From the NCBI GenBank assembly GCA_044449785.1, contig JBIOII010000003.1, positions 1-61,659 on the forward strand: a DNA stretch of 61,659 bases. The letters are read 5' to 3'. The notes beneath the pieces are model-generated. The model did not search any database. It saw only the letters and a list, made by a program, of their open reading frames with translations, and had not been told where the DNA came from. Made by a program: the position numbers and the translations under genes. Source of the DNA: Candidatus Limnocylindrales bacterium (GTDB taxonomy: Bacteria > Chloroflexota > Limnocylindria > Limnocylindrales > CSP1-4). The number at the start of each line of letters is the position of its first letter. Position 1 is the first letter of the stretch. Below are positions 1 to 61,659 of the stretch, one piece after another.

Positions 1-275
1 CTCGCTAACCGACACTCCCTGATCCGAACTCGCGGCAGAGTGCGGTCAGGCTCGACGACCCGCACGGTCACGCAGAACCGCGATCAAGTCATGGCGTTAG
101 AGAGAGACGGCACATGAAGTCGGAGCATCCAGTCCTCTCGCCCCGACCGGTCTTAGCCGGGTCCCGGCGAGTACGGATGGCGACGTGGTGCCCGGTCCAG
201 CAGGACGTTCGGCACTGGCGTCGGACCCGCGACCAGCGAAGGCTCGGGGCGAGGGTGCGGAGGTGCCGCCTGAAC

Positions 276-941
276 ATGCGGCTACATCGCCAGCTGCCAT
301 TCGCCGCCAGTGCGGCCTGGGATCGGCTCGAAGCCGCCCGGATCGAGTCCTTCATTGGGCGGGTCACGATCTCGGTCGTCCTGGTAGCCGTGGCCGTCGT
401 GATCCAGCTCGTGCTCGTGCCCCCGGAGCGCGTGGACATCATTCTCCTGGCCGCTGTCGGCCTCGTGATAGTCACGGCCCGCTGGGCGGGGTTCTGGGCA
501 AGTGTCGTGACTGCCTTCATAGCGGCGGCGCTGATCGACATAGTGCTGCTCCGCCCGGGTGGCGAGCTGATCCTTGGCTCGATCGAGGATATCGGCGCCA
601 TCCTCCTGTTCCTGCTGGTCGCGCTCCTTGGCGCCAGCGCATCACGTGCGCCGACGCCGCAGGCACCTGCAGGCGATCGGGCTGCGATACGCGCATCGGG
701 TTGGCCAGCGGACCTTGTCGAGCTACTCACGGATCGCGAGACGGTCGTACTCGGGTTGCTGGCCACGGGCAAGTCGAACGCCGAGATCGCCGACGATCTC
801 GCGGTCTCACGGAACACCGTGAAGACGCACCTGTCCCACCTCTACGGGAAGCTGGCGGTCACCAGCCGGACGCAGGCGATCGTCCGCGCGCACGAGCTGC
901 ATCTCTGTGAGTCCGAGGGCGCGATTCACCGGATCGGGTGA
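276..941 (+). CDS. Membrane-anchored LuxR-family transcriptional regulator (N-terminal ~4-TM DUF4118-like domain + C-terminal LuxR HTH)
   Basis: C-terminal LTDRETVVLGLLATGKSNAEIADDLAVSRNTVKTHLSHLYGKL is a LuxR HTH; hydrophobic N-terminal helices; start moved from 114 to ATG 276 preceded by GGAGGT (259-264). Confidence 0.8.
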   Translation: MRLHRQLPFAASAAWDRLEAARIESFIGRVTISVVLVAVAVVIQLVLVPPERVDIILLAAVGLVIVTARWAGFWASVVTAFIAAALIDIVLLRPGGELILGSIEDIGAILLFLLVALLGASASRAPTPQAPAGDRAAIRASGWPADLVELLTDRETVVLGLLATGKSNAEIADDLAVSRNTVKTHLSHLYGKLAVTSRTQAIVRAHELHLCESEGAIHRIG

Positions 942-1107
942 CCTATGTCGCCCGCGCGGATGACGACCGCGCGCGGCTATAGGGTGGATGATCCGCCCAT
1001 ACGCGGGAGACTTTGACGCGCGGCCCATCCACCCACGGCCGCCCGAGACCGCGCCGAGCCACTGGCGAGACCGACCCCGCGCTGTGCGTCCCATGGAGGG
1101 ACCCGCC

Positions 1108-1581
1108 ATGCGGAAGCTCATCGTCATCGGAGCTGTCGCGCTCCTCGTCCTCGCCGCGGCCGTGCCGCTCACGAGCGCCAGTACGACGCCCATCACGAAG
1201 CACGTGGATGGCACCATCGTCGTCTCGGAGAACGCCAACCGTACGTGGCTCGCCCGGTTCGAGGTGCGGACGACGTCGGACGTCGTGCAGTTCGGCTACC
1301 TCGAGCTCTACGGGATCGGTGGCGAGGTGGCAGGCCAGATCCACGAGTTCACCGTGTACCACGTCGACTACTACAAGACCGCGTCGCGTGCTCAGGGCGC
1401 CACGCTCCGGATGCAGGAGTGCCTGATCGTCCCATCACGACCGGCCTGCTTCGACAGCCCGTACGAAGTCTCCGACGGGTCGGCAGTCGGCCAGAACGAC
1501 ACCTTCATGGGCCAGATCGGGTGGACCGTCCAGTCGGGCAACATCTCGATCTACTCCACCGGCGGCCAGAACGGGCGGTAG
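1108..1581 (+). CDS. Secreted hypothetical protein (Sec signal peptide)
   Basis: GGAGG SD at 1095-1099, ATG 1108, MRKLIVIGAVALLVLAAAVP signal peptide; no family recognised. Confidence 0.7.
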   Translation: MRKLIVIGAVALLVLAAAVPLTSASTTPITKHVDGTIVVSENANRTWLARFEVRTTSDVVQFGYLELYGIGGEVAGQIHEFTVYHVDYYKTASRAQGATLRMQECLIVPSRPACFDSPYEVSDGSAVGQNDTFMGQIGWTVQSGNISIYSTGGQNGR

Positions 1582-1713
1582 CGACGGGAGCACGCCCTGA
1601 CCGGCGACCCGTCATCCTCACGACGCCCCCGGCAACGCACCGCGCCTGACCAGATGCCGGATCGGCATAGGCGAACTCGAAGGTGACCTGGACCATCTTC
1701 CGACGTGAAACGA

Positions 1714-1742
1714 CCCTCGGAGGCAACTCCGAGGGCCTTCTG
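1714..1742 (+). terminator. Hairpin, possible intrinsic terminator
   Basis: Perfect 9-bp stem CCCTCGGAG/CTCCGAGGG with GCAA tetraloop, followed by a weak pyrimidine tail (ccttctg). Confidence 0.4.
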
Positions 1743-1929
1743 ATTCGCCGGTTGCCCGTGTCTTGACCGGCGGGCCTTCGGCGGCCGCGAATCGGCCGAC
1801 GCTGCTCGATTTGCCGTGGAGTAACCGGATCGAAAGGGTCGGCGCGAGAGAGTGGTACTCGACGGCGATTGCTCGACGCTCGTCGAGATCCAAACCCTGA
1901 ACCAACTTCCGTTCGAAAGGACGACAGCG

Positions 1930-2886
1930 ATGAACACCCAGTCCGGTCCGACCAACGACTCCTTCGGATTCGACTCGCTTGCCGCACCGGGCAGCGGCAA
2001 CCCACCAGAGCCGATCTTCGATCCGTCCACCCACAGGCCACCCGAAGCGACATTCGATGACCCGGTATTGTCCGGCGGAGGCGACTCGCCAGGACGTCGC
2101 CGCCAGCGGTTCCGGGGTCCGGTCGCGCTCATCGTGGCCGTGGCGATGCTCAGCGGTCTAGCTTCGTCGGGCGCGACGCTGGCGCTGACGACCGTCATGA
2201 CGAGCCACGCACCATCGGCAACTTCGACGTCGGGCGTCACGACCGGCGTCACCCTGGCGAGCTCGGTGTCGGGTTCGCTCGTCGATGCCGTGGCGAAGGC
2301 TCAGGCAAGCGTGGTCACCATCAATGTCACGAGCTCGGCCGGCTCGTTTGGGCAGCAGCTGAGCGGAGTCGGCAACGGGATCATCGTCGGCTCCAACGGC
2401 GTGATCCTGACCAACGCCCACGTCGTGAGCGGCGCAACCGCGATCGAAGTGACTCTTCCGAGCGGGCAAACCGTTACCGGAACCGTCTACGGTGTGTCCG
2501 GCACGACGGACCTCGCGATCGTGAAAGTCAGCGCGACCGGACTCACAGCCGCCACGCTGGCCAACTCGTCCAACCTCGCCGTCGGCCAAACCGTCGTCGC
2601 CATCGGCGATCCGCTCGGGCAATACGCCGACTCCGCTACGGCCGGGATAGTCTCGGGCCTCGACCGAACGATAACCGTCGAGAACGAAACCCTGACCGGT
2701 TTGATTCAGACCGACGCGTCCGTGAACCCCGGGAACAGCGGTGGGCCGCTCGTCGACGGCAGTGGCAATGTGGTCGGCGTCGTTACGGCGTCGTCCAGCG
2801 CGGCGCAGGGCATTTCTTTCGCCATCCCCACCGCTGCCGCCAGCTCGATGGTGTCTCAGGCGCTGGCGGGCCAGCCGATCGCATGA
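1930..2886 (+). CDS. Membrane-anchored trypsin-like (S1C/HtrA-type) serine protease without PDZ domain
   Basis: Triad motifs LTNAHVV, TDLAIVKV, GNSGGP; single TM (VALIVAVAMLSG...); ends ~35 aa after the catalytic Ser; SD GAAAGGA before ATG 1930. Confidence 0.85.
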   Translation: MNTQSGPTNDSFGFDSLAAPGSGNPPEPIFDPSTHRPPEATFDDPVLSGGGDSPGRRRQRFRGPVALIVAVAMLSGLASSGATLALTTVMTSHAPSATSTSGVTTGVTLASSVSGSLVDAVAKAQASVVTINVTSSAGSFGQQLSGVGNGIIVGSNGVILTNAHVVSGATAIEVTLPSGQTVTGTVYGVSGTTDLAIVKVSATGLTAATLANSSNLAVGQTVVAIGDPLGQYADSATAGIVSGLDRTITVENETLTGLIQTDASVNPGNSGGPLVDGSGNVVGVVTASSSAAQGISFAIPTAAASSMVSQALAGQPIA

Positions 2887-2953
2887 GCTGGTGGCCGCGC
2901 CGGCCGGAATTGGCCCAGCCCGGGCTGAAGAGTCGTTCGCGGTCATTCCGAGC

Positions 2954-2982
2954 GTGTCAAGGCGTTCGACGAATCGCATAAT
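2954..2982 (+). promoter_or_regulatory. Putative sigma70-type promoter for the downstream ncRNA
   Basis: GTGTCA (2954-2959)-N17-CATAAT (2977-2982). Confidence 0.45.
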
Positions 2983-2988
2983 CGTTCG

Positions 2989-3152
2989 CGAGCGGGTCTG
3001 TCGGAACCCCGCAGGTGCGCCCAGGTCCGGCGGGTTCAGAAGGGCCGAGCGACCGAATCGTTCGGCCCAACCACCTGAGTCGGAGCCCGACGCGGTGAAC
3101 GGATTCGGCGCACAGGGCTTCTGTCGCCGACGGAGACACGGTCTACCCGCAG
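2989..3152 (+). ncRNA. Structured ncRNA, 6S RNA (SsrS)-like candidate
   Basis: Closing stem 2992-3004/3127-3150; hairpins GAACCC..GGGTTC (3004-3037) and 11-bp GGGCCGAGCGA/TCGTTCGGCCC (3042-3068); CCACCTG..GCGGTG element (3071-3097); promoter upstream; no plausible ORF. Confidence 0.45.
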
Positions 3153-3281
3153 CACTTCATGGCGACGTTCTCGCTCACGTAGGTCGCTCCGGTTCGCAGG
3201 CCAGCTGCGGCCGGGCGTACACTCGGCTCGGCCCGCGGCTGGCGACCGGCTTGTTCCGCGCGACCCAGGACGAGTGAGCAG

Positions 3282-4826
3282 ATGATTCCCGAAGTCAACG
3301 ACGCATCGGCCGGCGAAACCTCCATTTCGGCTGAGATCGACGCTCAGCAGCTGTCCGGCCTGGCCGACATGGACCCCGAGACGTTCCGGGCTGCCGCGCA
3401 TTCGGCGGTCGACATCATGGCCGACTACCTGGCGGGAGTCGGCGACCGTCCGGTGATGCCCCCGATCGAACCGGGAAGCCTGCGACCGCTCTTCCCGGCT
3501 ACGCCGCCGGAGTCTCCCGAGCCGATCGAGACGATCCTGGCCGACTACCGCCGGCTCGTGGAACCGAACGTAACTCACTGGCAGCACCCGCGGTTCATGG
3601 CGTACTTCGGCAGCTCGGCGTCGAGTCCGGGGATCATCGGCGAGATGCTGACCGCCGTTCTCAACTCGAACCCGATGCTGTGGCGGACGAGCCCTGCCGG
3701 AACCGAGCTCGAGGGGGTCGTAGTCGACTGGATGCGCCAGGCGCTGGGGCTGCCGGCCGAGTTCGACGGGTTGATCACCGACACGGCATCGACCTCCTCG
3801 ATGCTGGCGCTCGCGGCGGCCCGGCAGGCAGTCGGCTTCGACGCGGCGAGCAAGGGCCTGCCGGGGCGTTCCGATGTCCCGAAGCTGCGCGTCTATGCCT
3901 CCACCGAAGCCCATTCGTCGATAGAGAAGGCTTGCATGACTCTGGGTCTGGGCCGCTCGGGCGTGGCCAAGATCCCGAGCAACGACCGTTTCGAGCTTCG
4001 AATCGATGCCCTCGAAGAGGCGATCGCGGCCGACAAAGCCGCCGGCGTCCGGCCGATTGCCCTCGTCGGAACGATCGGCACGACTTCGACGACTTCCCGC
4101 GATCCGATCGCCGCGATGGCGGCCATCGCCCGACGCGAAGGCATCTGGCTCCATGTCGATGCCGCCTATGCCGGGGTCGTTGCGCTGATCCCGGAGCTTC
4201 GCGCGTCGTTCGAAGGCTGGGAAGAGGCCGATTCGATCGTCACGAATCCGCACAAGTGGTGGTTCGCCCCGGTCGACGCCTCGCTGCTGCTGACTCGTCG
4301 CATGCCGGTCCTGCGGGACGCCTTCAGCCTCGTGCCGGAATACCTCCGCACGCTGGATCGGGAAGGCCCGATCCGCGACTACAACGAGTACACGCCCACG
4401 CTTGGACGGCGATTGCGCGCCGTGAAGCTGTGGATGCACCTGCGCTACTTCGGCCTCGAAGGCCTGCGGCGGCGGGTGTCCCATCACCTCGAGATGGCGG
4501 CCAGCCTCAAGGCCTGGATAGAAGCCGAGCCCGACTTCGAGTTGATGGCGCCGGTGCCGTTCTCGACCGTCTGCTTCCGGTACCGGCCGGCGGGCTTGAT
4601 CGGCCGTGAGGACGAGCCCGGCGTAGCCGCGAGACTCGAAGAATTGAACGTCAAACTCATGGATTCGATCAACCGCACCGGCCAGGCTTTCCTGTCGCAC
4701 ACGAAGCTGAATGGGCGATTCGCCATCCGCATTGCGATCTCCAGCCTGCGAACGCAGGATTCCGATCTGGACCTCGTCTGGGGCATCGTCCGGCGCGAGG
4801 CCGCGGCACTCGGGACCCCGGTCTGA
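3282..4826 (+). CDS. PLP-dependent group II decarboxylase (aromatic-L-amino-acid decarboxylase-like)
   Basis: THWQHPRFMAYF, WRTSPAGTELE, HVDAAYAG and PLP-lysine NPHKW motifs; TACACT -10 at 3218-3223. Confidence 0.9.
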   Translation: MIPEVNDASAGETSISAEIDAQQLSGLADMDPETFRAAAHSAVDIMADYLAGVGDRPVMPPIEPGSLRPLFPATPPESPEPIETILADYRRLVEPNVTHWQHPRFMAYFGSSASSPGIIGEMLTAVLNSNPMLWRTSPAGTELEGVVVDWMRQALGLPAEFDGLITDTASTSSMLALAAARQAVGFDAASKGLPGRSDVPKLRVYASTEAHSSIEKACMTLGLGRSGVAKIPSNDRFELRIDALEEAIAADKAAGVRPIALVGTIGTTSTTSRDPIAAMAAIARREGIWLHVDAAYAGVVALIPELRASFEGWEEADSIVTNPHKWWFAPVDASLLLTRRMPVLRDAFSLVPEYLRTLDREGPIRDYNEYTPTLGRRLRAVKLWMHLRYFGLEGLRRRVSHHLEMAASLKAWIEAEPDFELMAPVPFSTVCFRYRPAGLIGREDEPGVAARLEELNVKLMDSINRTGQAFLSHTKLNGRFAIRIAISSLRTQDSDLDLVWGIVRREAAALGTPV

Positions 4827-4881
4827 GCTGGCTCGCGGGGGCGCGGCCTGTCTCAGACGCCTGAGGCGGTACGATGGCGGA

Positions 4882-5565
4882 GTGAATTACTCGACTGCCG
4901 AGAGACTGGCCTCGGTCGTGGCCGCCGCTGCCACGCCCTGCGTGATCGTCGCCGTCGCCGTGCTGCTGTTCCTCAACCCGATCTGGGTGGCCTTTGACCA
5001 GGGCCGCAGCGATGTGGCGAGCCTGACCGGCTACACGCCGGCCCAGGTCAATCAGGTCACGGGCAGCATCCTCTCGGACCTCGTGTTCGGACCGCCGAAC
5101 TTCGACGTCGCGCTCAACGGCGCACCCGTGCTCGACGTGCGCGAGCGGGGCCACATGGCGGATGTGAGGACGGTTCTGCTGGACCTCGGGCTCGTCGCTT
5201 TTGCCGCGGCGGTCCTGCTCGCGATCGCCGGCGTGGCCAGCCGCGGGCGGCGCTGGTTCTGGCGGGCCGCGGCGAAGGGGGCGCAGATTCTGGTGGTCGG
5301 AGTGGTCGTGGTCGGCCTGGGCTTCGCCCTTTTCTTCGACCAGTTCTTCCAGCTGTTCCATGAAATCTTCTTTCCGCCCGGCACCTACATGTTCGATCCC
5401 CGAACGGAGAAGCTCGTGCAGCTATTCCCGGATCAGTTCTGGTCCGAGACAAGCGTGGCCATAGCCGGGGCCGTTCTGCTGCTGGCTCTGGCCGTGGCCT
5501 GGCTCGGTGGGAGGTTTGGCCGCGAGCCGGACGCGGCCGTCCCCGCGACGGCGGTGGCATCGTGA
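4882..5565 (+). CDS. DUF1461/TIGR01906 integral membrane protein (Lit-like lipoprotein intramolecular transacylase)
   Basis: GHMADVR, FFQLFHEIFF and FDPRTEKLVQLFP motifs; GTG 4882 lies 6 nt after TACGAT (4870-4875), suggesting a leaderless mRNA. Confidence 0.75.
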   Translation: MNYSTAERLASVVAAAATPCVIVAVAVLLFLNPIWVAFDQGRSDVASLTGYTPAQVNQVTGSILSDLVFGPPNFDVALNGAPVLDVRERGHMADVRTVLLDLGLVAFAAAVLLAIAGVASRGRRWFWRAAAKGAQILVVGVVVVGLGFALFFDQFFQLFHEIFFPPGTYMFDPRTEKLVQLFPDQFWSETSVAIAGAVLLLALAVAWLGGRFGREPDAAVPATAVAS

Positions 5566-6758
5566 CGGGTTTGACGCTGGGCCGGGTCTTCGGGACCGAG
5601 GTTCGCGTGCACTGGACCTGGATCTTCGTCCTGGCGTTCATCGCCGTGGTTTTCGGGATCGATCTGAGCGATGGCACGGCGGCAATGTGGCCGACGGCTC
5701 TGGCCTGGGGTTCGTCGATCGCGGTTGCGGCCCTCGTCCTGGCCTCCGTCACCGCCCATGAGCTGGCCCACGTCAAGGTCGCGCGTCGGAACGGGGGGCA
5801 GGTACCCGTCGTGGTGGTCCAGCTGCTGGGCGGGCCGTACATCATGGAGGTCAAGCCAAGGACGGCCGGTGAGGAGTTCCGGATCGCGATCGCCGGCTCG
5901 GCCTTGAGTCTCATCGTCGCCGTGGTCGGAGCTGCGGTTGCGGCTGCGCTCTCCTACGGGCCGGTCAACATCGATCAGGCGCCGGCCTCAGTGCAGGCGG
6001 TCCAATTCGTCGCGGTCATGGTCGCGGTCTTCAATTTGCTGCTCTGTCTTGTCAACCTCGTGCCGGGCTATCCGCTCGACGGCGCTCGAGCCCTTCACTC
6101 GCTCGTTTGGCGGCGGACCGGCAAGGAAGGGGTCGCGACCTCGGTGACCATCCGAGTCGGGCGCTATGTCGGCCTATTGCTGATCGGTACGGCCGCGATG
6201 ACGCTCGCCTTCATGGACTTCATCGTGGGGCTTTCCCTGTTCGTCGCGGGCTGGCTGATGATCGGCTCAAGCAGGCTGATGGACAAGCGCAGCCTGCTCC
6301 AGGGCCTCGTGGCCGGACTGCATGTCAGCGACGCCGAGGATGCCGACCCGGCGCGCGTACCCCCACAGCTGACACTCGATGTATTCGCCGGCGAGTACCT
6401 GGCGGATCGCCTTGGCGCCGCGGCGCTCGTCGAGCGCGGAACGGAGCTCCTCGGGTTAATCGGGACGGCCCAGATACGGCGGATACCGCGGCGGATCTGG
6501 CCGAGGACGCGCACCGAAGAAGCGATGGTCAAGATCGGGGACGTACCGCGGATGGACGGTGACACCGATCTATGGGCCGGACTCGAGGCACTCGAGCGGA
6601 CCGGCCTCGACGCTCTCGTCGTCGCCGCGGCGGGCCCGGGCACCTTGCTGATGACCCGGCGATCGGCCGCGCGGGTGGTTCACGAGAGGGCCGAGGAGCG
6701 GCAGCGCGAGCTCATGGCAATGGCCCTGGTGAGACGAGGGCGGTTCCGTGGCCGCTGA
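5562..6758 (+). CDS. Site-2 protease (M50) with C-terminal CBS pair
   Basis: HELAH zinc motif, NLVPGYPLDG motif, CBS-like C-terminus; GTGA overlap with upstream gene. Confidence 0.9.
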   Translation: MTGLTLGRVFGTEVRVHWTWIFVLAFIAVVFGIDLSDGTAAMWPTALAWGSSIAVAALVLASVTAHELAHVKVARRNGGQVPVVVVQLLGGPYIMEVKPRTAGEEFRIAIAGSALSLIVAVVGAAVAAALSYGPVNIDQAPASVQAVQFVAVMVAVFNLLLCLVNLVPGYPLDGARALHSLVWRRTGKEGVATSVTIRVGRYVGLLLIGTAAMTLAFMDFIVGLSLFVAGWLMIGSSRLMDKRSLLQGLVAGLHVSDAEDADPARVPPQLTLDVFAGEYLADRLGAAALVERGTELLGLIGTAQIRRIPRRIWPRTRTEEAMVKIGDVPRMDGDTDLWAGLEALERTGLDALVVAAAGPGTLLMTRRSAARVVHERAEERQRELMAMALVRRGRFRGR

Positions 6759-6781
6759 GCCGCTGCCGGAGGCAATGAGCA

Positions 6782-7426
6782 ATGCCACCGCACGGTAAAA
6801 GGGAGAGTGGCGTCTTCGACGAGGGGAGTCGCGCCGAGCGCCGCCGGTCCACTCATTTCGAGCGAACGAGGAGGCCACGCATGGAGGAGATCACCGCCAG
6901 GGCCGTGATGCCACATCGCGCGGTTGCCGAGGCCGAGGTCGCGATGGCACAGGAGACTCTCAGCGCCATCGTGGATGGGGCGATCGCCAAGGGCGATGTG
7001 TTGAGCGTGGCCGAGCTGGCCGGCGTCATGGCCGGCAAGCGCGCGGCCGATCTGATCCCGCTCGTCCACCCGGCAGGACTCACCGCGCTCATCGTCAATG
7101 CTTCGCCGGACCGCGCGGCGGGCGCCATCAGAATCCGTTCCGAGACCGCGGCCGTCGGGCCGGCGGGTGTCGAGATGGAGGCGCTGACCGCCGCCGCTGT
7201 GGCCGCCCTGACGGTCTACGACATGGTTCGCGACATCGAACCGGGGGCCTTCGTGCGATCCCTTCGTCTCGTTTCGAGCTCGGTCGGCGAGTCCGGAGAG
7301 TGGCGCCGGCCGACCGATCCGATCGAGGCCGGGCGGGCCCCGAAGGGCGTTCGCGTGGCCGGTCGCATCGTTCCGAGTACCCGCGCCCAGAACTTCCGGA
7401 CCGCCCCACATAAACGAACACCCTAG
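6782..7426 (+). CDS. MoaC-like protein (divergent cyclic pyranopterin monophosphate synthase homologue)
   Basis: AKGDVL, LIPLVHP, GVEMEALTAAAVAALTVYDM motifs; several canonical residues substituted; GGAGG SD at 6768-6772. Confidence 0.8.
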   Translation: MPPHGKRESGVFDEGSRAERRRSTHFERTRRPRMEEITARAVMPHRAVAEAEVAMAQETLSAIVDGAIAKGDVLSVAELAGVMAGKRAADLIPLVHPAGLTALIVNASPDRAAGAIRIRSETAAVGPAGVEMEALTAAAVAALTVYDMVRDIEPGAFVRSLRLVSSSVGESGEWRRPTDPIEAGRAPKGVRVAGRIVPSTRAQNFRTAPHKRTP

Positions 7427-7547
7427 TCGGCATGGCTCGCCGATCGGTGCGGCAGCCGCTAGAGTGACGCAGGATCGAGTTCCGGGCCCGGCACCCAGCG
7501 TTTTCCAGCAGGCATGGGCCCGGGCTCCAATCGGTCGTGGGTAGGTC

Positions 7548-8105
7548 TTGCCAGTGTCCTTAAGCGTTCTGCTGCCGCTCGCCATCTTCTTCGCCCTGGG
7601 CGTCCCGATCGTCGTCCTGCTGTGGCGGGTGCTTATCGTCGGTGGCGAGTTGCGGCGCGACGCTCAGCACGGCCGAGCCGCCGTCGACCTGGCACGCCGG
7701 GTGGACATCTCGCTGGGCGAGCTGTCGGAGATCGTGGACGACCTTCGCCGCCGGAAGTCCGGACCCGATGCCAGTGCGGCCAGCCTCAAGGCTTCCGCCG
7801 AAGCTCTGCGGCGCTACGCGGACGAGGCCGCCGCCGTCGACGGACACCTGCCCCAAACGGGTGGGAAGGGCCTTCGCGCCGAGATAGAGCGGGCCCAGCG
7901 GGCCGTCGACTTGATCGAGCACGGCCGGCAGCTCATGCTCGACGCGACCGTCGAGCATATCGATGAAGGCGAGACGTCTGTCAAGCGTGGCTATCTCAAC
8001 CTCCTCCACGCCCGCGAGGCGATCCGCTCGGTGGGCGAAGGGATAGCGACGACGGTGCCCGCTCGGCCGGCGGCCCGTGGTCGAGTGAAGGATCGGATCC
8101 GCTAG
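7548..8105 (+). CDS. Hypothetical protein, N-terminal TM plus helical/coiled-coil region
   Basis: Hydrophobic N-terminus (LLPLAIFFALGVPIVVLLW); start TTG 7548 or GTG 7554. Confidence 0.6.
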   Translation: MPVSLSVLLPLAIFFALGVPIVVLLWRVLIVGGELRRDAQHGRAAVDLARRVDISLGELSEIVDDLRRRKSGPDASAASLKASAEALRRYADEAAAVDGHLPQTGGKGLRAEIERAQRAVDLIEHGRQLMLDATVEHIDEGETSVKRGYLNLLHAREAIRSVGEGIATTVPARPAARGRVKDRIR

Positions 8106-8183
8106 GGCGGCTCAGCGGGGCCGCGTCCGATGCGGGTGATATCCTCGCTTCCGAGCCACCAGTCCGGGCGTAGGAGTCGGCCG

Positions 8184-8657
8184 ATGCGGTGTCCGCGGTG
8201 CGGTGAACGAGAGACGCGTGTCGTCGATTCGCGCGATCTCGACGAAGCGAGCATCCGCCGCCGCCGCGAATGCGAGACCTGCGGAGCGCGCTTCACGACG
8301 TACGAGCGGATCGAGGCGCCGCGCCTGATCGTGGTCAAGCGCGACGGCTCCCGCCAGGAGTTCGATCGCGAGAAGCTGGTCTCCGGGTTCCGCAAAGCGC
8401 TGACCCGGCGCCCGCTGCCGGACGACGCCGCCGAACAGGCAGCCGACCAGATCGAGACTCAGCTCCGATCCGCCGGGGCCACCGAGGTTGACTCCTCCGA
8501 GATCGGCAAGCTGGCGATGGACAAGCTTCGGGCCCTGGACCAGATCGCCTACATCCGCTTCGCCAGCGTCTACCAGAGCTTCGAGGATATCGAGACGCTC
8601 AAACGGGAAGTGGATAACCTCTATGCCCAGCGCGAGAGTGGAGCCACGGTCAAATGA
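8184..8657 (+). CDS. nrdR: Transcriptional repressor NrdR
   Basis: MRCPRCG...[18 protein letters not shown] zinc ribbon + ATP cone (YIRFASVY); start reset to ATG 8184 after TAGGAG; TGaTATCCT extended -10 at 8137-8145. Confidence 0.97.
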
Positions 8658-9262
8658 GCGTTCTCTCCGACCGAGACATCGCCGCCGCGCTGGCGGACGG
8701 ACGGGTCAAGGTCGATCCGTACGACCCGGCGGACCTGCAGCCCTCTTCGATCGACCTCCATCTCGATCGAAGCTTCCGCGTTTTCCGCAACAACCGCTAC
8801 GCCTACATCGACGTCAGATCGCCGCAGCCGGACCTGACGGAGCTGCTCTCGGTCGCCGACGACGAGGCGTTCGTTCTCCACCCGGGCGAGTTCGTGTTGG
8901 GTCAGACCTGCGAATGGGTCGAGCTGCCGAACGACCTGGTGGCCCGGCTGGAGGGCAAGTCGTCGCTCGGAAGGCTCGGTCTGCTGATCCATTCGACTGC
9001 CGGGTACGTCGACCCGGGCTGGAAGGGCAAGCTCACGCTCGAGCTGTCGAACGTCGCCAAGCTGCCGATCGCTCTTTACTTCGGCATGAAGATCGGCCAG
9101 ATCAGCTTCTTCGCCATGTCGAGCCCGGTCGACCGGCCGTACGGCTCGGCCGGCCTCGGGTCCAAGTACCAGGGCCAATCGGAACCCACCGCATCGGCCT
9201 TCTTCGAGGACTTCCGAAACCGCCGCCGCGGCGTCGCCGAACCCGAGACCCCCGCCCGATGA
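8654..9262 (+). CDS. dcd: dCTP deaminase
   Basis: [38 protein letters not shown] motifs. Confidence 0.95.
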
Positions 9263-10122
9263 CTACGCTCAACGAGGCGGTCCACTGGTCGGCCGAGCTC
9301 GGCGGCGGCACTCGCGTCGCGCTGATCCAGGCGGGGCGGTTCCGCTCGGATGCCGGCGCGCTGCTCGGCGTGGTGCCGCGAATAATGTGGAACGGCCTGG
9401 TGGCAGGCGAGATCGATGCCGATCAGCGGCTGCTTCAGGCGCTGAACTGCCTGCTGATCGAGACACCTTCCGGGCGCGTTCTGGTCGAGACCGGAATCGG
9501 CGATCGAATCAACGACAAAGGCCGGGCGATGCGCGCCTACGAGGGGCCGTGGGTCGTGCCGGCGCTCGAGACTGCCGGGTTCGCACCCGACTCGGTCGAC
9601 GTCATCGCGGTCAGCCACCTCCATTACGACCACGCCGGCGGCGTGCTTCGCGCCGACGGATCTCGAGCCTTTCCTCGGGCCCGGTTCATCGCCCAGCTGG
9701 CCGAGTGGGAGATCGCGCTCGGCGAGAACCCACGCCTCGTGGCCAGCTACGACCAGCCGGAGCTGCGCCTCATCAGGGACCTGGGTCTGGAGTCGGCCGC
9801 CGACGGTGAGGTCGAGATCCTGCCGGGCGTCTCGGTGATACCGACGGGCGGGCATTCGGGCGGTCACCAGGGTGTCGTGGTCCGTGGCCGGGACCGCAGC
9901 CTCGGATTCTTCGGCGACCTGTGCATGCGGCCGTGGAGCGCCAATCCAAAGTGGGTCACGGCCTTCGACGACTTCCCGCTGGACTCGGTCTCGGTCAAGG
10001 TCAAGCTGTTCGGTCGCGCCGCGGACGAGGGCTGGACGGTCGTCCTGTCCCACGAGCCGTTCCACCCGGTCGGCCGCATGGTTCGCGACCGCGACCGCTT
10101 CAGGTTCGATCCGATCGTCTGA
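9259..10122 (+). CDS. Metallo-beta-lactamase-fold hydrolase, YtnP-like
   Basis: [10 protein letters not shown] (HxHxDH), [24 protein letters not shown] and SHEP motifs; ATGA overlap with dcd (ORF 8488 is over-extended). Confidence 0.88.
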
Positions 10123-10164
10123 GCGGCGCCGCGCCGAGCCGCCGACGCGGTAACATCGCGCCGG

Positions 10165-10241
10165 GCCCCCGTAGCTCAGTGGAATAGAGCGCCGCCGTCC
10201 TAAGGCGGGCGTCGTCGGTTCGAGTCCGGCCGGGGGCGCCA
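10165..10241 (+). tRNA. tRNA-Arg(CCU)
   Basis: Acceptor GCCCCCG/CGGGGGC, D-arm GCTC/GAGC with A20, anticodon stem CCGCC/GGCGG with loop GT-CCT-AA, TTCGAGT T-loop, encoded CCA. Confidence 0.95.
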
Positions 10242-10291
10242 CACCTGCGCAGTACGTGCTTCGAGCCGGTGTTGCCCGCGCCGAGCACCTG

Positions 10292-10702
10292 CTACTGAGC
10301 TTTCGCCTGCGCTTCCCGGTGCAGCATCAGCCAGCCGAGCACAAAGGCGAAGACGGCGACGGCGAGGACGATCGCGAGGCGATTCACTGTGTCGGTGACG
10401 CTCGCGGGGTCCGCAAGACCGCCTGCCACCGCAGGCCAGGGGATTCCCAGGAGGCTCGAACAGGTAGTCGCGGAATCGCCGCCCGGTGAGGAAGAGGCGG
10501 AGCAGTAGAAAGGCTCGATCAGCAGCGAGGCGACGCTATACGCGATCGAAGCCGTCATCAGCGGCCAGAACACGAGGGCGCGGCGCCGCAAGGGTCCGAG
10601 TATGAGCATGGTCAAGCCGATGAGGAGGAACGTCCGGCCGATCGTCATGATCCCGGCGATGCCGAACCCAATCAGCGCAAAGCTCGCGATCCAGTAGCCC
10701 AT
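10292..10702 (-). CDS. Small hypothetical membrane protein (~3-4 TM)
   Basis: ATG 10702 with GGGAGGAG SD; hydrophobic helices; Cys pair in the loop (FYC...TTC). Confidence 0.65.
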   Translation of the reverse strand: MGYWIASFALIGFGIAGIMTIGRTFLLIGLTMLILGPLRRRALVFWPLMTASIAYSVASLLIEPFYCSASSSPGGDSATTCSSLLGIPWPAVAGGLADPASVTDTVNRLAIVLAVAVFAFVLGWLMLHREAQAKAQ

Positions 10703-10862
10703 CTGCGCTCCTCCCACGACGATTCTGACCTCCCGGCGATCCCTGGTCAAAGGATCCGTCGCCTCCGCAATCGAATAAAGCCCCGCCTCGGTTCACCGAC
10801 GCGGGCGATCTCCGGCCGTCGAAGGTAGGCTGTCCGCAAACGCCAGCCCACGGAGGCAGCTC

Positions 10863-11528
10863 GTGCGCTTTCGAAATACAGCCATCACGGTCGTCATCTT
10901 CGGGGTGGCGATGGCCTACCTCGAGTCGGCCGTCGTGGTCTATCTGCAACGTGCTCTCAGTATCAGCCCGGACGCACTCTTCCCGCTCCAGGGCACTGAG
11001 ATTGCAGGAAATCTCGCCGCGATCGAGGTCGGCCGCGAGTTCGCGACACTCGTAATGCTCGTCGCCATCGGCAGCCTGGTCGGTCGCCGGTGGGTGGATC
11101 GACTGGCCTGGACGGCCGTTGCATTCGGCGTGTGGGACGTCTTCTACTACGTCTGGCTGTGGGTCTTCATCAGTTGGCCGCATTCACCAAGCACGTGGGA
11201 TGTGCTGTTCCTGCTGCCCGTGCCGTGGGCCGGACCGGTCTGGGCGCCGGTCGCGGTGAGCCTCGCCCTGGTCGGTTTCGGCCTTGCCGCCGCACGCCGG
11301 GCCGGCGACGGAGACGTGCCGCGGGTGGGGCTGGTTCGCGGGATGGCGGCGCTAGCCGGCGGCATGCTCGTAGTCCTCAGCTTCGCCGCGAACGGACCGG
11401 CTCTGCTTGCCGGCAGGATGCCGGGCGAATTCCCGTGGCCGGTCTTCGTCGGCGGTATGGCCGTCGCCGGTTGGGCGGCCGTCGCGTCGCTGGGCGCCGG
11501 CACCGCGAAGACGTCCGAGGCCGGCTGA
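10863..11528 (+). CDS. Conserved hypothetical integral membrane protein
   Basis: AMAYLESAVVVYL, EVGREFATLVML, FGVWDVFYYVWL, WDVLFLLPVPWAGPVWAP; no named family recalled. Confidence 0.75.
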   Translation: MRFRNTAITVVIFGVAMAYLESAVVVYLQRALSISPDALFPLQGTEIAGNLAAIEVGREFATLVMLVAIGSLVGRRWVDRLAWTAVAFGVWDVFYYVWLWVFISWPHSPSTWDVLFLLPVPWAGPVWAPVAVSLALVGFGLAAARRAGDGDVPRVGLVRGMAALAGGMLVVLSFAANGPALLAGRMPGEFPWPVFVGGMAVAGWAAVASLGAGTAKTSEAG

Positions 11529-11788
11529 CGGTCCGGAATCGACAAATGCCCTCACGGGCGGGAGTGCCCGCGACCGATCCCTTCCGGGGAGCGAACGCGA
11601 CCGCGCCAGGAGGGTGGGGGACTGATCCTCGCCTGACCGTCCCTAAGGTGCTCTGGGCCGATGCGCCCGTCCGGCGGGTCGCGGTATCTTTCCCGACGCA
11701 ATCCGAGCGCTCGTCACCCGATCGCCCGGTATAGCGTCATTCGCCCGCGGCGCGATGGCGTATCAGCGACCCGCAGGAATGGCGGCAC

Positions 11789-12655
11789 ATGACTCGACGG
11801 CAGCGACTACCGGCACGACCCAACCCAAGGGTCCTGGTCTATGCCGCGTTGTGCGCAATCATGGTTGCCGTTGGTTGGACCTCGGTCATCATCGTCGCAC
11901 CGGCCGCGCACGCGGTCTCCACGACGCCTTCGGCACCGGCGGCCGATCCTTCAGTCCAGGCCACCGCTGCCGTCCCGACCCCCAGTCCAACTGCGTCGCC
12001 CTCGCCAACGCCATCGCCCGTCGTCACGCCGGTGCCAAGCCCGACTCGGACCGCCTTCGAGATCGACCTGTACCGCCCGGGCACATTCGTCTCGCAGATG
12101 AACCGTGATTACTGCATGGCCGGCGCGATCCAGAACATGCTCAACATCATGGGTCCCGCCATCGATCTCTCGACCGGATGGCAGCAGCTGATAGGCAGCA
12201 CGCTCGTTTCGCTGACGACCAGACAGGACAGCTACAACGGTGGCTTCGGTCCCGGCGGTTGGGCCCTCACCATGGCGTGGTTCGGCGCGGGGAAGTACAA
12301 GCTCGTGGTGGATGCCACGTTCGACCAGGCGATGAAAGACGCGGCTCTGGCGCTGAGCGAGACGCAGCGCCCGGTCGGTCTGCTGACGTGGTGGGGCGCC
12401 CATTCCTGGGTCATGACCGGGTTCAAGGCCGACTCGGACCCGCTGCTCTTCCCGGATAGCTTCAAACTGACCGGCGCCTACATCGTGGACCCGTTCTATC
12501 CACGTATCAGCAACATCTGGGGCCAGACGCTCCCACCGGACACGTTCCGTGACATGGCCGCGATGGCCCACAACTACATCGGCTGGAAGCGTCCGGAGGG
12601 CCACTACCCAGATCGCGACGGGAAGTGGCTGCTCGTCATTCCCGTCGACGACTGA
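11789..12655 (+). CDS. Membrane-anchored/secreted protein with Pro/Thr linker and papain-like (C39-like) domain
   Basis: N-terminal TM; PTPSPT linker; Q-x4-YC (QMNRDYC), HSWVMTGF and IVDP as candidate Cys-His-Asp triad. Confidence 0.65.
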   Translation: MTRRQRLPARPNPRVLVYAALCAIMVAVGWTSVIIVAPAAHAVSTTPSAPAADPSVQATAAVPTPSPTASPSPTPSPVVTPVPSPTRTAFEIDLYRPGTFVSQMNRDYCMAGAIQNMLNIMGPAIDLSTGWQQLIGSTLVSLTTRQDSYNGGFGPGGWALTMAWFGAGKYKLVVDATFDQAMKDAALALSETQRPVGLLTWWGAHSWVMTGFKADSDPLLFPDSFKLTGAYIVDPFYPRISNIWGQTLPPDTFRDMAAMAHNYIGWKRPEGHYPDRDGKWLLVIPVDD

Positions 12656-12724
12656 GGCTGAGGCGCGGCGGGGTCGGCGAGGGCCGGCGGGCGGCCCGGG
12701 AGTGGCCCAGGAGTTGCCGGCGGC

Positions 12725-13189
12725 TTACTCGTGGCAGCCCTGGCAGCGGCCCGAGATCGTGACGTGCGACAGGTCGACGGTGAAACCAAGGTCCTCGGAC
12801 AGCGTCGCGACGATGACCGCCCCGACTTCGGGACGTATCTCCCAGGCCTTGCCGCAGGCCACGCAATAAAGGTGGCCGTGGACCTGGGCCGGCAGGACGT
12901 GGTACTCCTCGCGGCCGTCCGGACCGTGGCCGTGCTTGACGAGCCCGAAATCCTCGAGCACGTCCAGCGTGCGATAGACCGTGGACGGAGTCGTCGTGGA
13001 GTCGCGCTGCCTGCAGCGAGCGATGAGCTCGCTCGCGGTCACGTGGCCGTCTTGCTCTCGCAGGACCTCGACCAACGTCCGCCGCTGCGGGGTCCAGCGC
13101 AGGCCGCTCGCCCGCAACCGGCCCGCGATCCCGTCCCAGGGGCTCGTCTCCGGCGTCCCCGGAACACCGCTCGAAGCTGTCTGTGGCAC
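12725..13189 (-). CDS. Fur-family metalloregulator, Nur-like
   Basis: LRWTPQR, GHVT, STVYRTL, KHGH, HGHLYCVACG, SHVT, CQGC; GTG 13189 with GAAGGA SD (ORF start 13363 over-extended). Confidence 0.9.
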   Translation of the reverse strand: MPQTASSGVPGTPETSPWDGIAGRLRASGLRWTPQRRTLVEVLREQDGHVTASELIARCRQRDSTTTPSTVYRTLDVLEDFGLVKHGHGPDGREEYHVLPAQVHGHLYCVACGKAWEIRPEVGAVIVATLSEDLGFTVDLSHVTISGRCQGCHE

Positions 13190-13213
13190 CTGACGGTCCT
13201 TCTCTATATCCGA

Positions 13214-13242
13214 TTGGGCGAATTGGACCAGAGGCGTAGACT
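13214..13242 (+). promoter_or_regulatory. Putative promoter of the nikMN-Q-O operon
   Basis: TTGGGC (13214-13219)-N17-TAGACT (13237-13242). Confidence 0.45.
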
Positions 13243-13248
13243 CAAGGC

Positions 13249-13276
13249 TAGCGCAACGCGTTGCAATAGCGCAACG
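13249..13276. promoter_or_regulatory. Candidate Fur/Nur-family operator
   Basis: Perfect palindrome GCAACGCGTTGC (13253-13264) within direct repeat TAGCGCAACG (13249-13258, 13267-13276). Confidence 0.65.
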
Positions 13277-13305
13277 TATCGTCTGGCGGCACAGGAGGAG
13301 TTGGG

Positions 13306-14589
13306 TTGCACATCCCCGATGGCTACCTCGCCCCCGCCGTCTCGCTTGCGCTTGCGATCCCAACCGTCCCGGTTTGGGCGGTGGCGACCCAGAAGGTCAA
13401 GAGCGTCCTGAACAACCGCACCGTGCCGCTCCTGGCGATCTTCTCGGCGCTCAGCTTCACGGTGATGATGTTCAACGTCCCGGTTCCCGGCGGCACAACC
13501 GCCCACGGGGTAGGGGGGACGCTGATCGCGGTCGTGCTCGGTCCGTGGGCGGCCGCCATCGCTGTCAGTACCGCGCTGATCCTGCAGGCCCTGTTCTTTG
13601 GCGACGGCGGAGTACTGGCGATCTTCGCCAACTGTCTGAACATGGGCATCCTGCTGCCCTTCATCGGTTACGGCACGTATCGATTGCTGGCAGCCGGATC
13701 ACCGGCCCTGTCGACCCGCAGGGCCGTAGCCGCGGGCGTCGGTGCCTACGTCGGGATCACCGTAGCGGCTCTTGCAGTCGGGATCGAGCTCGGCATCGAG
13801 CCGGTCCTCTTCTCGCAGAACGGCCACGCCCTGTATAGCCCGTACGGCTTGTCCGAGGCGATCCCCGCTATGGTGGCCGCGCACGCTTTCGGCGCCTCGA
13901 TCGTGGAGGCGTTGATCACCGGCCTCGGCGTCACCTATCTCCAGCGGCGCCATCCCGAATACCTGACCAGCCTCAGCCGCATCTTCGCCCCCGACGCCCC
14001 GGTCGAGGGCACGGCCCCGCGGCGATCGATCTGGCGCCCGGTCGCGGTCGCGGTGGCCGGCGGTGCGGCCGCTCTCGCGGTCGTCGGGCTTGTGGCCGGC
14101 GGCGGGGACCCCGGTCGCCTCTTCAACGTGGATTGGGCGCGTGTGGACTGGCCCTCGGTCGGGGCGATGCTGCTCGTAACGGCCGTGGTTGGAATCGTCC
14201 TCGTCCCGACCGCCTACTTGCTCCTTCCTCGCGCCGCCAAACGCGTTGGCGCCGGGTTCGTGGCGATGGCCGTTGTGGCGCCGCTCGGGCTTATCGCGCC
14301 CGGGTTTGCCTACGGCGAAGGGAAGGCGACCGATGTCAAGGAGGCATTCGGCTACGTGCCCGCCGGGCTGCAGAGTCTGTCCGGCGTGTTCAGCGCCCCA
14401 CTCGCCGGGTACGACCTGCCGCTGCCGTTCTTCTCCGCGGCGAAGGCTCCGCTATGGCACGCGGCAATCGGCTACGAGATCTCCGGCATCGTCGGAATAC
14501 TGCTGGTCGGCGGCGCCGTCTACGCGATCGCCCGCTCGCTGCGTGGCGCCGGCTCGGCCGAGGCGCGGGCCGAGGGAGCGCGGTCGTGA
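13306..14589 (+). CDS. cbiM: ECF Ni/Co transporter S component, NikMN/CbiMN-type fusion
   Basis: N-terminal MHIPDG metal-binding motif, FNVPVPGGTTAH, QALFFGDGG; C-terminal NikN-like region (PLGLIAP..YGE...GYVPAGL...APLAGY); TTG start with GGAGGAG SD. Confidence 0.92.
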   Translation: MHIPDGYLAPAVSLALAIPTVPVWAVATQKVKSVLNNRTVPLLAIFSALSFTVMMFNVPVPGGTTAHGVGGTLIAVVLGPWAAAIAVSTALILQALFFGDGGVLAIFANCLNMGILLPFIGYGTYRLLAAGSPALSTRRAVAAGVGAYVGITVAALAVGIELGIEPVLFSQNGHALYSPYGLSEAIPAMVAAHAFGASIVEALITGLGVTYLQRRHPEYLTSLSRIFAPDAPVEGTAPRRSIWRPVAVAVAGGAAALAVVGLVAGGGDPGRLFNVDWARVDWPSVGAMLLVTAVVGIVLVPTAYLLLPRAAKRVGAGFVAMAVVAPLGLIAPGFAYGEGKATDVKEAFGYVPAGLQSLSGVFSAPLAGYDLPLPFFSAAKAPLWHAAIGYEISGIVGILLVGGAVYAIARSLRGAGSAEARAEGARS

Positions 14590-15458
14590 CCACGGCGACC
14601 CCGTCGGTCGGACGGGCCGCCCGCGACGGCCGGATCGGCTGGCTCGAAAAGACCGTCGGCGGAATAACCGCCAACGTCGAGCACGCGATCTTCACGGAGC
14701 GGCATGCGCGATCCGCCGGCTGGCTCCAGCGGCGCGATCCGCGGGCCAAGATGGTCGGCACGCTCATCGCCATCCTGGCCGCGAGCCTTACGAGCTCGCT
14801 GGTCGGCCTTGGGCTCTTGTACGGAGCCACGCTTGCGGCGGCTCGCGCCAGCCGGGTCCCGTTCGGTTTCTTCGTAAAGCGTGTCTGGCTCGGCATTCCG
14901 TTCTTCGCCGGGATCGTCGTGGTGCCCGCGATCTTCTTCGTTCCCGGCGCACGGGTCTTCGATCTGGCGGTCGGGCCCGCGCATCTGGCGCCTTCCTGGA
15001 ACGGTCTGGCGGGAGCGGCGCTGTTCGTCAGCCGAGTCGGCGTCTCCGTCTCGCTGGCCGTCCTGCTGGTCGTAACGACGCCGTGGGCCGACGTCCTCAA
15101 GAGCCTGCGTGCGCTCAAGGTGCCACAGGTTTTCGTGCTCGTCCTGTCGATGACTTATCGATACATCTTCCTTTTCCTTCACACGGCCAACGGCATCCTG
15201 CTGGCGCGGAAGAGCCGCGTGGTGGGTCGCACGACCGGCGCCGAGCAGCGTCGGTGGATCACCGGCACCATGGGCAACCTCATGAGCCGAGCCTTCAAGA
15301 TGAGCAACGACGTGTACGCGGCCATGCTTGCCCGTGGCTTCGGCGGCGAGGTGCGGAGCTACTCGACGTATCGCTTGCGCGTCTCGGACCTGGCCGCGCT
15401 GGCAGGCGTTCTCGGGCTGGCAGTGGCCGTCGTCCTCGCCGGGCGGGCCCTGCCATGA
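14586..15458 (+). CDS. cbiQ: ECF Ni/Co transporter T component (CbiQ/NikQ)
   Basis: LQRRDPRAK, MTYRYIFL, ARKSR, AMLARGFGG motifs; GTGA overlap at 14586. Confidence 0.92.
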   Translation: MTTATPSVGRAARDGRIGWLEKTVGGITANVEHAIFTERHARSAGWLQRRDPRAKMVGTLIAILAASLTSSLVGLGLLYGATLAAARASRVPFGFFVKRVWLGIPFFAGIVVVPAIFFVPGARVFDLAVGPAHLAPSWNGLAGAALFVSRVGVSVSLAVLLVVTTPWADVLKSLRALKVPQVFVLVLSMTYRYIFLFLHTANGILLARKSRVVGRTTGAEQRRWITGTMGNLMSRAFKMSNDVYAAMLARGFGGEVRSYSTYRLRVSDLAALAGVLGLAVAVVLAGRALP

Positions 15459-16381
15459 GCGAGACGGCCCTCGAGCAAGCGGTCGCGGCGGCGCCAGTCG
15501 GTCCGGGCGAGCCGCTGTTCGAGTTCCACGACGTGGGCTACAGCTACGCCGGACGCCAGGTGGCGCTCGAGAGCGTCAGCCTCCGGATCTGGCGGGGCGA
15601 GCGAGTGGCCCTGCTCGGAGCCAACGGCAGCGGCAAGTCCACTCTCCTCAAGCTCCTCGACGGCGTCGTCGGACCGACGCAGGGCAGCATTCGGGCACTC
15701 GGTCGTGACGTCGCGGCGGTGGCGGCCGGTGAAGACGGGTTCCGTTTCCACCGCGAGGTCGGGCTCGTATTCCAGGATCCCGACATACAGCTCTTCAGCG
15801 CCACGGTGCTCGACGACGTCGCCTTCGGACCGCTCCAGCTCGGCCTCACCGGGGAGGAAGTGCGGGCGCGATGCGACGAGGCGATGGCCGAGATGGCGAT
15901 CGCGCACCTGGCGGACCGCGCCCCCTTCGAGCTGTCGGGTGGCGAGAAGAAGAGGGCGGCCATCGCTTCGGTTCTCTCGCTCAGGCCCGAAGTTGTGCTG
16001 CTGGACGAACCGACGGCATCTCTGGACCCGCGAACGAAATGGGTTCTGGTCGACTTGATCCAGCGGCTGGGAAACGCGGGCAGGACGCTGGTGGTGGCCA
16101 CGCACGAGCTGGACATCGTGCCTCTTATCGCCGACCGCGTCGTCGTCCTGAGCGAGCAGGGGCAGATCGTCGCCGACGGCGCCCCGGCCGCGATCCTGGC
16201 CGATCGCGAGCTCCTGATACGGGTGAACCTGATCCACGAGCACCTTCACGAGCACGGTTCGGTAGCTCACTCGCATCCCCACGACGACTCCGAGCGCCAC
16301 CACGGCGAGCGCGTCGAGCCCCACGAAGCCGCGCTGCCGGAGAGGGCGGGCGTCCCGGTGGAAGGCGACCGCCGAGACTAA
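15455..16381 (+). CDS. cbiO: ECF Ni/Co transporter ATPase (CbiO/NikO) with His-rich tail
   Basis: GANGSGKST, FQDPD, LSGGEKK, LLDEPT, ATH motifs; tail HEHLHEHGSVAHSHPH; ATGA overlap at 15455. Confidence 0.93.
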   Translation: MSETALEQAVAAAPVGPGEPLFEFHDVGYSYAGRQVALESVSLRIWRGERVALLGANGSGKSTLLKLLDGVVGPTQGSIRALGRDVAAVAAGEDGFRFHREVGLVFQDPDIQLFSATVLDDVAFGPLQLGLTGEEVRARCDEAMAEMAIAHLADRAPFELSGGEKKRAAIASVLSLRPEVVLLDEPTASLDPRTKWVLVDLIQRLGNAGRTLVVATHELDIVPLIADRVVVLSEQGQIVADGAPAAILADRELLIRVNLIHEHLHEHGSVAHSHPHDDSERHHGERVEPHEAALPERAGVPVEGDRRD

Positions 16382-16480
16382 GGCGAAATCTTGGATCGGG
16401 CGCGCTGGAGCGGATCTGCGCCGCGCGGTCGTGAACGCGACGCCGCCTCCGGCCTGACGGCGACCCGGGCGGGAGGCTCC

Positions 16481-16486
16481 TATACT
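16481..16486 (+). promoter_or_regulatory. -10 element (leaderless geometry)
   Basis: TATACT followed by 6 nt, then ATG 16493. Confidence 0.55.
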
Positions 16487-16492
16487 CCCGCC

Positions 16493-16543
16493 ATGCCAGA
16501 GTCGAGCTATTCGGCCGCCGCTCCAGCCGGACCGATCCGATGA
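16493..16543 (+). CDS. Putative 16-aa leaderless uORF (MPESSYSAAAPAGPIR)
   Basis: ATG at predicted +1; its TGA (16541-16543) overlaps the ATG (16540) of the next gene. Confidence 0.35.
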   Translation: MPESSYSAAAPAGPIR

Positions 16544-18165
16544 CCGGCCCCTACCAGTCGCCGTTCGACGCCGCTTCCCGGAGGAACCGCCCGCGCCGGC
16601 TTCTGGTCGTCGGCGCGGCGGTGGGGCTGGCCGTCGTCGTGGCGGCAATGGCGGCCTGGCACCCGATGGCAACCAACGCGGCGCGAACGAGCGTGACCAT
16701 TCTCGGGGCCTCGGCAGCGTCGCTGGACCCGGCGGTCCAGTCCGATGCGGGCAGCGCCCAGGTCGTCTCGCAGGTCTTCGAGTCGCTGACCGCAATTGAC
16801 GTTTCGGGGCGCGTCCAGCCCGCCCTCGCGGCCAGCTGGACGTCGAGCAACGGCGGCAAGATCGTCGTCTTTCATCTGCGGACGGGGCTGACTTTCTCAG
16901 ATGGGACGCCCCTGGGCGCCGCGGACGTCGTGTCGAGCTGGATGAGGGTGCTCAATCCCAGCCAGCCGAGCCAGCTCGCCTCATTGCTCGACGGCGTCGT
17001 GGGGGCAAGCGCCTATCGAGAGGGGAGCGGCCAGGCCTCGGGTGTCGGAATAAAGGCCATCGGCTCGACGGACGTGGAGGTAGATCTCGTCAGCCCGGAC
17101 GCGGACTTCCCATCGATCGCCTCGAGCCCGACGCTCGCGGTCGTGCCGCCGCAGCTGGACTCGAACCCGGCGCTGCTGGCCCCGGGGACCTTCGTGGGCA
17201 GCGGCGCCTACGTGGTTTCCGCCCTGACCGCTACCGAGACCACTCTGACGGCGAATCCTCACTACTGGGCCGGTTCCCCATCGATAACCACGGTCCATCT
17301 GCTCAGTAGTATCGGCGGGAAGAGCCCGGTCTCCGAGTTCCAGGCCGGCAATCTCGACTACACGCCGATCTCGCTGTACGACGCCTCGTGGATCGCCTAC
17401 GACTCGACGCTCGGGCCGGCTCTCCGCATAGAGCCGTCGCCATCGACGGAGTTCTATGGCTTCAACACGACCAAGGCGCCGTTCAACAACGTGCACGTCC
17501 GGCGCGCCTTCGAGATGGGCATCAACTGGAACCGCATCGTCGCGCTGCTGTCGGACCCGCTCGAGGTTTCGGCGACCGGCATGGTTCCGGCCGGCGTTCC
17601 CGGCCACAGCGCGAACAACTACGGGCCGGAATTCAACCTGGCGCAGGCCAGGTCGGAGCTGGCGGCGGCCGGCTTCCCAAACGGCGTCGGCTTCCCGAAG
17701 ATCACCCTGGTCACCGGTGGGGCCACCCTGGACGGCGCGATAATCCGCCAGCTGCACGACAACCTCGGCATCGACATCGGGTACCTGATCGAGGATTGGA
17801 CGACGTACAACCAGCAGCTCCTGACCGACCCGCCGGCGTTCTGGGAGATGGACTGGGTCGCCGACTATCCAGGCGCGAACGATTTCCTCGGACTTCTCCT
17901 GGGTTCGGGTAAGACGAACAACTTCGGCCGATGGACGTCGCCCGATTTCGATGCCGCAATCGCTAAGGCGCTCGCCGCTACCGATGCGACCTCGATGCAG
18001 CAAGCGTTCGATCAGGCGCAGGCGATCGTGCTCGACCAGGCCCCGGTCATTCCGGTCGACTACGGTGCCGGCTATTCGCTGGCGGCGAAGGGTCTTCTTG
18101 GGGCGCAGCCGAACGGCCAGGGACTCGTGCGCTACGCCGGACTGGCCTGGGCGGCGGGCGCATGA
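16540..18165 (+). CDS. ABC transporter family 5 substrate-binding protein (OppA/DppA-like), TM-anchored, no cognate permease in window
   Basis: SLDPA, FESLT, FHLRTGLTFSDGTPL, GSGAY, WVADYPGANDFL motifs; no lipobox Cys. Confidence 0.9.
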   Translation: MTGPYQSPFDAASRRNRPRRLLVVGAAVGLAVVVAAMAAWHPMATNAARTSVTILGASAASLDPAVQSDAGSAQVVSQVFESLTAIDVSGRVQPALAASWTSSNGGKIVVFHLRTGLTFSDGTPLGAADVVSSWMRVLNPSQPSQLASLLDGVVGASAYREGSGQASGVGIKAIGSTDVEVDLVSPDADFPSIASSPTLAVVPPQLDSNPALLAPGTFVGSGAYVVSALTATETTLTANPHYWAGSPSITTVHLLSSIGGKSPVSEFQAGNLDYTPISLYDASWIAYDSTLGPALRIEPSPSTEFYGFNTTKAPFNNVHVRRAFEMGINWNRIVALLSDPLEVSATGMVPAGVPGHSANNYGPEFNLAQARSELAAAGFPNGVGFPKITLVTGGATLDGAIIRQLHDNLGIDIGYLIEDWTTYNQQLLTDPPAFWEMDWVADYPGANDFLGLLLGSGKTNNFGRWTSPDFDAAIAKALAATDATSMQQAFDQAQAIVLDQAPVIPVDYGAGYSLAAKGLLGAQPNGQGLVRYAGLAWAAGA

Positions 18166-19532
18166 ACCGGCCGCGACGCCCCGTGCTGGCCCGAGTCGCG
18201 GCGGCGGCCGCCTGCGCCCTTCTCGCCCTGATGGCTCTCGCCGGCCAGATGGTCGGCGCATCGGTCTCGTTTGGAACGCCCACTTCTACGTCAACGTTCG
18301 GGACGGGCATCGTCTTCGTGCAGCCGATCAGCGGCTCGGGCTTTACACAAGCCGACATCGTTCTGTCCCTGCCGGGCGACGTGGGGCCGAGCGTCGTCTC
18401 GCTGACGAGCGCCGCCGTTTCGTCGACCTCGCTCACGTTCACGTTCGACACTTCGAACGGCCAGATCCAGCCCAACACCCAGGTAACGGCTTACTTCCAG
18501 GTCGTCTTCTCCGACGGTTCCACGCAGACCGGGCCGGTCATCCACGCCACTTACCAGGACGACCGCTTCCACTGGCAGACGCTCTCCGGGAAGCTCGTCA
18601 CCCTTCACTGGTATTCGGGCTCGACGAGCTTCGCCCAGCAGGCACTGACGATGGGCGAGAACGGGATCGCGAAATCGGCGCAGTTCATGGGTGTTACCGA
18701 GACGCAGCCGGTGGACTTCTTCGTGTACGCCGACCAGCAGTCGTTCTACGACGCTCTGGGGCCGGGTACGAGAGATAACGTCGGCGGCGAGGCGAACACC
18801 ACCACCCGGACCCTGTTCGCGCTGATCCCGCCCGACCAGCTTTCGTACGCGAGCACCGTCGTCCCGCACGAGCTCACGCACGTCGTTTTCGCCGACGGAA
18901 CCAGCAATCCCTACCATTCGCCGCCGCGGTGGCTCAACGAAGGCCTGGCCGTCTACCTCTCGCAGGGTTACGACAGCAGCGACAAAGGGCTCGTCTCGTC
19001 CGCCGCTGCATCGAAGACCCTCATGCCGCTGAGCGCCCTGACGGGAGAGTTCCCCACTGATACCGACCGCTTCTACCTCGCCTACGCCGAGTCGGTTTCT
19101 TCGGTCGACTACATGATCCGAACCTACGGGCAGCCCGCGATCGCGAAGATGGTCAAGGCCTACGGCACCGGCGCCTCCGACGACGAAGCCTTCACCGCCG
19201 CGTTCGGCGTCACTGCCGAGGCTGTCGACAAGGCCTGGCTCGCCCAGAACGGCATAACGTCTTCTCCCACGTTCGGCCCCGAGACGGCACCGGCCGGCCC
19301 CGTTCCGCCCGGGTGGACGAACGCCGGGGGTGTCACGGTCACCGCGCCACCCGCTGCCGCGGGCACGGCTGCGCCGACCGAGACGACGGCCAGGACCGCC
19401 GGATCGACGGCCTCGTCCGGGAGCTCAGTCGAGCTGCTGCTGGCGGGCGTCATCGCCGCGGCCGGCGTGGTTCTGATCGGCGTTGCCATCGTCCTATACA
19501 GGCGGCCCGATCGGTCCCCGCCTCCGTTTTGA
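18162..19532 (+). CDS. Peptidase MA-family (gluzincin) metallohydrolase with C-terminal TM anchor
   Basis: HELTH...WLNEGLA, AYAESVS motifs; signal peptide; Pro/Thr linker then TM and RRPDR tail; ATGA overlap. Confidence 0.85.
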   Translation: MNRPRRPVLARVAAAAACALLALMALAGQMVGASVSFGTPTSTSTFGTGIVFVQPISGSGFTQADIVLSLPGDVGPSVVSLTSAAVSSTSLTFTFDTSNGQIQPNTQVTAYFQVVFSDGSTQTGPVIHATYQDDRFHWQTLSGKLVTLHWYSGSTSFAQQALTMGENGIAKSAQFMGVTETQPVDFFVYADQQSFYDALGPGTRDNVGGEANTTTRTLFALIPPDQLSYASTVVPHELTHVVFADGTSNPYHSPPRWLNEGLAVYLSQGYDSSDKGLVSSAAASKTLMPLSALTGEFPTDTDRFYLAYAESVSSVDYMIRTYGQPAIAKMVKAYGTGASDDEAFTAAFGVTAEAVDKAWLAQNGITSSPTFGPETAPAGPVPPGWTNAGGVTVTAPPAAAGTAAPTETTARTAGSTASSGSSVELLLAGVIAAAGVVLIGVAIVLYRRPDRSPPPF

Positions 19533-19689
19533 CCCCGCATCCGAGACTCCGTCCACGATCCCGCGTTCACGCCTCGACCTCGGCCGGGTTTTGGGCGCTG
19601 GGAATGCCGCGACGCCGGCACTCCGCTCTGATAGATTGAGCGGCCGTTATGGGTGAATCCATCGCATCCCTCAAGCCCAGGCTCGGGTA

Positions 19690-19965
19690 ATGGCCGCCGG
19701 CCAGCCAGAAGTCGTCGAGTTTCGACTCGGCGACGTGGTCCGTCTGAGGCGGGCTCACCCGTGTGGCAGCCAGCTGTGGCTGGTGGACCGGTTGGGGGCC
19801 GACATCGGGCTCCGGTGTCGCGGCTGCGATCGCCATGTCCTGATCGAACGCCGAACGCTGGAGCGACGCCTGACCGACTTCGTCTCACGCGGAGATCTGG
19901 CCATGAGTCGCGCCGTCGCGCCGCAGCCGCGTGACTCCCGTGCCGCGCGGGACGGCGGCCGATGA
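19690..19965 (+). CDS. DUF951 family protein
   Basis: LGDVVRLRRAHPCG...W...RLGADIGLRCRGC pattern. Confidence 0.85.
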   Translation: MAAGQPEVVEFRLGDVVRLRRAHPCGSQLWLVDRLGADIGLRCRGCDRHVLIERRTLERRLTDFVSRGDLAMSRAVAPQPRDSRAARDGGR

Positions 19966-21527
19966 ACGTCACGATCTCCCCCAAGCGCCGGACACGGCCG
20001 CCTGGAAGCTCCGGCCGCAAGCGTGCCACGAAGCCGCCCGGCGACTCCGGCGGCGCTGCCGTTCTCCAGAACCGCCCGTTCCTGCTGCTGTGGCTGGCGC
20101 AGCTTTCGACCCAGGTCGGCGGCAACATGGTCATCTACGGTCTGACACTGATCATCTACGCCGCGTCGGGTTCAAATAGTGCCGTCAGCGTGCTGCTGCT
20201 GAGTTTTCTCCTGCCGGCCATCCTCTTCTCGGCTATGGCCGGAGTGTTCGTAGACCGGGTCGACAAGCGGCACATGCTCCTGGTGACCAACGTTTTGCGA
20301 GGGTTCGCCTTCCTCGCAATCGTCCTGGTAGGCAACAACCTGCTGATGCTGTACCTGCTGATGGCGCTCGTCTCGACCGTGACCACCTTCTTCGGCCCGG
20401 CAGAGGCCTCGATGATCCCGTTCCTGGTGCCGAGGAACCAGTTGCTCGCGGCCAACGGCCTGTTCACTCTGACCAGCAACGTGGCCTTCGCGATGGGCTT
20501 CGCGCTCGTCGGCCCATTCCTGGTCGCGCTGGCCAGCGCCGAGATTCTCATCGTCATCGTCGCCGCCCTGTACTTCGTCGCGGCGGTCTTCTGCTGGACC
20601 CTGCCGCCTTCTCCTACCGTGGGGTCGGGCGCGGTGAGCCCCGGTCAGACGGTCGCCGACGCCGAGCGCGCCGTCCAGACCATGTCTGGCCAGTTCGCCG
20701 AGGGCATCAGATACATCCGGGACCACCACAACGTAGGGTGGTCCCTCTCGTATCTGGGGATCACGGGTGCACTGGTTGGGATCCTCGGAACACTGGGTCC
20801 GGGCTTCGCCAGCAAGACCCTCGGGCTCGGTTCCAAGGACTTCGCCCTGATCGTCCTCCCTTTGGGGCTTGGGATCGTGATGGGCATCCTCGTCCTGAAT
20901 TCGTACGGCCGGTACTTGCCGCGCCGGCGCACGATCGAATTCGGGATGATCGGGACCGGCATACTGCTGGCCCTTCTTGCCTGCGTGGTGCCCATCTCCA
21001 ATTTCCTCGAGGATCGGGCGCTCTCGTCGGGCCTGGCCGAGGCCAGCCGCGTCGTCTCGCTGCTGTCACTCGTCATGGGCATCGCATTCCTCGTCGGAGC
21101 CGCATATGTCGTGGTCGCGATCTCGGCTCAGACGCAGCTCCAGGAGGATCTGCCCGAGGACGTGCGCGGCCGCGTATTCGGCGTGCTCAACATGCTAGTT
21201 TCGGTGGCCAGCCTCTCCCCGATACTCGTCGTGGGCCCGGTGGCGGATCTCGTCGGCCGAGAGCCGGTGATCCTGGTCGTCGGCGCATTCGTGTGCCTGT
21301 GGGGAACCGCCAGCATCGTCAGTCGCCGGTCGCGGCAGGTCGGGGACGACGCCCGAGCGCCTTCCACGCCCAGCGGCGCTCCAGTGGATCCAATGACCGC
21401 GGCCACGCAACCGAGCGACCTGAGCGGCGGGACCGTCGCTCCGGAGCCGTCTGAGGGTGGCGCCGCGCCGGCCAAGCCATCTCGCCGTTCGAGGCGGCGG
21501 GCTGTCGAGGACGGCGAGGCTTCCTGA
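19962..21527 (+). CDS. MFS transporter
   Basis: ~12 hydrophobic segments; AGVFVDRVDKR motif A; QEDLPEDVRGRVFG. Confidence 0.9.
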   Translation: MNVTISPKRRTRPPGSSGRKRATKPPGDSGGAAVLQNRPFLLLWLAQLSTQVGGNMVIYGLTLIIYAASGSNSAVSVLLLSFLLPAILFSAMAGVFVDRVDKRHMLLVTNVLRGFAFLAIVLVGNNLLMLYLLMALVSTVTTFFGPAEASMIPFLVPRNQLLAANGLFTLTSNVAFAMGFALVGPFLVALASAEILIVIVAALYFVAAVFCWTLPPSPTVGSGAVSPGQTVADAERAVQTMSGQFAEGIRYIRDHHNVGWSLSYLGITGALVGILGTLGPGFASKTLGLGSKDFALIVLPLGLGIVMGILVLNSYGRYLPRRRTIEFGMIGTGILLALLACVVPISNFLEDRALSSGLAEASRVVSLLSLVMGIAFLVGAAYVVVAISAQTQLQEDLPEDVRGRVFGVLNMLVSVASLSPILVVGPVADLVGREPVILVVGAFVCLWGTASIVSRRSRQVGDDARAPSTPSGAPVDPMTAATQPSDLSGGTVAPEPSEGGAAPAKPSRRSRRRAVEDGEAS

Positions 21528-23011
21528 TGCCGCTCGCCGCGCCGCCCGCCGGGTCGGAGGAGGCGGCGACTCCGGACGCATGGCGCGCTGCTGCGCTCGG
21601 CATTCTGGCAGGGGGTTTCGCGCTCGGGGCGCTATCTGCCAACAGGCGCGTCGGAGCCGCGGTGCCGTTGATCACCGCCGGCGTGGCGCTCGGTTGTGCG
21701 ATCCCCGTGGCACTGGCCTCACGCCGGCCGCCGATCAGCGTCTCCGACGCGGCGGAGGCTCTCGCCGAGGCCGACCGGCCGCCCACGTTCACCGTGCTCG
21801 TTGCCGCTCGCGACGAAGCCGCGGTCTTGCGCCGTCTCGTCTCCGATGTAGGCCGGCAGGACTATCGCTCGTCCGACGGCGCGCCGCTGTTCGAGCTGGT
21901 CGTCGTGGACGATCGGTCGACCGACGGAACGGCCGGCGCAGTTGTGGAGGCGTCCACCGAAGCCGGAATCGCCGCGGTGACCCGCGTGATCCGACGGCGC
22001 GGTACTGACCTCCCGGACGGCAAGGGCGCCGCGCTGTCGGCTGCCCAGCCCGACGCCTGCGCCGGCGATGTCGTCGTCGTCCTCGACGCCGACGCCCGGC
22101 TCGAGCCGTGGTTCTTGCGGCGCGCGGCGGGCTACTTTGCCGCCGGCGCGAAGGCGGTCACGGGCCGGCGGCGGATTCTCGACGCCGAGAGCAGCTGGCT
22201 CGCGGGGGCCCAGGCGGATGAGCAGACCCTGGACGGAGAGCTGAACCGCGGACGCTGGGCCCTCGGCGGCTGCTCGGAGTTTCGCGGCAACGGGATCATG
22301 GTCCGGCGCGATCTCCTTGCCACGGTCGGCGGTTGGAGCGCGGCTGCGCTGACCGAGGATCTCGACCTTTCGAGCCGGGTCGCGGCAAGCTCGGGTGAGC
22401 GGGTCTGCTGGGCGATCGACGCAGAAGTCTGGGAAGAGCCGGTCCGCACGGCCGATCGGCTCTGGCGGCAGAGGTTGCGCTGGGCCGAAGGGGCCTTGCG
22501 CCGTGCCTTCGAGCACGGACCGGCGGTGGTCCGAACCTCGAAGCTGTCTGTTGGCGCGCGCCTGGACTTCCTCACGTACGTCGGGCAGCTCGCGGTACCG
22601 CCGGTCGTCCTGGGAGCCGCTGCCGGCGCGGTCTTAACGGGGCGCGGACGCAGCCTCATCTCGCTCGTGGCGGGGTACCTCGGCATCAGCGCCGCTCTCG
22701 GTTGGGACGCCCTGCGGTGGGATCAAGCGCCGAATGAAAGCAAGCTCGGCGGTCCGGAAAGGGCCCGACGCGGGCTGAGGGTCGCGCTGTTCAGCGGCCT
22801 GTGGCTGGCGGTCGTTCCGAGAGCTCTTCTGGATCTGGCGCTGCGCCGAGGTCCGATCCGCTACGTCAAGATGGAGCACGACGGGGTAGGGGACCCGACG
22901 CCGCGCTCAGCCGGGGCGTCCAACGTCGGATGGGGACGTTCCGGAGCCCCGAGGACAGCGACTCGACCGGCTCGATTCCCGGATAAGTCGGAGATGAGCG
23001 GCCGTCCGTAG
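21527..23011 (+). CDS. Family 2 glycosyltransferase (D,D,D,QxxRW), MgdA-like
   Basis: VVDDRSTD, DADA, EFRGNG, GGW..ALTEDLDL, EEPV..LWRQRLRWAEG. Confidence 0.85.
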   Translation: MPLAAPPAGSEEAATPDAWRAAALGILAGGFALGALSANRRVGAAVPLITAGVALGCAIPVALASRRPPISVSDAAEALAEADRPPTFTVLVAARDEAAVLRRLVSDVGRQDYRSSDGAPLFELVVVDDRSTDGTAGAVVEASTEAGIAAVTRVIRRRGTDLPDGKGAALSAAQPDACAGDVVVVLDADARLEPWFLRRAAGYFAAGAKAVTGRRRILDAESSWLAGAQADEQTLDGELNRGRWALGGCSEFRGNGIMVRRDLLATVGGWSAAALTEDLDLSSRVAASSGERVCWAIDAEVWEEPVRTADRLWRQRLRWAEGALRRAFEHGPAVVRTSKLSVGARLDFLTYVGQLAVPPVVLGAAAGAVLTGRGRSLISLVAGYLGISAALGWDALRWDQAPNESKLGGPERARRGLRVALFSGLWLAVVPRALLDLALRRGPIRYVKMEHDGVGDPTPRSAGASNVGWGRSGAPRTATRPARFPDKSEMSGRP

Positions 23012-23225
23012 AGTCGGGCCGTCGCGTTTCGACCGCCTTGGCAAGAGAAGAACCGAGGGGGAGGCCGAAACGCCGGAGTCAGCTGCCCAAATCGGAAGGA
23101 GGCCATCGCCGGGCATCCACAACTCGCTTGGAGTGCATGGGGCGACCGCCAGGTCCCGTTCGCTTCAAACACGAACCGCCGAGATGAACACCGCCGCCTC
23201 TAATGGGATTTCGGAGGAGGACCTC

Positions 23226-24128
23226 ATGTTCAGGTTGGTTCGAAGTGCAATTCTCGCGCTGGCGTGCATCGCCACGCTGGCCGGCGTCATGGCCGATCCG
23301 GTCGCGGCCCAACCGCCGATGGCTCCGGGCGCAGATCCCAGCGAAATCGCGCTTACGCCGGCTCAACAGCAGGCGCGGGCGGACAAGCTGGCCATGGCGC
23401 AAAAGGAGCAGCGGCGCCCCGGGTCGGTGGGCGGTAGGGTTTCGATGTCCGCCGCCTGCCCGGCCGCCGCTCAGACGCTGGCGGATCCGGCACTGAGGGC
23501 CTTGGTCGTGAGCCCGGCCTCCGGATGCAACGGCTATTGGGGCTGGGTATCGATAACGCCGAGAAGGCAGGAGCAGGCTTACTGGTGTGGCGTCGCGACC
23601 GTTCAGGTCGTGTCCAACTACGTCTGGCGAATAGCGTCGACATCCAACAAATGGACCCAGAAGCAGATCACGGGGTGGACGCAAACGACGACGGCCGGGA
23701 CCAGCGGCTACAGAGAAAGCTACGGCCTCAACCAGGCCAACGCCGGCAGCCCGTATCTGCCGGCGAATTGGACATATGCGGCCATGACATCGAGCCAGAT
23801 CGCCCAGGGCGGGTCGATGTGGCACTCATTGCTCCGCACGGACATCAATCAGTACGGCATGCCCCAGGTCGTGAGCGTTGCCCCTAAGGATCCGGGCTTC
23901 GGCTACTTCCTGGAGTCGTGGCGGAACGCCGCCGCGCAATTCGCCGGTCACTACATCGTGCTGAATGGCTGGACTGGGATCTGGGACAACACTTCAACGC
24001 CGATCGTCAACTACGCGGACAGCGCGGTCGGTACTTACGGGACGGCAAGCCAGGATCCGGCGTTCGACATGTGGCAGCTGATCCTCAAGACCAACGTGAA
24101 CAAGAGTGGGGTCTACGTAGGCTGGTGA
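23226..24128 (+). CDS. Secreted papain-like/C39-like cysteine peptidase
   Basis: Signal peptide after GGAGGAGG SD; QEQAYWCGVA (Cys), GHYIVLNGW (His), NYADS (Asp). Confidence 0.72.
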   Translation: MFRLVRSAILALACIATLAGVMADPVAAQPPMAPGADPSEIALTPAQQQARADKLAMAQKEQRRPGSVGGRVSMSAACPAAAQTLADPALRALVVSPASGCNGYWGWVSITPRRQEQAYWCGVATVQVVSNYVWRIASTSNKWTQKQITGWTQTTTAGTSGYRESYGLNQANAGSPYLPANWTYAAMTSSQIAQGGSMWHSLLRTDINQYGMPQVVSVAPKDPGFGYFLESWRNAAAQFAGHYIVLNGWTGIWDNTSTPIVNYADSAVGTYGTASQDPAFDMWQLILKTNVNKSGVYVGW

Positions 24129-25327
24129 GAAACGTGAGAGTGGGACTTGTCGCTCTTCTGGCAGCACTGCTGGTTTCGGCCTGCTCGCCGAACCCAGGTC
24201 CCACTCCGGGCGCTTCGGGCGCGAGGTCGACTCCATCGCCCTCGCGCCCGGCGACTGCCCTGCCTGCGGCCTCGAACCAGGGCGCTGGAGCGGCGCTCGA
24301 CGTTCAACTCATCCCCCAGGATTGGACCACGCCGATGCTCGGAGCCTCGACGGATGGGACCGAGGTCATCTGGTCCAGGGGAGGCGACTCGGAGAACGGG
24401 GCACCGGACCTCTACGGCTTCGTTCCGGGCGCCACGGCCCCCACTCTGATCTACAAGGGCCCTGACCGCACCGCGCAGCTGATACCTATCGCCGTCCATC
24501 ACGGCAAGTACGCGTTCCTGGAGTCCTACCCGCTCGCGGACGGCTCCGGCGGCTGGAGGCTTCTGTACGTGGCGGCTGCGGGCGCCGGGCCGACCCTCAT
24601 CGACTCCAACGTGGCGGACCCGCACCCGTTTTCTGCGGCCCCGCTCGTGTGGATGACCCTCACCGACGCCCGGCTGATCTGGAGCGTCGTACATCAGACT
24701 CCGGCCGGTCCCCACTCATACCTGCGCAGCTACGACCTGAAGACGGGAGAGACTCGCAACCTTGCGGACGCCGACGCTGCCCATACCGAGTACTGGCTCC
24801 CAAACGCGGACGACACCGGCCGGCTCGTATTCGGGACGGTCGAGTACGGCGCCGGGGCCTCCCCCGACCAGCCGGCTTTCCATGTGTACCTTGCCCAGGT
24901 AGGCGCGGGAGCGCTGGTGGCGACTCGGCTCGACCCGGACGGCAACTCGACCGAGCCTGTGCTGAGCGGCGATACCGTGATATGGAAAAGCGTCACGCGG
25001 AACAACGTGGTGAGCGGTGGCCAGTTGAGCCGCTACTCGCTGTCGAGTGGGATGTCATCTCCGCTCTCATTCGGCGACCAGGCGTATGAGAACGACCCGA
25101 CCGCAGGAAGCCGATTCGTCGCGGCATGGCTACCGGACGAGACGGACTTCGAGCTGTTCGACCTCGATGCAAATGCGCCGCTTCTCGTTGAAAGGCATGA
25201 GCCGGCTTCTCACCGAGGTGTCGTGCGCCCGGTTGTGGCCGGGGACCTCCTCGTCTTCATACGGGTGGACATCAATGCGGGCGCGGACCTGCAGCTGTGC
25301 TGGGCCCGCCTGCCGGCATCCAGCTGA
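24125..25327 (+). CDS. Lipoprotein with probable 7-bladed beta-propeller
   Basis: Lipobox LVSAC; seven degenerate repeats (STDGTEVIW, VHHGKYAF, LTDARLIW, DDTGRLVF, LSGDTVIW, AGSRFVAW-like, VAGDLLVF); GTGA overlap. Confidence 0.7.
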   Translation: MRNVRVGLVALLAALLVSACSPNPGPTPGASGARSTPSPSRPATALPAASNQGAGAALDVQLIPQDWTTPMLGASTDGTEVIWSRGGDSENGAPDLYGFVPGATAPTLIYKGPDRTAQLIPIAVHHGKYAFLESYPLADGSGGWRLLYVAAAGAGPTLIDSNVADPHPFSAAPLVWMTLTDARLIWSVVHQTPAGPHSYLRSYDLKTGETRNLADADAAHTEYWLPNADDTGRLVFGTVEYGAGASPDQPAFHVYLAQVGAGALVATRLDPDGNSTEPVLSGDTVIWKSVTRNNVVSGGQLSRYSLSSGMSSPLSFGDQAYENDPTAGSRFVAAWLPDETDFELFDLDANAPLLVERHEPASHRGVVRPVVAGDLLVFIRVDINAGADLQLCWARLPASS

Positions 25328-25444
25328 CAGGCGTGGAGGCAGGAGACCGCGAGGACGGCTGCCCCGGAGAGGGCCGACTGACCCGGGCGATCAGCGCCCC
25401 ATCCGGATGCTAGACTCCGCGGTCTATTGCGCTGGAGGAGAGCG

Positions 25445-27025
25445 TTGCCCGTCTCGAGTCCGCGGCTGCGCTGGGGTTTCGTGGCCCTGCTCGCGGCCGC
25501 GGTGGCCGGCCTGGTCTTCGCTACGCAGCCCAGACCCCAGTACGAGGACGCGGCCGGCTTCACGGTGATGGGGCGGGGGCTCCTCTCCGGGCAGGCTCCA
25601 TTCTCGGGCCTGTTCGATGACAAGCCGCCCGGGATCTACTTGATCGGCGCCCTCGCCTGGGTCCTGGATCCGGGCGACGTGACGGTTTCGATGCAGTCGC
25701 TGTCGGTGGTGGCAATCGCCGCGGCGGCCACTGCGTGCGGCTGGCTAGTGTCCGTTGCCGGCTCGCGGTTCTGGGTCGGTGTTGCCGCGGCAGTCGTCAC
25801 CGCCGCGGGGCTGTCATTGCCCGCTCTCAGCGCCGGCGGAGGATTGTCGGAACTGTTCGGCGTCGCCGGCATGGCCGTCTCCGTCGCGGCAGTCGTCGGG
25901 ATGCTGGCCGGCCGGAAGGGCATCGGCTGGCCGATCGGCGCAGGCGCCGCGCTGGCGTGGGCCGTCGGGTCGTCGCTGCTAACCCTGGGCGCCCTCCCGG
26001 CCCTGGCCGCTCTGTGGCTGACCTTGCCGATCGACGACACGCCCGCTCCGCTGGCCAGGTCGAGCTGGACGTCGTGGAGTCGGCGACGAGCGTTCGACAA
26101 GCGGCTGGCCGCCGCGGTTGCAGGGGCCGGCGTTGTGTCGTTGGTCGTCTGGTGGCCGGTGCTCTCGACCGGGGTCGCCGCGGCCGCCGCTGACGCTTTC
26201 GTTCGCTACAACGGCCTCTACCGCGACACAGGCATCCTCCGGCCGCGCGCCTGGGTCAACGGCTTCGGGCTCTTCTGGCCGCTGTGGCTGCCGACGCTCG
26301 TATTGTTCTGCGTGCCGACTGCCGGGAGGCGGCTGCTCGGCCTGGCGCTCGTACGCTCCAATCTGGCTCGAGCGATGGCCCTATGGGTCTTTGCCGTACT
26401 GGCCCTGCTGGTTCTTGGGCGGCGGTTCTACCCGCATTACCTGCTGCTTCTGGTTCCGCCGCTGGCAGTGCTCCTCGGGATGGCGCTGACCACCGCCGTC
26501 GAAGGCTTGCCATTCTGGCGCCCGCGGTTGAGCTCGCGCGCCGTCGGTCTGGGCCTTTGCCTGGTGATCGGGGCCGGCCTCATTTCGGAATCGCTACCCG
26601 CAGCACCGACCGATACGCAGATCGCTGCCAACGCCGCTCTCGCCTCGTACATCCGTGCCAACTCCGCGGCGAGCGACACGATCTACGTGTGGGGCTTCGA
26701 CCCGGAGCTCTACCTGATGGCGGATCGAGACCCCAGCGGCCCGTACTTCGTGGTGGTTCCGCTCATCATGCCCGGCTACGACCGCCAGGCCGTCGCCACG
26801 ATGCTCGACGTGTGGCAGGCCCACCCGCCCCGCCTGGTCGTGACCGCCAACTCGCCGGCCGCCGACCTGATTCGGCTGGACCCACTGGTTGTCCCGGCAG
26901 ACCTGACCAACCGCGGCGAGCCGGCCGACTATCCCGCCCTGGATCCACTGAGGTCGTTCATCAAGGCGCACTACACGCTTGCCGCAACACTCCAAACGGG
27001 GGAAGTCTGGCGGTACGCAGGGTAA
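25445..27025 (+). CDS. GT-C superfamily (ArnT/PMT-like) polytopic glycosyltransferase
   Basis: FDDKPPGIY motif in first loop, ~11 TMs, FYPHYLLL, IYVWG C-terminal domain; TGcTAGACT extended -10 and GGAGGAG SD before TTG 25445. Confidence 0.75.
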   Translation: MPVSSPRLRWGFVALLAAAVAGLVFATQPRPQYEDAAGFTVMGRGLLSGQAPFSGLFDDKPPGIYLIGALAWVLDPGDVTVSMQSLSVVAIAAAATACGWLVSVAGSRFWVGVAAAVVTAAGLSLPALSAGGGLSELFGVAGMAVSVAAVVGMLAGRKGIGWPIGAGAALAWAVGSSLLTLGALPALAALWLTLPIDDTPAPLARSSWTSWSRRRAFDKRLAAAVAGAGVVSLVVWWPVLSTGVAAAAADAFVRYNGLYRDTGILRPRAWVNGFGLFWPLWLPTLVLFCVPTAGRRLLGLALVRSNLARAMALWVFAVLALLVLGRRFYPHYLLLLVPPLAVLLGMALTTAVEGLPFWRPRLSSRAVGLGLCLVIGAGLISESLPAAPTDTQIAANAALASYIRANSAASDTIYVWGFDPELYLMADRDPSGPYFVVVPLIMPGYDRQAVATMLDVWQAHPPRLVVTANSPAADLIRLDPLVVPADLTNRGEPADYPALDPLRSFIKAHYTLAATLQTGEVWRYAG

Positions 27026-27090
27026 GCCAGGCCACGGTCCCCGGGCCTCTGTTCGACCGGTGTAGATTGTGAACAAGAGGGAGGTCAGCC

Positions 27091-27819
27091 ATGCGGCTAC
27101 TGCTGGCATTGGCGGCGATCGGGGCAATCGTTGCCGGATATGTGCCAGGGCGGACGGTGCTGCCTACGGCCACCACAATACGTGCGGCTCGATCACGCTC
27201 TGCCGGAGGGTCGACAGCTCCAGCTGGGACTCGGACGCACCCAGCTGCAACCACGTACCGTCTTGGACGAGGTGACGCCCTGATTCGGCGCAATAGTTCC
27301 CTGGTGGCGGCCGCGCTCTGCCTGCTCGTCGGACTCGCGGGTTGCGTCGCCCCGGGTGCGACTCTCGCCCCAGGAGCGAGTGCTGGTCGGGCGGCCTTGT
27401 CAGTCCCAGACCAGCCGCTCGCGAAGGCACGCACCTACCCGGGAGCGGGCATCACGCTTGCGCCACCAAAAGTCCAGGTCGCTTCGGTCCCCGCCGCGGT
27501 TGCATATGACCTATGCCGTACCGGCGTCGCCGCCTGCCCTGACGGTCAGCCTACTAGCGCCGAGCTCGCTTCGATGACCGATGTGTCATACGGCACAGCC
27601 CAGTCAGATGGAACCTTCAGCCAACCCCTGAACGGCACTTTGGTTTGGGCGTTCAGCTGGAGGAACATCACCTGCCCTCCGAGTTCGGGTGGCGCGTTTG
27701 TGCCCGGCAATAGTCGGCCTTCTGATACCGCGGTGCCCACCATCTGTGATGAAGTCGCATTCGTCGATGCCACCTCCGGTGGGTTCTTGTTCACGTACAC
27801 CGGCCCGCCCGCGCACTAG
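27091..27819 (+). CDS. Lipoprotein-like hypothetical protein (true start uncertain, possibly CTG 27280)
   Basis: Signal-like N-terminus at 27091 and a second complete lipoprotein signal IRRNSSLVAAALCLLVGLAGC at 27280; Cys-containing C-terminal domain. Confidence 0.55.
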   Translation: MRLLLALAAIGAIVAGYVPGRTVLPTATTIRAARSRSAGGSTAPAGTRTHPAATTYRLGRGDALIRRNSSLVAAALCLLVGLAGCVAPGATLAPGASAGRAALSVPDQPLAKARTYPGAGITLAPPKVQVASVPAAVAYDLCRTGVAACPDGQPTSAELASMTDVSYGTAQSDGTFSQPLNGTLVWAFSWRNITCPPSSGGAFVPGNSRPSDTAVPTICDEVAFVDATSGGFLFTYTGPPAH

Positions 27820-27943
27820 GGAGGCGCCACTCGACGCCGCGCTCCACGGTTGGAGCGCTCGGGTGCTACCGTCGATCGGCGGCCGCGAGACCGCCCCAGC
27901 CGCGGCGTGCCGGACCGATGCGATATGATGCGCCCCGCACCTC

Positions 27944-28020
27944 GGGCGGTTAGCTCAGTTGGTTAGAGCGCATGCTTGACATGCATGAGGTCAGAGGTTC
28001 AAGTCCTCTACCGCCCACCA
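27944..28020 (+). tRNA. tRNA-Val(GAC)
   Basis: GGGCGGT/ACCGCCC acceptor, CATGC/GCATG anticodon stem with TT-GAC-AT, TTCAAGT T-loop, CCA; TATGAT -10 upstream. Confidence 0.97.
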
Positions 28021-28060
28021 TTGGGGCCGCCGCATGGCGGCGCCGGCCAACTTCAGAACC

Positions 28061-28310
28061 AAAGCGACGATCGGGACACGCCGCGTCGAGAGGATCTCAG
28101 AGAGCCGCCGCAACGCAATACGTGGCTGAGAGCGACGGCGATCCCATCCGGCGAAGGCACCACCCGTGAGCGACCGGTCAACCGGTCCGGGATCCGCCCG
28201 TTAGCGCGGCCTAGAGCGCGCGAAGGCCCGGAGCGATCCCGGCTCAGCGAAGGCGGGTGGAACCGCGAGAGAAGCCTCTCGTCCTGTCGGACGGGAGGCT
28301 TTGGGTTTGT
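28061..28310 (+). promoter_or_regulatory. T-box riboswitch (Thr, specifier ACC)
   Basis: Stem I with AGAGA and GCTGAGAG motifs, specifier ACC at 28159-28161, T-box GGGTGGAACCGCG (28255-28267), terminator AAGCCTCTCGTCC/GGACGGGAGGCTT (28272-28301). Confidence 0.92.
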
Positions 28311-28364
28311 ATCAAAGGCTTTGATGCCAGGAACGAAGCGGCAGGATGCCGAAACGGAGATGAC

Positions 28365-30233
28365 ATGGGCGACGACGACCAGAGCCACGTAGCTGCGACG
28401 GCACCCGCTACGGGAGCAGCCGGTGACGGCGATGAGTACTTCGAGGCGGCCGTTCGCGGGTCGGTGGAGGAGCTGCTCGATGCCGGGGCGCACACGGAGC
28501 TGGACGCGATGCGGCACTCGGCCGCGCACGTCATGGCCGAGGCCGTAACCGAGATTTTCCCCGACGCCCAGCTCGGTATCGGTCCCTCGATCGAGGACGG
28601 GTTCTACTACGACTTTCTGCTGCCACGGCCGCTCACTCCCGACGACCTTGCCGCGATCGAGGCCGGCATGCGCAAGTCGATCGCCGCGGACCGGGTATTC
28701 GTCCGACAGGAAGTCCTATTCGAAGAAGGCCGGGCTTTCTTCGAGGCGCTTCACCAGCCGTTCAAGGTGGAGATGCTCGACGACCTCGCCACGCGCTCGA
28801 AGGAGAGCGGCGCACCCCTGCCTCCGATCTCAAGGTACCAGCACGGAGCCTTCATTGACCTGTGCAAGGGCCCGCATGTCGCCAGCACCGGCAAGATCGG
28901 CCCGTTCAAGCTGATGACCGTGGCCGGCGCGTACTGGCGCGGCTCCGAGAAGCGGCCGATGCTGCAGCGCATCTACGGCACCGTCTGGTCGACGCAGGAG
29001 GAGCTGGACGCGTACCTGCACCGGCGCGAGGAGGCGAAGCGCCGCGACCACCGCCGGCTCGGGGTGCAGCTGGATCTCTTCAGCTTCCACGACGTCAGCC
29101 CGGGCTCCGCGTTCTGGCATCCCAAGGGCCAGCGGTTGTGGCGAACCCTCGAGACCGCGATCCGCGAGGTCCAGGACCGGCGCGGCTACCAGGAAGTGTC
29201 CACGCCGATGCTCGTACACAAGAAGTTGTGGGAGCAGTCGGGCCATTGGGCCAACTACCAGGACAGCATGTTCGTGCTCGAGTCGGAGGGTCAGACCTTC
29301 AGCCTCAAGCCGATGAACTGCCCCGAGAGCACGTTCATCTACAAGAGCCGGCTCCGCTCGTACCGCGATCTGCCGCTGCGCTATTCGGACTTCGGCCGGC
29401 TGCACCGAAATGAACGATCCGGCACACTCTCCGGGCTGACCCGCGTCCGGCACTTCATCCAGGACGACGCCCACATCTACGTTCGACCGGATCAGCTGCA
29501 GGACGAGATCAAGGCGCTTCTCGGCGAGGTTTACGAGGTTTACGGCTGGTTCGGTCTCGAGCCGCGGTTCACCTTCGGGACCAAGCCTGACAAGGCGCTG
29601 GGCGATCCGGCCCTCTGGGAGAAGGCAGAGGCCGAGATCAAGGCCGCCCTCGACTCGCTCGGTAAGCCGTACCGCCTAAAGCCCAAGGACGGCGCCTTCT
29701 ACGCGCCCAAGATCGACATCCAGATCGAGGACGCGCTGGGCCGCGAGTGGCAGACGGCGACCATCCAGGTCGATCTCGTGATGCTGCCCGAACGGTTCGA
29801 CTGCACTTACATCGACGAGAACGGCCAGGCCGTCCGGCCGATGACGATCCACCGTGCCATATACGGTTCGCTCGAGCGCTTCATCGGTGTCCTCGTCGAG
29901 CATTTCGCCGGCGCCTTTCCCGTCTGGTGCGCTCCTGTTCAGGCGGTGGTCATACCGATCGCGGATCGTCACGTTGAGGCCGCGGACGAACTGGCTGGGC
30001 TCCTCGCGGCGCGGGGGCTTCACGTGGAAGTGGATCGGTCGGACAACAGGATGCAGAACAAGATCCGCCTGGCGCAGGAGCAAAAGGTCCCCTACATGCT
30101 CGTGCTCGGCGACCGCGAGGTCGAAGCACGAACGGTGGCCATCCGGAATCGGGCAGGGGAGCAGGAGAACGGGGTGCCCTGGACGGCCTTTGTCGATCGG
30201 CTGGCGGAGGAGACGGCCGCGCGGCGCCCCTAG
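28365..30233 (+). CDS. thrS: Threonyl-tRNA synthetase (no N-terminal TGS domain)
   Basis: RHSAAHVMA and DLCKGPH editing motifs, KPMNCP, RNERSG..GLTRVR, GAFYAPKID, IHRA; start ATG 28365 downstream of the T-box. Confidence 0.97.
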   Translation: MGDDDQSHVAATAPATGAAGDGDEYFEAAVRGSVEELLDAGAHTELDAMRHSAAHVMAEAVTEIFPDAQLGIGPSIEDGFYYDFLLPRPLTPDDLAAIEAGMRKSIAADRVFVRQEVLFEEGRAFFEALHQPFKVEMLDDLATRSKESGAPLPPISRYQHGAFIDLCKGPHVASTGKIGPFKLMTVAGAYWRGSEKRPMLQRIYGTVWSTQEELDAYLHRREEAKRRDHRRLGVQLDLFSFHDVSPGSAFWHPKGQRLWRTLETAIREVQDRRGYQEVSTPMLVHKKLWEQSGHWANYQDSMFVLESEGQTFSLKPMNCPESTFIYKSRLRSYRDLPLRYSDFGRLHRNERSGTLSGLTRVRHFIQDDAHIYVRPDQLQDEIKALLGEVYEVYGWFGLEPRFTFGTKPDKALGDPALWEKAEAEIKAALDSLGKPYRLKPKDGAFYAPKIDIQIEDALGREWQTATIQVDLVMLPERFDCTYIDENGQAVRPMTIHRAIYGSLERFIGVLVEHFAGAFPVWCAPVQAVVIPIADRHVEAADELAGLLAARGLHVEVDRSDNRMQNKIRLAQEQKVPYMLVLGDREVEARTVAIRNRAGEQENGVPWTAFVDRLAEETAARRP

Positions 30234-30245
30234 GCGAAGGCCAGA

Positions 30246-30851
30246 TCAGCGAACCTCATAGAGCGCCCAACCGCCCGCGATCGGGTTGACGACCCACATC
30301 TCCATGCCGGCGTTGTTGTTCGCGAGTGCCGTCCACGTCACCTGGACGAGGACGGCGTGAGCAACGTCGATCGACGGCGCGAATCCGGTGCCGGAAAGCC
30401 AATCCGAGATGGAAGCGACGCCGGATGGATTCGCGACGGCGCTGTAGGTCTTGCCCGCGGATGTCATGAAGGCCTTGCGCTCGGACGTGTACTGGGTAAG
30501 GGTGCCCCAGCCGGCTTCCTGTGATCCCGACCCGAGCATGGCCCAGGCAGTCGGGTAGTTGCCGGCAATCAAAGCGTCCTCATATGAGTGGACGAATGCC
30601 AGCGCGCCCGCCACGCCCGTCGGGCTCGGGGCCGGGGTCGGGGTTGCCGCCACGGTGGAGGAGGGCGTCGGACTGGGTGTTACTGTCGGACTCGCAGTCG
30701 GGGCCGGCGTCGGTGTGGCCGTCGTCGGTGCGGTTGCCGTCACCGTTGGTACCGGAGCCGGCGTCACCGATGGCGTGGGCGAAGCCGTTCCGGATTGGCA
30801 CGCCGCCACGAGAAGAGCGGTCGCCAGAGCCGTCAGAAACATACGTTTCAT
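30246..30851 (-). CDS. Lipoprotein with Pro/Thr linker
   Basis: MKRMFLTALATALLVAAC lipobox; PTPT linker; upstream part of ORF 30246..31871 is only antisense to infC. Confidence 0.75.
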   Translation of the reverse strand: MKRMFLTALATALLVAACQSGTASPTPSVTPAPVPTVTATAPTTATPTPAPTASPTVTPSPTPSSTVAATPTPAPSPTGVAGALAFVHSYEDALIAGNYPTAWAMLGSGSQEAGWGTLTQYTSERKAFMTSAGKTYSAVANPSGVASISDWLSGTGFAPSIDVAHAVLVQVTWTALANNNAGMEMWVVNPIAGGWALYEVR

Positions 30852-30935
30852 GGTTGCCGATACCCCGTTTGCTACAGAACGTTGTTCCATCTTCACACGC
30901 TCGTCGAGCCTCTCCCGTACCGTTCCACAGGTCGT

Positions 30936-30965
30936 TTGCCGGTCGCGAAACCCCTGTGCTATAGT
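30936..30965 (+). promoter_or_regulatory. Promoter of infC-rpmI-rplT
   Basis: TTGCCG-N18-TATAGT with TG extension (TGcTATAGT). Confidence 0.65.
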
Positions 30966-31076
30966 CCCGCGGGCGACCGCCCGGTGCAGTCGTGCGTCGG
31001 GTTTGGGCCGCTCGTCTGCTTTCGGGGCGCGTATCCCGATAGCCGGCAATTGGAACACGCTTAGAAGGGGTCCGCC

Positions 31077-31760
31077 ATTAGCCGAGACCTGCGCATCAAT
31101 CAGATGATCCGTGTCTACGAAGTTCGGGTCGTCGACGAAGACGGTAGCCAGCTTGGTGTCATGCGAACGGCAGATGCCATGCGGCTTGCGCAGGAGCGGG
31201 GGCTCGATCTGGTGGAGGTCGCACCACTGGCAAGTCCACCTGTGGCGCGGCTCCTCGACTTCGGTCAGTACAAGTACGAGCTGACCAAGCGTGAGAAGGA
31301 AGCCAAGCGAAAACAGCGCTCCATCACCTTCAAGGAAGTCCGCCTCAAGCCGAAGATCGGCGTCGGCGACTTCGACACGAAGGTAAGGCGGGCCATCGAG
31401 TTCCTGGAAGACGGCGATCGCGTCAAGATCTCCGTCCAGTTCCGGGGCCGCGAGTTGACCCACCCGCAGATAGGGCGCGACTTGCTTGACAAGTTTGCCG
31501 AACAGATCAAGGAACATGGCGTGGTCGAGCGGCCGCCGCTGCTCGAGGGCAAGTCGATGCACATCAGCGTTGCCTCCACCCACAAGCCCAAGGTCCACGA
31601 GCCGACGCCGTCGGCCACGGCCAAGGCTCATGCCAGACCCGCCGGCGAGGCGATCGACGCAGTCGATGCCACGCGGGACGTAATGAACCAGGCCCCGCCG
31701 GCTCCACCGGCGCCGCCGAGACTCGAGCCGGACACCGGCTCGGCGTCGACTGGAGTGTGA
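31077..31760 (+). CDS. infC: Translation initiation factor IF-3, AUU start
   Basis: ATT at 31077 after GAAGGGG SD gives (M)SRDLRINQMIR; LDLVEVAP, KEVRLKPKI, FRGRE motifs. Confidence 0.95.
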   Translation: MSRDLRINQMIRVYEVRVVDEDGSQLGVMRTADAMRLAQERGLDLVEVAPLASPPVARLLDFGQYKYELTKREKEAKRKQRSITFKEVRLKPKIGVGDFDTKVRRAIEFLEDGDRVKISVQFRGRELTHPQIGRDLLDKFAEQIKEHGVVERPPLLEGKSMHISVASTHKPKVHEPTPSATAKAHARPAGEAIDAVDATRDVMNQAPPAPPAPPRLEPDTGSASTGV

Positions 31761-31764
31761 GACA

Positions 31765-31968
31765 GTGCCGAAGATGAAGAGCCATAAAGGGACCCAGAAG
31801 CGGATCGGGGTCACCGGCAGTGGCAAGGCCGTGCGCGTCAAGTCGTGGCGCGGACACCACCTCGAGCTCAAGTCGTCGCGGCGAACCCGCCGCTACGAGG
31901 GCAAGACGATCGTGACCGGCGAGTCGCTGGCTCAGATCCGCCGGCTGCTGCCGTACCTGGGAGTCTGA
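31765..31968 (+). CDS. rpmI: 50S ribosomal protein L35
   Basis: MPKMKSHKGTQKR...HHLELKSSRRTR. Confidence 0.95.
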   Translation: MPKMKSHKGTQKRIGVTGSGKAVRVKSWRGHHLELKSSRRTRRYEGKTIVTGESLAQIRRLLPYLGV

Positions 31969-31974
31969 CTTTCG

Positions 31975-32325
31975 ATGGCACGCGTCAAGCGGGGCGTAAC
32001 CGCCCATCACCGCCACAAGCGTCTGCTCGATGACGCCGAGGGTCGCTCGGGTACCAACTCGAGGCTGATCCGCCGCGCCCACGAGTCCGCACTCCACGCC
32101 CTGGCCTATGCGACTCGCGACCGCAAGCAGCGCAAGCGCCAGATGCGGCAGCTCTGGATCATCCGGATCAACGCCGCGGCCCGGCTCAATGGCGTTAGCT
32201 ACGGCAAGCTGGTCGCAAACCTGAAGGCCGCCCGGATCGAGCTGGATCGCAAGATCCTGGCCGACATCGCCGTGCGCGATCAGGCCGCTTTTGCCCAGAT
32301 AGTCGCGCTGGCCGGCAAGGCGTAG
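31975..32325 (+). CDS. rplT: 50S ribosomal protein L20
   Basis: [37 protein letters not shown]. Confidence 0.97.
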
Positions 32326-32330
32326 TCACC

Positions 32331-32690
32331 GAAGCGGCTGGAGACGGCCGGGTCCTTCGAATACCGGGCTGTGACGGAGAGGAGACGAAGGCAGATCCCT
32401 CAGGGAGGGTCGGGCGCAGACTGAAAGCCCGCCTGGGATCGATCTCGGCGGTTCGCTCCCGAGCCGCGTGCTGAAGCCACGACGGAGCGTCGCGGGTGCG
32501 TAGGCAGGCCGGTTGGCTCCCGATACGGAGCCCGGGGCCGTCGTGCTGCGGCGGCCTGAGCGCCCTGCCCGATCCGAGCCATAGACTCGGGTGAGGCCGG
32601 GAAGCGGGGTGGTACCGCGAGCCCTCGACTCGTCCCCGTCCGGAAGGATGTGGCGTCCGTAAGGACGATCGGAGTCGAGGGTTCTAGATT
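32331..32690 (+). promoter_or_regulatory. T-box riboswitch (Phe, specifier UUC)
   Basis: AGGGAG/CTGAAAG distal motifs, specifier TTC at 32452-32454, T-box GGGGTGGTACCGCG (32606-32619), hairpin GAGCCCTCGACTC/GAGTCGAGGGTTC. Confidence 0.9.
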
Positions 32691-32744
32691 CACCGTAGTG
32701 GAGTCGGGGCGGGCCGGGCCCGCATTTGAGTGAGGAACGGCAGC

Positions 32745-33782
32745 GTGGACTTCGAAAGCCTGAGCGCAGATCTGCGAAGCCTGCAGGCGCGGGCGCTCGC
32801 TGAGATCGCGGCGGCGGCGGATCCGGCGTCCCTCGATGCGCTTCAGATCCAGTATCTCGGCAAGAAAGGCGATCTGACGGCCGTTCTGCGCGGGATCGGG
32901 GCGCTGCCCGCCGATGACAGGCCGCGCGTCGGGGCCGTCGCCAATGAGGTCGGCGAGGCCGTCAAACGCGCGCTCGCCGAGCGGGGCGTCGAGCTCCGGG
33001 CCGGGGTCCAGGCTATCCGTCTGGCTGCCGAGGCGGTCGACGTCACGCTGCCCGGCCGTCCGGTTGGGCGCGGCACGCTTCATCCCATCCCCGAGTCGAT
33101 CTCGGCCATCGCCGAGGTGTTCGGCCAGTTCGGCTTCGTCGTTTACGAAGGGCCCGAGGTCGAGGACGATCTCACGAACTTCCAGATGCTCAATATCGCG
33201 CCTGACCATCCGGCACGCGACCTGTGGGACACGCTCTACGTGGATATCCCCGGTTACCTGCTGCGCACCCACACCAGCCCCGGCCAGATCCGGGTGATGC
33301 AGTCGACGACGCCGCCGATCCGCGCCCTGCTGCCGGGCCGGTGCTTCCGTTATGAAGCCGTCGACGCCAGCCACGGCTTCGAGTTCTTCCAGGTGGAAGG
33401 CCTCATGGTGGACGAGGGAACGTCGATGGCGGACCTCAAGGGGCTGCTCGACGAGTTCGCACATGCCCTGTTCGGCCCGCGCAAGACACGCTTCCGGCCC
33501 GGCTACTACCCGTTCACGGAGCCGTCGGTGGCGTTCGACGTCGAATGCGTCGTCTGCGGCGGCGTCGGCTGCCCCGCGTGCTCGAAAACGGGTTGGATGA
33601 CGATCCTCGGCGCCGGCATGGTCCATCCCGTGGTCCTGCAGTACGGGGGCATCGACCCCGAGCGATACCAGGGTTTCGCCTTCGGAATGGGCGTCGAGCG
33701 GATCTCAAACCTGCGCCACGCCGTGCCGGACCTTCGCTACTACCTGGAAAACGACCTGCGCTTCCTGGAGCAGTTCCGATGA
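32745..33782 (+). CDS. pheS: Phenylalanyl-tRNA synthetase alpha subunit
   Basis: HPARDLWDT, LRTHTSPGQ, FFQVEG, YYPFTEPS, GFAFGMGVER; GTG 32745 after GAGGA. Confidence 0.97.
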   Translation: MDFESLSADLRSLQARALAEIAAAADPASLDALQIQYLGKKGDLTAVLRGIGALPADDRPRVGAVANEVGEAVKRALAERGVELRAGVQAIRLAAEAVDVTLPGRPVGRGTLHPIPESISAIAEVFGQFGFVVYEGPEVEDDLTNFQMLNIAPDHPARDLWDTLYVDIPGYLLRTHTSPGQIRVMQSTTPPIRALLPGRCFRYEAVDASHGFEFFQVEGLMVDEGTSMADLKGLLDEFAHALFGPRKTRFRPGYYPFTEPSVAFDVECVVCGGVGCPACSKTGWMTILGAGMVHPVVLQYGGIDPERYQGFAFGMGVERISNLRHAVPDLRYYLENDLRFLEQFR

Positions 33783-36268
33783 GAGTGCCGCTCGGCTGGC
33801 TACGCGAGTACATCGACGTCCAGGAGACGCCGGAGCAACTGGCCGAGCGATTGACGCTGCTCGGCATGGAGGTCAAGGGCATCGAGGCCTGGGGCGCCGA
33901 CTGGCGGAAGGTGGTCGTCGGGGAGCTGCTCACGGTCGAGAAGCACCCATATGCGGACCGGCTGCACCTAACGACGGTCACCATCGGATCCGGGGAACCT
34001 CTCCACATCGTTTGCGGCGCCAACAACATCGCTCCCGGGCAGCGCGTTCCGGTCGCCCTGCCGGGCGCGGTCCTGCCGGGCGATCGGCGCATCGAGAGAA
34101 CCGAGAAGATGGGCATCGCCTCGGAGGGGATGCTCTGCTCCGGTGACGAGCTCCACATCACCACCGACGCCGAAGGGATCCTGATCCTGCCGCCGGGCAC
34201 CAGGCTCGGCGAGCAGCTCTCCGACCTGTACGGCGACGTCGTCCTCGACGTAGACGTGAAGCCGAACCGCGGCGACGCCCTCTGCCTGATCGGTCTCGCG
34301 CGCGAGGTTGCGGCCGCGACCGGCGGCCCCGTTCGCTGGCCGGAGGTTTCCGTCCGGGAGACCGGCGGGCCCGTCACCGACCGCCTTCAAGTAGACGTCC
34401 AGGCCCCGGACCTGTGCAGCCGCTTCGTGGGCCGCTGGATAAGCGGTGTGGAGATCGGCCCGTCGCCGGACTGGGTCCAGATGCGGCTCCAAGCAGCGGG
34501 AATGCGTCCCGTCAGCAACGTCGTAGACGCGTCCAACTACGTGATGCTCGAGCTCGGCAAGCCCACGCACACGTTCGACGGTGCTGCCGTTCACGACGGC
34601 ACGATCATCGTCCGGCGCGCGAAACCCGGCGAGCGGCTCGAGACCCTGGATCATGTCGATCGCGAGCTGACTCCCGACACGCTGATCATCGCCGACCCGC
34701 ATGGTCCCATGGGCATCGCAGGAGTCATGGGCGGGGCCGAGAGCGAGATCACCAACTCCACGACGGAGATTGCCGTGGAGTCGGCCATCTTCGATCCGGT
34801 CAGCATTCGCCGCACCGGGCACCGGTATGCGCTCAGATCCGAGGCCAGCCTTAGATTCGAGAAGGGCCAGGAGTTCCGGCTGGCCCGCATCGGGGCCGAC
34901 CGGGTAGCGCAACTGACCACAGCCTGGGCCGGTGGGTCTTGCGCTGAGGGCAGGATCGACACCGCCCCACTCGAGCCCCAGCCGTCCCGGCTTGCGTTCC
35001 GACCGGCGCGAGTCGGCAGGTTGTTGGGAGAACCGATCTCCACGGCGGAGCAGCGGGCCCTCCTCGCGCGCGTCGGCATCGAAACCGAGCCGGCGCCAGC
35101 CGGGTCCGCCATCCGAGTCTCGGCCGAGCCAAAGCCGCTGACGGTCCCCGCGGGCACCGACGAGGTAGTCGTGGCGGTCGTCCCGACCTGGCGCCGCGAC
35201 CTGGAGGTCGAGGCCGACGTGACCGAGGAAGTGGCCCGTGTCCGTGGCTACGCGACGACTCCGGCTCATCTGCCGGATACGCTGACGCCGGCCTACCGGC
35301 CCTCGCCGATGAAGATGAGGGACGCCGTCAGGGAAACCCTCGCCGGTGCGCGACTGACGGAAGTCGTGACCCACGCGTTGGTCGCCCCGCAGGATGCGGG
35401 GCGGCTTGGATGGCCGGGCGACGACGATCTCGGGGTCGCCGAACCGGCCGGCGGTGCCACGATTGCCGTGACGAACCCGCTCTCGAGCCAGCATTCGGTG
35501 CTGCGCCAGCACCTGACGGCCAGCTTGCTCGACGTCCTAGCCCTCAACGAGCGTCAGGGGCGGGACGACTTCGCGGTCTTCGAGATCGGCAAGGGATACG
35601 GGCGGGACGCCGATAGCCCGCGCGAGTGGACCAGGTTGGGGCTGCTTCTCACCGGCAATGCCGAACCGGCGGCCTGGAACAGACCGCGGCGCTCATATGA
35701 CCTGGACGATGCAAAAGGGATCGTCGAACTGCTGTGCGCCAGACTTGGCCTGCCGGCCCCGAGATACGAGGCCGACAGGCGCGGCTTTCCCTTCCATCCG
35801 GGCCGTGCTCTCGTGGCGAAGTCGAGGTCTGAGGCCGGCAGTCTCGTCGGGCGGGTGGCCGAGCTCCATCCCGACGTTCTCGAGGCGTGGGAGCTGCGCG
35901 CGCCACGGGTCATCGCGGCCGAGCTGGCAATCGATGCCATGGTCGGCGGCGTTCCCCGCGCTGTCCACGTCGAACCGATAGGTCGCTTCCCCGTGGTCGA
36001 GCGGGACCTCGCCGTGATCGTCTCAGAGGGTCTGGTCTCGTCCGAGGTCGAAGCCGTCATCCGGCGTCGGGCCGGCTCATTGCTGCGCCGGGCGTGGCTG
36101 TTCGACCTGTATCGCGGCGCGCCGCTGGCCGCCGCCGAGAAGAGCCTGGCTTTCCGGTTGGTCTTCGGGGCAGGCGATCGAACTCTCACTGAGATCGAGG
36201 TCGACGAAGCCATGGTCGCCGTCCGGACTGGCCTCGAGGCCGACCTGAAGGCCCATATCCGAAGTTAG
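33779..36268 (+). CDS. pheT: Phenylalanyl-tRNA synthetase beta subunit
   Basis: MRVPLGWL, HPYADRL, VCGANN, PNRGD, SEASLRFEKG, RDLAV, FDLYRG motifs; ATGA overlap at 33779. Confidence 0.97.
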   Translation: MRVPLGWLREYIDVQETPEQLAERLTLLGMEVKGIEAWGADWRKVVVGELLTVEKHPYADRLHLTTVTIGSGEPLHIVCGANNIAPGQRVPVALPGAVLPGDRRIERTEKMGIASEGMLCSGDELHITTDAEGILILPPGTRLGEQLSDLYGDVVLDVDVKPNRGDALCLIGLAREVAAATGGPVRWPEVSVRETGGPVTDRLQVDVQAPDLCSRFVGRWISGVEIGPSPDWVQMRLQAAGMRPVSNVVDASNYVMLELGKPTHTFDGAAVHDGTIIVRRAKPGERLETLDHVDRELTPDTLIIADPHGPMGIAGVMGGAESEITNSTTEIAVESAIFDPVSIRRTGHRYALRSEASLRFEKGQEFRLARIGADRVAQLTTAWAGGSCAEGRIDTAPLEPQPSRLAFRPARVGRLLGEPISTAEQRALLARVGIETEPAPAGSAIRVSAEPKPLTVPAGTDEVVVAVVPTWRRDLEVEADVTEEVARVRGYATTPAHLPDTLTPAYRPSPMKMRDAVRETLAGARLTEVVTHALVAPQDAGRLGWPGDDDLGVAEPAGGATIAVTNPLSSQHSVLRQHLTASLLDVLALNERQGRDDFAVFEIGKGYGRDADSPREWTRLGLLLTGNAEPAAWNRPRRSYDLDDAKGIVELLCARLGLPAPRYEADRRGFPFHPGRALVAKSRSEAGSLVGRVAELHPDVLEAWELRAPRVIAAELAIDAMVGGVPRAVHVEPIGRFPVVERDLAVIVSEGLVSSEVEAVIRRRAGSLLRRAWLFDLYRGAPLAAAEKSLAFRLVFGAGDRTLTEIEVDEAMVAVRTGLEADLKAHIRS

Positions 36269-36386
36269 CGCGAGGCCTGGGCCATCGAGTACCTCTGTCC
36301 CCTTGGTGCTCCGCCTTCGGCGCTGCTAACCTAGCCGAACCTGCCCGGCTACACAGCCGGCGGCAGTTGCTCGGGGAGGTAGGGCG

Positions 36387-36962
36387 GTGGACATCGTCGG
36401 AGCGATCAGAAGCGCGCCCCTGGTCGACTTGGGCGTCTTCTTCGGCCTCTGCGCCTTCTTCTTCATGGGGGTCATGCAGGGCGCCATTCGGCGGATCCTC
36501 GGGATCTTCTCGATCCTGTTCGCGTTTCTGGTCGCCGCCAACGTGCGCGACTCGCTGGGCGACTTCCTGGCGCAGAACTGGACCCAGTTCGATCTCGGAT
36601 ACAACCGGCTGATCGCCTTTGGTGTCGTGTTCGTCGTCGGATCGGTCGCGTTGTCGATCCTGATCCAGGGTTTCTACAAGCGGACCGATATCTCCGCCGA
36701 ACACCCGATCGTCGACGACATCGTGGGCGGCTTGCTGGGCCTGCTTCAGGGTTTCCTGCTGCTGACCCTGGCCGTCGTCATCTTCAACTCGTACACGCTG
36801 CCGGTGCCGCAATCGGGCGACGTCACACAACTCCGCCAGGCCCAGGATCTACTCATTCATCAGTCGCACATCGCCGGCGCAATCAAGGACATCGTGGTTC
36901 CGCCGTTCGTCCACATCCTGTCCGCACTGCTGCCGTCCGACCTGGTATCGATCTTCCCCTGA
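36387..36962 (+). CDS. cvpA: CvpA (colicin V production) family membrane protein
   Basis: D-x-x-[22 protein letters not shown] motifs; TGcTAACCT extended -10 at 36324-36332. Confidence 0.85.
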
Positions 36963-36975
36963 GCGCCGCCGCTCG

Positions 36976-37704
36976 TTGGCTGGCCTGATCGTGGAACCAT
37001 CGCCTCCTTCTGTCCGTGCCTTCCCGCGCCGGCTCCTGGCCGATAGCACGGAGATCGCGGCCCGGAACCTCGTCGGGGCGCTGTTGATCCGCGGCAATGG
37101 TCCGGCGGAGCGTGTGGGACGAATCGTCGAAGTGGAGGCCTACGGCGGGCGGGACGACCTTGCGTCCCACGCCCGTTTCGGCCGGACGAAGCGCAACGCG
37201 GCAATGTATGGGCCGCCGGGGGCTGCCTACGTGTACCTTGTCTACGGCATGTACTCCTGTCTGAACGTCGTCACCGAGGCCGAAGGGCAACCGGCGGCCG
37301 TGTTGATAAGGGCCGTGGAACCGATCCGAGGCCAGGCTGAGATGCTCGCCGCCAGGCTTCGATCCGTCGAGCGTCGAGCGGGCGGCAACGGGGCTCCGGC
37401 ATCCGAGCCGGCCCGGCGACGAGTCGATGCGCTTCCGGTTGCGAAGCTGGCGTCCGGCCCCGGCCTGGCGTGCGCGGCGTTCTCGGTGGCTCGGAGCGAC
37501 GACGGCATCGACCTCTGCGATCCGGACTCCGACCTGCGACTCGAGACCGGGACAGGCGATGAGCCGCTGACCGTCGAGGCGGGTCCGCGGGTAGGCGTCG
37601 ACTACGCGCCCGAGCCGTGGCGAAGCCTGCCGTGGCGCTTCTTCGTGCCCGGCAGTCCGTCCCTCTCGGCCGGGCGGCCCGGCCGGGCCCGGGTGGGACG
37701 GTGA
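36976..37704 (+). CDS. mpg: 3-methyladenine DNA glycosylase (MPG/AAG family)
   Basis: [50 protein letters not shown]. Confidence 0.93.
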
Positions 37705-40196
37705 CTGCCGGAGACGCGGTGCCGGCCGATCGCGCTCGCGGACCTTCGCCGGACGCGGCGCCGGGCGGATCCGGACGTGTCCTCGACCGGCGCTCGCTCG
37801 CGCTGCTCGAGTATCCGCTGGTGCGCTCCCGGCTCGCCGATTCGACGGGATTCCCGCCGGGGCGCCGTCTGGCAGAGGGTTTGGAGCCGTCGGCAGACGC
37901 AATCGTCGTGGCCCGCGGCCTGGAGGAGACGTCTCAGACCAGAGCCTTCATCGCCGAGCATCCGGGAGCCGGCATCGGCGGCAGCAAGGACATCGGGCCA
38001 TGGGTCGAACGCGCCGCCCGCGGCGGTCGCCTGGACCCGATGCATTTCATCGACATAGCCGTGACCCTGGAGGCCGCGGCCCGGCTCGGTGACGCGCTGA
38101 GCGGCGACAGGCGGCCTCTGCTCCGGGACCTCACCCGAGAGATCCATTCGCTGCCGAGCCTGCGCAACGTGCTGCAGCGCAGCTTCGATCCGACCGGCGA
38201 GCTGCTCGACACGGCCTCGCCTCGGCTCGGGGGAATCCGGCGCGCGGTTCGCATCGCCTACGAGCGCCTCCGCGGCCGACTCGAGCAGTTCATCCACTCC
38301 GGCGAGCTGGCGGGCTCGCTGCAGGAGCCGATCATCACCCTTCGGAGCGGCCGCTACGTGATCCCGATCCGGGCCGAAGCGCGCGGCCGGGTCAAGGGCA
38401 TAGTCCACGATGCGTCGGGCAGCGGCCAGACGCTGTTCGTAGAACCGCTGGTTGCCGTGGAGTTGGGCAACGCCTGGCGGGAAGCCCAGGTCGCGGAACG
38501 GGCGGAGATCGAGCGGATCCTCGACGAGCTTTCGGGCGTGGTCGCCGGCCAGGCCGTGCCGCTGCGCGAGACGCTCGACGCTCTGGCCCGCTTCGACTTC
38601 TGGTCGGCCAAGGCCCGCCTGGCGGAGGAGATGGACGCCATCCCGGCCGAGATCGGGGACCGGCCCGAGATCGTGCTTCTGGGCGCGCGCCACCCCGGGT
38701 TGTCCGGTCGGGTGGTACCGATCGACGTTCGGCTCGGCGGCGAATACACCACCCTGCTCATCACCGGACCGAATACGGGCGGCAAGACCGTGGCGCTGAG
38801 GACCCTCGGGCTGCTCGGGCTGATGCATCAGTCGGGGCTACACGTCCCGGCCGACGTCGGGACGCGGCTCCCTGTTCTCGACGACGTCTACGCCGATATC
38901 GGCGACGAGCAGTCGGTGGCGCAATCGCTCTCGACTTTCAGCGGGCACATGCGATCCATCGTCCGGATCGTCGCGGCTGCAGGGCCCAACAAGCTGATCC
39001 TGCTCGACGAGCTGGGCGCCGGCACCGACCCGACGGAGGGCTCGGCCCTGGCCCAAGCCCTGCTCGACTACTTCATCCGGTCCGGCGCCCTGGTCGCTGC
39101 AACCACTCACTACGCCGAGCTCAAGCTCTACGCCCACACGACGGCCCAGGCGCGCAATGCCTCCGTCGAATTCGATGTCGAGACGCTGCGGCCGACATTC
39201 AAGCTCACGATCGGGTTGCCGGGTCAGAGCCAGGCATTCGCGATCGCCGAGCGTCTAGGCTTGCCCGGGCCGATCGTCTCCGACGCCCGCTCCCGATTGA
39301 CGGAGGAGCAGCACGCCTTCGAAGAGACCCTGGCGGCCATCAAAGCCACGCAGCTCGAAACGACCGAGGCTCTGGCAGAGGCCAGGCTGGCGGAGGAACG
39401 CGCTCGAGCCGCCCTCGCATCGGCAGAGGAGGACCGGCGCCGGGCGAAGCGTGAGCGCGACGACTCGGTCAAGGCTGCGCGAGACGAGGCCGAAAGGCTC
39501 GTCACCGAGGTCCGAGCCGAGATGCGAGGCATCCGGCGCAAACTGGAACGAGAGACGGTCACCCAGAAGAGTCTCGACGAGGACATGCGTCGGGCGAACG
39601 CCCAGCTCGAGCGGCTGCCAGCTCCTGCAGAGCCGGAACCGCTGCGCATTCCGACCACGGCCGAGCCCGTAGCCTGGCGCATCGGCATGCGAGCCCGTAC
39701 CAGAACCGCCGGCGCCGAGGGGCGGATCGCCGCGCTCGAGAAGGGCGGCCGGAGGGCCACGCTGGAAGCCGGCGGCCTCCGAATAACAGTTCCGGTCGAA
39801 GACCTGGAGCCTGCGGTCGGGGGCGACGAAGAGCCAGCGTCGCCTGGGCGGGGCGCGCCCGCGGCCGGGCGGAGCGGGCCTGCCCGTGACGAGGCGCCGG
39901 GTGCAGGTGGCCCGCCTTCCTCGGCTTCATGGCTCCAGCTCGAACGTGCACGAACCGTGGCTTCGTCGCTTGACCTGCGCGGCGCAAAAGTCCAGGAAGC
40001 GCTCGAGGTGCTGGATCGCTATCTCGATGACGCCTCCCTGGCAGGGCTGGACCAGGCGACCGTCATCCACGGCATGGGAACCGGCGCCCTGCGAGACGCC
40101 GTCCGCGATCACGCGGGCACCCATCCGCTCGTCAGGTCATGGCGGCCAGGCGGTCTTGGCGAGGGTGGCGACGGGGCCACGATCGTCGTCCTCTGA
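37701..40196 (+). CDS. mutS2: Endonuclease MutS2 (ATPase, coiled coil, KOW, SMR)
   Basis: [55 protein letters not shown]. Confidence 0.96.
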
Positions 40197-40279
40197 AAGT
40201 CGACAGGATCGCGCTGCGGGATGCGACAATCGCGCTGGAGGGCGCCGCCGGCCTTGGCGCTTCTCAACGGAGGAGCCTC

Positions 40280-41401
40280 TTGAGTTGCCTGGCCATCGGG
40301 CCCGAGTCCCATACGGTCAGATTCAGAGATTTGCGGGTCGTGTATGCGACCGATTGGGAACCGTCCGCCTGGGACGATCTGGCCGTCCGAAGCCCGATGG
40401 GTGAGGCCTTCCAGTCCCATGCGTGGGGTGAGCTGAAGCGCGGTCTGGGCTGGACGCCGCTCCGCTACATCGTGGAGCTGGGGGGCGCTCCTGTGGCCGT
40501 AGTCTCGATCCAGGAACGGCCTCTGCTCGGTCGCCGAGCTGGGCCCCTCGGGCGATACAGGATCCATTACGCCCCCAGAGGGCCGGTTCTCCTCGACCCG
40601 GCACCGAACGCCGTCACGGCGGCCCTCGCCGGGCTGCGGATGATTGGCGCACATCGCCATTCAGCCGCGCTGACGGTCGACCCGGCGTGGGAGGAGGGGA
40701 GTGAGCCGGCTGCCGGTCTGCGCGCCGCAGGCTTCCGCGTGGCCGCTCGAGACGTCCAGGTGTCGCGCACGGCGATGATCGTGCCGCTGGAGCCGTCTGA
40801 GGCGGCTCAGCGCGAGTTGCTGGGCCACACCACGGCCGCGGACATCAGCCGGGCGATCTCGCTGGGTGTCGCGACCGAGCGCGTCGACATGGGCGATAGA
40901 GAGGCCCGCGAAGCGGCCCTGGCCGAGTTCTACGAGATCCACTCGGCCACCGGCCGGCGCGAGGGTTTCATCGTCCGCGACCGCGAATACGAGCTCGAGC
41001 AGTGGCGCCGTCTTGGTGAAACCGGGGTCGCCAGCCTCTGGTTCGCGGGATTGGGGGGCCGCGACACCGGAGCCCTACTGCTGCACAGCGGGCGGTTGCT
41101 CGTCTATTTCGCGGCAGGCTCTCGTGACGGCGCCGATATGCGGCGTACCCGAGCCAATCACCTTCTTCAGTGGGACATCATCCGCTGGGCGGCCGGGGCC
41201 GGGTTCAGCGGCTACGACATGGGCGGCGTCGATACCCAGGCCGCGCCGGGCGTGCCCACGGATGAGACGCATCCCCTCTGGAACCTCTACCTGTTCAAGC
41301 GGCGCTTTGGCGGCCGGCCGGTGGTTCGCGTCCGTGCCCACGAATACGCTCCGAATCCCGTGCTCGGCGCGGCCTGGCGGCTTGCCAGAAGGTTCCGATG
41401 A
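40280..41401 (+). CDS. FemAB/FemX-like peptidoglycan bridge aminoacyltransferase
   Basis: FQSHAWGELK, YAPRGPV, NHLLQWDIIRWA, YDMGG, LYLFKRRFGG; start uncertain (TTG 40280 with GGAGGAG, or 40331/40340). Confidence 0.85.
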   Translation: MSCLAIGPESHTVRFRDLRVVYATDWEPSAWDDLAVRSPMGEAFQSHAWGELKRGLGWTPLRYIVELGGAPVAVVSIQERPLLGRRAGPLGRYRIHYAPRGPVLLDPAPNAVTAALAGLRMIGAHRHSAALTVDPAWEEGSEPAAGLRAAGFRVAARDVQVSRTAMIVPLEPSEAAQRELLGHTTAADISRAISLGVATERVDMGDREAREAALAEFYEIHSATGRREGFIVRDREYELEQWRRLGETGVASLWFAGLGGRDTGALLLHSGRLLVYFAAGSRDGADMRRTRANHLLQWDIIRWAAGAGFSGYDMGGVDTQAAPGVPTDETHPLWNLYLFKRRFGGRPVVRVRAHEYAPNPVLGAAWRLARRFR

Positions 41402-43359
41402 GCGGCGAGCGGCCGTTGCGAGGGGATCCTCCTTCCCGGCCCGATCAGCGCCCGGGGGTGGGGGCCGGCGGACGCAAAGACGGCGCCCTCCGCTCCGGCG
41501 AAGGCGTCGGCGGTGGGCCGCCTGGCGCGCCGACTCCGGAACCGGAATCGCCGCGAGTCGGCGGCTGGCAGCCTCGCAACCTGATACCGGCCCGGCTGCG
41601 CGGCGACTCCGCCCGGGCGGGGAAGTCCGCTCGACCGCAGTCTCAGCCCCTTCCCGCTGCCGACTCGCGCGGCGTCTTCCCATCGGGGGTGGCCGTAGCC
41701 GGCGACGTCGTCCTGAGCGGCGAAGCGGCAACCTCCGACCTCTCGGAGACCTCCTCCGTGCGTCTCGGCGGCCGGGCGATCGCCCTGGCCGGAGTGGTTG
41801 TCGTCACCGGCGTGGTGCTGTCGCGACTCCTCGGCTGGGCGCGGACGTCGGTGTTCCTGGCCCAATTCGGTGGTGACAGCGCCGGTCTCGACGCGTTCTG
41901 GGCCGCGTTCCGAATCCCGGACACCATCTTCCAGCTGGTAGCGGCCGGGGCAGTCGGCTCGGCGCTGGTCCCGGTGGCCTCCGAGCTGCTGGCCAGGGGT
42001 GAAGTCGAGCGCGCCAGGCGTCTGATCGCCACCATTGCCAACCTGATGATCCTCGCCCTGATCCCCCTGGTCGTGGTGGCCTGGATCGCCGCCCCGGCGC
42101 TGATGGCTCTAATCGCTCCGACACACGGCGATGCCGCAAAGATGGCTACGGAGATCGAACTCACACGGTTGATGCTGCTGTCGCCGATCCTGCTCGCCGT
42201 CGGCGCCGTCATGACGGCCGGCCTCAACTCGGTCGGCATTTTTGGCGCCCCCGCGATGGCTCCCAACGTATACAACGTGGGGATCATCGTGTGCGCCCTG
42301 ATCCTGGTGCCGTTCCTCGGCGTGTCTGCGCTCGCGGTTGGGGTCGTGGTCGGGGCCGCGGGCCTGGTGTTGACGCAGACGAGGGCGGTTCGGGGGTCCG
42401 GTCTCTACGCGCCGGCGATCGATATCCACGACCCGGCCGTACGCGAAACCCTGACCTTGATGGCCCCCCGAGCCCTGGGCCTGGGCGTCACGCAACTCGT
42501 CTTCCTGGTCAACACGTTCTTCGCCACGAGCATGGGTGGAAACGGGCCGCTCACCATCTACACGGCCGCCTTCACCGCGCTGCAAGTTCCCGTCGGCCTG
42601 ATCGGGGTTCCGCTGGGGATAGTCCTGCTGCCTCCGCTTTCCCGGGCCGTGGCTCGGGGCGACGACGAGCGGTTCCGCCGGCTGGTCGATCAATCGCTGC
42701 GATTGCTGTTGTTCGTCGTGGTCCCGCTGACCGGGTTCATGCTCGTCCTGGCACGGCCAACCCTGGCCTTTCTGTATCAGCACGGCGAGTTCGAGGCCGA
42801 TGACATTACGACGATGGCCCCTGTGTACGCAGTCTTCCTGTTCGGACTCGTGGCGCACGTCCTCATCGCCCTGATGGCTCCGATCTTCTACGCCGGCAAA
42901 GACACGAGAACGCCCGTCACTGCGGCGCTCGTTGCGGTCGCGGTAGATGTGGGAGCCGCGGCCATCTTCTTCCCATTCATGCACCTCGCGGGCCTTGCCC
43001 TGGCCATCGGCCTGGGCGCGTGGACGGAAGTGGTGATACTCGTGGCGCTGATGGAGAAGCGGATCGGGTTCGATTTGAGGCCGTTGGCCCGCCACTCTAT
43101 CGCCTTCTTCGCCGGCGCCTGCGTGGCCTCGGCAGTGGTCTTTCTGACCGCGAGGTATGTCGGCGGCCCGGGAGCCGGCGCCTCGTCGGTGGTGTCGGAG
43201 GTCACGACGATCGCTGCCGCCGGCATCGTCGGTGCCGTGGTGTATGCGGCCTGGGCGCTCGTCTTCCGTCTGCCGGAGCTCCGGGACGCGCTCGATCTGG
43301 CGCGGACGCTACTCGGAAGGCGGGCGGCGGCTTCTTCGGGCGCGATGCAGCGGGACTAG
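41398..43359 (+). CDS. murJ: Lipid II flippase MurJ (MviN) with long N-terminal low-complexity extension
   Basis: SRLLGWAR, DAFWAAFRIPD, GSALVPV, APNVYN, FYAGKDTRTPV. Confidence 0.93.
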   Translation: MSGERPLRGDPPSRPDQRPGVGAGGRKDGALRSGEGVGGGPPGAPTPEPESPRVGGWQPRNLIPARLRGDSARAGKSARPQSQPLPAADSRGVFPSGVAVAGDVVLSGEAATSDLSETSSVRLGGRAIALAGVVVVTGVVLSRLLGWARTSVFLAQFGGDSAGLDAFWAAFRIPDTIFQLVAAGAVGSALVPVASELLARGEVERARRLIATIANLMILALIPLVVVAWIAAPALMALIAPTHGDAAKMATEIELTRLMLLSPILLAVGAVMTAGLNSVGIFGAPAMAPNVYNVGIIVCALILVPFLGVSALAVGVVVGAAGLVLTQTRAVRGSGLYAPAIDIHDPAVRETLTLMAPRALGLGVTQLVFLVNTFFATSMGGNGPLTIYTAAFTALQVPVGLIGVPLGIVLLPPLSRAVARGDDERFRRLVDQSLRLLLFVVVPLTGFMLVLARPTLAFLYQHGEFEADDITTMAPVYAVFLFGLVAHVLIALMAPIFYAGKDTRTPVTAALVAVAVDVGAAAIFFPFMHLAGLALAIGLGAWTEVVILVALMEKRIGFDLRPLARHSIAFFAGACVASAVVFLTARYVGGPGAGASSVVSEVTTIAAAGIVGAVVYAAWALVFRLPELRDALDLARTLLGRRAAASSGAMQRD

Positions 43360-43366
43360 CTACCGC

Positions 43367-46234
43367 TCAGCTCAGGCGCATCCGCCGCGATATCCACCGC
43401 CCGCGGCGATTCCTTCGCAGACCAAACATCGCGAGCGGCAGCGGGGCGACGAGCGCCGCGGTAGGAGTTGGCGATGGCGTTCGAGACGGGGTAGGCGAAG
43501 CCGTCGGCGTTGCCGTGGGCGCCGGTGTGGGCGTCGGAGCCGCGGTCGGCGTCGGGGTCGGCGTTGGCGTCGGGACGGGCGTGGGCGTGGTGCTGGGCGA
43601 CGGCGGAGGCGTGCTGGTGTTCGAGGTGCAGTACGTCGTGGGCGGGAATGGCGCGCCCCAGGTCTGCCCGAAGGGCGTCCAGAAGCCGATCTGGTAGAAG
43701 TACATGGTGGCCCCGTTGTTTGGCCCACCTCGCTTCCCGACGCCTTGCTGCGCCCGGGCTATCCAGATCGCGTCGTACTTTTGCCAGGTGGGATTGTTCG
43801 CGTCCACCTGGCTCAGATCCAGGAAACCCTTCGTGTCCTTCGTGCCGGGGCAGTCGTACGTCCAGAGCGTGTTGGTCACGGTGTCGATGTCGACGGACGT
43901 CTTGGTGTTGTCAACCTGCGTCGGAACAGTGCCGTTCACGAATACTTCGCGGACGGTCTGAGTGGTGTAGGGGCCGGGGAGCATGCCGCTGTTCGCGTCG
44001 ACGGTGGCCCAGGTCACGCCGTCGGGCTGCTTGAAGTCGGTCACCGGCGTTCCGGCCGTGACGTCCGTCATGAACGCATGCCAGATCGGGGCGGCCATCT
44101 CGAGCGACATCACGCTGTGGCCCGGGGCGTTGTCGCTGTTGCCCGCCCAGACGCCGGCAACGATGGCCGGCTGTCCGGGGTCGGTCGGCGGCGCCACGTA
44201 ACCCACGGCGAAGAGGTCCTGGGTCTGGTCGCTTGTCCCCGTCTTCAACGTTGCGGGTCGCCGGGTGGTACCCGACATAATCTTGTACTGGCTCCACCAG
44301 TTGTTCTGAGCCGGATCGGTGTTGCCGGCGAGGATGTTCGTGACGACGTAGCTGGCGGCCGGCGTCGAAGGGTGTGTCGTCGTCGGTACCTGGAGCGGCA
44401 CCACCGAATTCCCCTTGGCGTCGGTGATGGAGATGATCGTGTTGCGCTGGACCAGCGAGCCCGCGTCGGCGATGGCGCCGTATGCCGAGACGAGGTCGGC
44501 TGGATGGACCTCTACCGTGCCGATGCCTATCGAGACGCCGGGGTTTGTGTTCGGCGGGAATTGCAGGCCGAAGTCCTGGGCACGAGCTATGACGTGGGAG
44601 ACGCCGTTGATCGCCGCAGCCTTGACGGCCGGAATGTTCAGCGAGTACTGCAGTGCTTCCCGCAGACGAACCGGGCCCCGCTCAAATCCGTCCGCGTCGT
44701 GCGGTATATAGCCGCCGCCGAAATCGGTGGCCACGTCCATGAACAGACTGGCCGCGGTCATCGCGCCATCCTGGATGCCGATCAGGTAGTCGATTGGCTT
44801 GAACGACGACCCCGGTTGTCGCCCGTTGCCGGACGAGAGGACATCGTACTCGGGGTCGAAGTAGTCCTGGCCCTTTGCGCCGGGATCCGGGATCGTCTTC
44901 TCATAGAAGCCGGCGCTGCCTGCATACGCCAGAACCTGCCCCGTGCGGTAGTCGACCGCGATCAGCGCACCGTTGTGGATGTTGCCGTTCCTCAGACCCA
45001 CGCTGCTCGTGGAGCTCGGACCGATGATCCGGGTGTAGTCGTACGAATCGGTCTTCGACGTGATCCCGAGCGCGGCCAGGTAGTTGATGTCGTCGGCCAG
45101 CGTCGCCTGGTTGGGGCCGAAGACGTAGGCCTTGAGCCACTTCTCGGCCGACGCCTGCATCTTGGCGTCTAGCGTCGTGATGACCTTGTAGCCGCCGGTG
45201 TCGACGGCCTCACAATCGGCCGGGTCTGTGCCCTGGCCGCAGAGCAGGTCGGCGAGCTGCTGCCGCACGAGCAGGTCGAATTGGGGAGCGATCATCTGGG
45301 CCTGGGGAGCGGGGTGGAGGATGACCGGCTCGGATTCGGCGGCGACGATAGCCGCGTCGTCGTACTTGCCTTCCAGGAGGCCGTCGTCGTTGTTGCGGCG
45401 CATGTCTTCTAGGATCGTGTTGCGGCGCAAGACGATCGGGGACTCGGGCGGGACTACCAGGGTCCCGTCAGTCTGTGGGACGGCGTTGGCCACGAGGTCG
45501 TAGGCCGACGGCGCCTGGAGAATGCCCGCCAGGATGGCGGCCTGCGCGATTGTCAGCTTGCTCAGGTCCGTGATCCCGAAGTAGCCCTGGGCGGCCGCGG
45601 CGACACCGTAGCTCTGGTTGCCGTAGAAGTTGAGGTTCAGGTAGGCGGTGATGATCGCCTGCTTACCTTCGAGCCCCGGGTATTCCTGCGTCAGTCGAAC
45701 CGACTGGATGATCTCCTTGATCTTGCGATCGACGGTGCTGGTCGTGGGAGGGAGGAGCTTGGCCCGGACGAGCTGCTGGGTGATCGTCGAGGCGCCGCGC
45801 GGGGTCCCCGAGATGGCGTCGCGGACGGCCGAAAGAATTGCGGCAGGATCGAAGCCGGTGTTGGACCAGAAGGTCTTGTCTTCGGTGCTGGTGGTCGTAT
45901 CCAGGACGACGTTCGGAATATCCGAGAACTGCAGAACCCGACGGTTCTCGGAGCCGAAGGCGGCGAGCTGGACAGTCCCGGTTCGGTCGTACAGGACTGT
46001 TTGCTGGTTGTATTGGATGGCCTCGAGAAGCTGCTTCGGGTCCTGGAGGTCCTTGCTGTACGCGGAATAGACCTCGACGGTGCCGACAAATGCAACCAGG
46101 CTGAGCCCGAGGAAGGTAGCGAGCAGGAAGAGGGGCAGGATTACGGCGATCCGGCTGCCGGTTCCACCGGCCGGGCCGTGGGAGCCCGAGTGGCGGCGGC
46201 GGCGGCGTTCGCGTCGGGCTAGGCTGGTCTGCAT
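43367..46234 (-). CDS. Class A penicillin-binding protein (transglycosylase/transpeptidase)
   Basis: GT51 motifs EDKTFW, GASTITQQ, RKIKE, YLN..FYG; TP motifs SSFK, SLN, KTGT; N-terminal TM; C-terminal PT repeat. Confidence 0.95.
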   Translation of the reverse strand: MQTSLARRERRRRRHSGSHGPAGGTGSRIAVILPLFLLATFLGLSLVAFVGTVEVYSAYSKDLQDPKQLLEAIQYNQQTVLYDRTGTVQLAAFGSENRRVLQFSDIPNVVLDTTTSTEDKTFWSNTGFDPAAILSAVRDAISGTPRGASTITQQLVRAKLLPPTTSTVDRKIKEIIQSVRLTQEYPGLEGKQAIITAYLNLNFYGNQSYGVAAAAQGYFGITDLSKLTIAQAAILAGILQAPSAYDLVANAVPQTDGTLVVPPESPIVLRRNTILEDMRRNNDDGLLEGKYDDAAIVAAESEPVILHPAPQAQMIAPQFDLLVRQQLADLLCGQGTDPADCEAVDTGGYKVITTLDAKMQASAEKWLKAYVFGPNQATLADDINYLAALGITSKTDSYDYTRIIGPSSTSSVGLRNGNIHNGALIAVDYRTGQVLAYAGSAGFYEKTIPDPGAKGQDYFDPEYDVLSSGNGRQPGSSFKPIDYLIGIQDGAMTAASLFMDVATDFGGGYIPHDADGFERGPVRLREALQYSLNIPAVKAAAINGVSHVIARAQDFGLQFPPNTNPGVSIGIGTVEVHPADLVSAYGAIADAGSLVQRNTIISITDAKGNSVVPLQVPTTTHPSTPAASYVVTNILAGNTDPAQNNWWSQYKIMSGTTRRPATLKTGTSDQTQDLFAVGYVAPPTDPGQPAIVAGVWAGNSDNAPGHSVMSLEMAAPIWHAFMTDVTAGTPVTDFKQPDGVTWATVDANSGMLPGPYTTQTVREVFVNGTVPTQVDNTKTSVDIDTVTNTLWTYDCPGTKDTKGFLDLSQVDANNPTWQKYDAIWIARAQQGVGKRGGPNNGATMYFYQIGFWTPFGQTWGAPFPPTTYCTSNTSTPPPSPSTTPTPVPTPTPTPTPTAAPTPTPAPTATPTASPTPSRTPSPTPTAALVAPLPLAMFGLRRNRRGRWISRRMRLS
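43458..43620 (-). repeat. Pro/Thr low-complexity coding repeat (PTPT linker) in the PBP C-terminus
   Basis: Degenerate ggcgt(c/t/g) hexamer repeats encoding PTPTPTPT. Confidence 0.7.
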
Positions 46235-46344
46235 GGCGGCTCGCAAGATAGCATAGGTACGTGGGCGGACGATCCACCCCCTCCCGCCGGGGCTTCGGAC
46301 GGGCAGCCGCCGCGCGGCGTGACGACAAGGAGCGGATTACGCCG

Positions 46345-47670
46345 ATGACGCTGCCTGGCGAGACCCACCGTGCAGACAGGCCAAACCTTGCCGCAGGGCT
46401 CCCGGGGCTGCTCGATGAGCTGCGCTGGCGGGGCATGCTCCACCAGACCAGCCACGGCCTCGCGGAACGCTTCGACACGGGCGAACCCATCAAGGGCTAC
46501 AACGGTTTCGATCCGACGGGCCCATCGCTCCATATCGGGCACCTCGTCCCGATCTTCGGGCTGATCCATCTCCAGCGTGCGGGCGGCACGCCGATCGTGG
46601 TGGTGGGCGGCGGTACGGCGATGATCGGCGATCCGTCGGGGCGGTCGGCCGAGCGGTTGCTCCTCAGCAGGCCAACGGTGGAGGAGAACGTCGTAGGGAT
46701 CCAGGGCCAGCTGACGAAGTTCCTCGACTTCGACGGGCCGAACGGCGCCGAGGTCGTGGACAACTACGAGTGGCTCAGCTCGTACTCGCTGCTGCGCTTC
46801 CTGCGCGACGTCGGCAAGCACCTGACGGTGCCGTACATGCTCTCCAAGGATTCGGTCCAGATCCGGCTCGGCGCGGGCCTCAGCTTCACCGAGTTCAGCT
46901 ACATGCTTCTCCAGGCGGCGGACTTCCTGCACTTGTACCGCGCCGGCGGCGTGGAGCTCCAGATGGGCGGCGCCGATCAATGGGGCAACATCACCGCCGG
47001 ACTCGAGTTGATCCGCAAGGAGTTCGGGGCTGGAGACGGGCAGGACCTCGCCTACGGCATGAGCTACCCGCTGCTGACCAACGAGAGCGGCACGAAGTTT
47101 GGCAAGACCGCTGCCGGAACAAGCGTATGGCTCGACCCGGCGAAGACCAGCCCGTTTGCGTTCTACCAGTACTGGCTCGACGCCGACGACCGCGATGTCG
47201 GCAAGTACCTGCGCACCTTCACCCTCTTCGACCGGAGCAAGGTCGAGTCGCTGGAGGCCGAGCAGGCGGCCCACCCCGAGACCCGCGTCGCCCAGAAGGC
47301 GGTCGGGTACGACCTGACCGTTCGGGTCCACGGCGAGGAGGAGGCGCGAAAGGCTGTCCGGGTCAGCGAGGCGGCGTTCTCGAAGGACTCGATCCGCGAT
47401 CCGGAAGTGCTCGCCACTCTCTTCGAGGCGATCGACAGCTTCGAGTTCACGGCCGACGACCTTGCCGGCGGCGCGCTGCGCATCGCCGTCGCCAGCGGCC
47501 AGTACTCGTCGAACGGCGAGGCTCGCCGGGCAATCACGCAGGGCGGTCTCACGATCAACGACGAGCGTGTCGCGGCCCCCGAGGACGCCGTCCCGACCCC
47601 GATCCACGACCGCTACCTTGTTCTGCGGGCCGGCAAGAAGAGCCTCCGCATCGGCCGTTTGAAGACCTGA
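46345..47670 (+). CDS. tyrS: Tyrosyl-tRNA synthetase
   Basis: GFDPTGPSLHIGH, TEFSYMLLQAADF, GGADQWGNI, KFGKT, C-terminal S4 domain; ATG 46345 after AAGGAG. Confidence 0.97.
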   Translation: MTLPGETHRADRPNLAAGLPGLLDELRWRGMLHQTSHGLAERFDTGEPIKGYNGFDPTGPSLHIGHLVPIFGLIHLQRAGGTPIVVVGGGTAMIGDPSGRSAERLLLSRPTVEENVVGIQGQLTKFLDFDGPNGAEVVDNYEWLSSYSLLRFLRDVGKHLTVPYMLSKDSVQIRLGAGLSFTEFSYMLLQAADFLHLYRAGGVELQMGGADQWGNITAGLELIRKEFGAGDGQDLAYGMSYPLLTNESGTKFGKTAAGTSVWLDPAKTSPFAFYQYWLDADDRDVGKYLRTFTLFDRSKVESLEAEQAAHPETRVAQKAVGYDLTVRVHGEEEARKAVRVSEAAFSKDSIRDPEVLATLFEAIDSFEFTADDLAGGALRIAVASGQYSSNGEARRAITQGGLTINDERVAAPEDAVPTPIHDRYLVLRAGKKSLRIGRLKT

Positions 47671-47681
47671 GGCCGGGGGTC

Positions 47682-48047
47682 CTAGAGGTTGGCGGGCGCC
47701 GGAGGAGCCGCTGCGGGTGTCTGCGCCTGCGCTGCCCATTGTTGAAGCGTCCCGACGAGGTGCGCGCAGAACTTGTCCACGTCGTTGCGGCAGGCCCAGC
47801 CCTGGATCGGCCCGATCATGAAACTGTTGCCCACGACCTTCACGATGGCCGCTCCATCCGAGCCCCACAGTTCCAGCCGGATATCGACCGGGTAGCCTAT
47901 CAGTCGAAGCCAGCCTCCCTTGGCTACCAGGACCTGCGGGGTCTGCTGGGCGACCCTCTTGCCGACGGCCACGGCAGCCAGAGCCGCGGCGGGAACGACG
48001 GCCATCAGCGGCGCCGGCAAGGTGAAACTCGTTTCGTACTTGGCCAT
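47682..48047 (-). CDS. Small hypothetical protein
   Basis: GAGGAGG SD directly upstream of ATG 48047; no family recognised. Confidence 0.6.
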   Translation of the reverse strand: MAKYETSFTLPAPLMAVVPAAALAAVAVGKRVAQQTPQVLVAKGGWLRLIGYPVDIRLELWGSDGAAIVKVVGNSFMIGPIQGWACRNDVDKFCAHLVGTLQQWAAQAQTPAAAPPAPANL

Positions 48048-48131
48048 CTTGCCTCCTCGTCTCCCGGTCCAGGAAGGATCCCAGAGGCGCCGAGTCTACA
48101 TGGGTCCGCGAAGGCTTTGTGGTGGGTCGCT

Positions 48132-48836
48132 CTACCGGCGGTGGCGCTCGCGGAGGCGGGTGATGACGGCCGCCGGAGGGAGGCCGCGCTCGCGGAGCAG
48201 CACCAGGGTGTGATACAGCAGGTCGGCGACCTCGCCGGTGAGTGCTTCGCGAGTGGCGGATCGTGATTCGGTCGTGGCTACGGCGTCGTCCTTCGCCGCC
48301 ATCAGCACCTCCGTGGCCTCTTCGGCGACCTTACGCGACGCGCCGTCAACCCCCGTCGCGAGTAGCCGGGCGGTATATGAGCTGGCCGGATCGGCGGCTG
48401 CGCGAGCATCGATGGTCGCCCACAAAGTCTCGAGCCACTCGAAGCCCTGCTCGTCCGATAGTGCGGCGGCCGCCGTTGTGCGCCCGCCGACGGCCGGCGT
48501 GACTACGGCTCCCGCAGGATCGAAGCAGCTCCGGGTGTTGCGATGGCATGTGGGGCCGCTCGGATCGACCTGGAACAGCAGCGCATCGCCGTCGCAGTCG
48601 AGCGACACGTCGACGAGCCGCAGGGTGTTGCCGCTCATCTCGCCCTTGCGCCACAGGCGGTCGCGCGACCTGGAGTGGAAATGGACCTCGCCGGTGGTCA
48701 GCGTAGATGCGAGCGCCTCGGCATCGACGTACGCAACCATCAGGACGCGCCCGTCAGAAGGATCCTGGACCACCGCCGGGACCAGCCCGCTCGGCCCCCA
48801 GGCCACTTCGCCTTCCGAAACCCGTCTGCCGATCAC
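48132..48836 (-). CDS. hisIE: Bifunctional phosphoribosyl-AMP cyclohydrolase/phosphoribosyl-ATP pyrophosphatase
   Basis: FHSRSR..LWRKGEMSGN, DCDGDAL, TCH..SCF, SSYT, KVAEEATE, EVADLLYH; GTG 48836 overlaps hisF stop. Confidence 0.95.
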   Translation of the reverse strand: MIGRRVSEGEVAWGPSGLVPAVVQDPSDGRVLMVAYVDAEALASTLTTGEVHFHSRSRDRLWRKGEMSGNTLRLVDVSLDCDGDALLFQVDPSGPTCHRNTRSCFDPAGAVVTPAVGGRTTAAAALSDEQGFEWLETLWATIDARAAADPASSYTARLLATGVDGASRKVAEEATEVLMAAKDDAVATTESRSATREALTGEVADLLYHTLVLLRERGLPPAAVITRLRERHRR

Positions 48837-49624
48837 GAGACCGACTCCTCTATCCGGCGGACCGGCAATCCGGCCGCCTCCATGGCTGTCTTTACGTCCG
48901 CAATCGAGTACGTCCGATGATGGAAGATCGATGCGGCAAGCACGGCGTCGGCCTTCCCGTCGCGAACCGCAGCAACGAAGTCGTCCGGGCCCGCGGCGCC
49001 GCCGGAGGCGATCACCGGCACCCGCACCCGTGTCGCTATCGCGGCGAGGAGCTCCGTGTCGAAACCGCTGAGGGTTCCGTCGCGGTCCATCGATGTCACG
49101 AGCAGCTCGCCGGCGCCCAGCTCGACGACTTGCTGGGCCCATACCACTGCCTCGAGGTCGGTCGGCCGTCGCCCGCCGTGCGTGACCACCTCCCACCGGG
49201 TGCGGGCGCCGTCAGCCGCCGGCAGCCGCCGGGCGTCGATCGCGCAAACGACCGCCTGGCTGCCGAATCTCGCGGCACACGCGGTCAACAGCGCCGGCTC
49301 GGCGACGGCCGCGGTATTGAAGGAGACCTTGTCGGCGCCGGCCCTCAGCACGTCGCGCATCTCATCCACGGTGCGCACTCCGCCGCCGACAGTAAGTGGA
49401 ACGAAAGCCCGCGACGCCGTCCGGCGCACGACCTCGAGCATCGTGCCGCGCCGCTCGTGGGCCGCGGTGATATCCAGAAACACGATCTCGTCGGCGCCTT
49501 CTCGCGCATAGCGCTCCGCCAGTTCCGCCGGATCACCTTCGTCGGTCAGGTTGACGAACTTCGTGCCCTTGACGACGCGGCCCTTGGCGACGTCGAGGCA
49601 CGGGATCACTCGCCGCGCCAGCAT
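48833..49624 (-). CDS. hisF: Imidazole glycerol phosphate synthase cyclase subunit
   Basis: RVIPCLDV, GADEIVFLDITA, GADKVSFNTAA, TSMDRDGT, ASGGAA, ASIFH. Confidence 0.97.
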   Translation of the reverse strand: MLARRVIPCLDVAKGRVVKGTKFVNLTDEGDPAELAERYAREGADEIVFLDITAAHERRGTMLEVVRRTASRAFVPLTVGGGVRTVDEMRDVLRAGADKVSFNTAAVAEPALLTACAARFGSQAVVCAIDARRLPAADGARTRWEVVTHGGRRPTDLEAVVWAQQVVELGAGELLVTSMDRDGTLSGFDTELLAAIATRVRVPVIASGGAAGPDDFVAAVRDGKADAVLAASIFHHRTYSIADVKTAMEAAGLPVRRIEESVS

Positions 49625-50289
49625 CAGGCCGCCCCGCTCGCCGCTTGAGTGGCCGGAGATTGACCGGCAGTCGCAGAAACGAGACTCGCGAAATTGCCGA
49701 GCAGCCGCAGACCGGCATCAGACGACTTCTCCGGGTGAAACTGAAGCCCGTAGAGAGAACCGCGCGCGACGGCGCTGGCGAATGGCCGGCCGTGCGTGGT
49801 GGTGGCCAGAACGATGCTCCGGTCGACCGGCTGCGGGGCGTAGGAATGGACGAAGTAGAAGAACGAGCCATCCGGAATGCCGTCGAACAGCGGGTGGTTG
49901 CGCGCGAATTCGACCGAGTTCCAGCCGATGTGAGGCAGCGTCGGCGCGTCGACCAGACCGACCGTCCGGCCCGGCAGGAGGCCGAGCGTCAGAGCTCCGC
50001 CCTCTTCGCTGACGTCGAACAGGAGCTGGTAGCCGAGGCAGATCCCCAGGCATGGCTTCCCGGCCAGGATCCAGGCACGGAGCGGCTCGAGCAGCCCTCG
50101 ATCGCGCAGGTGGTCCGTGGCCGGGCCCGCCGCGCCGACGCCCGGCACGACCAGAGCGTCGACGCCGGCGAAGGCTGAGGACTCGGCGGCCACCCCGACC
50201 TCGGCCCCGACTGCGGCCAGTGCTCTGGTGATGCTGACCATGTTCGCGGCCCCGTAATCGAGGACCGCGACCTTGACGGCGCCGCTCAT
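49624..50289 (-). CDS. hisH: Imidazole glycerol phosphate synthase glutaminase subunit
   Basis: DYGAAN, PGVGA, GICLG, PHIGWN, YFVHSY, QFHPEKS. Confidence 0.96.
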   Translation of the reverse strand: MSGAVKVAVLDYGAANMVSITRALAAVGAEVGVAAESSAFAGVDALVVPGVGAAGPATDHLRDRGLLEPLRAWILAGKPCLGICLGYQLLFDVSEEGGALTLGLLPGRTVGLVDAPTLPHIGWNSVEFARNHPLFDGIPDGSFFYFVHSYAPQPVDRSIVLATTTHGRPFASAVARGSLYGLQFHPEKSSDAGLRLLGNFASLVSATAGQSPATQAASGAA

Positions 50290-50906
50290 CCGAGCGAGCC
50301 CTTCGTGGACCCCGGCCCGAGGCGCCGCGGATCGACTGCCACCGCCGCGCTGAGCGCCCTGCCCAGCGCCTTGAAGGCGGCCTCGGCGAGGTGGTGGTCG
50401 TTGCGGCCCCTGCCCTTGACGTTGAGCGTTACGCCCCCGGCGCGTGCGAGCGATTCGAGCGAGTGTTCGATCAGCTCGAGCGGGAGCCTGCCCGCTCGCT
50501 TGCCCCGAAACGGCAGGTCCACGACGGCATACGGCCGGCCGCCGACGTCGACGACCGCGGTGGCGACGGATTCGTCCATCGGAACGGCAGCGTCGCCGAA
50601 GCGAACGATTCCGGAACGATCGCCGAGAGCCTGCGCGAGGGCCGCGCCGAGGGTCAGCGCCACGTCCTCGACCGTGTGGTGCTCGTCGATCACGAGATCG
50701 CCGCTGGCCTTGATATCCAGGTCGAACAGGGCGTGGTGGGCCAGTGAATTGAGCAAGTGGTCGTAGAACCCAACCCCAGTGTCGATTTCGGTCTCGCCGG
50801 CGCCATCAAGCTTGAGCGTGACCGTGATCTGGGTCTCCCGGGTCGAACGCGACACCGTTGCCCAGCGAGGACCTGAGGCTACTACCGATCCGATCTGGTT
50901 GCTCAT
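50286..50906 (-). CDS. hisB: Imidazoleglycerol-phosphate dehydratase
   Basis: RSTRETQI, FYDHLL, DEHHTVED, PMDES, NDHHLAEAAFKA. Confidence 0.96.
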   Translation of the reverse strand: MSNQIGSVVASGPRWATVSRSTRETQITVTLKLDGAGETEIDTGVGFYDHLLNSLAHHALFDLDIKASGDLVIDEHHTVEDVALTLGAALAQALGDRSGIVRFGDAAVPMDESVATAVVDVGGRPYAVVDLPFRGKRAGRLPLELIEHSLESLARAGGVTLNVKGRGRNDHHLAEAAFKALGRALSAAVAVDPRRLGPGSTKGSLG

Positions 50907-52006
50907 GCCGGAACTCCCGTGGCTGCTTCGATCAGGCGATCGTTCTCCGGCGCCGACCGAACCGTCAGCCGCAGACAGTCTGCGAGCGGGTGATCCGGAC
51001 CGAACGTGCGCGGCACGAGACCGCTCCGGAGCAGGGTCTCGGCGGCGCCTGCTGCGGACGCGATCGAGCCGAAGCGGATGAGAATGAAGTTCGCCTGCGA
51101 CGGGTACGGCCGCCAGCCGAGCGCGCCCAGATCCCTGGTCAGCCGGTCGCGTTGCTCGGAGATCCGGGCGACGTTCGCGGCGGCCAGCTCGGGCCGCCGT
51201 AGCGAGGCCGTGGCAAGGGCTGCCGAAACGGTGCCGACCGAGGCAGGGGCGCGGTAGGAGACGATCGGCGCAAGTGTCTCCGGCCTGGCGATCGCGAACC
51301 CGACCCGAGCGCCGGCCAGGGCGTGGGCCTTGCTCAAGGTCCGCACCACGACCAGCTTCGGGTAGTCGCGCCGGAGCTGGAGGACCGTGCGGCCCACGAA
51401 CTCGGAGTAGGCCTCGTCGACGGCGACGACCGGCGGGAAACGGCCGTCGCGTGCTGCGTCGGATTCGAGGACGGCCAAGAGCCTGGCGATACCCTCGGGC
51501 GGCTCGAAGGTCCCGGTCGGGTTGTTGGGCTCGCACAGCCACACTAGGTGGGCCGTTCTGGCGGCAGCGGCGAGGGCCGGGATGTCCAGCCCGAAGGCCG
51601 CGTCCGGGCCGAGACGCGGCACCGCCACCACGCTCGCCCCGCGCTGTTCGGAGACGATCCGGTACATCGCGTATGTCGGCGTGGCCACGACGGCGACCGA
51701 GCGCTCACGCAGAGTGGCTCGCGCGACCAGGTCCAGGGCTTCGTCGGCACCGGCCGTGGGCAGTACCTCGGCCGAGGCCACTCCATATGCCTCGGCCGCA
51801 GCTGCGACCAGCGGCGCATAGTCACTGGGCGGGTATTCGCACAGCGGCGGATCGAACGGCCCACCGAGCACGTCGCCCAGGTCCGGCGGGAGCGGCGAGG
51901 TGTTGACGTCGAATCGGACGATGGACTCGCGGGGCAGGCCGTATTTCGTCGCGAGGAAGTCGGTCGTCGGCTCCCAGGCGTAAGTGGGCGTGACAGTCGC
52001 GTTCAT
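50903..52006 (-). CDS. hisC: Histidinol-phosphate aminotransferase
   Basis: YP, GADEAL, PNNPTG, DEAY, RTLSKAHALAGARVG. Confidence 0.93.
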   Translation of the reverse strand: MNATVTPTYAWEPTTDFLATKYGLPRESIVRFDVNTSPLPPDLGDVLGGPFDPPLCEYPPSDYAPLVAAAAEAYGVASAEVLPTAGADEALDLVARATLRERSVAVVATPTYAMYRIVSEQRGASVVAVPRLGPDAAFGLDIPALAAAARTAHLVWLCEPNNPTGTFEPPEGIARLLAVLESDAARDGRFPPVVAVDEAYSEFVGRTVLQLRRDYPKLVVVRTLSKAHALAGARVGFAIARPETLAPIVSYRAPASVGTVSAALATASLRRPELAAANVARISEQRDRLTRDLGALGWRPYPSQANFILIRFGSIASAAGAAETLLRSGLVPRTFGPDHPLADCLRLTVRSAPENDRLIEAATGVPA

Positions 52007-53337
52007 TTGGCCCCCCCGAACCTGACCTCGACGGCCCGTTTGTGGGCGAACAAACCCTCGGCTTCGGCGATGGCCTCCACCGAGTCCCGGATAGCCGCGA
52101 GGCCCGAGCGCGTGATCCGCTGAATCTGGATGAACTTGCCGTAGCTCTCGGTGGAGAGCGCGCCGGAGCTACGGGCCAGACCGCCCGTCGGCAGGATGTG
52201 GTTCGCGCCCGACGCATAGTCGCCGGCCGACTCGGGCGCGTACGGGCCGACGAAGAGAGAGCCGGCATTTCGGAGCTGCGCCACGGCTTCTTCGACGTCC
52301 TCCACGACCACGGAGAGGTGCTCGGGGGCGTAGGCGTTCACGAAGCCGAGCGCGGCATCCCGATCGGGCGCGAGGATGATCAGCGCGCAACTCGCCAGGG
52401 AGCGCTCCAGGATGGGGCGTCGCGCAGCCGTAGCAAGCTGGACCTCGAGCTCCGCCTCGACGGCGGCGGCAAGGCCCGCGTCCCAGGTCACGAGCAGGGC
52501 AGGTGAGTCCGGACCGTGCTCTGCCTGTGAGAGCAGGTCCGCAGCAACGTGGCCCGGTTCCGCCGTGCCATCAGCGACGACCATCACCTCCGATGGGCCG
52601 GCCGGGAGGTCTATGCCGCAATCGCCGAATACCTCGAGCTTGGCAGCGGTTACCCACGCGTTGCCCGGGCCGACGATCCGGTCGACGGGCGCAACACCCG
52701 CATCCGGCAGACCGTACGCGAGCGCCCCTACGGCTTGCGCGCCGCCGGCGACGATGAACACGTCGACGCCCGCGAGGCCGGCCGCTCCAACGAGAGTGGC
52801 GTTGAGCCGGCCATCGGCGTCGGCCGGCGAGGCGACGACGATCGTGCCCACGCCGGCGACCCTGGCCGGAACCGCGCCCATCAACAGGGAGCTGGGGTAT
52901 GCGGCGGAACCACCCGGGGCGTAAACCCCGACGCGCGCCAGCGGAACCCAGCGCCGCTCGATCTCGACTCCCGGGACGATGGTTGTCGTTCGAGTTTCCG
53001 GCAGCTCCGTCTCCGCGAAGCGACGGATGTTCTCGATTATCTGCTCGAAGCCGGACCGAATGCGAGGCGGAAGCGCGTCTCGCGCCGCCTCCATCTCTGC
53101 GCGCGTGACGAGGAGGTCGCCGGCGGCGCGCCCACCGCCAAACCTGGCGTTGGCTTCCCGAACGGCGGCATCGCCGCCGAACTTGACCCGAGCCACGATG
53201 GCACGGGCGCCCTCCCGTACTCGTCCATCCGGCACGGCGCCGCGGCGTATCAGAGACCGGACCTCGGCCGCTACGGCCGGGTCGGAATCCGCACGCGCCA
53301 GATCGAGCCGACGCAGCCTCGCCGATGGGCTGTTCAT
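52003..53337 (-). CDS. hisD: Histidinol dehydrogenase
   Basis: YAPGG.AAYPSS, GGAQAVGALAYG, GPGNAWV, PAGPSE, LSQAEH, APEHL, YASGANHILPT. Confidence 0.96.
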   Translation of the reverse strand: MNSPSARLRRLDLARADSDPAVAAEVRSLIRRGAVPDGRVREGARAIVARVKFGGDAAVREANARFGGGRAAGDLLVTRAEMEAARDALPPRIRSGFEQIIENIRRFAETELPETRTTTIVPGVEIERRWVPLARVGVYAPGGSAAYPSSLLMGAVPARVAGVGTIVVASPADADGRLNATLVGAAGLAGVDVFIVAGGAQAVGALAYGLPDAGVAPVDRIVGPGNAWVTAAKLEVFGDCGIDLPAGPSEVMVVADGTAEPGHVAADLLSQAEHGPDSPALLVTWDAGLAAAVEAELEVQLATAARRPILERSLASCALIILAPDRDAALGFVNAYAPEHLSVVVEDVEEAVAQLRNAGSLFVGPYAPESAGDYASGANHILPTGGLARSSGALSTESYGKFIQIQRITRSGLAAIRDSVEAIAEAEGLFAHKRAVEVRFGGAK

Positions 53338-54194
53338 GAAACGAGCTTCTCGATGGGCAGGATCAGGATCCCGGAGGCGCCGGCGGCCTTGAGGCGCGGC
53401 AGCAGCGACCACACCTGATCGGCCTCAACGACCGAGTGGATGGCGCACATGCCTTCGTGCGCCAGCGGAATGATCGAGGGCGACTCAAGCCCCGGCAGCA
53501 GGTCCTCGAGCTCGGCGAGCTTCGCCTTGGGCGCGTTCATCATCAGGTATTTGCGGTCGCGAGCGGCTAGCGTCGCGCCGAGCATCGTCCGGATCGTGTC
53601 CAGTTCATCGGGGCGGTCATCGAGCGCAGTCTGGTTGGCCAGCAGCACCGCCTCCGAGGCGAATACCTCTTCGATAGGCTGGAGGCCATTGACGACAAGA
53701 GTTGACCCGGTGGAGACGAGATCGACGATCGCTTCGGCGAGGCCCAGGCGCGGCGCGACTTCGGCGGCGCCGGAAACCGGGATCACATCGACAGGGATCG
53801 AACGCCCCTCGAAGAACCGTTTCGTAAGTGAGATGTGCGACGTCGCGACGCGAAGTCCTGCCAGGTCCTCGGCGGCTCGAAAGGGCGAGCCGTTGGGAAC
53901 CGCGATCGTCAGGCGGCATTTGCCATAACCGAGAGTCCGGAGCTGGGGCACGTTCGATCCCGACTCCGCCACGAGATCTAGCCCGGTCACACCCAACTCG
54001 GCGACGCCGTCGCTCACGAACTCGACGACGTCGTTGGTGCGAACGAACAGGATGTCGAGGTCGAAGTTCTGGACCCGCGCCACGAGCGCTCGCTCGCCGG
54101 CCTCGAAGACGAGCCCGGCATCGCGGAGGAGAGCAACGGTCGGTTCGACCAGCCGGCCTTTGTTGGGAATTGCCAGCCGCAGGCGTCGGGTCAT
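53334..54194 (-). CDS. hisG: ATP phosphoribosyltransferase, long form
   Basis: AIPNKGRL, VRTND, GVTGLD, GAAEVAP.LG.AEAIVDLVSTGSTL; C-terminal regulatory domain. Confidence 0.96.
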   Translation of the reverse strand: MTRRLRLAIPNKGRLVEPTVALLRDAGLVFEAGERALVARVQNFDLDILFVRTNDVVEFVSDGVAELGVTGLDLVAESGSNVPQLRTLGYGKCRLTIAVPNGSPFRAAEDLAGLRVATSHISLTKRFFEGRSIPVDVIPVSGAAEVAPRLGLAEAIVDLVSTGSTLVVNGLQPIEEVFASEAVLLANQTALDDRPDELDTIRTMLGATLAARDRKYLMMNAPKAKLAELEDLLPGLESPSIIPLAHEGMCAIHSVVEADQVWSLLPRLKAAGASGILILPIEKLVS

Positions 54195-54517
54195 CGAGCC
54201 GCCTCTCCGGTGGTGGGTCCTTTGGCCAGCCGCAACCGTTCGAGCGCGGCCGTGTAGCCGCCTTCACCGTGGTGAAGCCATTGGGCGATGCGAGTTATCG
54301 TCGCCGTGCTCGCGCCGGTCCGGCTCGAAATCTCCGCGTAGTGCATGCCGGCGTCGAGCTGCCGGACGACGGCCCAGCGCTGGGCCATGTCGTGAAGCTC
54401 ACCCAACGTGCAGAGGTCGCGGAAGAAGGCGGAGGCCTCGTCGGGCGTTTCGAGACGCAAGATCGCCTCGAACAGCTCGCCCACGGCCTCGTTGCGCCAG
54501 GCTTCCATTGCGCTCAT
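54191..54517 (-). CDS. YerC/YecD TrpR-like transcriptional regulator (HisR-like)
   Basis: FFRDLCT..EL..MAQRW.V, YAEIS..TGASTATITRIA..L..G.GGY; first gene of the his operon. Confidence 0.9.
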   Translation of the reverse strand: MSAMEAWRNEAVGELFEAILRLETPDEASAFFRDLCTLGELHDMAQRWAVVRQLDAGMHYAEISSRTGASTATITRIAQWLHHGEGGYTAALERLRLAKGPTTGEAAR

Positions 54518-54580
54518 CGTCGTTCCTCATGATCGGTCCGGCCGGGCTGGCAGTCTGTGCGACCCTCAGGTCCGTGCTGG

Positions 54581-54605
54581 TGTAGTAGCATAGTAGCATG
54601 CTACA
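54581..54605. promoter_or_regulatory. Candidate HisR operator overlapping divergent -10 elements
   Basis: Tandem TAGTAGCA x2 (54583-54598) and palindrome GTAGCATGCTAC (54593-54604); TAGCAT -10 on + (54586-54591); TGcTACTAT on - (54598-54590). Confidence 0.65.
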
Positions 54606-55368
54606 ACAAAGGCAATCGGGAAGAGCGGCACGGTTCGAGCTTCTGCCGGCGATCGACCTGCGCGGAGGTCAGGTCGTTCGGCTGGCCGAAGGGGATTTCG
54701 CCCGCCAGACCGTGTACGGCAACGATCCGGCCGAAACTGCGCGCGGGTTCGCCGAGGCCGGCGCCCGCTGGATCCACGTCGTGGACCTCGACGGGGCCAG
54801 TTATGGGGTGCGACGCGAGGAAGAAGAGGTTGCACGCATCGTCGCCGCGGCCGGGCGGGGAGTTCGGTGCGAAGTCGCCGGCGGTCTGCGGGACGAGCAG
54901 GCCGTCGCGGCCGTGCTGGACATCGGGGCCGCGCGTGCCGTCGTCGGAACTGCGGCTCTCCGTGACCCCGACTTCGTCGAGCGGCTAGTAGCGCGCTTCG
55001 GCGCGGACCGCGTTGCCGTCGCCCTGGACGTCCGCGACGGCCGGGCGGTCGGCGACGGCTGGGTCCGCGGCGTGCCGGGCGTGCCGGTCGAGGCGGCGCT
55101 GGCCGCGTTGTCGGATTGCGGCGTCCGCACCTTCGTCGTCACTGCGATCGAGCGCGACGGTTTGCTGACGGGACCGAACCTGGATCTGCTCGGCCGAATG
55201 GTGGAACAGAACCGCGGCGACATCGTCGCTTCGGCCGGCGTTTCGTCGATGGCAGACCTCGAGGCTGTGCGGTCCATCGGGTGCGTCGGCGCCGTGGTTG
55301 GCCGAGCGATCTACGACGGGCGGCTCGACCTGGCGGATGCCGTGCGACGCTTCGATGGCGGCCGCTAG
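54598..55368 (+). CDS. hisA: ProFAR isomerase
   Basis: PAIDLRGGQVVRL, HVVDLDGA, GGLR, VVGTAA, RDG, VVGRAIY; divergent from the his operon. Confidence 0.95.
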   Translation: MLQQRQSGRAARFELLPAIDLRGGQVVRLAEGDFARQTVYGNDPAETARGFAEAGARWIHVVDLDGASYGVRREEEEVARIVAAAGRGVRCEVAGGLRDEQAVAAVLDIGAARAVVGTAALRDPDFVERLVARFGADRVAVALDVRDGRAVGDGWVRGVPGVPVEAALAALSDCGVRTFVVTAIERDGLLTGPNLDLLGRMVEQNRGDIVASAGVSSMADLEAVRSIGCVGAVVGRAIYDGRLDLADAVRRFDGGR

Positions 55369-56678
55369 CAGGTGGGCGGCTGGGTTTTGCCGTAGTAGCG
55401 GCTGTCCGTGCCGAAGAGCTTGACGGAGAGTGGTGCGACCTTGTCCAGTTGGAGACACGTAGTAGATGCGCTTGCCGTTGACGTGGAGATGCTGTACGGC
55501 GGGCCGAGGACGTACTCGTCGTAATTCGCCGACGGCACCGATTGGGCGAAGTCGACCACGTCGGCCACCCGAGACGCCGGGAAGTTGGTGCTGACCAGAG
55601 AAGCTGCCTGGCTCATCAGATCCGGCAGCCGAACGAACATCGACGGGGAGGCCATCTTGTGCGCGACGGCGACCAGGAGTTGTTGCTGGCGGCCGGCGCG
55701 GGCCCAATCGCTGTTGCCTGACCCGTGACGAGACCGAGCGTAGGCGAGGGCATTTCGCCCATCCATGTGGTGTGGGCCGGCCGAGAGCTGGAACCCGAGC
55801 GGACCGCCGTTGAGCCAGTCGTACGTCGGATCGACGATGGTCGAGGGATTGACGATGTCGACCCCGCCGACCATGTCGATGATCTTCATGAAGCTGGCCA
55901 GGTCGAGTACACCGTAGTAGTCGATCGGGACGCCGACGAGGTAGCTCACCTCCTTGATGAGCGTCGTGACCGGTTGGTCGGGCGACTTGAGCCAGCCGTT
56001 CTTTACGTACGTCGGGATCGCGTTGATCTTGATCGTACCCTTGCCGCCCCAATACAAGGGATAGCCGGTGGTGTCTCGGGGGACGCTCACCAGCGAGATG
56101 CGCTTCGTATCCGTGTCCACGCTGACGACCATCAGCGAGTCATAGAGTGTCTCGCTTCGGGTCGGGTACGCGTCCACGCCCGCGAGCAATACCGTCAGGC
56201 GGGCGCTGGAAGGCGTGCCCTGGGGCGCCTCTGCCCCGCCACCACCGATCCTGAAGATGCCCAGATCCATCTGATAGGCGGACGCCACGAGCCAGGCTCC
56301 GGCGGCGTGGCTGGCCACGATCGCGGCCAGCAGCACCGACAGAGCAAGACGCTCGACGAACCGCGCTCGGAGGCGCCGCTCACCCGAGCCAAAGGCATGG
56401 AGCACGGCGAAGAGCCGCCACACGCCGAGGATCACGACCGCCACGAATACCGCCGCCGCCGCAGAGGGGTCGAGTAATCGCGCGAACAGGACCGTCAGGC
56501 CAGACCGCGCCGCGTAGAGGCCGATTGCGGCCAGCGCGAGGGCCGGGGTTGCGAATAGAAGCGCACTCAACCGTCGCCGGGCGTACATCTGCCCGAGCCC
56601 CGGCCAGAGGAAAGAGAGCAGGGCGGCAAGCGCCGGTGAGACCGGTCTCTTCGAATGCGCCGTTGCGGTGGAGTTCAT
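55365..56678 (-). CDS. LCP (LytR-CpsA-Psr) family protein
   Basis: LLAGVD, DSLMVV, SVPRDT, KINA, ALAYARSRH, DWARAGRQQ; N-terminal TMs (LSFLWPGLGQMY). Confidence 0.92.
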   Translation of the reverse strand: MNSTATAHSKRPVSPALAALLSFLWPGLGQMYARRRLSALLFATPALALAAIGLYAARSGLTVLFARLLDPSAAAAVFVAVVILGVWRLFAVLHAFGSGERRLRARFVERLALSVLLAAIVASHAAGAWLVASAYQMDLGIFRIGGGGAEAPQGTPSSARLTVLLAGVDAYPTRSETLYDSLMVVSVDTDTKRISLVSVPRDTTGYPLYWGGKGTIKINAIPTYVKNGWLKSPDQPVTTLIKEVSYLVGVPIDYYGVLDLASFMKIIDMVGGVDIVNPSTIVDPTYDWLNGGPLGFQLSAGPHHMDGRNALAYARSRHGSGNSDWARAGRQQQLLVAVAHKMASPSMFVRLPDLMSQAASLVSTNFPASRVADVVDFAQSVPSANYDEYVLGPPYSISTSTASASTTCLQLDKVAPLSVKLFGTDSRYYGKTQPPTC

Positions 56679-57034
56679 CTGGCAGGACTCGGATTGCCGT
56701 TGGGTGGGCCCGTCTGGACGGCCTGGGTCGCCGCCGCGTTACGCGGCCGTTTGGCGGCGGCAGCGGATCGCGTGGGCGAAGCGCAGCTTTCCTGTGTCAA
56801 GAATGGCGCTGCTCGTGCCGATGGCTGGGATGGAGGCGTCGGCTCCGGGGCCGGTCTTCACGGGCTACGGCCTCGGTCCATTGCTGCGCCACCCTACGTT
56901 CTCACCGATCAGGGCGCGAGGAACAGCGGTGGGCCAACTCCGCCGAGGCGTAGCCGGAAATGCGGGCCCTGTGCCGGCCGGTTCGGGGTTCCTATCTGTC
57001 TCCGGACAGGGAGCCGCGCTCGTACCCCTTGCTC

Positions 57035-59122
57035 CTACTCCTTGTGCGCGGCCTCCTGGGCCTTCTTGTGCGTCTCGATCACCTTCTCGGCGATGTGCTG
57101 CGGCACGTCCTCATAGCGGTCCAGCGTGGCCGTGAACGTGCCACGGCCGCCGGTGAGCGAGCGCAGTTCCGTCGCGTAGGTGAACAGCTCGGCCTGCGGC
57201 ACGCTGGCGGTGATGATTTGCATCCCGTCCTTGGCGTCCATGCCCAGGACGCGCCCCCGGCGGCCGTTGAGGTCGCGGTTGACGTCACCCATGTAGGCCT
57301 CGGGAATCCGGATCTCGACCGTCATGATCGGCTCCATCAGGGCCGGCTTGCAGTCGAGGATGCCCTGCTTGAGGGCCATCGACGCCGCGATCTTGAACGA
57401 GAGCTCGTTCGAGTCAACCGCGTGGAACGAGCCGTCGTAAAGGGTCGCCTTGAAGTCGCTGAGCGGGTAACCGGCCAGGACACCCTCGGCCGCCGCCTCA
57501 CGGATGCCCTTCTCAACGCCGGGGAAGAAGTTCTTGGGCACAGTGCCGCCGACGACACGCTCGGCAAACTCGACGCCGCCGCCTTGGTTGGGCTCGATCT
57601 CGATCCAGACGTCGCCGAACATCCCGTGGCCGCCGGTCTGCTTCTTGTACCGGCCGTGGCTCTGAGTCTTCCCGCGGATGGTCTCCTTGTAGGGGACCTT
57701 GGGCACCTTCGTCAGTATCGCCGCCCCGAATTTGCGCTTGAGGCGCTCGCCGAGGACCGCGACGTGGGCATCGCCGGTTGCCACCAGGACCTGCTCGCCG
57801 GTGTCGCTGCGGATGACGCGAGCCGACGGCTCCTCCTCGAGCATGCGCTGGAGAGCCGTGCCCATCTTGTCGAGGTCGGCCTTCGTCTGGGGCTCAATCG
57901 CCACCTGCAGCGTCGGAATCGGGAAGGTCAATGGCGGCAGAACGTACGACTGCTCCCGGCTGGCGCACAGCGTGTCGCCCGTGCCGGTCACAGTGAGCTT
58001 GGCCACTGCGCCGATCTCGCCGGCGTGGAGTTGCCCGACGGTTTCCTGGTCCTTGCCGTGGAGCAGGAGCAGCTGCCCGAGGCGCTCGGCCTCGTTCCGG
58101 GTGGAGTTCCAAGCCTGACCCTGGCCCTGAAGCGTTCCGCAGAGGACCCTCAGGTACGTGAGCCGGCCGACGAACGGGTCGGCGGTCGTCTTGAAGACTC
58201 GGGCGACGAGCGGTCCCGCCGCGTCGGCCACGACCTTGACTTCCTTGCCCTTCGAGTCCACCGCCGTGAACTCACCGAGCTCAGCCGGGGAGGGCAGGTA
58301 ATGGACCATGGCGCCTATGAGCGCCCGAACCCCAATGTCCTTCGAGGCGCTGCCGACCATAACCGGCGCCACCATGCCGGATCGAATGGCCTTGTGCAGA
58401 CACGTCTCGAACTCCGCGTCGGTGATCTCGTCGCCCTCAAGGTACTTGGTCATGACGTCGTCGTCCGCCTCGGACGCGGCCTCGAGCAGCTGGTCGCGGC
58501 GGGCGTCGACCTCGGCCGACAGGTTCGCGGGGACGGCCACTTCGGCTTCCTTGCCGCCCTGCATCTGGTATGCCTTGCGATGGAGCAGGTCCACGTAGCC
58601 GGTGAACGACTCGGCCGTGCCGATGGCGACGTGGAGCGGCGCGATCTTCTGACCGAAAGTCTTGCGGAGCGCATCCAGCGCGGCCGCGGGGTTCGCGTTC
58701 TCCCGATCGCATTTGTTTATGAAGAAGAGCGCCGGGCGGCCGTTCGCGCGGGCCAGCGCAACGGCCGACTCGAGACCGGCTTCGACGCCACCGGACGCGT
58801 CCATCAGCAGGACTGCGGCGTCCGTAGCCGCGAAGCCTTCGACGACCTCGGCGGCGAAGTCGGCGTATCCGGGGGTGTCGACGAGCTGGATTCGAGTGCC
58901 TTCGTGCTCGAGGCTGGCTACCGCGAGGGTCAGCGACTGCTTGCGCTTCTGCTCTTCGGGCTCGTAGTCGAGGCTGGCCGTTGCGTCGTCCACACGGCCG
59001 AGCCGCGTGATCGCTCCGGCGTCGAAAAGGAGCCGCTCCGCCAGCGTCGTCTTGCCTGCACCGGCGTGCGCGGCCAAAACGACGCTGCGAAGGTGGGGGA
59101 GGTCGACACTCTTGGTTGTCAT
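57035..59122 (-). CDS. Elongation factor G-like protein (EF-G2 type)
   Basis: G1 AHAGAGKTT, G3 DTPGYADF, G4 NKCD; domain IV KKQTGGHGMFGD; DGSFHAVDSNELSF; ELRSLTGGRG. Confidence 0.93.
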   Translation of the reverse strand: MTTKSVDLPHLRSVVLAAHAGAGKTTLAERLLFDAGAITRLGRVDDATASLDYEPEEQKRKQSLTLAVASLEHEGTRIQLVDTPGYADFAAEVVEGFAATDAAVLLMDASGGVEAGLESAVALARANGRPALFFINKCDRENANPAAALDALRKTFGQKIAPLHVAIGTAESFTGYVDLLHRKAYQMQGGKEAEVAVPANLSAEVDARRDQLLEAASEADDDVMTKYLEGDEITDAEFETCLHKAIRSGMVAPVMVGSASKDIGVRALIGAMVHYLPSPAELGEFTAVDSKGKEVKVVADAAGPLVARVFKTTADPFVGRLTYLRVLCGTLQGQGQAWNSTRNEAERLGQLLLLHGKDQETVGQLHAGEIGAVAKLTVTGTGDTLCASREQSYVLPPLTFPIPTLQVAIEPQTKADLDKMGTALQRMLEEEPSARVIRSDTGEQVLVATGDAHVAVLGERLKRKFGAAILTKVPKVPYKETIRGKTQSHGRYKKQTGGHGMFGDVWIEIEPNQGGGVEFAERVVGGTVPKNFFPGVEKGIREAAAEGVLAGYPLSDFKATLYDGSFHAVDSNELSFKIAASMALKQGILDCKPALMEPIMTVEIRIPEAYMGDVNRDLNGRRGRVLGMDAKDGMQIITASVPQAELFTYATELRSLTGGRGTFTATLDRYEDVPQHIAEKVIETHKKAQEAAHKE

Positions 59123-59325
59123 CGGCTCATCGATCCTCTCGTGGCGTCAGATCGCATCGGTATGGCGGCGTGACGAGGGCTGCCGCCCGGCCATGATATC
59201 TCCGCGCGTCGCAGCGGACGAGGAGAGGGCGACGCGTATCCGGCCTCGCAATCGTCGTGGCGCACAGCCCGAGGCTGACCCAGTCGGGCGGCTCGGACCC
59301 TCCGTTCGGCGGTATACTCCGGCCG

Positions 59326-60072
59326 ATGTCAGGACATTCCAAGTGGTCCCAGATCAAGCGCCAGAAGGGCGCCAACGATGTCAAGCGTGGCGCCGTCTTC
59401 ACCAAGATGGGCCGCGAGATAAGCGTCGCCGCGCGCGCCGGCGGCGGGGACCCGGACGGCAACTTCCGCCTCCGCCTGGCCATCGAGCGAGCCCGCGCCA
59501 TCAATATGCCGCTCGATACGATCAAGCGGGCGATCGAAAAGGCGACCGGTGGGGGTGAAGGCGAGCAGTTCGAGGAGATCACGTACGAGGGCTATGGTCC
59601 GGGCGGGGTGGCGATTCTTGTCGAGACGGCCACGGACAACAAGAACCGCACCGCCGCGGACATTCGCTCGGTGCTGACCAAGGCTGGCGGGCAGCTTGCC
59701 GCGCCCGGCAGCGTCGCCTGGCAGTTCGAGCAGCGCGGCGTGGTCATTCTCGCTCCAGGCGGCAACACCGAGGAGCTGGAATTGCTTGCCATCGACGCCG
59801 GCGCCGACGACGTCGACACAAGCGGGGATCAGGTCGAGGTCTACACAAAGCCGACCGACCTTGAGGCCGTCCGTCGGACGCTCGAGGCGGCAGGCGTCAA
59901 GATCGAGTCGGCCGAGCTGAGCATGACCCCCAAGAACACGATCGAGCTCGACGCGACCAAGGCGCGCCAGGCGCTCAGGCTGGTCGAGATCCTCGAAGAC
60001 CACGACGACGTCCAGCGTGTGACCTCCAACTTCGAGATCCCGGAAGAAATCCTCGCCGAGGTCGGTGTGTGA
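59326..60072 (+). CDS. yebC: YebC/PmpR family protein
   Basis: MSGHSKWSQIK, YEGYGPGGVAI, TDNKNRT, DDVQRV; TATACT (59313-59318) 7 nt before ATG, leaderless geometry. Confidence 0.96.
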   Translation: MSGHSKWSQIKRQKGANDVKRGAVFTKMGREISVAARAGGGDPDGNFRLRLAIERARAINMPLDTIKRAIEKATGGGEGEQFEEITYEGYGPGGVAILVETATDNKNRTAADIRSVLTKAGGQLAAPGSVAWQFEQRGVVILAPGGNTEELELLAIDAGADDVDTSGDQVEVYTKPTDLEAVRRTLEAAGVKIESAELSMTPKNTIELDATKARQALRLVEILEDHDDVQRVTSNFEIPEEILAEVGV

Positions 60073-60707
60073 TCATCCTCGGAATAGACCCGGGGACGGC
60101 GATGCTCGGCTACGGGCTTGTCGAGCGGACCGGCACACGGCTGCGGGCGATCGATTACGGCGTCATAAAGACGCCGTCCCATATGGAGCTACCCGACCGG
60201 CTAGTGTCGATCTACCTCAGCCTGACGGACCTGATCGAGCTGCATGCTCCGGCGCTCGTAGGCGTTGAACGGCTCTTCTTCACCAAGAACGTCCAGACGG
60301 CATTCGCCGTCGGACAGGCAAGGGGGGTCGTCCTGCTCGCTGCCGCGCTGCATAACCTGGAGATCCGCGAGGCCACGCCAAACGAGGTCAAGGTCGCCAC
60401 CGCCGGCCACGGTTCCGCCTCGAAGGCACAGGTGGGACGCATGGTCCAGGCGATCCTGGGGTTGGCCGAGGTCCCCGAACCAGACGACGCCGCGGACGCG
60501 CTGGCGATTGCAATCTGCGTCGCCAATCGCGAACGGTCCGTGAGTCGCATTCCCACGGGCGCGCTCGACAGGTCCGCTCTCAAGCCTGCGCCGGGCGGTG
60601 TGACGCCCTACGAGAAGGCCGTCCGCGACGCCCTCCGCCGCGAGCGGCTGGGCCTCGGTCCCGACGGGCACGCCGCGCGCGAGCCCAAGTCGAAGACGGC
60701 TTCGTAG
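60069..60707 (+). CDS. ruvC: Holliday junction resolvase RuvC
   Basis: ILGIDPG, VERLFF, QARGV, PNEVK, DDAADALAIA. Confidence 0.95.
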   Translation: MIILGIDPGTAMLGYGLVERTGTRLRAIDYGVIKTPSHMELPDRLVSIYLSLTDLIELHAPALVGVERLFFTKNVQTAFAVGQARGVVLLAAALHNLEIREATPNEVKVATAGHGSASKAQVGRMVQAILGLAEVPEPDDAADALAIAICVANRERSVSRIPTGALDRSALKPAPGGVTPYEKAVRDALRRERLGLGPDGHAAREPKSKTAS

Positions 60708-60719
60708 GGGCCCCGGGGC

Positions 60720-61313
60720 GTGATCGCCTCGCTCGGCGGCACGGTCAGCGCCGTTTTCGCGGACTCCCTGATTCTCGAGGTTGGCGGCGTCGGCTATCGA
60801 GTCTTTGCGGCTCCCTCCTTGCTCGCGTCGACGCCGGCCGGTGGGTCGCTCAAAGTCTTCACCCACCACGTGGTGCGCGAGGATCTCCAGGCCTTGTACG
60901 GCTTCCACACGCCCGAGGAGCTGGGCTTCTTCGGCCTCCTTCTGACGGTCACCGGCGTCGGACCTAAGGTCGCTCTCGGGATTGTCGGGTCGCGGGCCGT
61001 CGGCGACCTCCAGCTGGCGATCCTGTCGGATGACCTGGCACTGCTGACGGCCGTGCCCGGTGTGGGCAAGAAGCTGGCGGCACGCGTGGTCTTGGAGCTC
61101 AAGGAGAAGGTCGCCGCCGCTGGTATCGCTGCCCACGGCGCCGGGGGCGGGCCGGCGGCCGGCGAATCCGAGGTGATGGCGGCGCTCCTGGCCCTCGGCT
61201 ACTCGGCCGGCGAGGCGCGGCAGGCATCTCGGGAGGCTTTGACGGACCTGACCGTGGGGCCCGGCCTGGAGGACCGTGTCAAGGCGGCGCTGAGGACGCT
61301 GGTCAGGGGGTAG
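60720..61313 (+). CDS. ruvA: Holliday junction DNA-binding protein RuvA
   Basis: MIASL.G, GVGY, VVRED..LYGF, VTGVGPK, VPGVGKK.A.R..LELK, LLALGY. Confidence 0.95.
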   Translation: MIASLGGTVSAVFADSLILEVGGVGYRVFAAPSLLASTPAGGSLKVFTHHVVREDLQALYGFHTPEELGFFGLLLTVTGVGPKVALGIVGSRAVGDLQLAILSDDLALLTAVPGVGKKLAARVVLELKEKVAAAGIAAHGAGGGPAAGESEVMAALLALGYSAGEARQASREALTDLTVGPGLEDRVKAALRTLVRG

Positions 61314-61659
61314 CGGAGCTCTGGGCGGCCGAGAGCCGGTCGATCCTCTCGACCAGCTCCCTCAGCGACATCGGGCCTTGGTAGGTCGAAACGACATTGT
61401 TCCCGTCGACGGGCCATGCGTCCCACACGTACCCGGGAGCAAGTGTTCCCGTATCGGCAGCGGTCACGAACAACACATAGGGCGTGCCCGGTTCTAGTAA
61501 CGGCGCGACGTCGACGTGTACCGAGTAGCACCCTACTGTCCCGCCCTCGACCGCAACGACCATCGGGCCCACGCGGGCATCTCCATGGATAACCTCGTCA
61601 ACTTGAACCGCGAAAGGCGTGTAGACGCTTCTTGGAGTGAGGACGCCCTCTTCCTTAGC
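61303..61659 (-). CDS. Hypothetical protein, 5' truncated by window edge
   Basis: Frame open from 61659 to stop at 61303 (..VYTPFAVQVDEVIHG..VEGGTVGC..LLEPGTPYVLF..). Confidence 0.6.
   Translation of the reverse strand, partial: AKEEGVLTPRSVYTPFAVQVDEVIHGDARVGPMVVAVEGGTVGCYSVHVDVAPLLEPGTPYVLFVTAADTGTLAPGYVWDAWPVDGNNVVSTYQGPMSLRELVERIDRLSAAQSSATP

Follow-up and report, generated by a model that had tools for sequence, protein, structure and literature searches.

Among the described systems, the closest to the locus presented here is Nur of Streptomyces coelicolor (3EYY), a protein of Fur-family fold, and as far as the literature that we searched shows, the Nur type has been studied experimentally in Streptomyces only. 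Its footprinted box reads tTGCaa-N5-ttGCAA, a 6-5-6 arrangement (PMC2691836). A sequence-only reading of the present locus had given nikABCDE and SOD genes as the known targets of Nur. This background was incomplete, because Nur also binds, in a nickel-dependent manner, to the nikM promoter of S. coelicolor nikMNOQ (An et al. 2009, PMC2691836). The link between Nur and an ECF importer is therefore not new in itself, and what we describe is a known kind of system, found in a new phylum. On the importer side, the M component of R. capsulatus Nik(MN)QO is likewise joined by a natural fusion to another membrane part, giving RcNik(MN), and T. tengcongensis NikM2 (TtNikM2; 4M58), the same ECF S component, binds Ni(II) via Met1, His2 and His67 (PMC3945884). 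Uptake under the control of NikR (E. coli nikABCDE, many NikMNQO loci) follows the same logic as that proposed below, with a nickel-loaded repressor that stops the importer, but NikR belongs to the ribbon-helix-helix family and is unrelated to the regulator found here. The CbiMNQO systems governed by B12 riboswitches share the M, Q and O transporter architecture.

The window, i.e., the whole stretch of 61,659 nucleotides that was analysed, contains a nur-like gene on the minus strand (12725-13189; GTG start, TAA stop, 154 aa; PF01475, E 1.8e-21, residues 28-138), which lies head-to-head with nik(MN)-nikQ-nikO (13306-16381) across a divergent control region of exactly 116 bp that was read directly (13190-13305). 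The operon consists of nik(MN) (13306-14589, plus strand; TTG start, 427 aa; PF01891 CbiM, E 1.9e-53), nikQ for the ECF transmembrane (T) component (14586-15458, plus strand; PF02361, TIGR02454) and nikO for the ECF ATPase (15455-16381, plus strand; PF00005 ABC_tran), with successive 4-bp overlaps (GTGA, ATGA). This is the layout that the sequence-only reading had given, a Fur-family gene facing a complete cbiM/Q/O-type operon, and all of it was found in place. The same holds for its remark that the window carries neither a cobalamin riboswitch nor a NikR gene: Rfam returned two tRNAs and one c-di-GMP-II riboswitch over the window and nothing else, the cobalamin riboswitch (RF00174) had no match anywhere in it, and NikR (NikR_C, PF08753) was found in 0 of 21 genomes, with a control search positive in 5 of 14 known genomes. 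These 21 genomes are the host genome and 20 relatives; the host genome is 64.5% complete, such that absences from it are weak and rest on the relatives. The suspected non-actinobacterial lineage was borne out as well, in that near-identical syntenic loci are titled Ca. Limnocylindrales or Chloroflexota, and these near relatives point to a soil or peat bacterium of the Ca. Limnocylindrales (Chloroflexota) as the host, a phylum other than that of S. coelicolor.

Downstream of the operon lies a gene for a family-5 binding protein (16540-18165). It was ruled out as NikA (77.7 bits against an NCBIfam cut-off of 393), and we have left it out of the nickel module. A GGDEF gene follows nikO in its place in a close relative.

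We propose that the locus acts as a self-contained switch for nickel uptake, made up of a Nur-type repressor, its operator and an ECF importer and serving Ni-SOD as the main client, a reading that we consider quite probable. It builds on the family membership and conserved residues of the regulator, on an operator that accompanies the regulator from locus to locus and on a genomic nickel economy, and the regulator very probably controls the adjacent nickel importer. From the sequence we infer that nickel is the effector, that control is by repression, where the promoter elements lie and that Ni is transported in preference to Co. When Ni(II) is sufficient, the dimer would be metallated at the M-site (His33/His88/His90) and at the Nur-specific Ni-site (His70/His72/His126), and would bind the palindrome GCGCAAcgcgTTGCAA in the 116-bp spacer. 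The operator directly follows the likely -10 element, and binding there would block nik(MN)QO transcription and probably affect the divergent nur gene too. When nickel is scarce, the repressor would come off the DNA and the ECF importer would be made; NikMN would then capture Ni(II) by Met1-His2 and His67, with NikQ coupling and NikO hydrolysing ATP. Ni-dependent superoxide dismutase would be the main nickel client. Such a module would have in common with S. coelicolor Nur the fold, the clade, the Ni-site triad and the M-site residues His33/88/90 as well as the TTGCAA half-site, an ECF-type nikM operon as target and a Ni-SOD client. It differs in that the regulator stands head-to-head with its target and has apparently one local site.

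The assignment of the regulator to the Nur subfamily, as the sequence-only reading had proposed, is supported by its nearest solved relative, its phylogeny and its Ni-site triad, all of which agree. Its best PDB match is S. coelicolor Nur (3EYY; 85 bits, E 4.6e-23, ~39% identity), with Mur as the runner-up at 57 bits. In a maximum-likelihood tree that sampled the best matches to the regulator and left out PerR and Irr references, the regulator and Nur fall within one 57-row clade (UFBoot 99 / SH-aLRT 96), which unites all of the triad-bearing sequences. Outside it stand the E. coli, C. jejuni and Bacillus-type Fur proteins, R. leguminosarum Mur, the Zur proteins of Mtb, S. coelicolor and E. 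coli, and the host's own second Fur paralogue; this phylogeny had been suggested as a check, and it came out in favour of Nur. As the criterion for Nur we applied His70, His72 and His126, each of which is essential to DNA binding in Nur. Alignment to 3EYY shows this triad to be intact in the regulator (KHGH, SHVT), and it is near-universal within the Nur clade, while His70 and His72 together are missing outside. The same alignment confirmed the other residues listed in the sequence-only reading, with His33, His88 and His90 of the M-site retained and Gln at the position of His86. Also retained are His81 and Cys93/96/133/136; His87 is replaced by Val and His75 by Asp, and Asp37, a proposed DNA-contact residue in Nur, is Ser here, a change that, like that of His86, counts against our reading. 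Position 86 is variable across the Nur clade and the H86A mutant of Nur still binds DNA (PMC2691836); a Gln at this position need not disqualify the regulator as a Nur.

A different possibility is that the regulator senses zinc, iron, manganese or peroxide, as a protein of the Zur, Fur, Mur or PerR type, and merely lies beside a nickel importer. Public databases label its relatives, in their thousands, as 'ferric uptake regulator', its best NCBIfam match is a Bacillus-type Fur model, albeit far sub-threshold, and zinc can occupy the M-site in the Nur crystal (PMC2691836). However, the regulator clusters with Nur and apart from the Fur, Mur and Zur references, and the host has a separate Zur-like paralogue (best PDB match Mtb FurB) that adjoins a ZnuA-like gene on contig C115. 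Furthermore, the regulators of its relatives adjoin Ni/Co-type transporters from several unrelated families, and the operator architecture differs from that of a 7-1-7 Fur or Zur box. We thus regard a sensor of another type as highly improbable and take the regulator to be a Nur-type protein.

How firmly regulator and importer belong together can be judged from the related loci. A profile search for relatives of the regulator was dominated by Limnocylindria, and a search for related loci with a narrower Nur-clade alignment returned Chloroflexota alone. A candidate Ni/Co transporter adjoins the regulator in 68 of the 77 related loci with enough flank, which argues that the pairing is not a chance adjacency. 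The transporter is a fused NikMN system in 37 loci, a split NikM with a PDGLE NikN in 18 and a NicO-like permease in 11; in two loci, nikMNQO and nur lie on a single strand. The operator accompanies the nur gene whatever the family of the neighbouring transporter, and in one genome it also directly precedes a NiCoT gene that stands apart (NicO, 256 bits).

The predicted Nur-type operator GCGCAAcgcgTTGCAA (13251-13266) has a 6-4-6 structure with the core palindrome GCAACGCGTTGC (13253-13264). In 17 orthologous spacers, aligned by eye, the motif TTGCAAC-N2-GTTGCAA is present without exception, and 69 of 80 related loci carry it. Sites occur 70 times in 626 kb of related loci as compared to a background of about one per 2.3 Mb, and the host genome (2.31 Mb) contains only two sites of at least 15 bits, the predicted operator among them. 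The other (C53:25) lies at a contig end, probably in the 3′-terminal part of a coding frame, and was taken as a chance match, as was a recurrent extra match in relatives, TGCAACCGGTTGCR, which is inside MoaA-looking coding sequence. Such chance matches in MoaA-like coding sequence aside, each genome has roughly one copy of the palindrome, and the regulon apparently comprises the local site alone. A third half-site, GCGCAA (13269-13274), within the direct repeat AGCGCAACG (13250-13258 and 13268-13276), is found in the host and its closest relative only and is missing in the other compared spacers.

Upstream of the operator, the spacer comparison suggests TAGACT (13237-13242, plus strand) as the candidate -10 element of the nik promoter, and TAGACT or a TAnAnT variant is present in 17/17 compared spacers. 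The candidate -35 element would be TTGGGC (13214-13219, plus strand) in a GATTGnnGCG block, which precedes TAGACT by 17 nt and is conserved among the genus-level spacers. A strict sigma-70 consensus scan of the spacer called no promoter, these hexamers included. In distant relatives, the second operator hexamer lies 17 nt upstream of the TAnAnT element and would therefore serve as the -35. A Shine-Dalgarno sequence, AGGAGGAG (13293-13300, plus strand), precedes nik(MN), whose TTG start codon is pinned down by the need for an N-terminal Met1-His2; the orthologues start at the same place with ATG, GTG or TTG.

The operator uses the same TTGCAA hexamer as the footprinted Nur box (PMC2691836), but it lacks the 6-5-6 spacing, for which we took the published Streptomyces consensus (PMC2691836). 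Among the 80 loci, half-sites are 4 bp apart in 70; other gaps occur in 4-21 loci, with N5 in 4. DNA recognition by the two proteins may therefore not be identical. The deviating spacing could also mean that another factor binds the palindrome, or that the Nur-like protein is an activator, an apo-repressor or a regulator of itself only, the more so as the spacer is shared by divergent genes and the regulated gene cannot be read from the sequence. Yet the palindrome stays with nur across transporter families, occurs about once per genome and is built from the Nur half-site, and its location over the -35 or just past the -10 fits repression, which makes these alternatives very unlikely as compared to nickel-dependent repression by the Nur-type protein. 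We give about even chances to the more specific idea that the site recognised by the Limnocylindria Nur orthologues is a 6-4-6 operator of 16 bp, 1 bp shorter than the 17-bp Streptomyces box, with the same half-site and Ni-site. If true, the two DNA-binding domains of the nickel-loaded dimer are set at different centre-to-centre distances in the two lineages, which would put to a natural test the proposal that operator geometry is determined by the Ni-site through its fixing of the S1-S2 sheet.

With respect to the importer, its substrate-capture component is by sequence of the NikM, not the CbiM, type, as had been surmised. It scores 230 bits (57% identity) with TtNikM2 (4M58) as compared to 42 bits with R. 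capsulatus CbiM (5X3X), and it retains the ligand residues Met1-His2 (MHIPDG...), Thr65 and His67 (GGTTAH), Gln94 and the equivalents of His190/Glu198. Fused to it, in the position of NikN, is a hydrophobic membrane extension of ~200 aa for which, unlike in the R. capsulatus and T. tengcongensis systems, we could detect no resemblance to PDGLE-type NikN: it has no Pfam match, BLASTP was not significant, and hhalign aligned the last helix only, with a weak probability of 67%. NikQ matches TIGR02454 with 149.9 bits, above the cut-off of 111.8, and the best NCBIfam matches of NikO are ECF or cobalt-type ATPases, all under their equivalog cut-offs. NikO also bears a conserved His-rich C-terminal tail, HEHLHEHGSVAHSHPHDDSERHHGERVEPH (16235-16324, plus strand), which is kept in orthologues, with a median of 9 His among the C-terminal 60 residues across 38 NikO proteins. 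This tail may constitute a second layer that senses or passes on cytoplasmic nickel at the transporter.

The module might serve cobalt, or nickel and cobalt alike, with a CbiMNQO-like transporter and a Co(II)-responsive regulator. The best NCBIfam models are named 'cobalt transporter CbiM/CbiQ', and TtNikM2 also binds Co(II) and was crystallised with it, the ligands being common to NikM and CbiM (PMC3945884). This has to be weighed against the far better score with NikM2 than with a true CbiM and the presence of the Ni-specific site of Nur in the regulator. Unlike B12-riboswitch CbiMNQO systems, the locus has no such riboswitch; the sole one of the host genome (C7:2452-2633) is on a separate contig and precedes a different ECF-like cluster. 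Furthermore, the corrin synthesis gene CbiC was found in 0 of the 21 genomes, which argues against corrin synthesis needing free cobalt.

Nickel enzymes also speak against cobalt. The search for them, as proposed by the sequence-only reading, found Sod_Ni in 21/21 near-relative genomes and, across the class, in 194 of 201, as well as two sodN-sodX pairs in the host genome. Sod_Fe_C was found in none of the 21 and in one of the 201, which makes Ni-SOD almost the sole SOD found in the class (Ni and Fe/Mn types tested) and leaves, in contrast to S. coelicolor, no sodF to repress. The same search found no urease; partial NiFe-hydrogenase matches are probably NuoD-like, with a full-length hydrogenase in one relative only. 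Imported nickel most likely feeds Ni-SOD. Taken together, cobalt is an unlikely substrate and a cobalt module quite improbable, and the genomic context favours Ni(II) over Co(II) as the ion transported by the importer.

These findings extend the Nur-type nickel sensor to an abundant, uncultured class of Chloroflexota from soil, peat and freshwater, and correct the widespread annotation of its relatives as 'ferric uptake regulator'. The sharply defined predicted operator, whose spacing departs by one base from that of the Streptomyces box, is open to a test with purified protein. The class gains a coherent nickel economy of sensor, importer and a Ni-SOD that is the near-sole SOD found, from which we would predict that oxidative-stress defence in these organisms is limited by the availability of nickel.

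The regulator gene lies at 12725-13189 on the minus strand and encodes a Fur-family protein of 154 amino acids with a GTG start (PF01475, E 1.8e-21). A spacer of exactly 116 bp (13190-13305) separates it from the divergent operon, whose first gene, nik(MN) (13306-14589, plus strand), has a TTG start and encodes 427 amino acids, with the N-terminus MHIPDG and a CbiM domain (PF01891) over residues 2-218. Four-base overlaps (GTGA, ATGA) join it to nikQ (14586-15458), a CbiQ-type T component that exceeds the TIGR02454 cut-off with 149.9 bits, and nikQ to nikO (15455-16381), an ECF-type ABC ATPase. Regulator gene, spacer and cbiM/Q/O-type operon are all present as the sequence-only reading had described them. 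The reading had also remarked on the lack of a cobalamin riboswitch and of NikR; indeed, Rfam gives no such riboswitch in the window, and NikR is missing from the genome itself and from 20 relatives, in a search that was positive in 5 of 14 control genomes. Elsewhere in the window, at 997-1085, Rfam matches a c-di-GMP-II-GAG riboswitch aptamer (60.2 bits, gathering score 40). After a gap of 158 bp, nikO is followed by genes for a family-5 solute-binding protein (Opp/Dpp-like) and a peptidase-MA protein (16540-19532). The binding protein scores far under the NikA cut-off, and no permease genes are found near its gene. Because a close relative carries a GGDEF gene after nikO in place of the binding protein gene, these two genes probably lie outside the nickel module.

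Alignment and phylogeny both place the regulator in the Nur type. Its top match among solved structures is S. coelicolor Nur (3EYY; E 4.6e-23, 85 bits), followed by R. leguminosarum Mur with 57 bits. The alignment to Nur, whose numbering we use, bears out that the nickel-site residues His70, His72 and His126 (in the protein's own numbering His86, His88 and His142) are present together with His33, His88 and His90, and that Gln stands in place of His86; His81, Cys93, Cys96, Cys133 and Cys136 are retained as well. The Fur-family phylogeny that the sequence-only reading had suggested as a check was built from near-full-length hits among 1.84 billion cluster representatives, together with reference sequences taken from PDB alignments and E. 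coli K-12. In the careful tree, drawn from the query's own hits and with Fur, Mur, Zur and Nur but no PerR or Irr among its references, 57 triad-bearing sequences form one clade (ultrafast bootstrap 99, SH-aLRT 96) that takes in the query, other Limnocylindria and S. coelicolor Nur. The regulator thus groups with Nur; E. coli, C. jejuni and Bacillus-type Fur, Mur and three Zur proteins fall outside, as does a second Fur paralogue encoded in the same genome, along with 13 nearer outgroup representatives. The combination of His70 and His72 is found only inside this clade, in which position 86 is mostly Ala, Gln, Asp or Glu, with His essentially restricted to Streptomyces. Mutation of His86 to alanine leaves DNA binding by Nur intact, whereas H70A, H72A and H126A abolish it (An et al., PMC2691836). 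Since position 86 is variable in the clade and H86A still binds DNA, the Gln is no evidence against Nur membership. The current public label for the regulator's relatives is "ferric uptake regulator".

The second Fur paralogue, on contig C115 (L002:1217-1942, minus strand), is closest to M. tuberculosis Zur/FurB among proteins of solved structure. It adjoins a gene (L002:275-1192, minus strand) that by eye encodes a ZnuA/TroA-type solute-binding protein, and for both reasons this paralogue is probably a separate zinc sensor. An iron-type Fur was not seen in the assembly, a metagenome-assembled genome (MAG) of 2.31 Mb that is 64.5% complete.

The orthologous spacers of 17 genomes have one element in common, TTGCAAC-NN-GTTGCAA, whose copy in the window, GCGCAAcgcgTTGCAA (13251-13266), is the predicted operator. 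A weight matrix derived from these spacer sites, applied with a threshold of 15 bits, gives two matches in the whole 2.31-Mb genome, one of which is this site; the other, at a contig end and apparently within the 3' end of a coding frame, was taken as a chance match. The 80 named loci, 626 kb in all, hold 70 matches spread over 69 loci, nearly all of them just upstream of the regulator or the adjacent transporter gene. Half-sites with a 4-bp gap occur in 70 of these 80 loci, and gaps of 2, 3, 5, 6 or 7 bp are found in 4 to 21. The footprinted Nur box of Streptomyces is tTGCaa-N5-ttGCAA (PMC2691836), such that the hexamer is the same half-site, but the gap of the Limnocylindria operator is one base shorter. 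The predicted 6-4-6 operator (hexamer, gap, hexamer) would be one variant feature of this locus as compared to known Nur systems.

In the genus of the window, a conserved TAGACT (13237-13242) precedes the operator, with TTGGGC 17 nt upstream of it, and in more distant relatives it is the second operator hexamer that has a TAnAnT element 17 nt downstream. These hexamers are candidate promoter elements, relative to which both predicted operator positions would fit repression; the candidate promoters in the spacer went uncalled in a strict sigma-70 scan. A direct repeat, AGCGCAACG, occurs twice within 13250-13276, its copies 18 bp apart, and supplies a third half-site, GCGCAA, after the palindrome. 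Apart from this genome, the closest relative alone has this arrangement.

The predicted regulon appears to be local. A degenerate operator pattern, searched in 15 genomes of the genus with the mirrored pattern as control, gave one to a few matches per genome (mirrored control, about one), and the nur-nikM spacer holds a match in 10 of the 14 genomes that have any. It is on account of these few matches, and because the recurrent extra one lies inside a coding sequence resembling MoaA and was discarded as a regulon member, that the regulon looks restricted to the locus. In one genome of the genus (G206), the same operator, TGCAACAAGTTGCA (L142:1501-1514), is located shortly before an isolated NiCoT gene (1612-2682; NicO, 256 bits) that has no nur or nikM homologue within 1.5 kb, so that the predicted regulon of some genomes would include a second nickel importer.

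The neighbours of the regulator vary among the 80 named loci. A fused nik(MN)QO is head-to-head with it in 37 loci, and in 18 the position is taken by a split system of NikM, a PDGLE-domain NikN and then Q and O that is only distantly related (33-41% identity). In two loci, nur lies downstream of nikMNQO in the same orientation, and 11 have a permease with the HX4DH signature of NicO/NiCoT (a weak match of 23 bits, below the cut-off); of the remainder, 9 carry something else and 3 have too little flank to judge. Furthermore, a NicO gene follows the regulator in a member of another Nur subclade. That the regulator accompanies transporters of several kinds argues that the predicted palindrome belongs to it and not to any one transporter, and that the shared theme of its neighbours is nickel or cobalt uptake. 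In three loci (L004, from ERZ25039554 contig_16875, L048 and L076), nur is intact and the adjoining nik(MN)QO is split into several reading-frame pieces, which could reflect importer decay or assembly indel errors. In one relative (L090), the nur-like gene and its NicO-like neighbour are flanked by genes for an FTR1 (EfeU-like) iron permease (1999-2991) and a Dyp-type peroxidase (EfeB-like, 4476-5660).

The transporter itself is of the NikM type, with 57% identity (230 bits) to T. tengcongensis NikM2 as compared to 42 bits against R. capsulatus CbiM, and it retains the equivalents of Thr65, His67, Gln94 and His190/Glu198. In the NikM2 structure, Ni(II) is held by Met1, His2 and His67, but NikM2 also binds Co(II) (PMC3945884), and for this reason sequence alone does not settle nickel versus cobalt specificity. 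NikO has a His-rich C-terminal tail (HEHLHEHG..HSHPH..HH; residues 261-290, window 16235-16324) that is conserved in its orthologues (a median of 9 His among the final 60 residues in 38 proteins), and the split systems of other Limnocylindria have a His-rich stretch at the NikO N-terminus instead. The tail may serve to bind nickel in the cytoplasm or to hand it over.

Genome context favours nickel over cobalt more clearly than the transporter sequence does. All 21 near relatives encode Ni-SOD (PF09055), and across the class it is found in 194 of 201 genomes, with each of the 43 genera represented; none of the 14 control genomes has it. Fe/Mn-SOD is found in none of the 21 and in 1 of the 201; the survey covered the Ni and Fe/Mn types of SOD. 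The genome itself has two sodN genes with the nickel hook HCDVPCGIY (C4:34772-35149 and C24:6053-6430), of which one is followed by a gene for an S26 (SodX-like) peptidase, as seen by scanning, and the other by a similar-looking ORF. The search for nickel enzymes proposed by the sequence-only reading thus turned up Ni-SOD; urease is absent, and a full NiFe hydrogenase occurs in one relative only. CbiC, which is needed for corrin synthesis, is found in 0 of 21 genomes. The genome's single cobalamin riboswitch (C7:2452-2633) lies upstream of a different ECF-like cluster, which extends to about 7952 and is probably a B12-scavenging ECF system in a lineage without CbiC. This cluster has genes for a CbiQ-like T component and a double ABC ATPase, besides a secreted repeat protein and a weak match to an ECF S component.

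The guess that the lineage is not actinobacterial was correct, since among named genomes the 80 top-ranking related loci come without exception from MAGs that bear the titles Candidatus Limnocylindrales/Limnocylindria, Chloroflexota or Chloroflexi (other Chloroflexota-level labels in a few cases), and the nearest has a 90% identical regulator and complete synteny. The isolate names of these MAGs suggest peat, fen and soil as sources; the G+C content of the window is 65-71%.

A link between Nur and ECF transporters is not new, as nickel-dependent binding of Nur to the nikM promoter of nikMNOQ was shown in S. coelicolor (An et al. 2009, PMC2691836). In the literature searched, we found no reports of Nur outside Actinobacteria, and a 2009 study that did not detect SodN among the seven Chloroflexi with sequences at that time makes no mention of Nur (Zhang et al. 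2009, PMC2667541). What had been observed at this locus is confirmed, and its interpretation as a Nur-ECF nickel module is supported by a Nur-clade regulator and a NikM-type transporter in a non-actinobacterial lineage, for which we infer a metal response of the regulator and repression by it. The notable aspect of the locus is its setting, in a class that as a whole appears to depend on Ni-SOD.

Follow-up and report, generated by a model that had tools for sequence, protein, structure and literature searches.

A probable Nur-type operator with a 4-bp spacer between a nur-like gene and nikM in a Chloroflexota bacterium

The window (the whole 61,659-nt stretch of DNA that was analyzed) contains a nur-like gene of the Fur family and, divergent from it, the gene cluster nikM-nikQ-nikO (Table 1). 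The product of the Fur-family gene matches the Pfam family FUR (PF01475; E 1.8e-21, residues 28-138). The nikM product matches Pfam CbiM (E 1.9e-53) and, with 290 bits and above the cut-off, the NCBIfam model PRK11909; its PDGLE part is a weak match (E 0.014). NCBIfam models for ECF ATPases match nikO below their cut-offs. By reading of the sequence, nikM and nikQ overlap at their stop and start codons in GTGA, and nikQ and nikO in ATGA. The GGAGG and the start of the nikM product, MHIPDGYL, are kept in relatives, which in public genomes are MAGs of 'Candidatus Limnocylindrales' or Chloroflexota. The genome from which the window comes, that of an uncultured bacterium, is 2.3 Mb and 64.5% complete. 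No Rfam family was found within positions 12600-14000 and no B12 or NiCo riboswitch in the nikM leader, and a Pfam search found no ribbon-helix-helix NikR gene at the locus. Between the two divergent genes lies a 20-bp palindrome, and our analysis indicates that it is very probably a real operator.

Table 1. Positions of genes, the palindrome and predicted promoter elements at the nur-nikM locus.
Feature	Position	Strand	Remarks
nur-like Fur-family regulator gene	12725..13189	-	GTG start at 13189; 154 aa; Shine-Dalgarno GAAGGA upstream
-35-like hexamer TTGGGC, predicted nikM promoter	13214..13219	+	weak match to TTGACA
-10 hexamer TAGACT, predicted nikM promoter	13237..13242	+	conserved; predicted
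Candidate nur promoter zone	13238..13274	-	all candidates overlap or abut the operator
nur promoter candidate of the earlier note: TTGCGC, N18, TAGCCT	13274-13269 and 13250-13245	-	
Alternative nur promoter candidate: TTGCAA, N17, GAGTCT	13266-13261 and 13243-13238	-	
Probable operator, 20-bp palindrome TAGCGCAA-CGCG-TTGCAATA	13249..13268	both	conservation, near-uniqueness and gene linkage
Second TAGCGCAACG copy, including third GCAA (13271)	13267..13276	+	restricted to the window and its closest relative
Quasi-palindrome GTATCGTCTGGCGGCAC, genus consensus GT.tCG.CAGgcG..AC	13276..13292	+	conserved in the genus
nikM Shine-Dalgarno AGGAGGAG (13293-13300) and TTG start codon (13306)	13293..13308	+	sequence reading
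nikM/cbiM, ECF-transporter substrate component with C-terminal PDGLE-like extension	13306..14589	+	profile matches
nikQ/cbiQ, ECF T component	14586..15458	+	Pfam CbiQ, E 6.5e-33
nikO/cbiO, ECF ATPase	15455..16381	+	Pfam ABC_tran, E 1.9e-32

The regulator resembles Nur, as an earlier note on this DNA had supposed of the adjacent Fur-family protein. Its best match in the PDB is 3EYY, the Nur of Streptomyces coelicolor (E 4.6e-23, 85 bits); the next match, a Fur, lies nine orders of magnitude behind (E 2e-14, 57 bits). In the alignment to 3EYY, the Ni-site residues H70, H72 and H126 of Nur correspond to H86, H88 and H142 of the window protein, and the M-site residues H33, H88 and H90 to H49, H104 and H106. 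Nur H81 and E101, the DNA-contact residues Y56 and R57, and four cysteines (two CxxC pairs) are also kept. Nur D37 is replaced by S, and the M-site position Nur H86 is Q102 in the window protein and variable in relatives; in S. coelicolor, the substitution H86A does not impair DNA binding (PMC2691836). The Ni-site triad is kept in 30 of 30 class orthologues, and is conserved only in Nur orthologues (An et al., PMC2691836). The window protein therefore combines the FUR domain, the Ni-site triad and a sequence that resembles Nur more than it does Fur, Zur or PerR, the sequence features of the Nur subfamily. Two actinobacterial tblastn matches (L006 and L007) were rejected as Nur comparators; we do not regard them as Nur because the Ni-site is missing.

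The intergenic region has the layout TTGGGC(13214)-N17-TAGACT(13237)-caaggc-TAGCGCAACGCGTTGCAATAGCGCAACG-TATCGTCTGGCGGCAC-AGGAGGAG-ttggg-TTG(13306). The palindrome contains the half-site hexamers GCGCAA (13251-13256) and TTGCAA (13261-13266), separated by a variable 4-bp spacer, and is located 6 nt downstream of the nikM -10, with 38 nt between it and the nikM start codon. A repeat search found a wider inverted repeat at 13247-13270, in which 10 of 12 positions are complementary. The earlier note had described a compound operator over face-to-face promoters, and each sequence element that it named is present: the palindrome GCAACGCGTTGC (13253-13264), the direct repeat TAGCGCAACG with a period of 18 bp (13249-13258 and 13267-13276), GCAA units at 13253, 13263 and 13271, and the promoter hexamers of both strands, spaced by 17 nt on the plus strand and 18 nt on the minus strand. 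The functional unit, however, is probably narrower than first proposed, namely the 20-bp palindrome.

We think it quite unlikely that the palindrome, the 18-bp repeat and the third GCAA together form an extended array for at least two dimers. Such an array would be in line with the ability of Fur-family proteins to form oligomers on DNA, with the exact match between the two repeat copies in the window, and with the conservation of TAGCG at either side of the core. However, the full second copy of TAGCGCAACG and the third GCAA each occur in 2 of 29 genus sequences, and they are absent from other families. Where the second repeat would be, only TAGCG.A is conserved among these 29 sequences. Because the second copy and the third GCAA are confined to the window and its closest relative, the array is probably incidental, and the second copy is probably not a separate binding unit.

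The pattern GCAA-N4-TTGC is not significant by itself in the window: there is one match against 0.44 expected, and at least one match occurs in 36 of 100 shuffled sequences. A consensus promoter scan gave no site at threshold, and the nikM hexamers match the sigma-70 consensus at 7 of 12 positions. Thus, the case for the operator rests on context and conservation. When six orthologous spacers were aligned, TA..GCAA-N4-TTGCAATAG was invariant and the 4-bp center was variable. The consensus of 29 distinct genus sequences is cTAGCGCAAc..gTTGCAATAGCGa, in which GCAA and TTGCAATA are invariant and the 4-bp spacer again varies. The earlier note had proposed that loss of the motif from orthologous spacers would speak against an operator; the motif is conserved there. 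In the 2.3-Mb genome, TAnnGCAA-N4-TTGCnnTA is unique, and a weight matrix gave the operator 32 bits versus 16.4 bits for the runner-up. A scan of the genus found GCAA-N4-TTGCAATA in 36 of 51 genomes, nearly always as a single site, with none for the control. Where there are extra copies, they belong to a second nikM paralogue or to a duplicate contig, except for one inside a recombinase ORF; this exception, the second site in G230 (L085, within a serine-recombinase ORF), was taken as a chance match.

The earlier note had suggested a genome-wide scan for defining a regulon. Searches of the window's own genome with the weight matrix and with a degenerate pattern gave no site other than the operator, and the SBP_bac_5 gene at 16540 has no such site in front of it. 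With about one site per genome, in its own genome and in relatives, the regulon appears to be local, consisting of the transporter and the regulator. One weak word in the same genome, TTGCAA-N4-TTGCTC on contig C5 (19214), was rejected as a further site: situated between a YceI-like gene and another gene, it has a different palindrome of its own and is unlinked to the hydrogenase genes 3 kb away. The surrounding region (G000 contig C5:19200-19310, outside the window) is a divergent intergenic region before a YceI-like gene, with TTGCAAGTCCTTGCTC and a separate inverted repeat, GCAACTA...TAGTTGC, which is probably the operator of another regulator.

The site is also found across the class. A nur-like gene is present in 167 of 201 genomes of Limnocylindria. 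In 24 of 30 loci, TTGCAA-N4-TTGCAA with up to 2 mismatches precedes this gene at a distance of 31-110 nt; 2 of the 30 were too truncated for evaluation. Five nur-like loci have no recognizable 6-4-6 site within 300 nt upstream: L016 (G146:C6), L017 (G020:C5), L020, L028 and L035. For the G020 locus, a site was located at nikM, 3.1 kb upstream. The divergent neighbor of the site varies, and can be a MHIPDGYL-type CbiM, a HAPDGF-type CbiM, or a NicO/NiCoT protein with a His-rich loop. The exact sequence TTGCAA-N4-TTGCAA occurs in 24 of the 201 genomes, once in each, and the reversed control pattern in none. Twenty of these exact sites are directly upstream of nur, two are at nikM, one is before a LacI-type gene, and one is on an AT-rich coding contig; the last (L045) was rejected as an operator and taken as a chance match. 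At L041 (G020:C5) and L042 (G197:C10), the 6-4-6 site precedes nikM and the nur-like gene is about 3 kb away. Where the nur/nikM pair is split, the operator stays with the transporter.

These neighborhoods bear on whether the palindrome could be bound by another factor, such as a dimer of the LacI, TetR or MarR type, with the Fur-family gene a mere neighbor. One genome has the identical TTGCAA-N4-TTGCAA before a LacI-family gene (L040), a caution that this 16-mer can also occur outside the Nur-type system. However, the site has the nur-like gene as its constant companion in many genera and with each of three transporter types, whereas no gene for any other regulator shows conservation at the locus. 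In addition, the site remained at nikM within the same cluster where nur had moved 3 kb. We consider binding by another factor extremely unlikely. The L040 word itself (G110:C24:173028-173043) is at the start of the LacI-family gene, beside a xylose-isomerase-like TIM-barrel gene, and is probably a LacI-type operator.

The spacing of the half-sites differs from that of the published Nur box. The Streptomyces box is tTGCaa-N5-ttGCAA, a 6-5-6 arrangement (PMC2691836), and Nur binds the nikM promoter of S. coelicolor in a nickel-dependent manner, with TTGCAA-type half-sites in the footprint (PMC2691836). The operator in the window has TTGCAA-type half-sites (GCGCAA and TTGCAA, compared with TTGCAA and TTGCAA in many relatives) and lies at the predicted promoter of a probable nickel-uptake gene, but its spacer is 4 bp rather than 5 bp. 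The counts for the two spacings are reciprocal. In the 201 Limnocylindria genomes, 22 of the 24 exact N4 sites are at nur/nik loci; exact N5 gave 3 sites in 2 genomes versus 4 for the control, none of them at nur/nik loci. In 151 genomes of Actinomycetes, exact N5 gave 29 sites in 28 genomes versus about 12 for the control. Four of these are 19-85 nt upstream of cbiM/nikM, with flanks ttgTTGCAA-N5-TTGCAAtaa, and none of the 13 exact N4 sites in the same genomes is near cbiM, nicO or fur genes. We conclude from these reciprocal counts that the one-base difference in spacing is real and lineage-specific. They agree with the description in the earlier note of a Nur-type box with one base less spacing, as does the published consensus (PMC2691836). 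Because the defining 6-5-6 spacing is absent, the site is best described as a 6-4-6 variant, very probably of the Nur box, and not as a canonical Nur box. Recognition by a Nur-type dimer is thus an extrapolation from the footprinted 5-bp box to a spacer of 4 bp.

The position of the palindrome suggests how it could act on nikM. The hexamer TAnnnT (mostly TAGACT) is present in 29 of 29 genus sequences within 2 nt of the -10 column, 5-7 nt before the operator, and the genus consensus for the -35 is gaTTGtgG, 17-18 nt before the -10. The earlier note had placed the operator on the predicted +1 of the nikM promoter, and the conserved TAGACT 6 nt upstream is in agreement with this. If transcription starts about 7 nt after the -10, the operator would cover approximately +1 to +20 of the nikM transcript. 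Relative to this predicted start, the position is a repressing one.

Promoters in other families of the class have a different layout. On the transporter side, a half-site hexamer is 17-18 nt from a TAnnnT, the position of a -35. On the nur side, a hexamer is 14-19 nt, or in six loci 25-27 nt, from a TAnaCT, with an ATG or GTG 7 nt beyond this TAnaCT. From this distance, the nur mRNA is expected to be leaderless in those families, whereas nur in the window's genus has a Shine-Dalgarno leader. Judging from these distances, the operator in other families appears to double as the -35 elements of two back-to-back promoters, which would make autoregulation of nur the ancestral state. Downstream of the cluster in the window, at 16470-16545, ctTATACTcccgccATG lies upstream of the SBP_bac_5 gene; its TAnaCT-N6/7-ATG layout is also that of the leaderless nur promoters in relatives, and there is no Nur-type site within this region.

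It could be argued from the distances in other families that the hexamers are merely promoter elements, namely back-to-back -35 boxes of divergent genes that resemble TTGACA. Several observations make this very unlikely. In the window's genus the palindrome is downstream of the nikM -10 and is equally conserved. Conservation extends to the exact N4 spacing and to the TA flanks, and the site occurs about once per genome, whereas pairs of -35-like hexamers are expected to be common. In addition, footprinting in Streptomyces shows Nur on the same half-sites (PMC2691836). A dual role as operator and -35 in other lineages is likely.

For nur itself, we found no promoter candidate conserved at a single position. 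On the nur strand, TAnnnT occurs at three places around the operator, in 9, 10 and 6 of 28 sequences. The minus-strand promoter proposed in the earlier note is not conserved, as 2 of 29 sequences contain its -35 hexamer TTGCGC and 34% have a TAnnnT at its -10. The alternative candidate would use the invariant operator hexamer as its -35. Since every candidate overlaps or abuts the operator, nur is likely to be repressed in the window's genus, and it is likely that one site represses both nur and nikM, as the note had proposed.

Taken together, we consider it quite probable that the palindrome is the operator of the adjacent Nur-like regulator, controlling nikM-nikQ-nikO, most likely in response to Ni(II). 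We postulate that a dimer of the metal-loaded regulator (the metal most likely being Ni(II)) binds GCGCAA and TTGCAA, 4 bp apart. With the site at roughly +1 to +20 relative to the predicted nikM start, the bound dimer could block open-complex formation or promoter escape, and the nikM-nikQ-nikO importer would be switched off. When nickel is scarce, the operator would be free and the importer would be made. Very probably, the regulator gene is subject to this operator as well, which would limit its transcription and result in autoregulation.

The identity of the metal deserves separate consideration. CbiM-type transporters can carry cobalt, and the same circuit could respond to cobalt or another divalent metal, with a CbiMQO operon under a cobalt-sensing regulator. 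The Pfam and NCBIfam names for the transporter say 'cobalt', and the M components of Ni-type and Co-type ECF transporters have the N-terminal metal-binding motif MHIPxG in common. Moreover, metal specificity is poorly predictable within the Fur family (PMC11672702), and the coordination at the Ni-site in the Nur crystal may partly reflect crystallization conditions (2019 review, PMC7055735). Four observations favor nickel instead: the Nur Ni-site triad is fully conserved, sister lineages pair the regulator and operator with NicO-type transporters carrying His-rich loops, a cobalamin riboswitch is missing, and a [NiFe]-hydrogenase is present. We therefore think that cobalt or another divalent metal is unlikely to be the effector.

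The large subunit of the [NiFe]-hydrogenase is encoded in the same genome outside the window (G000 contig C5:14649-15980), in a frame of 444 aa with the motifs RICGIC and DPCISCATH. Matches to PF00374 were found in 21 of 21 genus genomes searched; most are partial, and the motifs were checked in the window's own genome. By eye, the ORF downstream of the large subunit has a region like a hydrogenase maturation protease. Urease was rejected as a nickel consumer, being absent from 21 genus genomes.

There is one more conserved element in the nikM leader, a 17-nt quasi-palindrome between the operator and the nikM Shine-Dalgarno sequence. No conserved RNA structure or covariation was found in the leader beyond the invariant palindrome. 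As a regulon motif, the 17-nt block was rejected since it is not enriched in its own genome (46 matches versus 30 for a control pattern), and as a nur promoter it was rejected since no consistent -35 and -10 could be fitted. The block may mark where a second regulator binds, or it may belong to the nur promoter. An arrangement with two inputs, in which a dimer geometry specific to Chloroflexota, mirrored in the 6-4-6 operator, does not cross-recognize the actinobacterial 6-5-6 box and positions 13276-13292 bind a second regulator, is in our view improbable. If true, nickel import would depend on a further signal in addition to nickel status.

The system proposed here is similar in many respects to that of S. 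coelicolor Nur (PMC2691836; 3EYY). The residues of the Ni-site, the M-site triad H33/H88/H90, and Y56 and R57 are kept, the palindromes have TTGCAA-type half-sites around a non-conserved spacer, the target is a nikM-type ECF importer, and the expected logic is that of a metal-bound repressor that switches off uptake. Unlike in S. coelicolor, the spacer is 4 bp, consistently across the class, Q and S replace H86 and D37, the host belongs to the Chloroflexota (Limnocylindria) and not to the Actinomycetota, and the regulator gene adjoins its target, with an operator common to both. The Streptomyces Nur regulon also has sodF/sodF2 and nikABCDE as targets, whereas no further operator of this kind was found here in a genome that is 64.5% complete. 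The boxes of Fur, Zur and PerR are comparable in that a dimeric Fur-family repressor acts at a palindrome over a metal-uptake promoter, commonly with autoregulation. However, those boxes are AT-rich with half-sites 1 base apart (PMC2691836), whereas here the half-sites are of the TTGCAA type and 4 bp apart. Finally, operons controlled by NikR (nikABCDE/nikMNQO) or by a B12 riboswitch (cbiMNQO) similarly turn off a nickel or cobalt importer when the metal or cofactor is sufficient, but the locus has neither a NikR gene nor a riboswitch and instead has a Fur-family regulator.

In the literature searched, Nur is described only in S. coelicolor and actinobacteria, with experiments only in S. coelicolor. 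The locus and its roughly 200 relatives would thus extend Nur-type nickel sensing to the Chloroflexota. They also constitute a natural experiment, with the same half-sites, largely the same ligands (H86 and D37 differ), and a spacer shorter by 1 bp, which turns one half-site by about 36 degrees and moves it 3.4 Å relative to the other. Comparing both systems could reveal how Fur-family dimers set the spacing of their half-sites. For annotation, we suggest that CbiM- or NicO-type transporters behind such a box be treated as probably nickel-regulated rather than as 'cobalt' transporters. The rule would apply to widespread soil and freshwater bacteria that carry [NiFe]-hydrogenases.

Other classes of Chloroflexota contain more distant Fur-family genes with the Ni-site triad, some of them beside N4 sites with 1 mismatch. 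In two such loci of another class (L139 and L141), the Fur-family gene with the Ni-site is followed by a TTGCAA-N4-TTGCAA with 1 mismatch and then by a gene for a secreted protein, in which a likeness to a CopC-type metal-binding domain was seen by eye. At L142 (G505:C24), a Fur-family regulator is encoded in tandem with nikM; its residues at the positions of Nur H70 and H72 are E and D, H126 is kept, and TTGCAACTCGTCGCAA overlaps the start of its gene. This looks like a Nur-type box that is used by a regulator without the full Ni-site.

Follow-up and report, generated by a model that had tools for sequence, protein, structure and literature searches.

The histidine biosynthesis locus analysed here, from an uncultured peat/soil bacterium (Chloroflexota, Limnocylindrales), is probably a local, autoregulated HisR regulon in which the hisR-led operon and the divergent hisA gene share one operator. 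Its regulator, a dimer of TrpR fold for which homology predicts L-histidine as co-repressor, is encoded by the gene that heads a translationally coupled operon of eight genes, hisR-hisGDCBHF-IE. The predicted operator covers 54581-54608 with three half-sites and lies at the spacer shared with hisA.

Gene content and order of the his locus

The operon comprises eight genes on the - strand, hisR/yerC-hisG-D-C-B-H-F-IE, of which hisR is the first, while hisA is found on the opposite (+) strand, divergent from hisR and separated from it by a spacer of 80 bp (54518-54597):

48132-48836, - strand: hisIE, bifunctional PRA-CH/PRA-PH (PF01502 and PF01503; NF002747 221 bits); the GTG start overlaps the hisF stop
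48833-49624, - strand: hisF, imidazole glycerol phosphate synthase cyclase subunit (PF00977 269 bits)
49624-50289, - strand: hisH, glutamine amidotransferase subunit (PF00117); the stop overlaps the hisF start (TGATG)
50286-50906, - strand: hisB, imidazoleglycerol-phosphate dehydratase only, without phosphatase domain (PF00475 192 bits); ATGA overlap on each side
50903-52006, - strand: hisC, histidinol-phosphate aminotransferase (PF00155 140 bits; operon position)
52003-53337, - strand: hisD, histidinol dehydrogenase (PF00815 469 bits); translation probably begins at the ATG at 53337, which overlaps the hisG stop
53334-54194, - strand: hisG, long form, ATP phosphoribosyltransferase with C-terminal regulatory domain (HisG_C) (PF01634, PF08029; TIGR00070 195 bits)
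54191-54517, - strand: hisR (yerC/yecD family, TrpR fold), 108 aa (TIGR02531 88.5 bits; PF01371 85 bits)
54598-55368, + strand: hisA, ProFAR isomerase, divergent (PF00977 204 bits; TIGR00007 218 bits)

All junctions within the operon are overlaps, namely ATGA at R/G, G/D, D/C, C/B and B/H, TGATG at H/F (sequence GGCCTGATGCTGG), the usual place of hisA, and GTGA at F/IE. Gene calls and junction sequences bear out the gene order, the TGATG junction and the divergent hisA 80 bp from yerC, as an earlier note on this DNA had read them. That note had also described hisA as excised and inverted. Another lineage of the same class keeps the order hisR-hisGDCBH-A-F-IE, so that hisA may plausibly have been lost from between hisH and hisF here, but excision with inversion is indistinguishable from other routes of rearrangement. 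In addition, the lineage with the canonical order may have acquired its locus separately.

It is exceedingly unlikely that hisA left the operon as a bifunctional PriA-type HisA/TrpF isomerase, which would also be needed for tryptophan synthesis. The hisA-trpF model TIGR01919 does match hisA at 173 bits. However, this score is far under the 306-bit cut-off, the plain-HisA model TIGR00007 scores higher (218 bits, just below its cut-off of 229), and a trpF gene (PF00697) is found above cut-off in 12 of the 15 other same-genus genomes searched. The low TIGR01919 score and the separate trpF genes largely refute the PriA-type reading.

The HisR regulator

In profile searches the hisR product scores 88.5 bits against TIGR02531 (cut-off 42.2) and 85.2 bits against PF01371 (cut-off 27). 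It matches the structure 3g1c (E. eligens) over residues 8-98 with E=9.8e-20, and PDB 3kor and 3frw similarly; 3g1c has been treated as HisR (Ashniev et al. 2022, PMC9413887). The TIGR02531 score and the similarity to 3g1c confirm that the lead gene encodes a YerC-family (HisR) repressor. The model for true TrpR, TIGR01321, scores just 26 against a cut-off of 67. The recognition helix is GASTATITRIAQW, and the HTH signature, mapped onto TrpR numbering as described in PMC9413887, is found in the sequence HYAEISSRTGASTATITRIAQW, with Tyr in place of TrpR Arg69 and the equivalents of Ala80, Thr81 and Arg84. Y60, A72, T73, and R76 are invariant in the Chloroflexota HisR alignment. The equivalent of TrpR Thr83 is Thr in the present protein and Ser in most HisR. 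A Shine-Dalgarno sequence, GAGGAA, precedes hisR, and the hisR stop overlaps the hisG start (ATGA). Contigs of a peat metatranscriptome cover 54193-54519 (hisR), with hisA outside their coverage.

The statement that YerC was predicted as a histidine regulator in Firmicutes is outdated. Histidine-dependent DNA binding to a 20-bp palindrome has since been published, in vitro and for R. gnavus HisR only (Ashniev et al. 2022, PMC9413887), together with hisR as the first gene of autoregulated his operons in Proteobacteria, Peptococcaceae, Negativicutes, and Elusimicrobia.

The predicted operator

The elements of the control region are as follows:

54581-54600, no strand: second site, shifted by 8 bp, TGTAGTAGCATAGTAGCATG, containing both TAGTAGCA repeats; column conservation 0.82-1.0
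54589-54608, no strand: main predicted HisR operator, 20-bp palindrome CATAGTAGCATGCTACAACA, with the 12-bp perfect core GTAGCATGCTAC and the dyad between 54598/54599
54586-54591, + strand: predicted -10 TAGCAT of the hisA promoter, at -12 to -7 from the A of the hisA ATG (54598), from sequence only
54587-54615, - strand: predicted hisR-operon promoter, -35 TTGCCT (54615 to 54610), 17-bp spacer, -10 TATGCT (54592 to 54587)
54514-54591, - strand: possible upstream ORF of 25 codons, MLLHQHGPEGRTDCQPGRTDHEERR, doubtful; its start lies within the operator, and its stop, TGA, overlaps the hisR ATG

The repeat TAGTAGCA is present twice, at 54583-54590 and 54591-54598, with a spacing of 8 bp, and is absent from the rest of the window, the 61.7-kb stretch of DNA that was analysed. 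Its expected count in the window is 0.11, and two copies were reached in none of 100 shuffles. The adjoining palindrome GTAGCATGCTAC (54593-54604) is unique in the 2.3-Mb assembly, even with up to one mismatch allowed. Repeats and palindrome are thus found as the earlier note had given them. A longer imperfect inverted repeat, TGTAGTAGCAT-N6-ATGCTACAACA, extends across 54581-54608. Within this region three TA-centred half-sites follow each other in 8-bp register, GTAG at 54585, GTAG at 54593, and CTAC at 54601, with TA steps at 54586/87, 54594/95, and 54602/03. The main site (54589-54608) overlaps the hisA start codon.

The earlier note had proposed a new motif, which is not borne out: CATAGTAGCATGCTACAACA has the TAGC-NN-GCTA core and the 20-bp palindromic layout of published HisR sites such as tgtaccagcatgctaacaca and tgtattagcacgctaataca. 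CATAGTAGCATGCTACAACA is a lineage variant of the known HisR motif, and the second TAGTAGCA adds a half-site that keeps the 8-bp register. The left half of TGTAGTAGCATAGTAGCATG, TGTAGTAG, fits the proteobacterial HisR half-site TGTAnTAr. The upstream site 54581-54600 holds GTAG twice in the same orientation, as a direct repeat, and is therefore palindromic only in half; without cooperative binding, a symmetric dimer would be a poor fit for it.

Conservation in relatives

In about 30 same-genus loci the spacer is 55-110 bp long and unalignable, and TGTAGTAGCATAGTAGCATG beside the hisA ATG is conserved to 82-100% per column; no further conserved element was found in the spacer among these loci. 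Repeats and palindrome therefore behave as predicted for an operator, being near-invariant in relatives while the remaining spacer changes freely. In part, the conserved block could reflect constraint on promoters and start codon instead of repressor contacts. In nearly all genus loci the reading frame is uninterrupted from the hisA ATG to the HisA core, and the conserved core is preceded by a variable N-terminal extension of 12-20 residues. Codon 2 is the rare CTA, which accounts for 2.2% of the Leu codons in the window genes. Codons 2-4 use the rare CTA and CAA and encode a variable peptide; they appear to be constrained at the DNA level.

Divergent hisA and hisR genes are found in 73 Limnocylindrales loci, whose spacers contain arrays of the units TAnCrT and AyGnTA in chains of up to 6 units. 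The distances between unit pairs are multiples of 8 in 185 of 197 cases, compared to about 0.9 pairs in total in shuffles, the relatives sharing phylogeny so that locus counts are not independent events. The 8-bp register is thus real and family-wide. In the family consensus four units are symmetric about TAGCgTGCTA. The operator motif occurs once per genome, and therefore the regulon is local. The recognition helix and the type of site seem to change together, a correlation from only two lineages of each type. Lineages with the helix ASTATITRI(A/N) have GTAGCA- or TTAGCA-type sites, and the lineage with ASSATISRVN has a GCTTTA-N6-TAAAGC site of the Firmicute type.

Promoters and proposed regulation

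A sigma-70 scan of the region gave no promoter at the 9-of-12 threshold. Therefore, the promoter positions and the leaderless start of hisA are our reading of weak hexamers. The earlier note had placed the palindrome over both -10 elements; TAnnnT hexamers are indeed there on both strands, but as -10 elements they are predictions only. With TAGCAT at -12 to -7 relative to the ATG, hisA would be transcribed as a leaderless mRNA. hisA has no Shine-Dalgarno sequence, and its mRNA probably starts at the ATG. The predicted promoter of the hisR operon matches 8 of 12 positions, under the scan threshold, and its -35 falls within hisA codons 5-6. Across the genus, hisA keeps GCAAG at +15 to +19, and other genera have reverse complements similar to TTGACA or TTGTCA at the position of this -35.

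In the proposed mechanism, the half-sites at 54593 and 54601 would form a 20-bp HisR palindrome of the standard type, with the hisA start codon at its centre, and the half-site at 54585 would add an overlapping site with a shift of 8 bp, the register of tandem TrpR dimers. Since the half-sites read TAGCAT and TATGCT on the two strands, they fall on the hexamers that are the likely -10 elements of the two promoters, and histidine-loaded HisR would thus exclude RNA polymerase from both. Both hisA and the hisR-led operon would be switched off jointly by HisR with histidine and released when histidine runs short. An operator placed to control hisA and the hisR-led operon implies autoregulation, so that its predicted position supports the autoregulated bidirectional regulon suggested before.

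RNA-based control by a T-box or a His leader attenuator was considered as well and rejected. An Rfam search for RNA switches gave nothing at E<=1 except an unrelated weak sRNA match, and in 35 loci the 5' UTR of the hisR operon shows no better folding than shuffled sequence (mean z -0.08).

Alternative explanations

The conserved block of 20-28 bp might consist only of overlapping core promoters and the hisA start codon, with HisR binding elsewhere or not regulating the locus. The TAnnnT hexamers on both strands with the embedded hisA ATG would fit this, as would the peak of conservation on the side that would bear the hisA -10. However, a -10 and an ATG need neither at least 20 invariant bases nor arrays of as many as 6 units spaced exactly in 8-bp register, and the block matches published HisR sites, shifts in type along with the HisR recognition helix, and is the only conserved element of the spacer. 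This explanation is therefore very unlikely. Repression in one direction only, of either the hisR operon or hisA, with the other promoter escaping or differently controlled, is very unlikely too. The hisA start is at the centre of the perfect palindrome and the hisR ATG about 80 bp away, and the promoter positions are only predicted, but the spacer has no conserved element elsewhere that would be fit for a separate hisR promoter. A conserved -35-like TTGC/TTGAC is located inside hisA at 17 bp from TATGCT, so that the operon promoter falls within the operator, and the divergent layout has been retained in 73 loci.

A second layer of control is doubtful but deserves somewhat more weight. TAGCAT-N6-ATG is read on both strands as a module of two-fold symmetry, so both transcripts would be leaderless, and the one on the - strand would start with a short His-containing leader ORF (MLLHQH...) translationally coupled to hisR. 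This upstream ORF ends in a stop that overlaps the hisR ATG. Across 35 loci at genus level, the ORF is biased to the coupling frame (22 loci, against 9 in frame and 4 other) and is open to the hisR start in 22, although the bias may be inherited as the loci are related. Against such a leader, the ORF lacks the GC periodicity of coding sequence (0.71/0.72/0.73 versus 0.74/0.52/0.82 in real genes), has early stops in 13 of the 35 loci and only one to three His codons, and no attenuator structure is seen (mean z -0.08). Its ATG sits inside the predicted -10, and the better sigma-70 fit (-35 TTGCCT, 17 bp, TATGCT) puts the transcription start downstream of this codon. In its full form, which we regard as unlikely, the operator would itself be the promoters, each half-site TAGCAT doubling as a -10, with both transcripts leaderless, at least two HisR dimers in a TrpR-like 8-bp register, and the MLLHQH... 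ORF coupled to hisR. If true, the upstream ORF would add a translation-coupled, histidine-sensitive entry to a nine-cistron chain.

Comparison with known systems

The proposed shared-operator regulon resembles the HisR-led his operons of Proteobacteria (Xanthomonadales, Legionellales, Francisella, Caulobacterales), Peptococcaceae, Negativicutes, and Elusimicrobium (PMC9413887), which also have a single local 20-bp palindromic site upstream, predicted autoregulation, the TGTAnTA half-site, and the TAGC-NN-GCTA core. In contrast to these, the present locus belongs to the Chloroflexota, a phylum outside the coverage of PMC9413887, hisA is gone from the H/F junction and divergent from a shared control region, the predicted operator overlaps the hisA start codon and has extra half-sites in 8-bp register, and the recognition helix is ATITRIA instead of the common ATISRVN. 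The Firmicute regulators (B. subtilis YerC, R. gnavus HisR, 3g1c/3kor/3frw) belong to the same family (E about 1e-19) and have an HTH signature identical in kind (Tyr at TrpR-Arg69, and the Ala, Thr, and Arg equivalents). By analogy, histidine is the expected co-repressor here too. The Firmicute consensus is cacTTTAnnnnnnTAAAgtg, whereas the present site is flanked by GTAG and CTAC. Most Firmicutes carry hisR away from the his genes, and it controls transporters as well, whereas the present regulon is a single site.

TrpR half-sites 8 bp apart permit tandem, overlapping dimers (PMC9413887). The TrpR of E. coli (trpEDCBA, aroH, and trpR operators) has the same fold and a 20-bp palindrome with a TA-N6-TA core, and its operator overlaps the -10 and the repressor is autoregulated, as proposed here. 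Crystal and in vivo work on tandem TrpR reportedly goes back to Lawson and Carey in 1993 and Kumamoto et al. in 1987. However, effector pocket and amino acid differ from those of HisR, E. coli trpR lies outside the trp operon while the present hisR heads the his operon, and tandem occupancy is proven for TrpR but would be expected here only from the arrangement of half-sites.

Repression of his genes by HisR is thus a known mechanism, previously unreported in the Limnocylindrales lineage. With hisA on the opposite strand, one binding region could shut off both hisA and the hisR-led operon. The novelty is modest and consists in the Chloroflexota lineage, a control region that also serves hisA, whose mRNA is probably leaderless, and a tandem array resembling that of TrpR.

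Organization of the his locus

The gene order at the his locus was derived from the ORF listing and profile searches, which gave the following features.

Genes of the his operon and the divergent hisA
54191-54517, minus strand: hisR (yerC), matching TIGR02531 with 88.5 bits (cut-off 42.2) and PF01371 with 85 bits
53334-54194, minus strand: hisG, long form
52003-53337, minus strand: hisD
50903-52006, minus strand: hisC
50286-50906, minus strand: hisB
49624-50289, minus strand: hisH
48833-49624, minus strand: hisF
48132-48836, minus strand: hisIE
54598-55368, plus strand: hisA, matching PF00977 with 204 bits, 80 bp from hisR

All junctions of the operon overlap (ATGA at five of them, TGATG between hisH and hisF, and GTGA between hisF and hisIE), and the eight genes from hisR to hisIE therefore constitute one translationally coupled unit. 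ORFs, profiles, and junctions agree in every particular with the order, the overlap between hisH and hisF, and the separate, divergent hisA described in the earlier note. At its 3' end, hisA meets a convergent gene of the LytR-CpsA-Psr family (55365-56678, minus strand). The two stop codons overlap by 4 bp (55365-55368) and thus leave no space for a terminator between the genes. In the interval from tyrS (46261-47670) to the last gene of the his operon there is a candidate ORF of 121 residues (47682-48047, minus strand), for which no NCBIfam match was found.

The predicted operator and published HisR sites

HisR, the YerC of Bacillus subtilis, is a described TrpR-family repressor, for which Ashniev et al. 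(2022, PMC9413887) give 395 genomes among the Firmicutes and 97 among the Actinobacteria, Proteobacteria, Synergistetes, Dictyoglomi, Elusimicrobia, and Acholeplasma. Its motifs are lineage-specific 20-bp palindromes, and histidine-dependent binding has been demonstrated in vitro for the Ruminococcus gnavus protein. The same study cites the TrpR model of half-sites and an 8-bp spacer and gives single 20-bp sites only, among them tgtaccagcatgctaacaca, tgtattagcacgctaataca, tgtaatagcgcgctattaca, and cactttagcgtgctactgta. Chloroflexi are not among its taxa, and it makes no mention of tandem HisR sites or of a divergent hisA. A search of the literature library used yielded no further HisR papers.

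A sequence search located both the repeat and the palindrome of the earlier note in the region of the spacer and the hisA start. TAGTAGCA is present at 54583-54590 and 54591-54598, with no other copy in the window (expected 0.11), and GTAGCATGCTAC at 54593-54604 is the sole copy in the 2.3-Mb assembly, which is 64.5% complete, even if one mismatch is allowed. The region can be read as two overlapping 20-bp candidate sites offset by 8 bp. The site at 54589-54608 (CATAGTAGCATGCTACAACA) is a good palindrome centred on a dyad at 54598/99, and has the 20-bp layout and the TAGC-NN-GCTA core in common with published HisR sites. In the site at 54581-54600 the left half is perfect and the right half is poor. 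TGTAGTAG at 54581-54588 matches the half-site TGTAnTAr of the proteobacterial HisR, with which the comparison was made through published site lists. An equivalent view is that of three TA-centred half-sites, GTAG, GTAG, and CTAC, in an 8-bp register. Judged by these sequences, the motif is a variant of the known HisR motif and not a new one as had been claimed.

Conservation among relatives

A genome-contig profile search for HisR loci was performed with a four-sequence alignment as query, and the best 80 genome loci all belong to MAGs of Chloroflexota/Limnocylindrales that were obtained from peat, fen, palsa, and soil. Within the genus, 33 of the 36 other genomes searched encode HisR. The synteny survey that had been proposed bears out the arrangement: hisA is divergent from hisR-hisG-hisD in all 28 fetched loci of other genomes with enough flank to show the region upstream of hisR. 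At the family level, 73 loci have hisA divergent from hisR.

The genus-level spacers have lengths of 55-110 bp and cannot be aligned, and TGTAGTAGCATAGTAGCATG, which adjoins the hisA ATG, is conserved to 82-100% per column. The stretch cTAcaAcgca.GCAAg, downstream of the ATG, shows moderate conservation while the encoded peptide varies, and the second codon of hisA is the rare CTA, which accounts for 2.2% of the Leu codons in the window's genes. That these nucleotides are kept despite the variable peptide and the rare codon points to a constraint at the DNA level.

The spacers of the 73 divergent-hisA loci contain arrays of TAnCrT and AyGnTA units. Of 197 unit pairs at distances of up to 40 nt, 185 are separated by 8, 16, 24, or 32 nt and shuffled sequences give about 0.9 pairs in total, counts that come from related sequences and hence not from independent events. 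Outside the genus the consensus comprises four units arranged symmetrically around a single dyad, [g.TAgCGT][agTAGCgT] to one side and [GCTAa.Ac][GcTA.ca.] to the other. The 8-bp phasing is unambiguous across the family. TrpR is known to bind in tandem in an 8-bp register, and the phased half-site arrays suggest that HisR can likewise bind as tandem overlapping dimers.

Recognition helix and origin of the layout

HisR was found in 21 of 300 other Chloroflexota genomes searched. The window's family and an unrelated Chloroflexota family (f17) share the helix ASTATITRI(A/N), sites of the GTAGCA or TTAGCA type, and a divergent hisA. In one genus of the same class as the window (f3 g14), the helix is ASSATISRVN, the site GCTTTA-N6-TAAAGC is of the Firmicute type, and the genes follow the canonical order hisR-hisGDCBH-A-F-IE. 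In the HisR tree, which was built without proteobacterial sequences, f17 joins the window's family and f3 g14 is placed on the Firmicute side (85/89 support). Helix and site type thus change together, which in combination with the tree supports assigning the repeats to HisR. The pairing of ATITRIA and ATISRVN helices with GTAG and TTTA flanks, respectively, represents a small natural experiment on specificity in the TrpR family.

The canonical order in f3 g14 and the HisR tree also support a departure of hisA from the H/F junction along the lineage of the window's locus. Because f3 g14 may have obtained its locus separately, the excision and inversion of hisA put forward in the earlier note is only a plausible route among others.

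Proposed control of hisA and the his operon

The proposed target of histidine-loaded HisR is 54581-54608, where two overlapping dimers would probably bind in an 8-bp register as in TrpR. Likely -10 hexamers of both promoters fall on the half-sites. On the plus strand, TAGCAT (54586-54591) occupies -12 to -7 relative to the hisA ATG, which lacks a Shine-Dalgarno sequence, is the sole in-frame start ahead of the conserved core, and is in frame and open to this core in nearly all genus loci. The hisA mRNA is therefore likely to be leaderless. On the minus strand, a weak sigma-70 promoter is predicted in which TTGCCT (54615 to 54610) and TATGCT (54592 to 54587) are 17 bp apart. The location of this -35 hexamer would account for the conservation of GCAAG inside hisA, and in other genera it reads TTGACA or TTGTCA. 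A consensus promoter scan of the region called neither promoter at its threshold, and both positions are therefore what we infer. With HisR on the operator, both promoters would be blocked, so that hisA and the operon would be co-repressed and hisR would be autoregulated. Two short peat metatranscriptome contigs from two runs match hisR with 1 mismatch in 197 letters and 3 in 243, covering 54193-54519 only and yielding no transcription start sites. Thus, hisR or the copy of a near-identical strain is present in peat RNA libraries.

Other kinds of control have been considered for the hisR leader. A switch or attenuator at the RNA level was rejected, because a search against Rfam found neither a T-box nor any other element and the structure of the hisR 5' UTR is not unusual (mean z of -0.08 over 35 genus-level loci). 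The leader also contains a candidate uORF:

54514-54591, minus strand: 25 codons (MLLHQHGPEGRTDCQPGRTDHEERR; MLLHQH...), ATG within the operator (54591 to 54589), TGA overlapping the hisR ATG

It is improbable that this uORF adds a further layer of control to the hisR operon. The frame is biased, with 22 of the 35 genus-level loci in the coupling frame and 9 and 4 in the others, and the uORF is open as far as hisR in 22 of the 35 (17 stop at ATGA, 5 are fused in frame). However, its interior does not show the GC periodicity of coding sequence (0.71/0.72/0.73 versus 0.74/0.52/0.82 in real genes), 13 of the 35 loci have early stops, and the better promoter fit places the transcription start downstream of the uORF ATG. 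A true coding leader was rejected, since the frame bias is seen but the coding composition is absent. For the relocation of hisA, a role as bifunctional HisA/TrpF isomerase (PriA) was rejected too: hisA scores below the TIGR01919 cut-off, and trpF is present in 12 of the 15 other genus genomes searched, which makes hisA dispensable as a PriA-type enzyme.

Extent of the regulon

The motif scan that had been suggested recovered the site in the hisA/hisR spacer and no further regulon sites. The operator motif is present once per genome. Outside this spacer, neither the tandem motif (up to three mismatches) nor GTAGCRYGCTAC (up to one mismatch) is more common than reversed-pattern controls. The recurring GTAGCGCGCTAC was discarded as an additional site, because two genomes carry it within a permease-like coding region and the others in contexts that are not homologous. 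The regulon is therefore local.

Some related genomes differ in their his genes. In several sister genera (L086, which is G310:C1, of the same family, and L078, L079, L080, and L083), the operon lacks hisD, and hisC comes directly after hisG; hisD must be located elsewhere in the genome. Another Chloroflexota family (f26; L064-L067) has a standalone hisR-like gene of about 40% identity away from the his genes, with a conserved AATTCTAG-like element directly 5' of its start. A sister family of the same order with small genomes (G037-G060, about 1.0-1.4 Mb) encodes HisR in none of 24 genomes, and none of the nine searched has a PF00697 match to trpF. Such absences suggest genome streamlining in which amino-acid biosynthesis or regulation has been reduced.

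Implications

The arrangement of the his locus in this bacterium is real, and its predicted control by HisR is well supported. This kind of regulon is already known, and Chloroflexota is a phylum for which it has not been published before. The new features, the divergent control region shared with hisA and the TrpR-like operators of several 8-bp-phased units, are modest. The understanding of histidine control is unchanged; the advance is incremental and consists of a well-supported annotation. With it, the HisR histidine regulon now includes Chloroflexota, namely the Limnocylindrales that are abundant in metagenomes of peat, fen, and soil, and a ready assignment of regulator to site is at hand for annotating their uncultured genomes.
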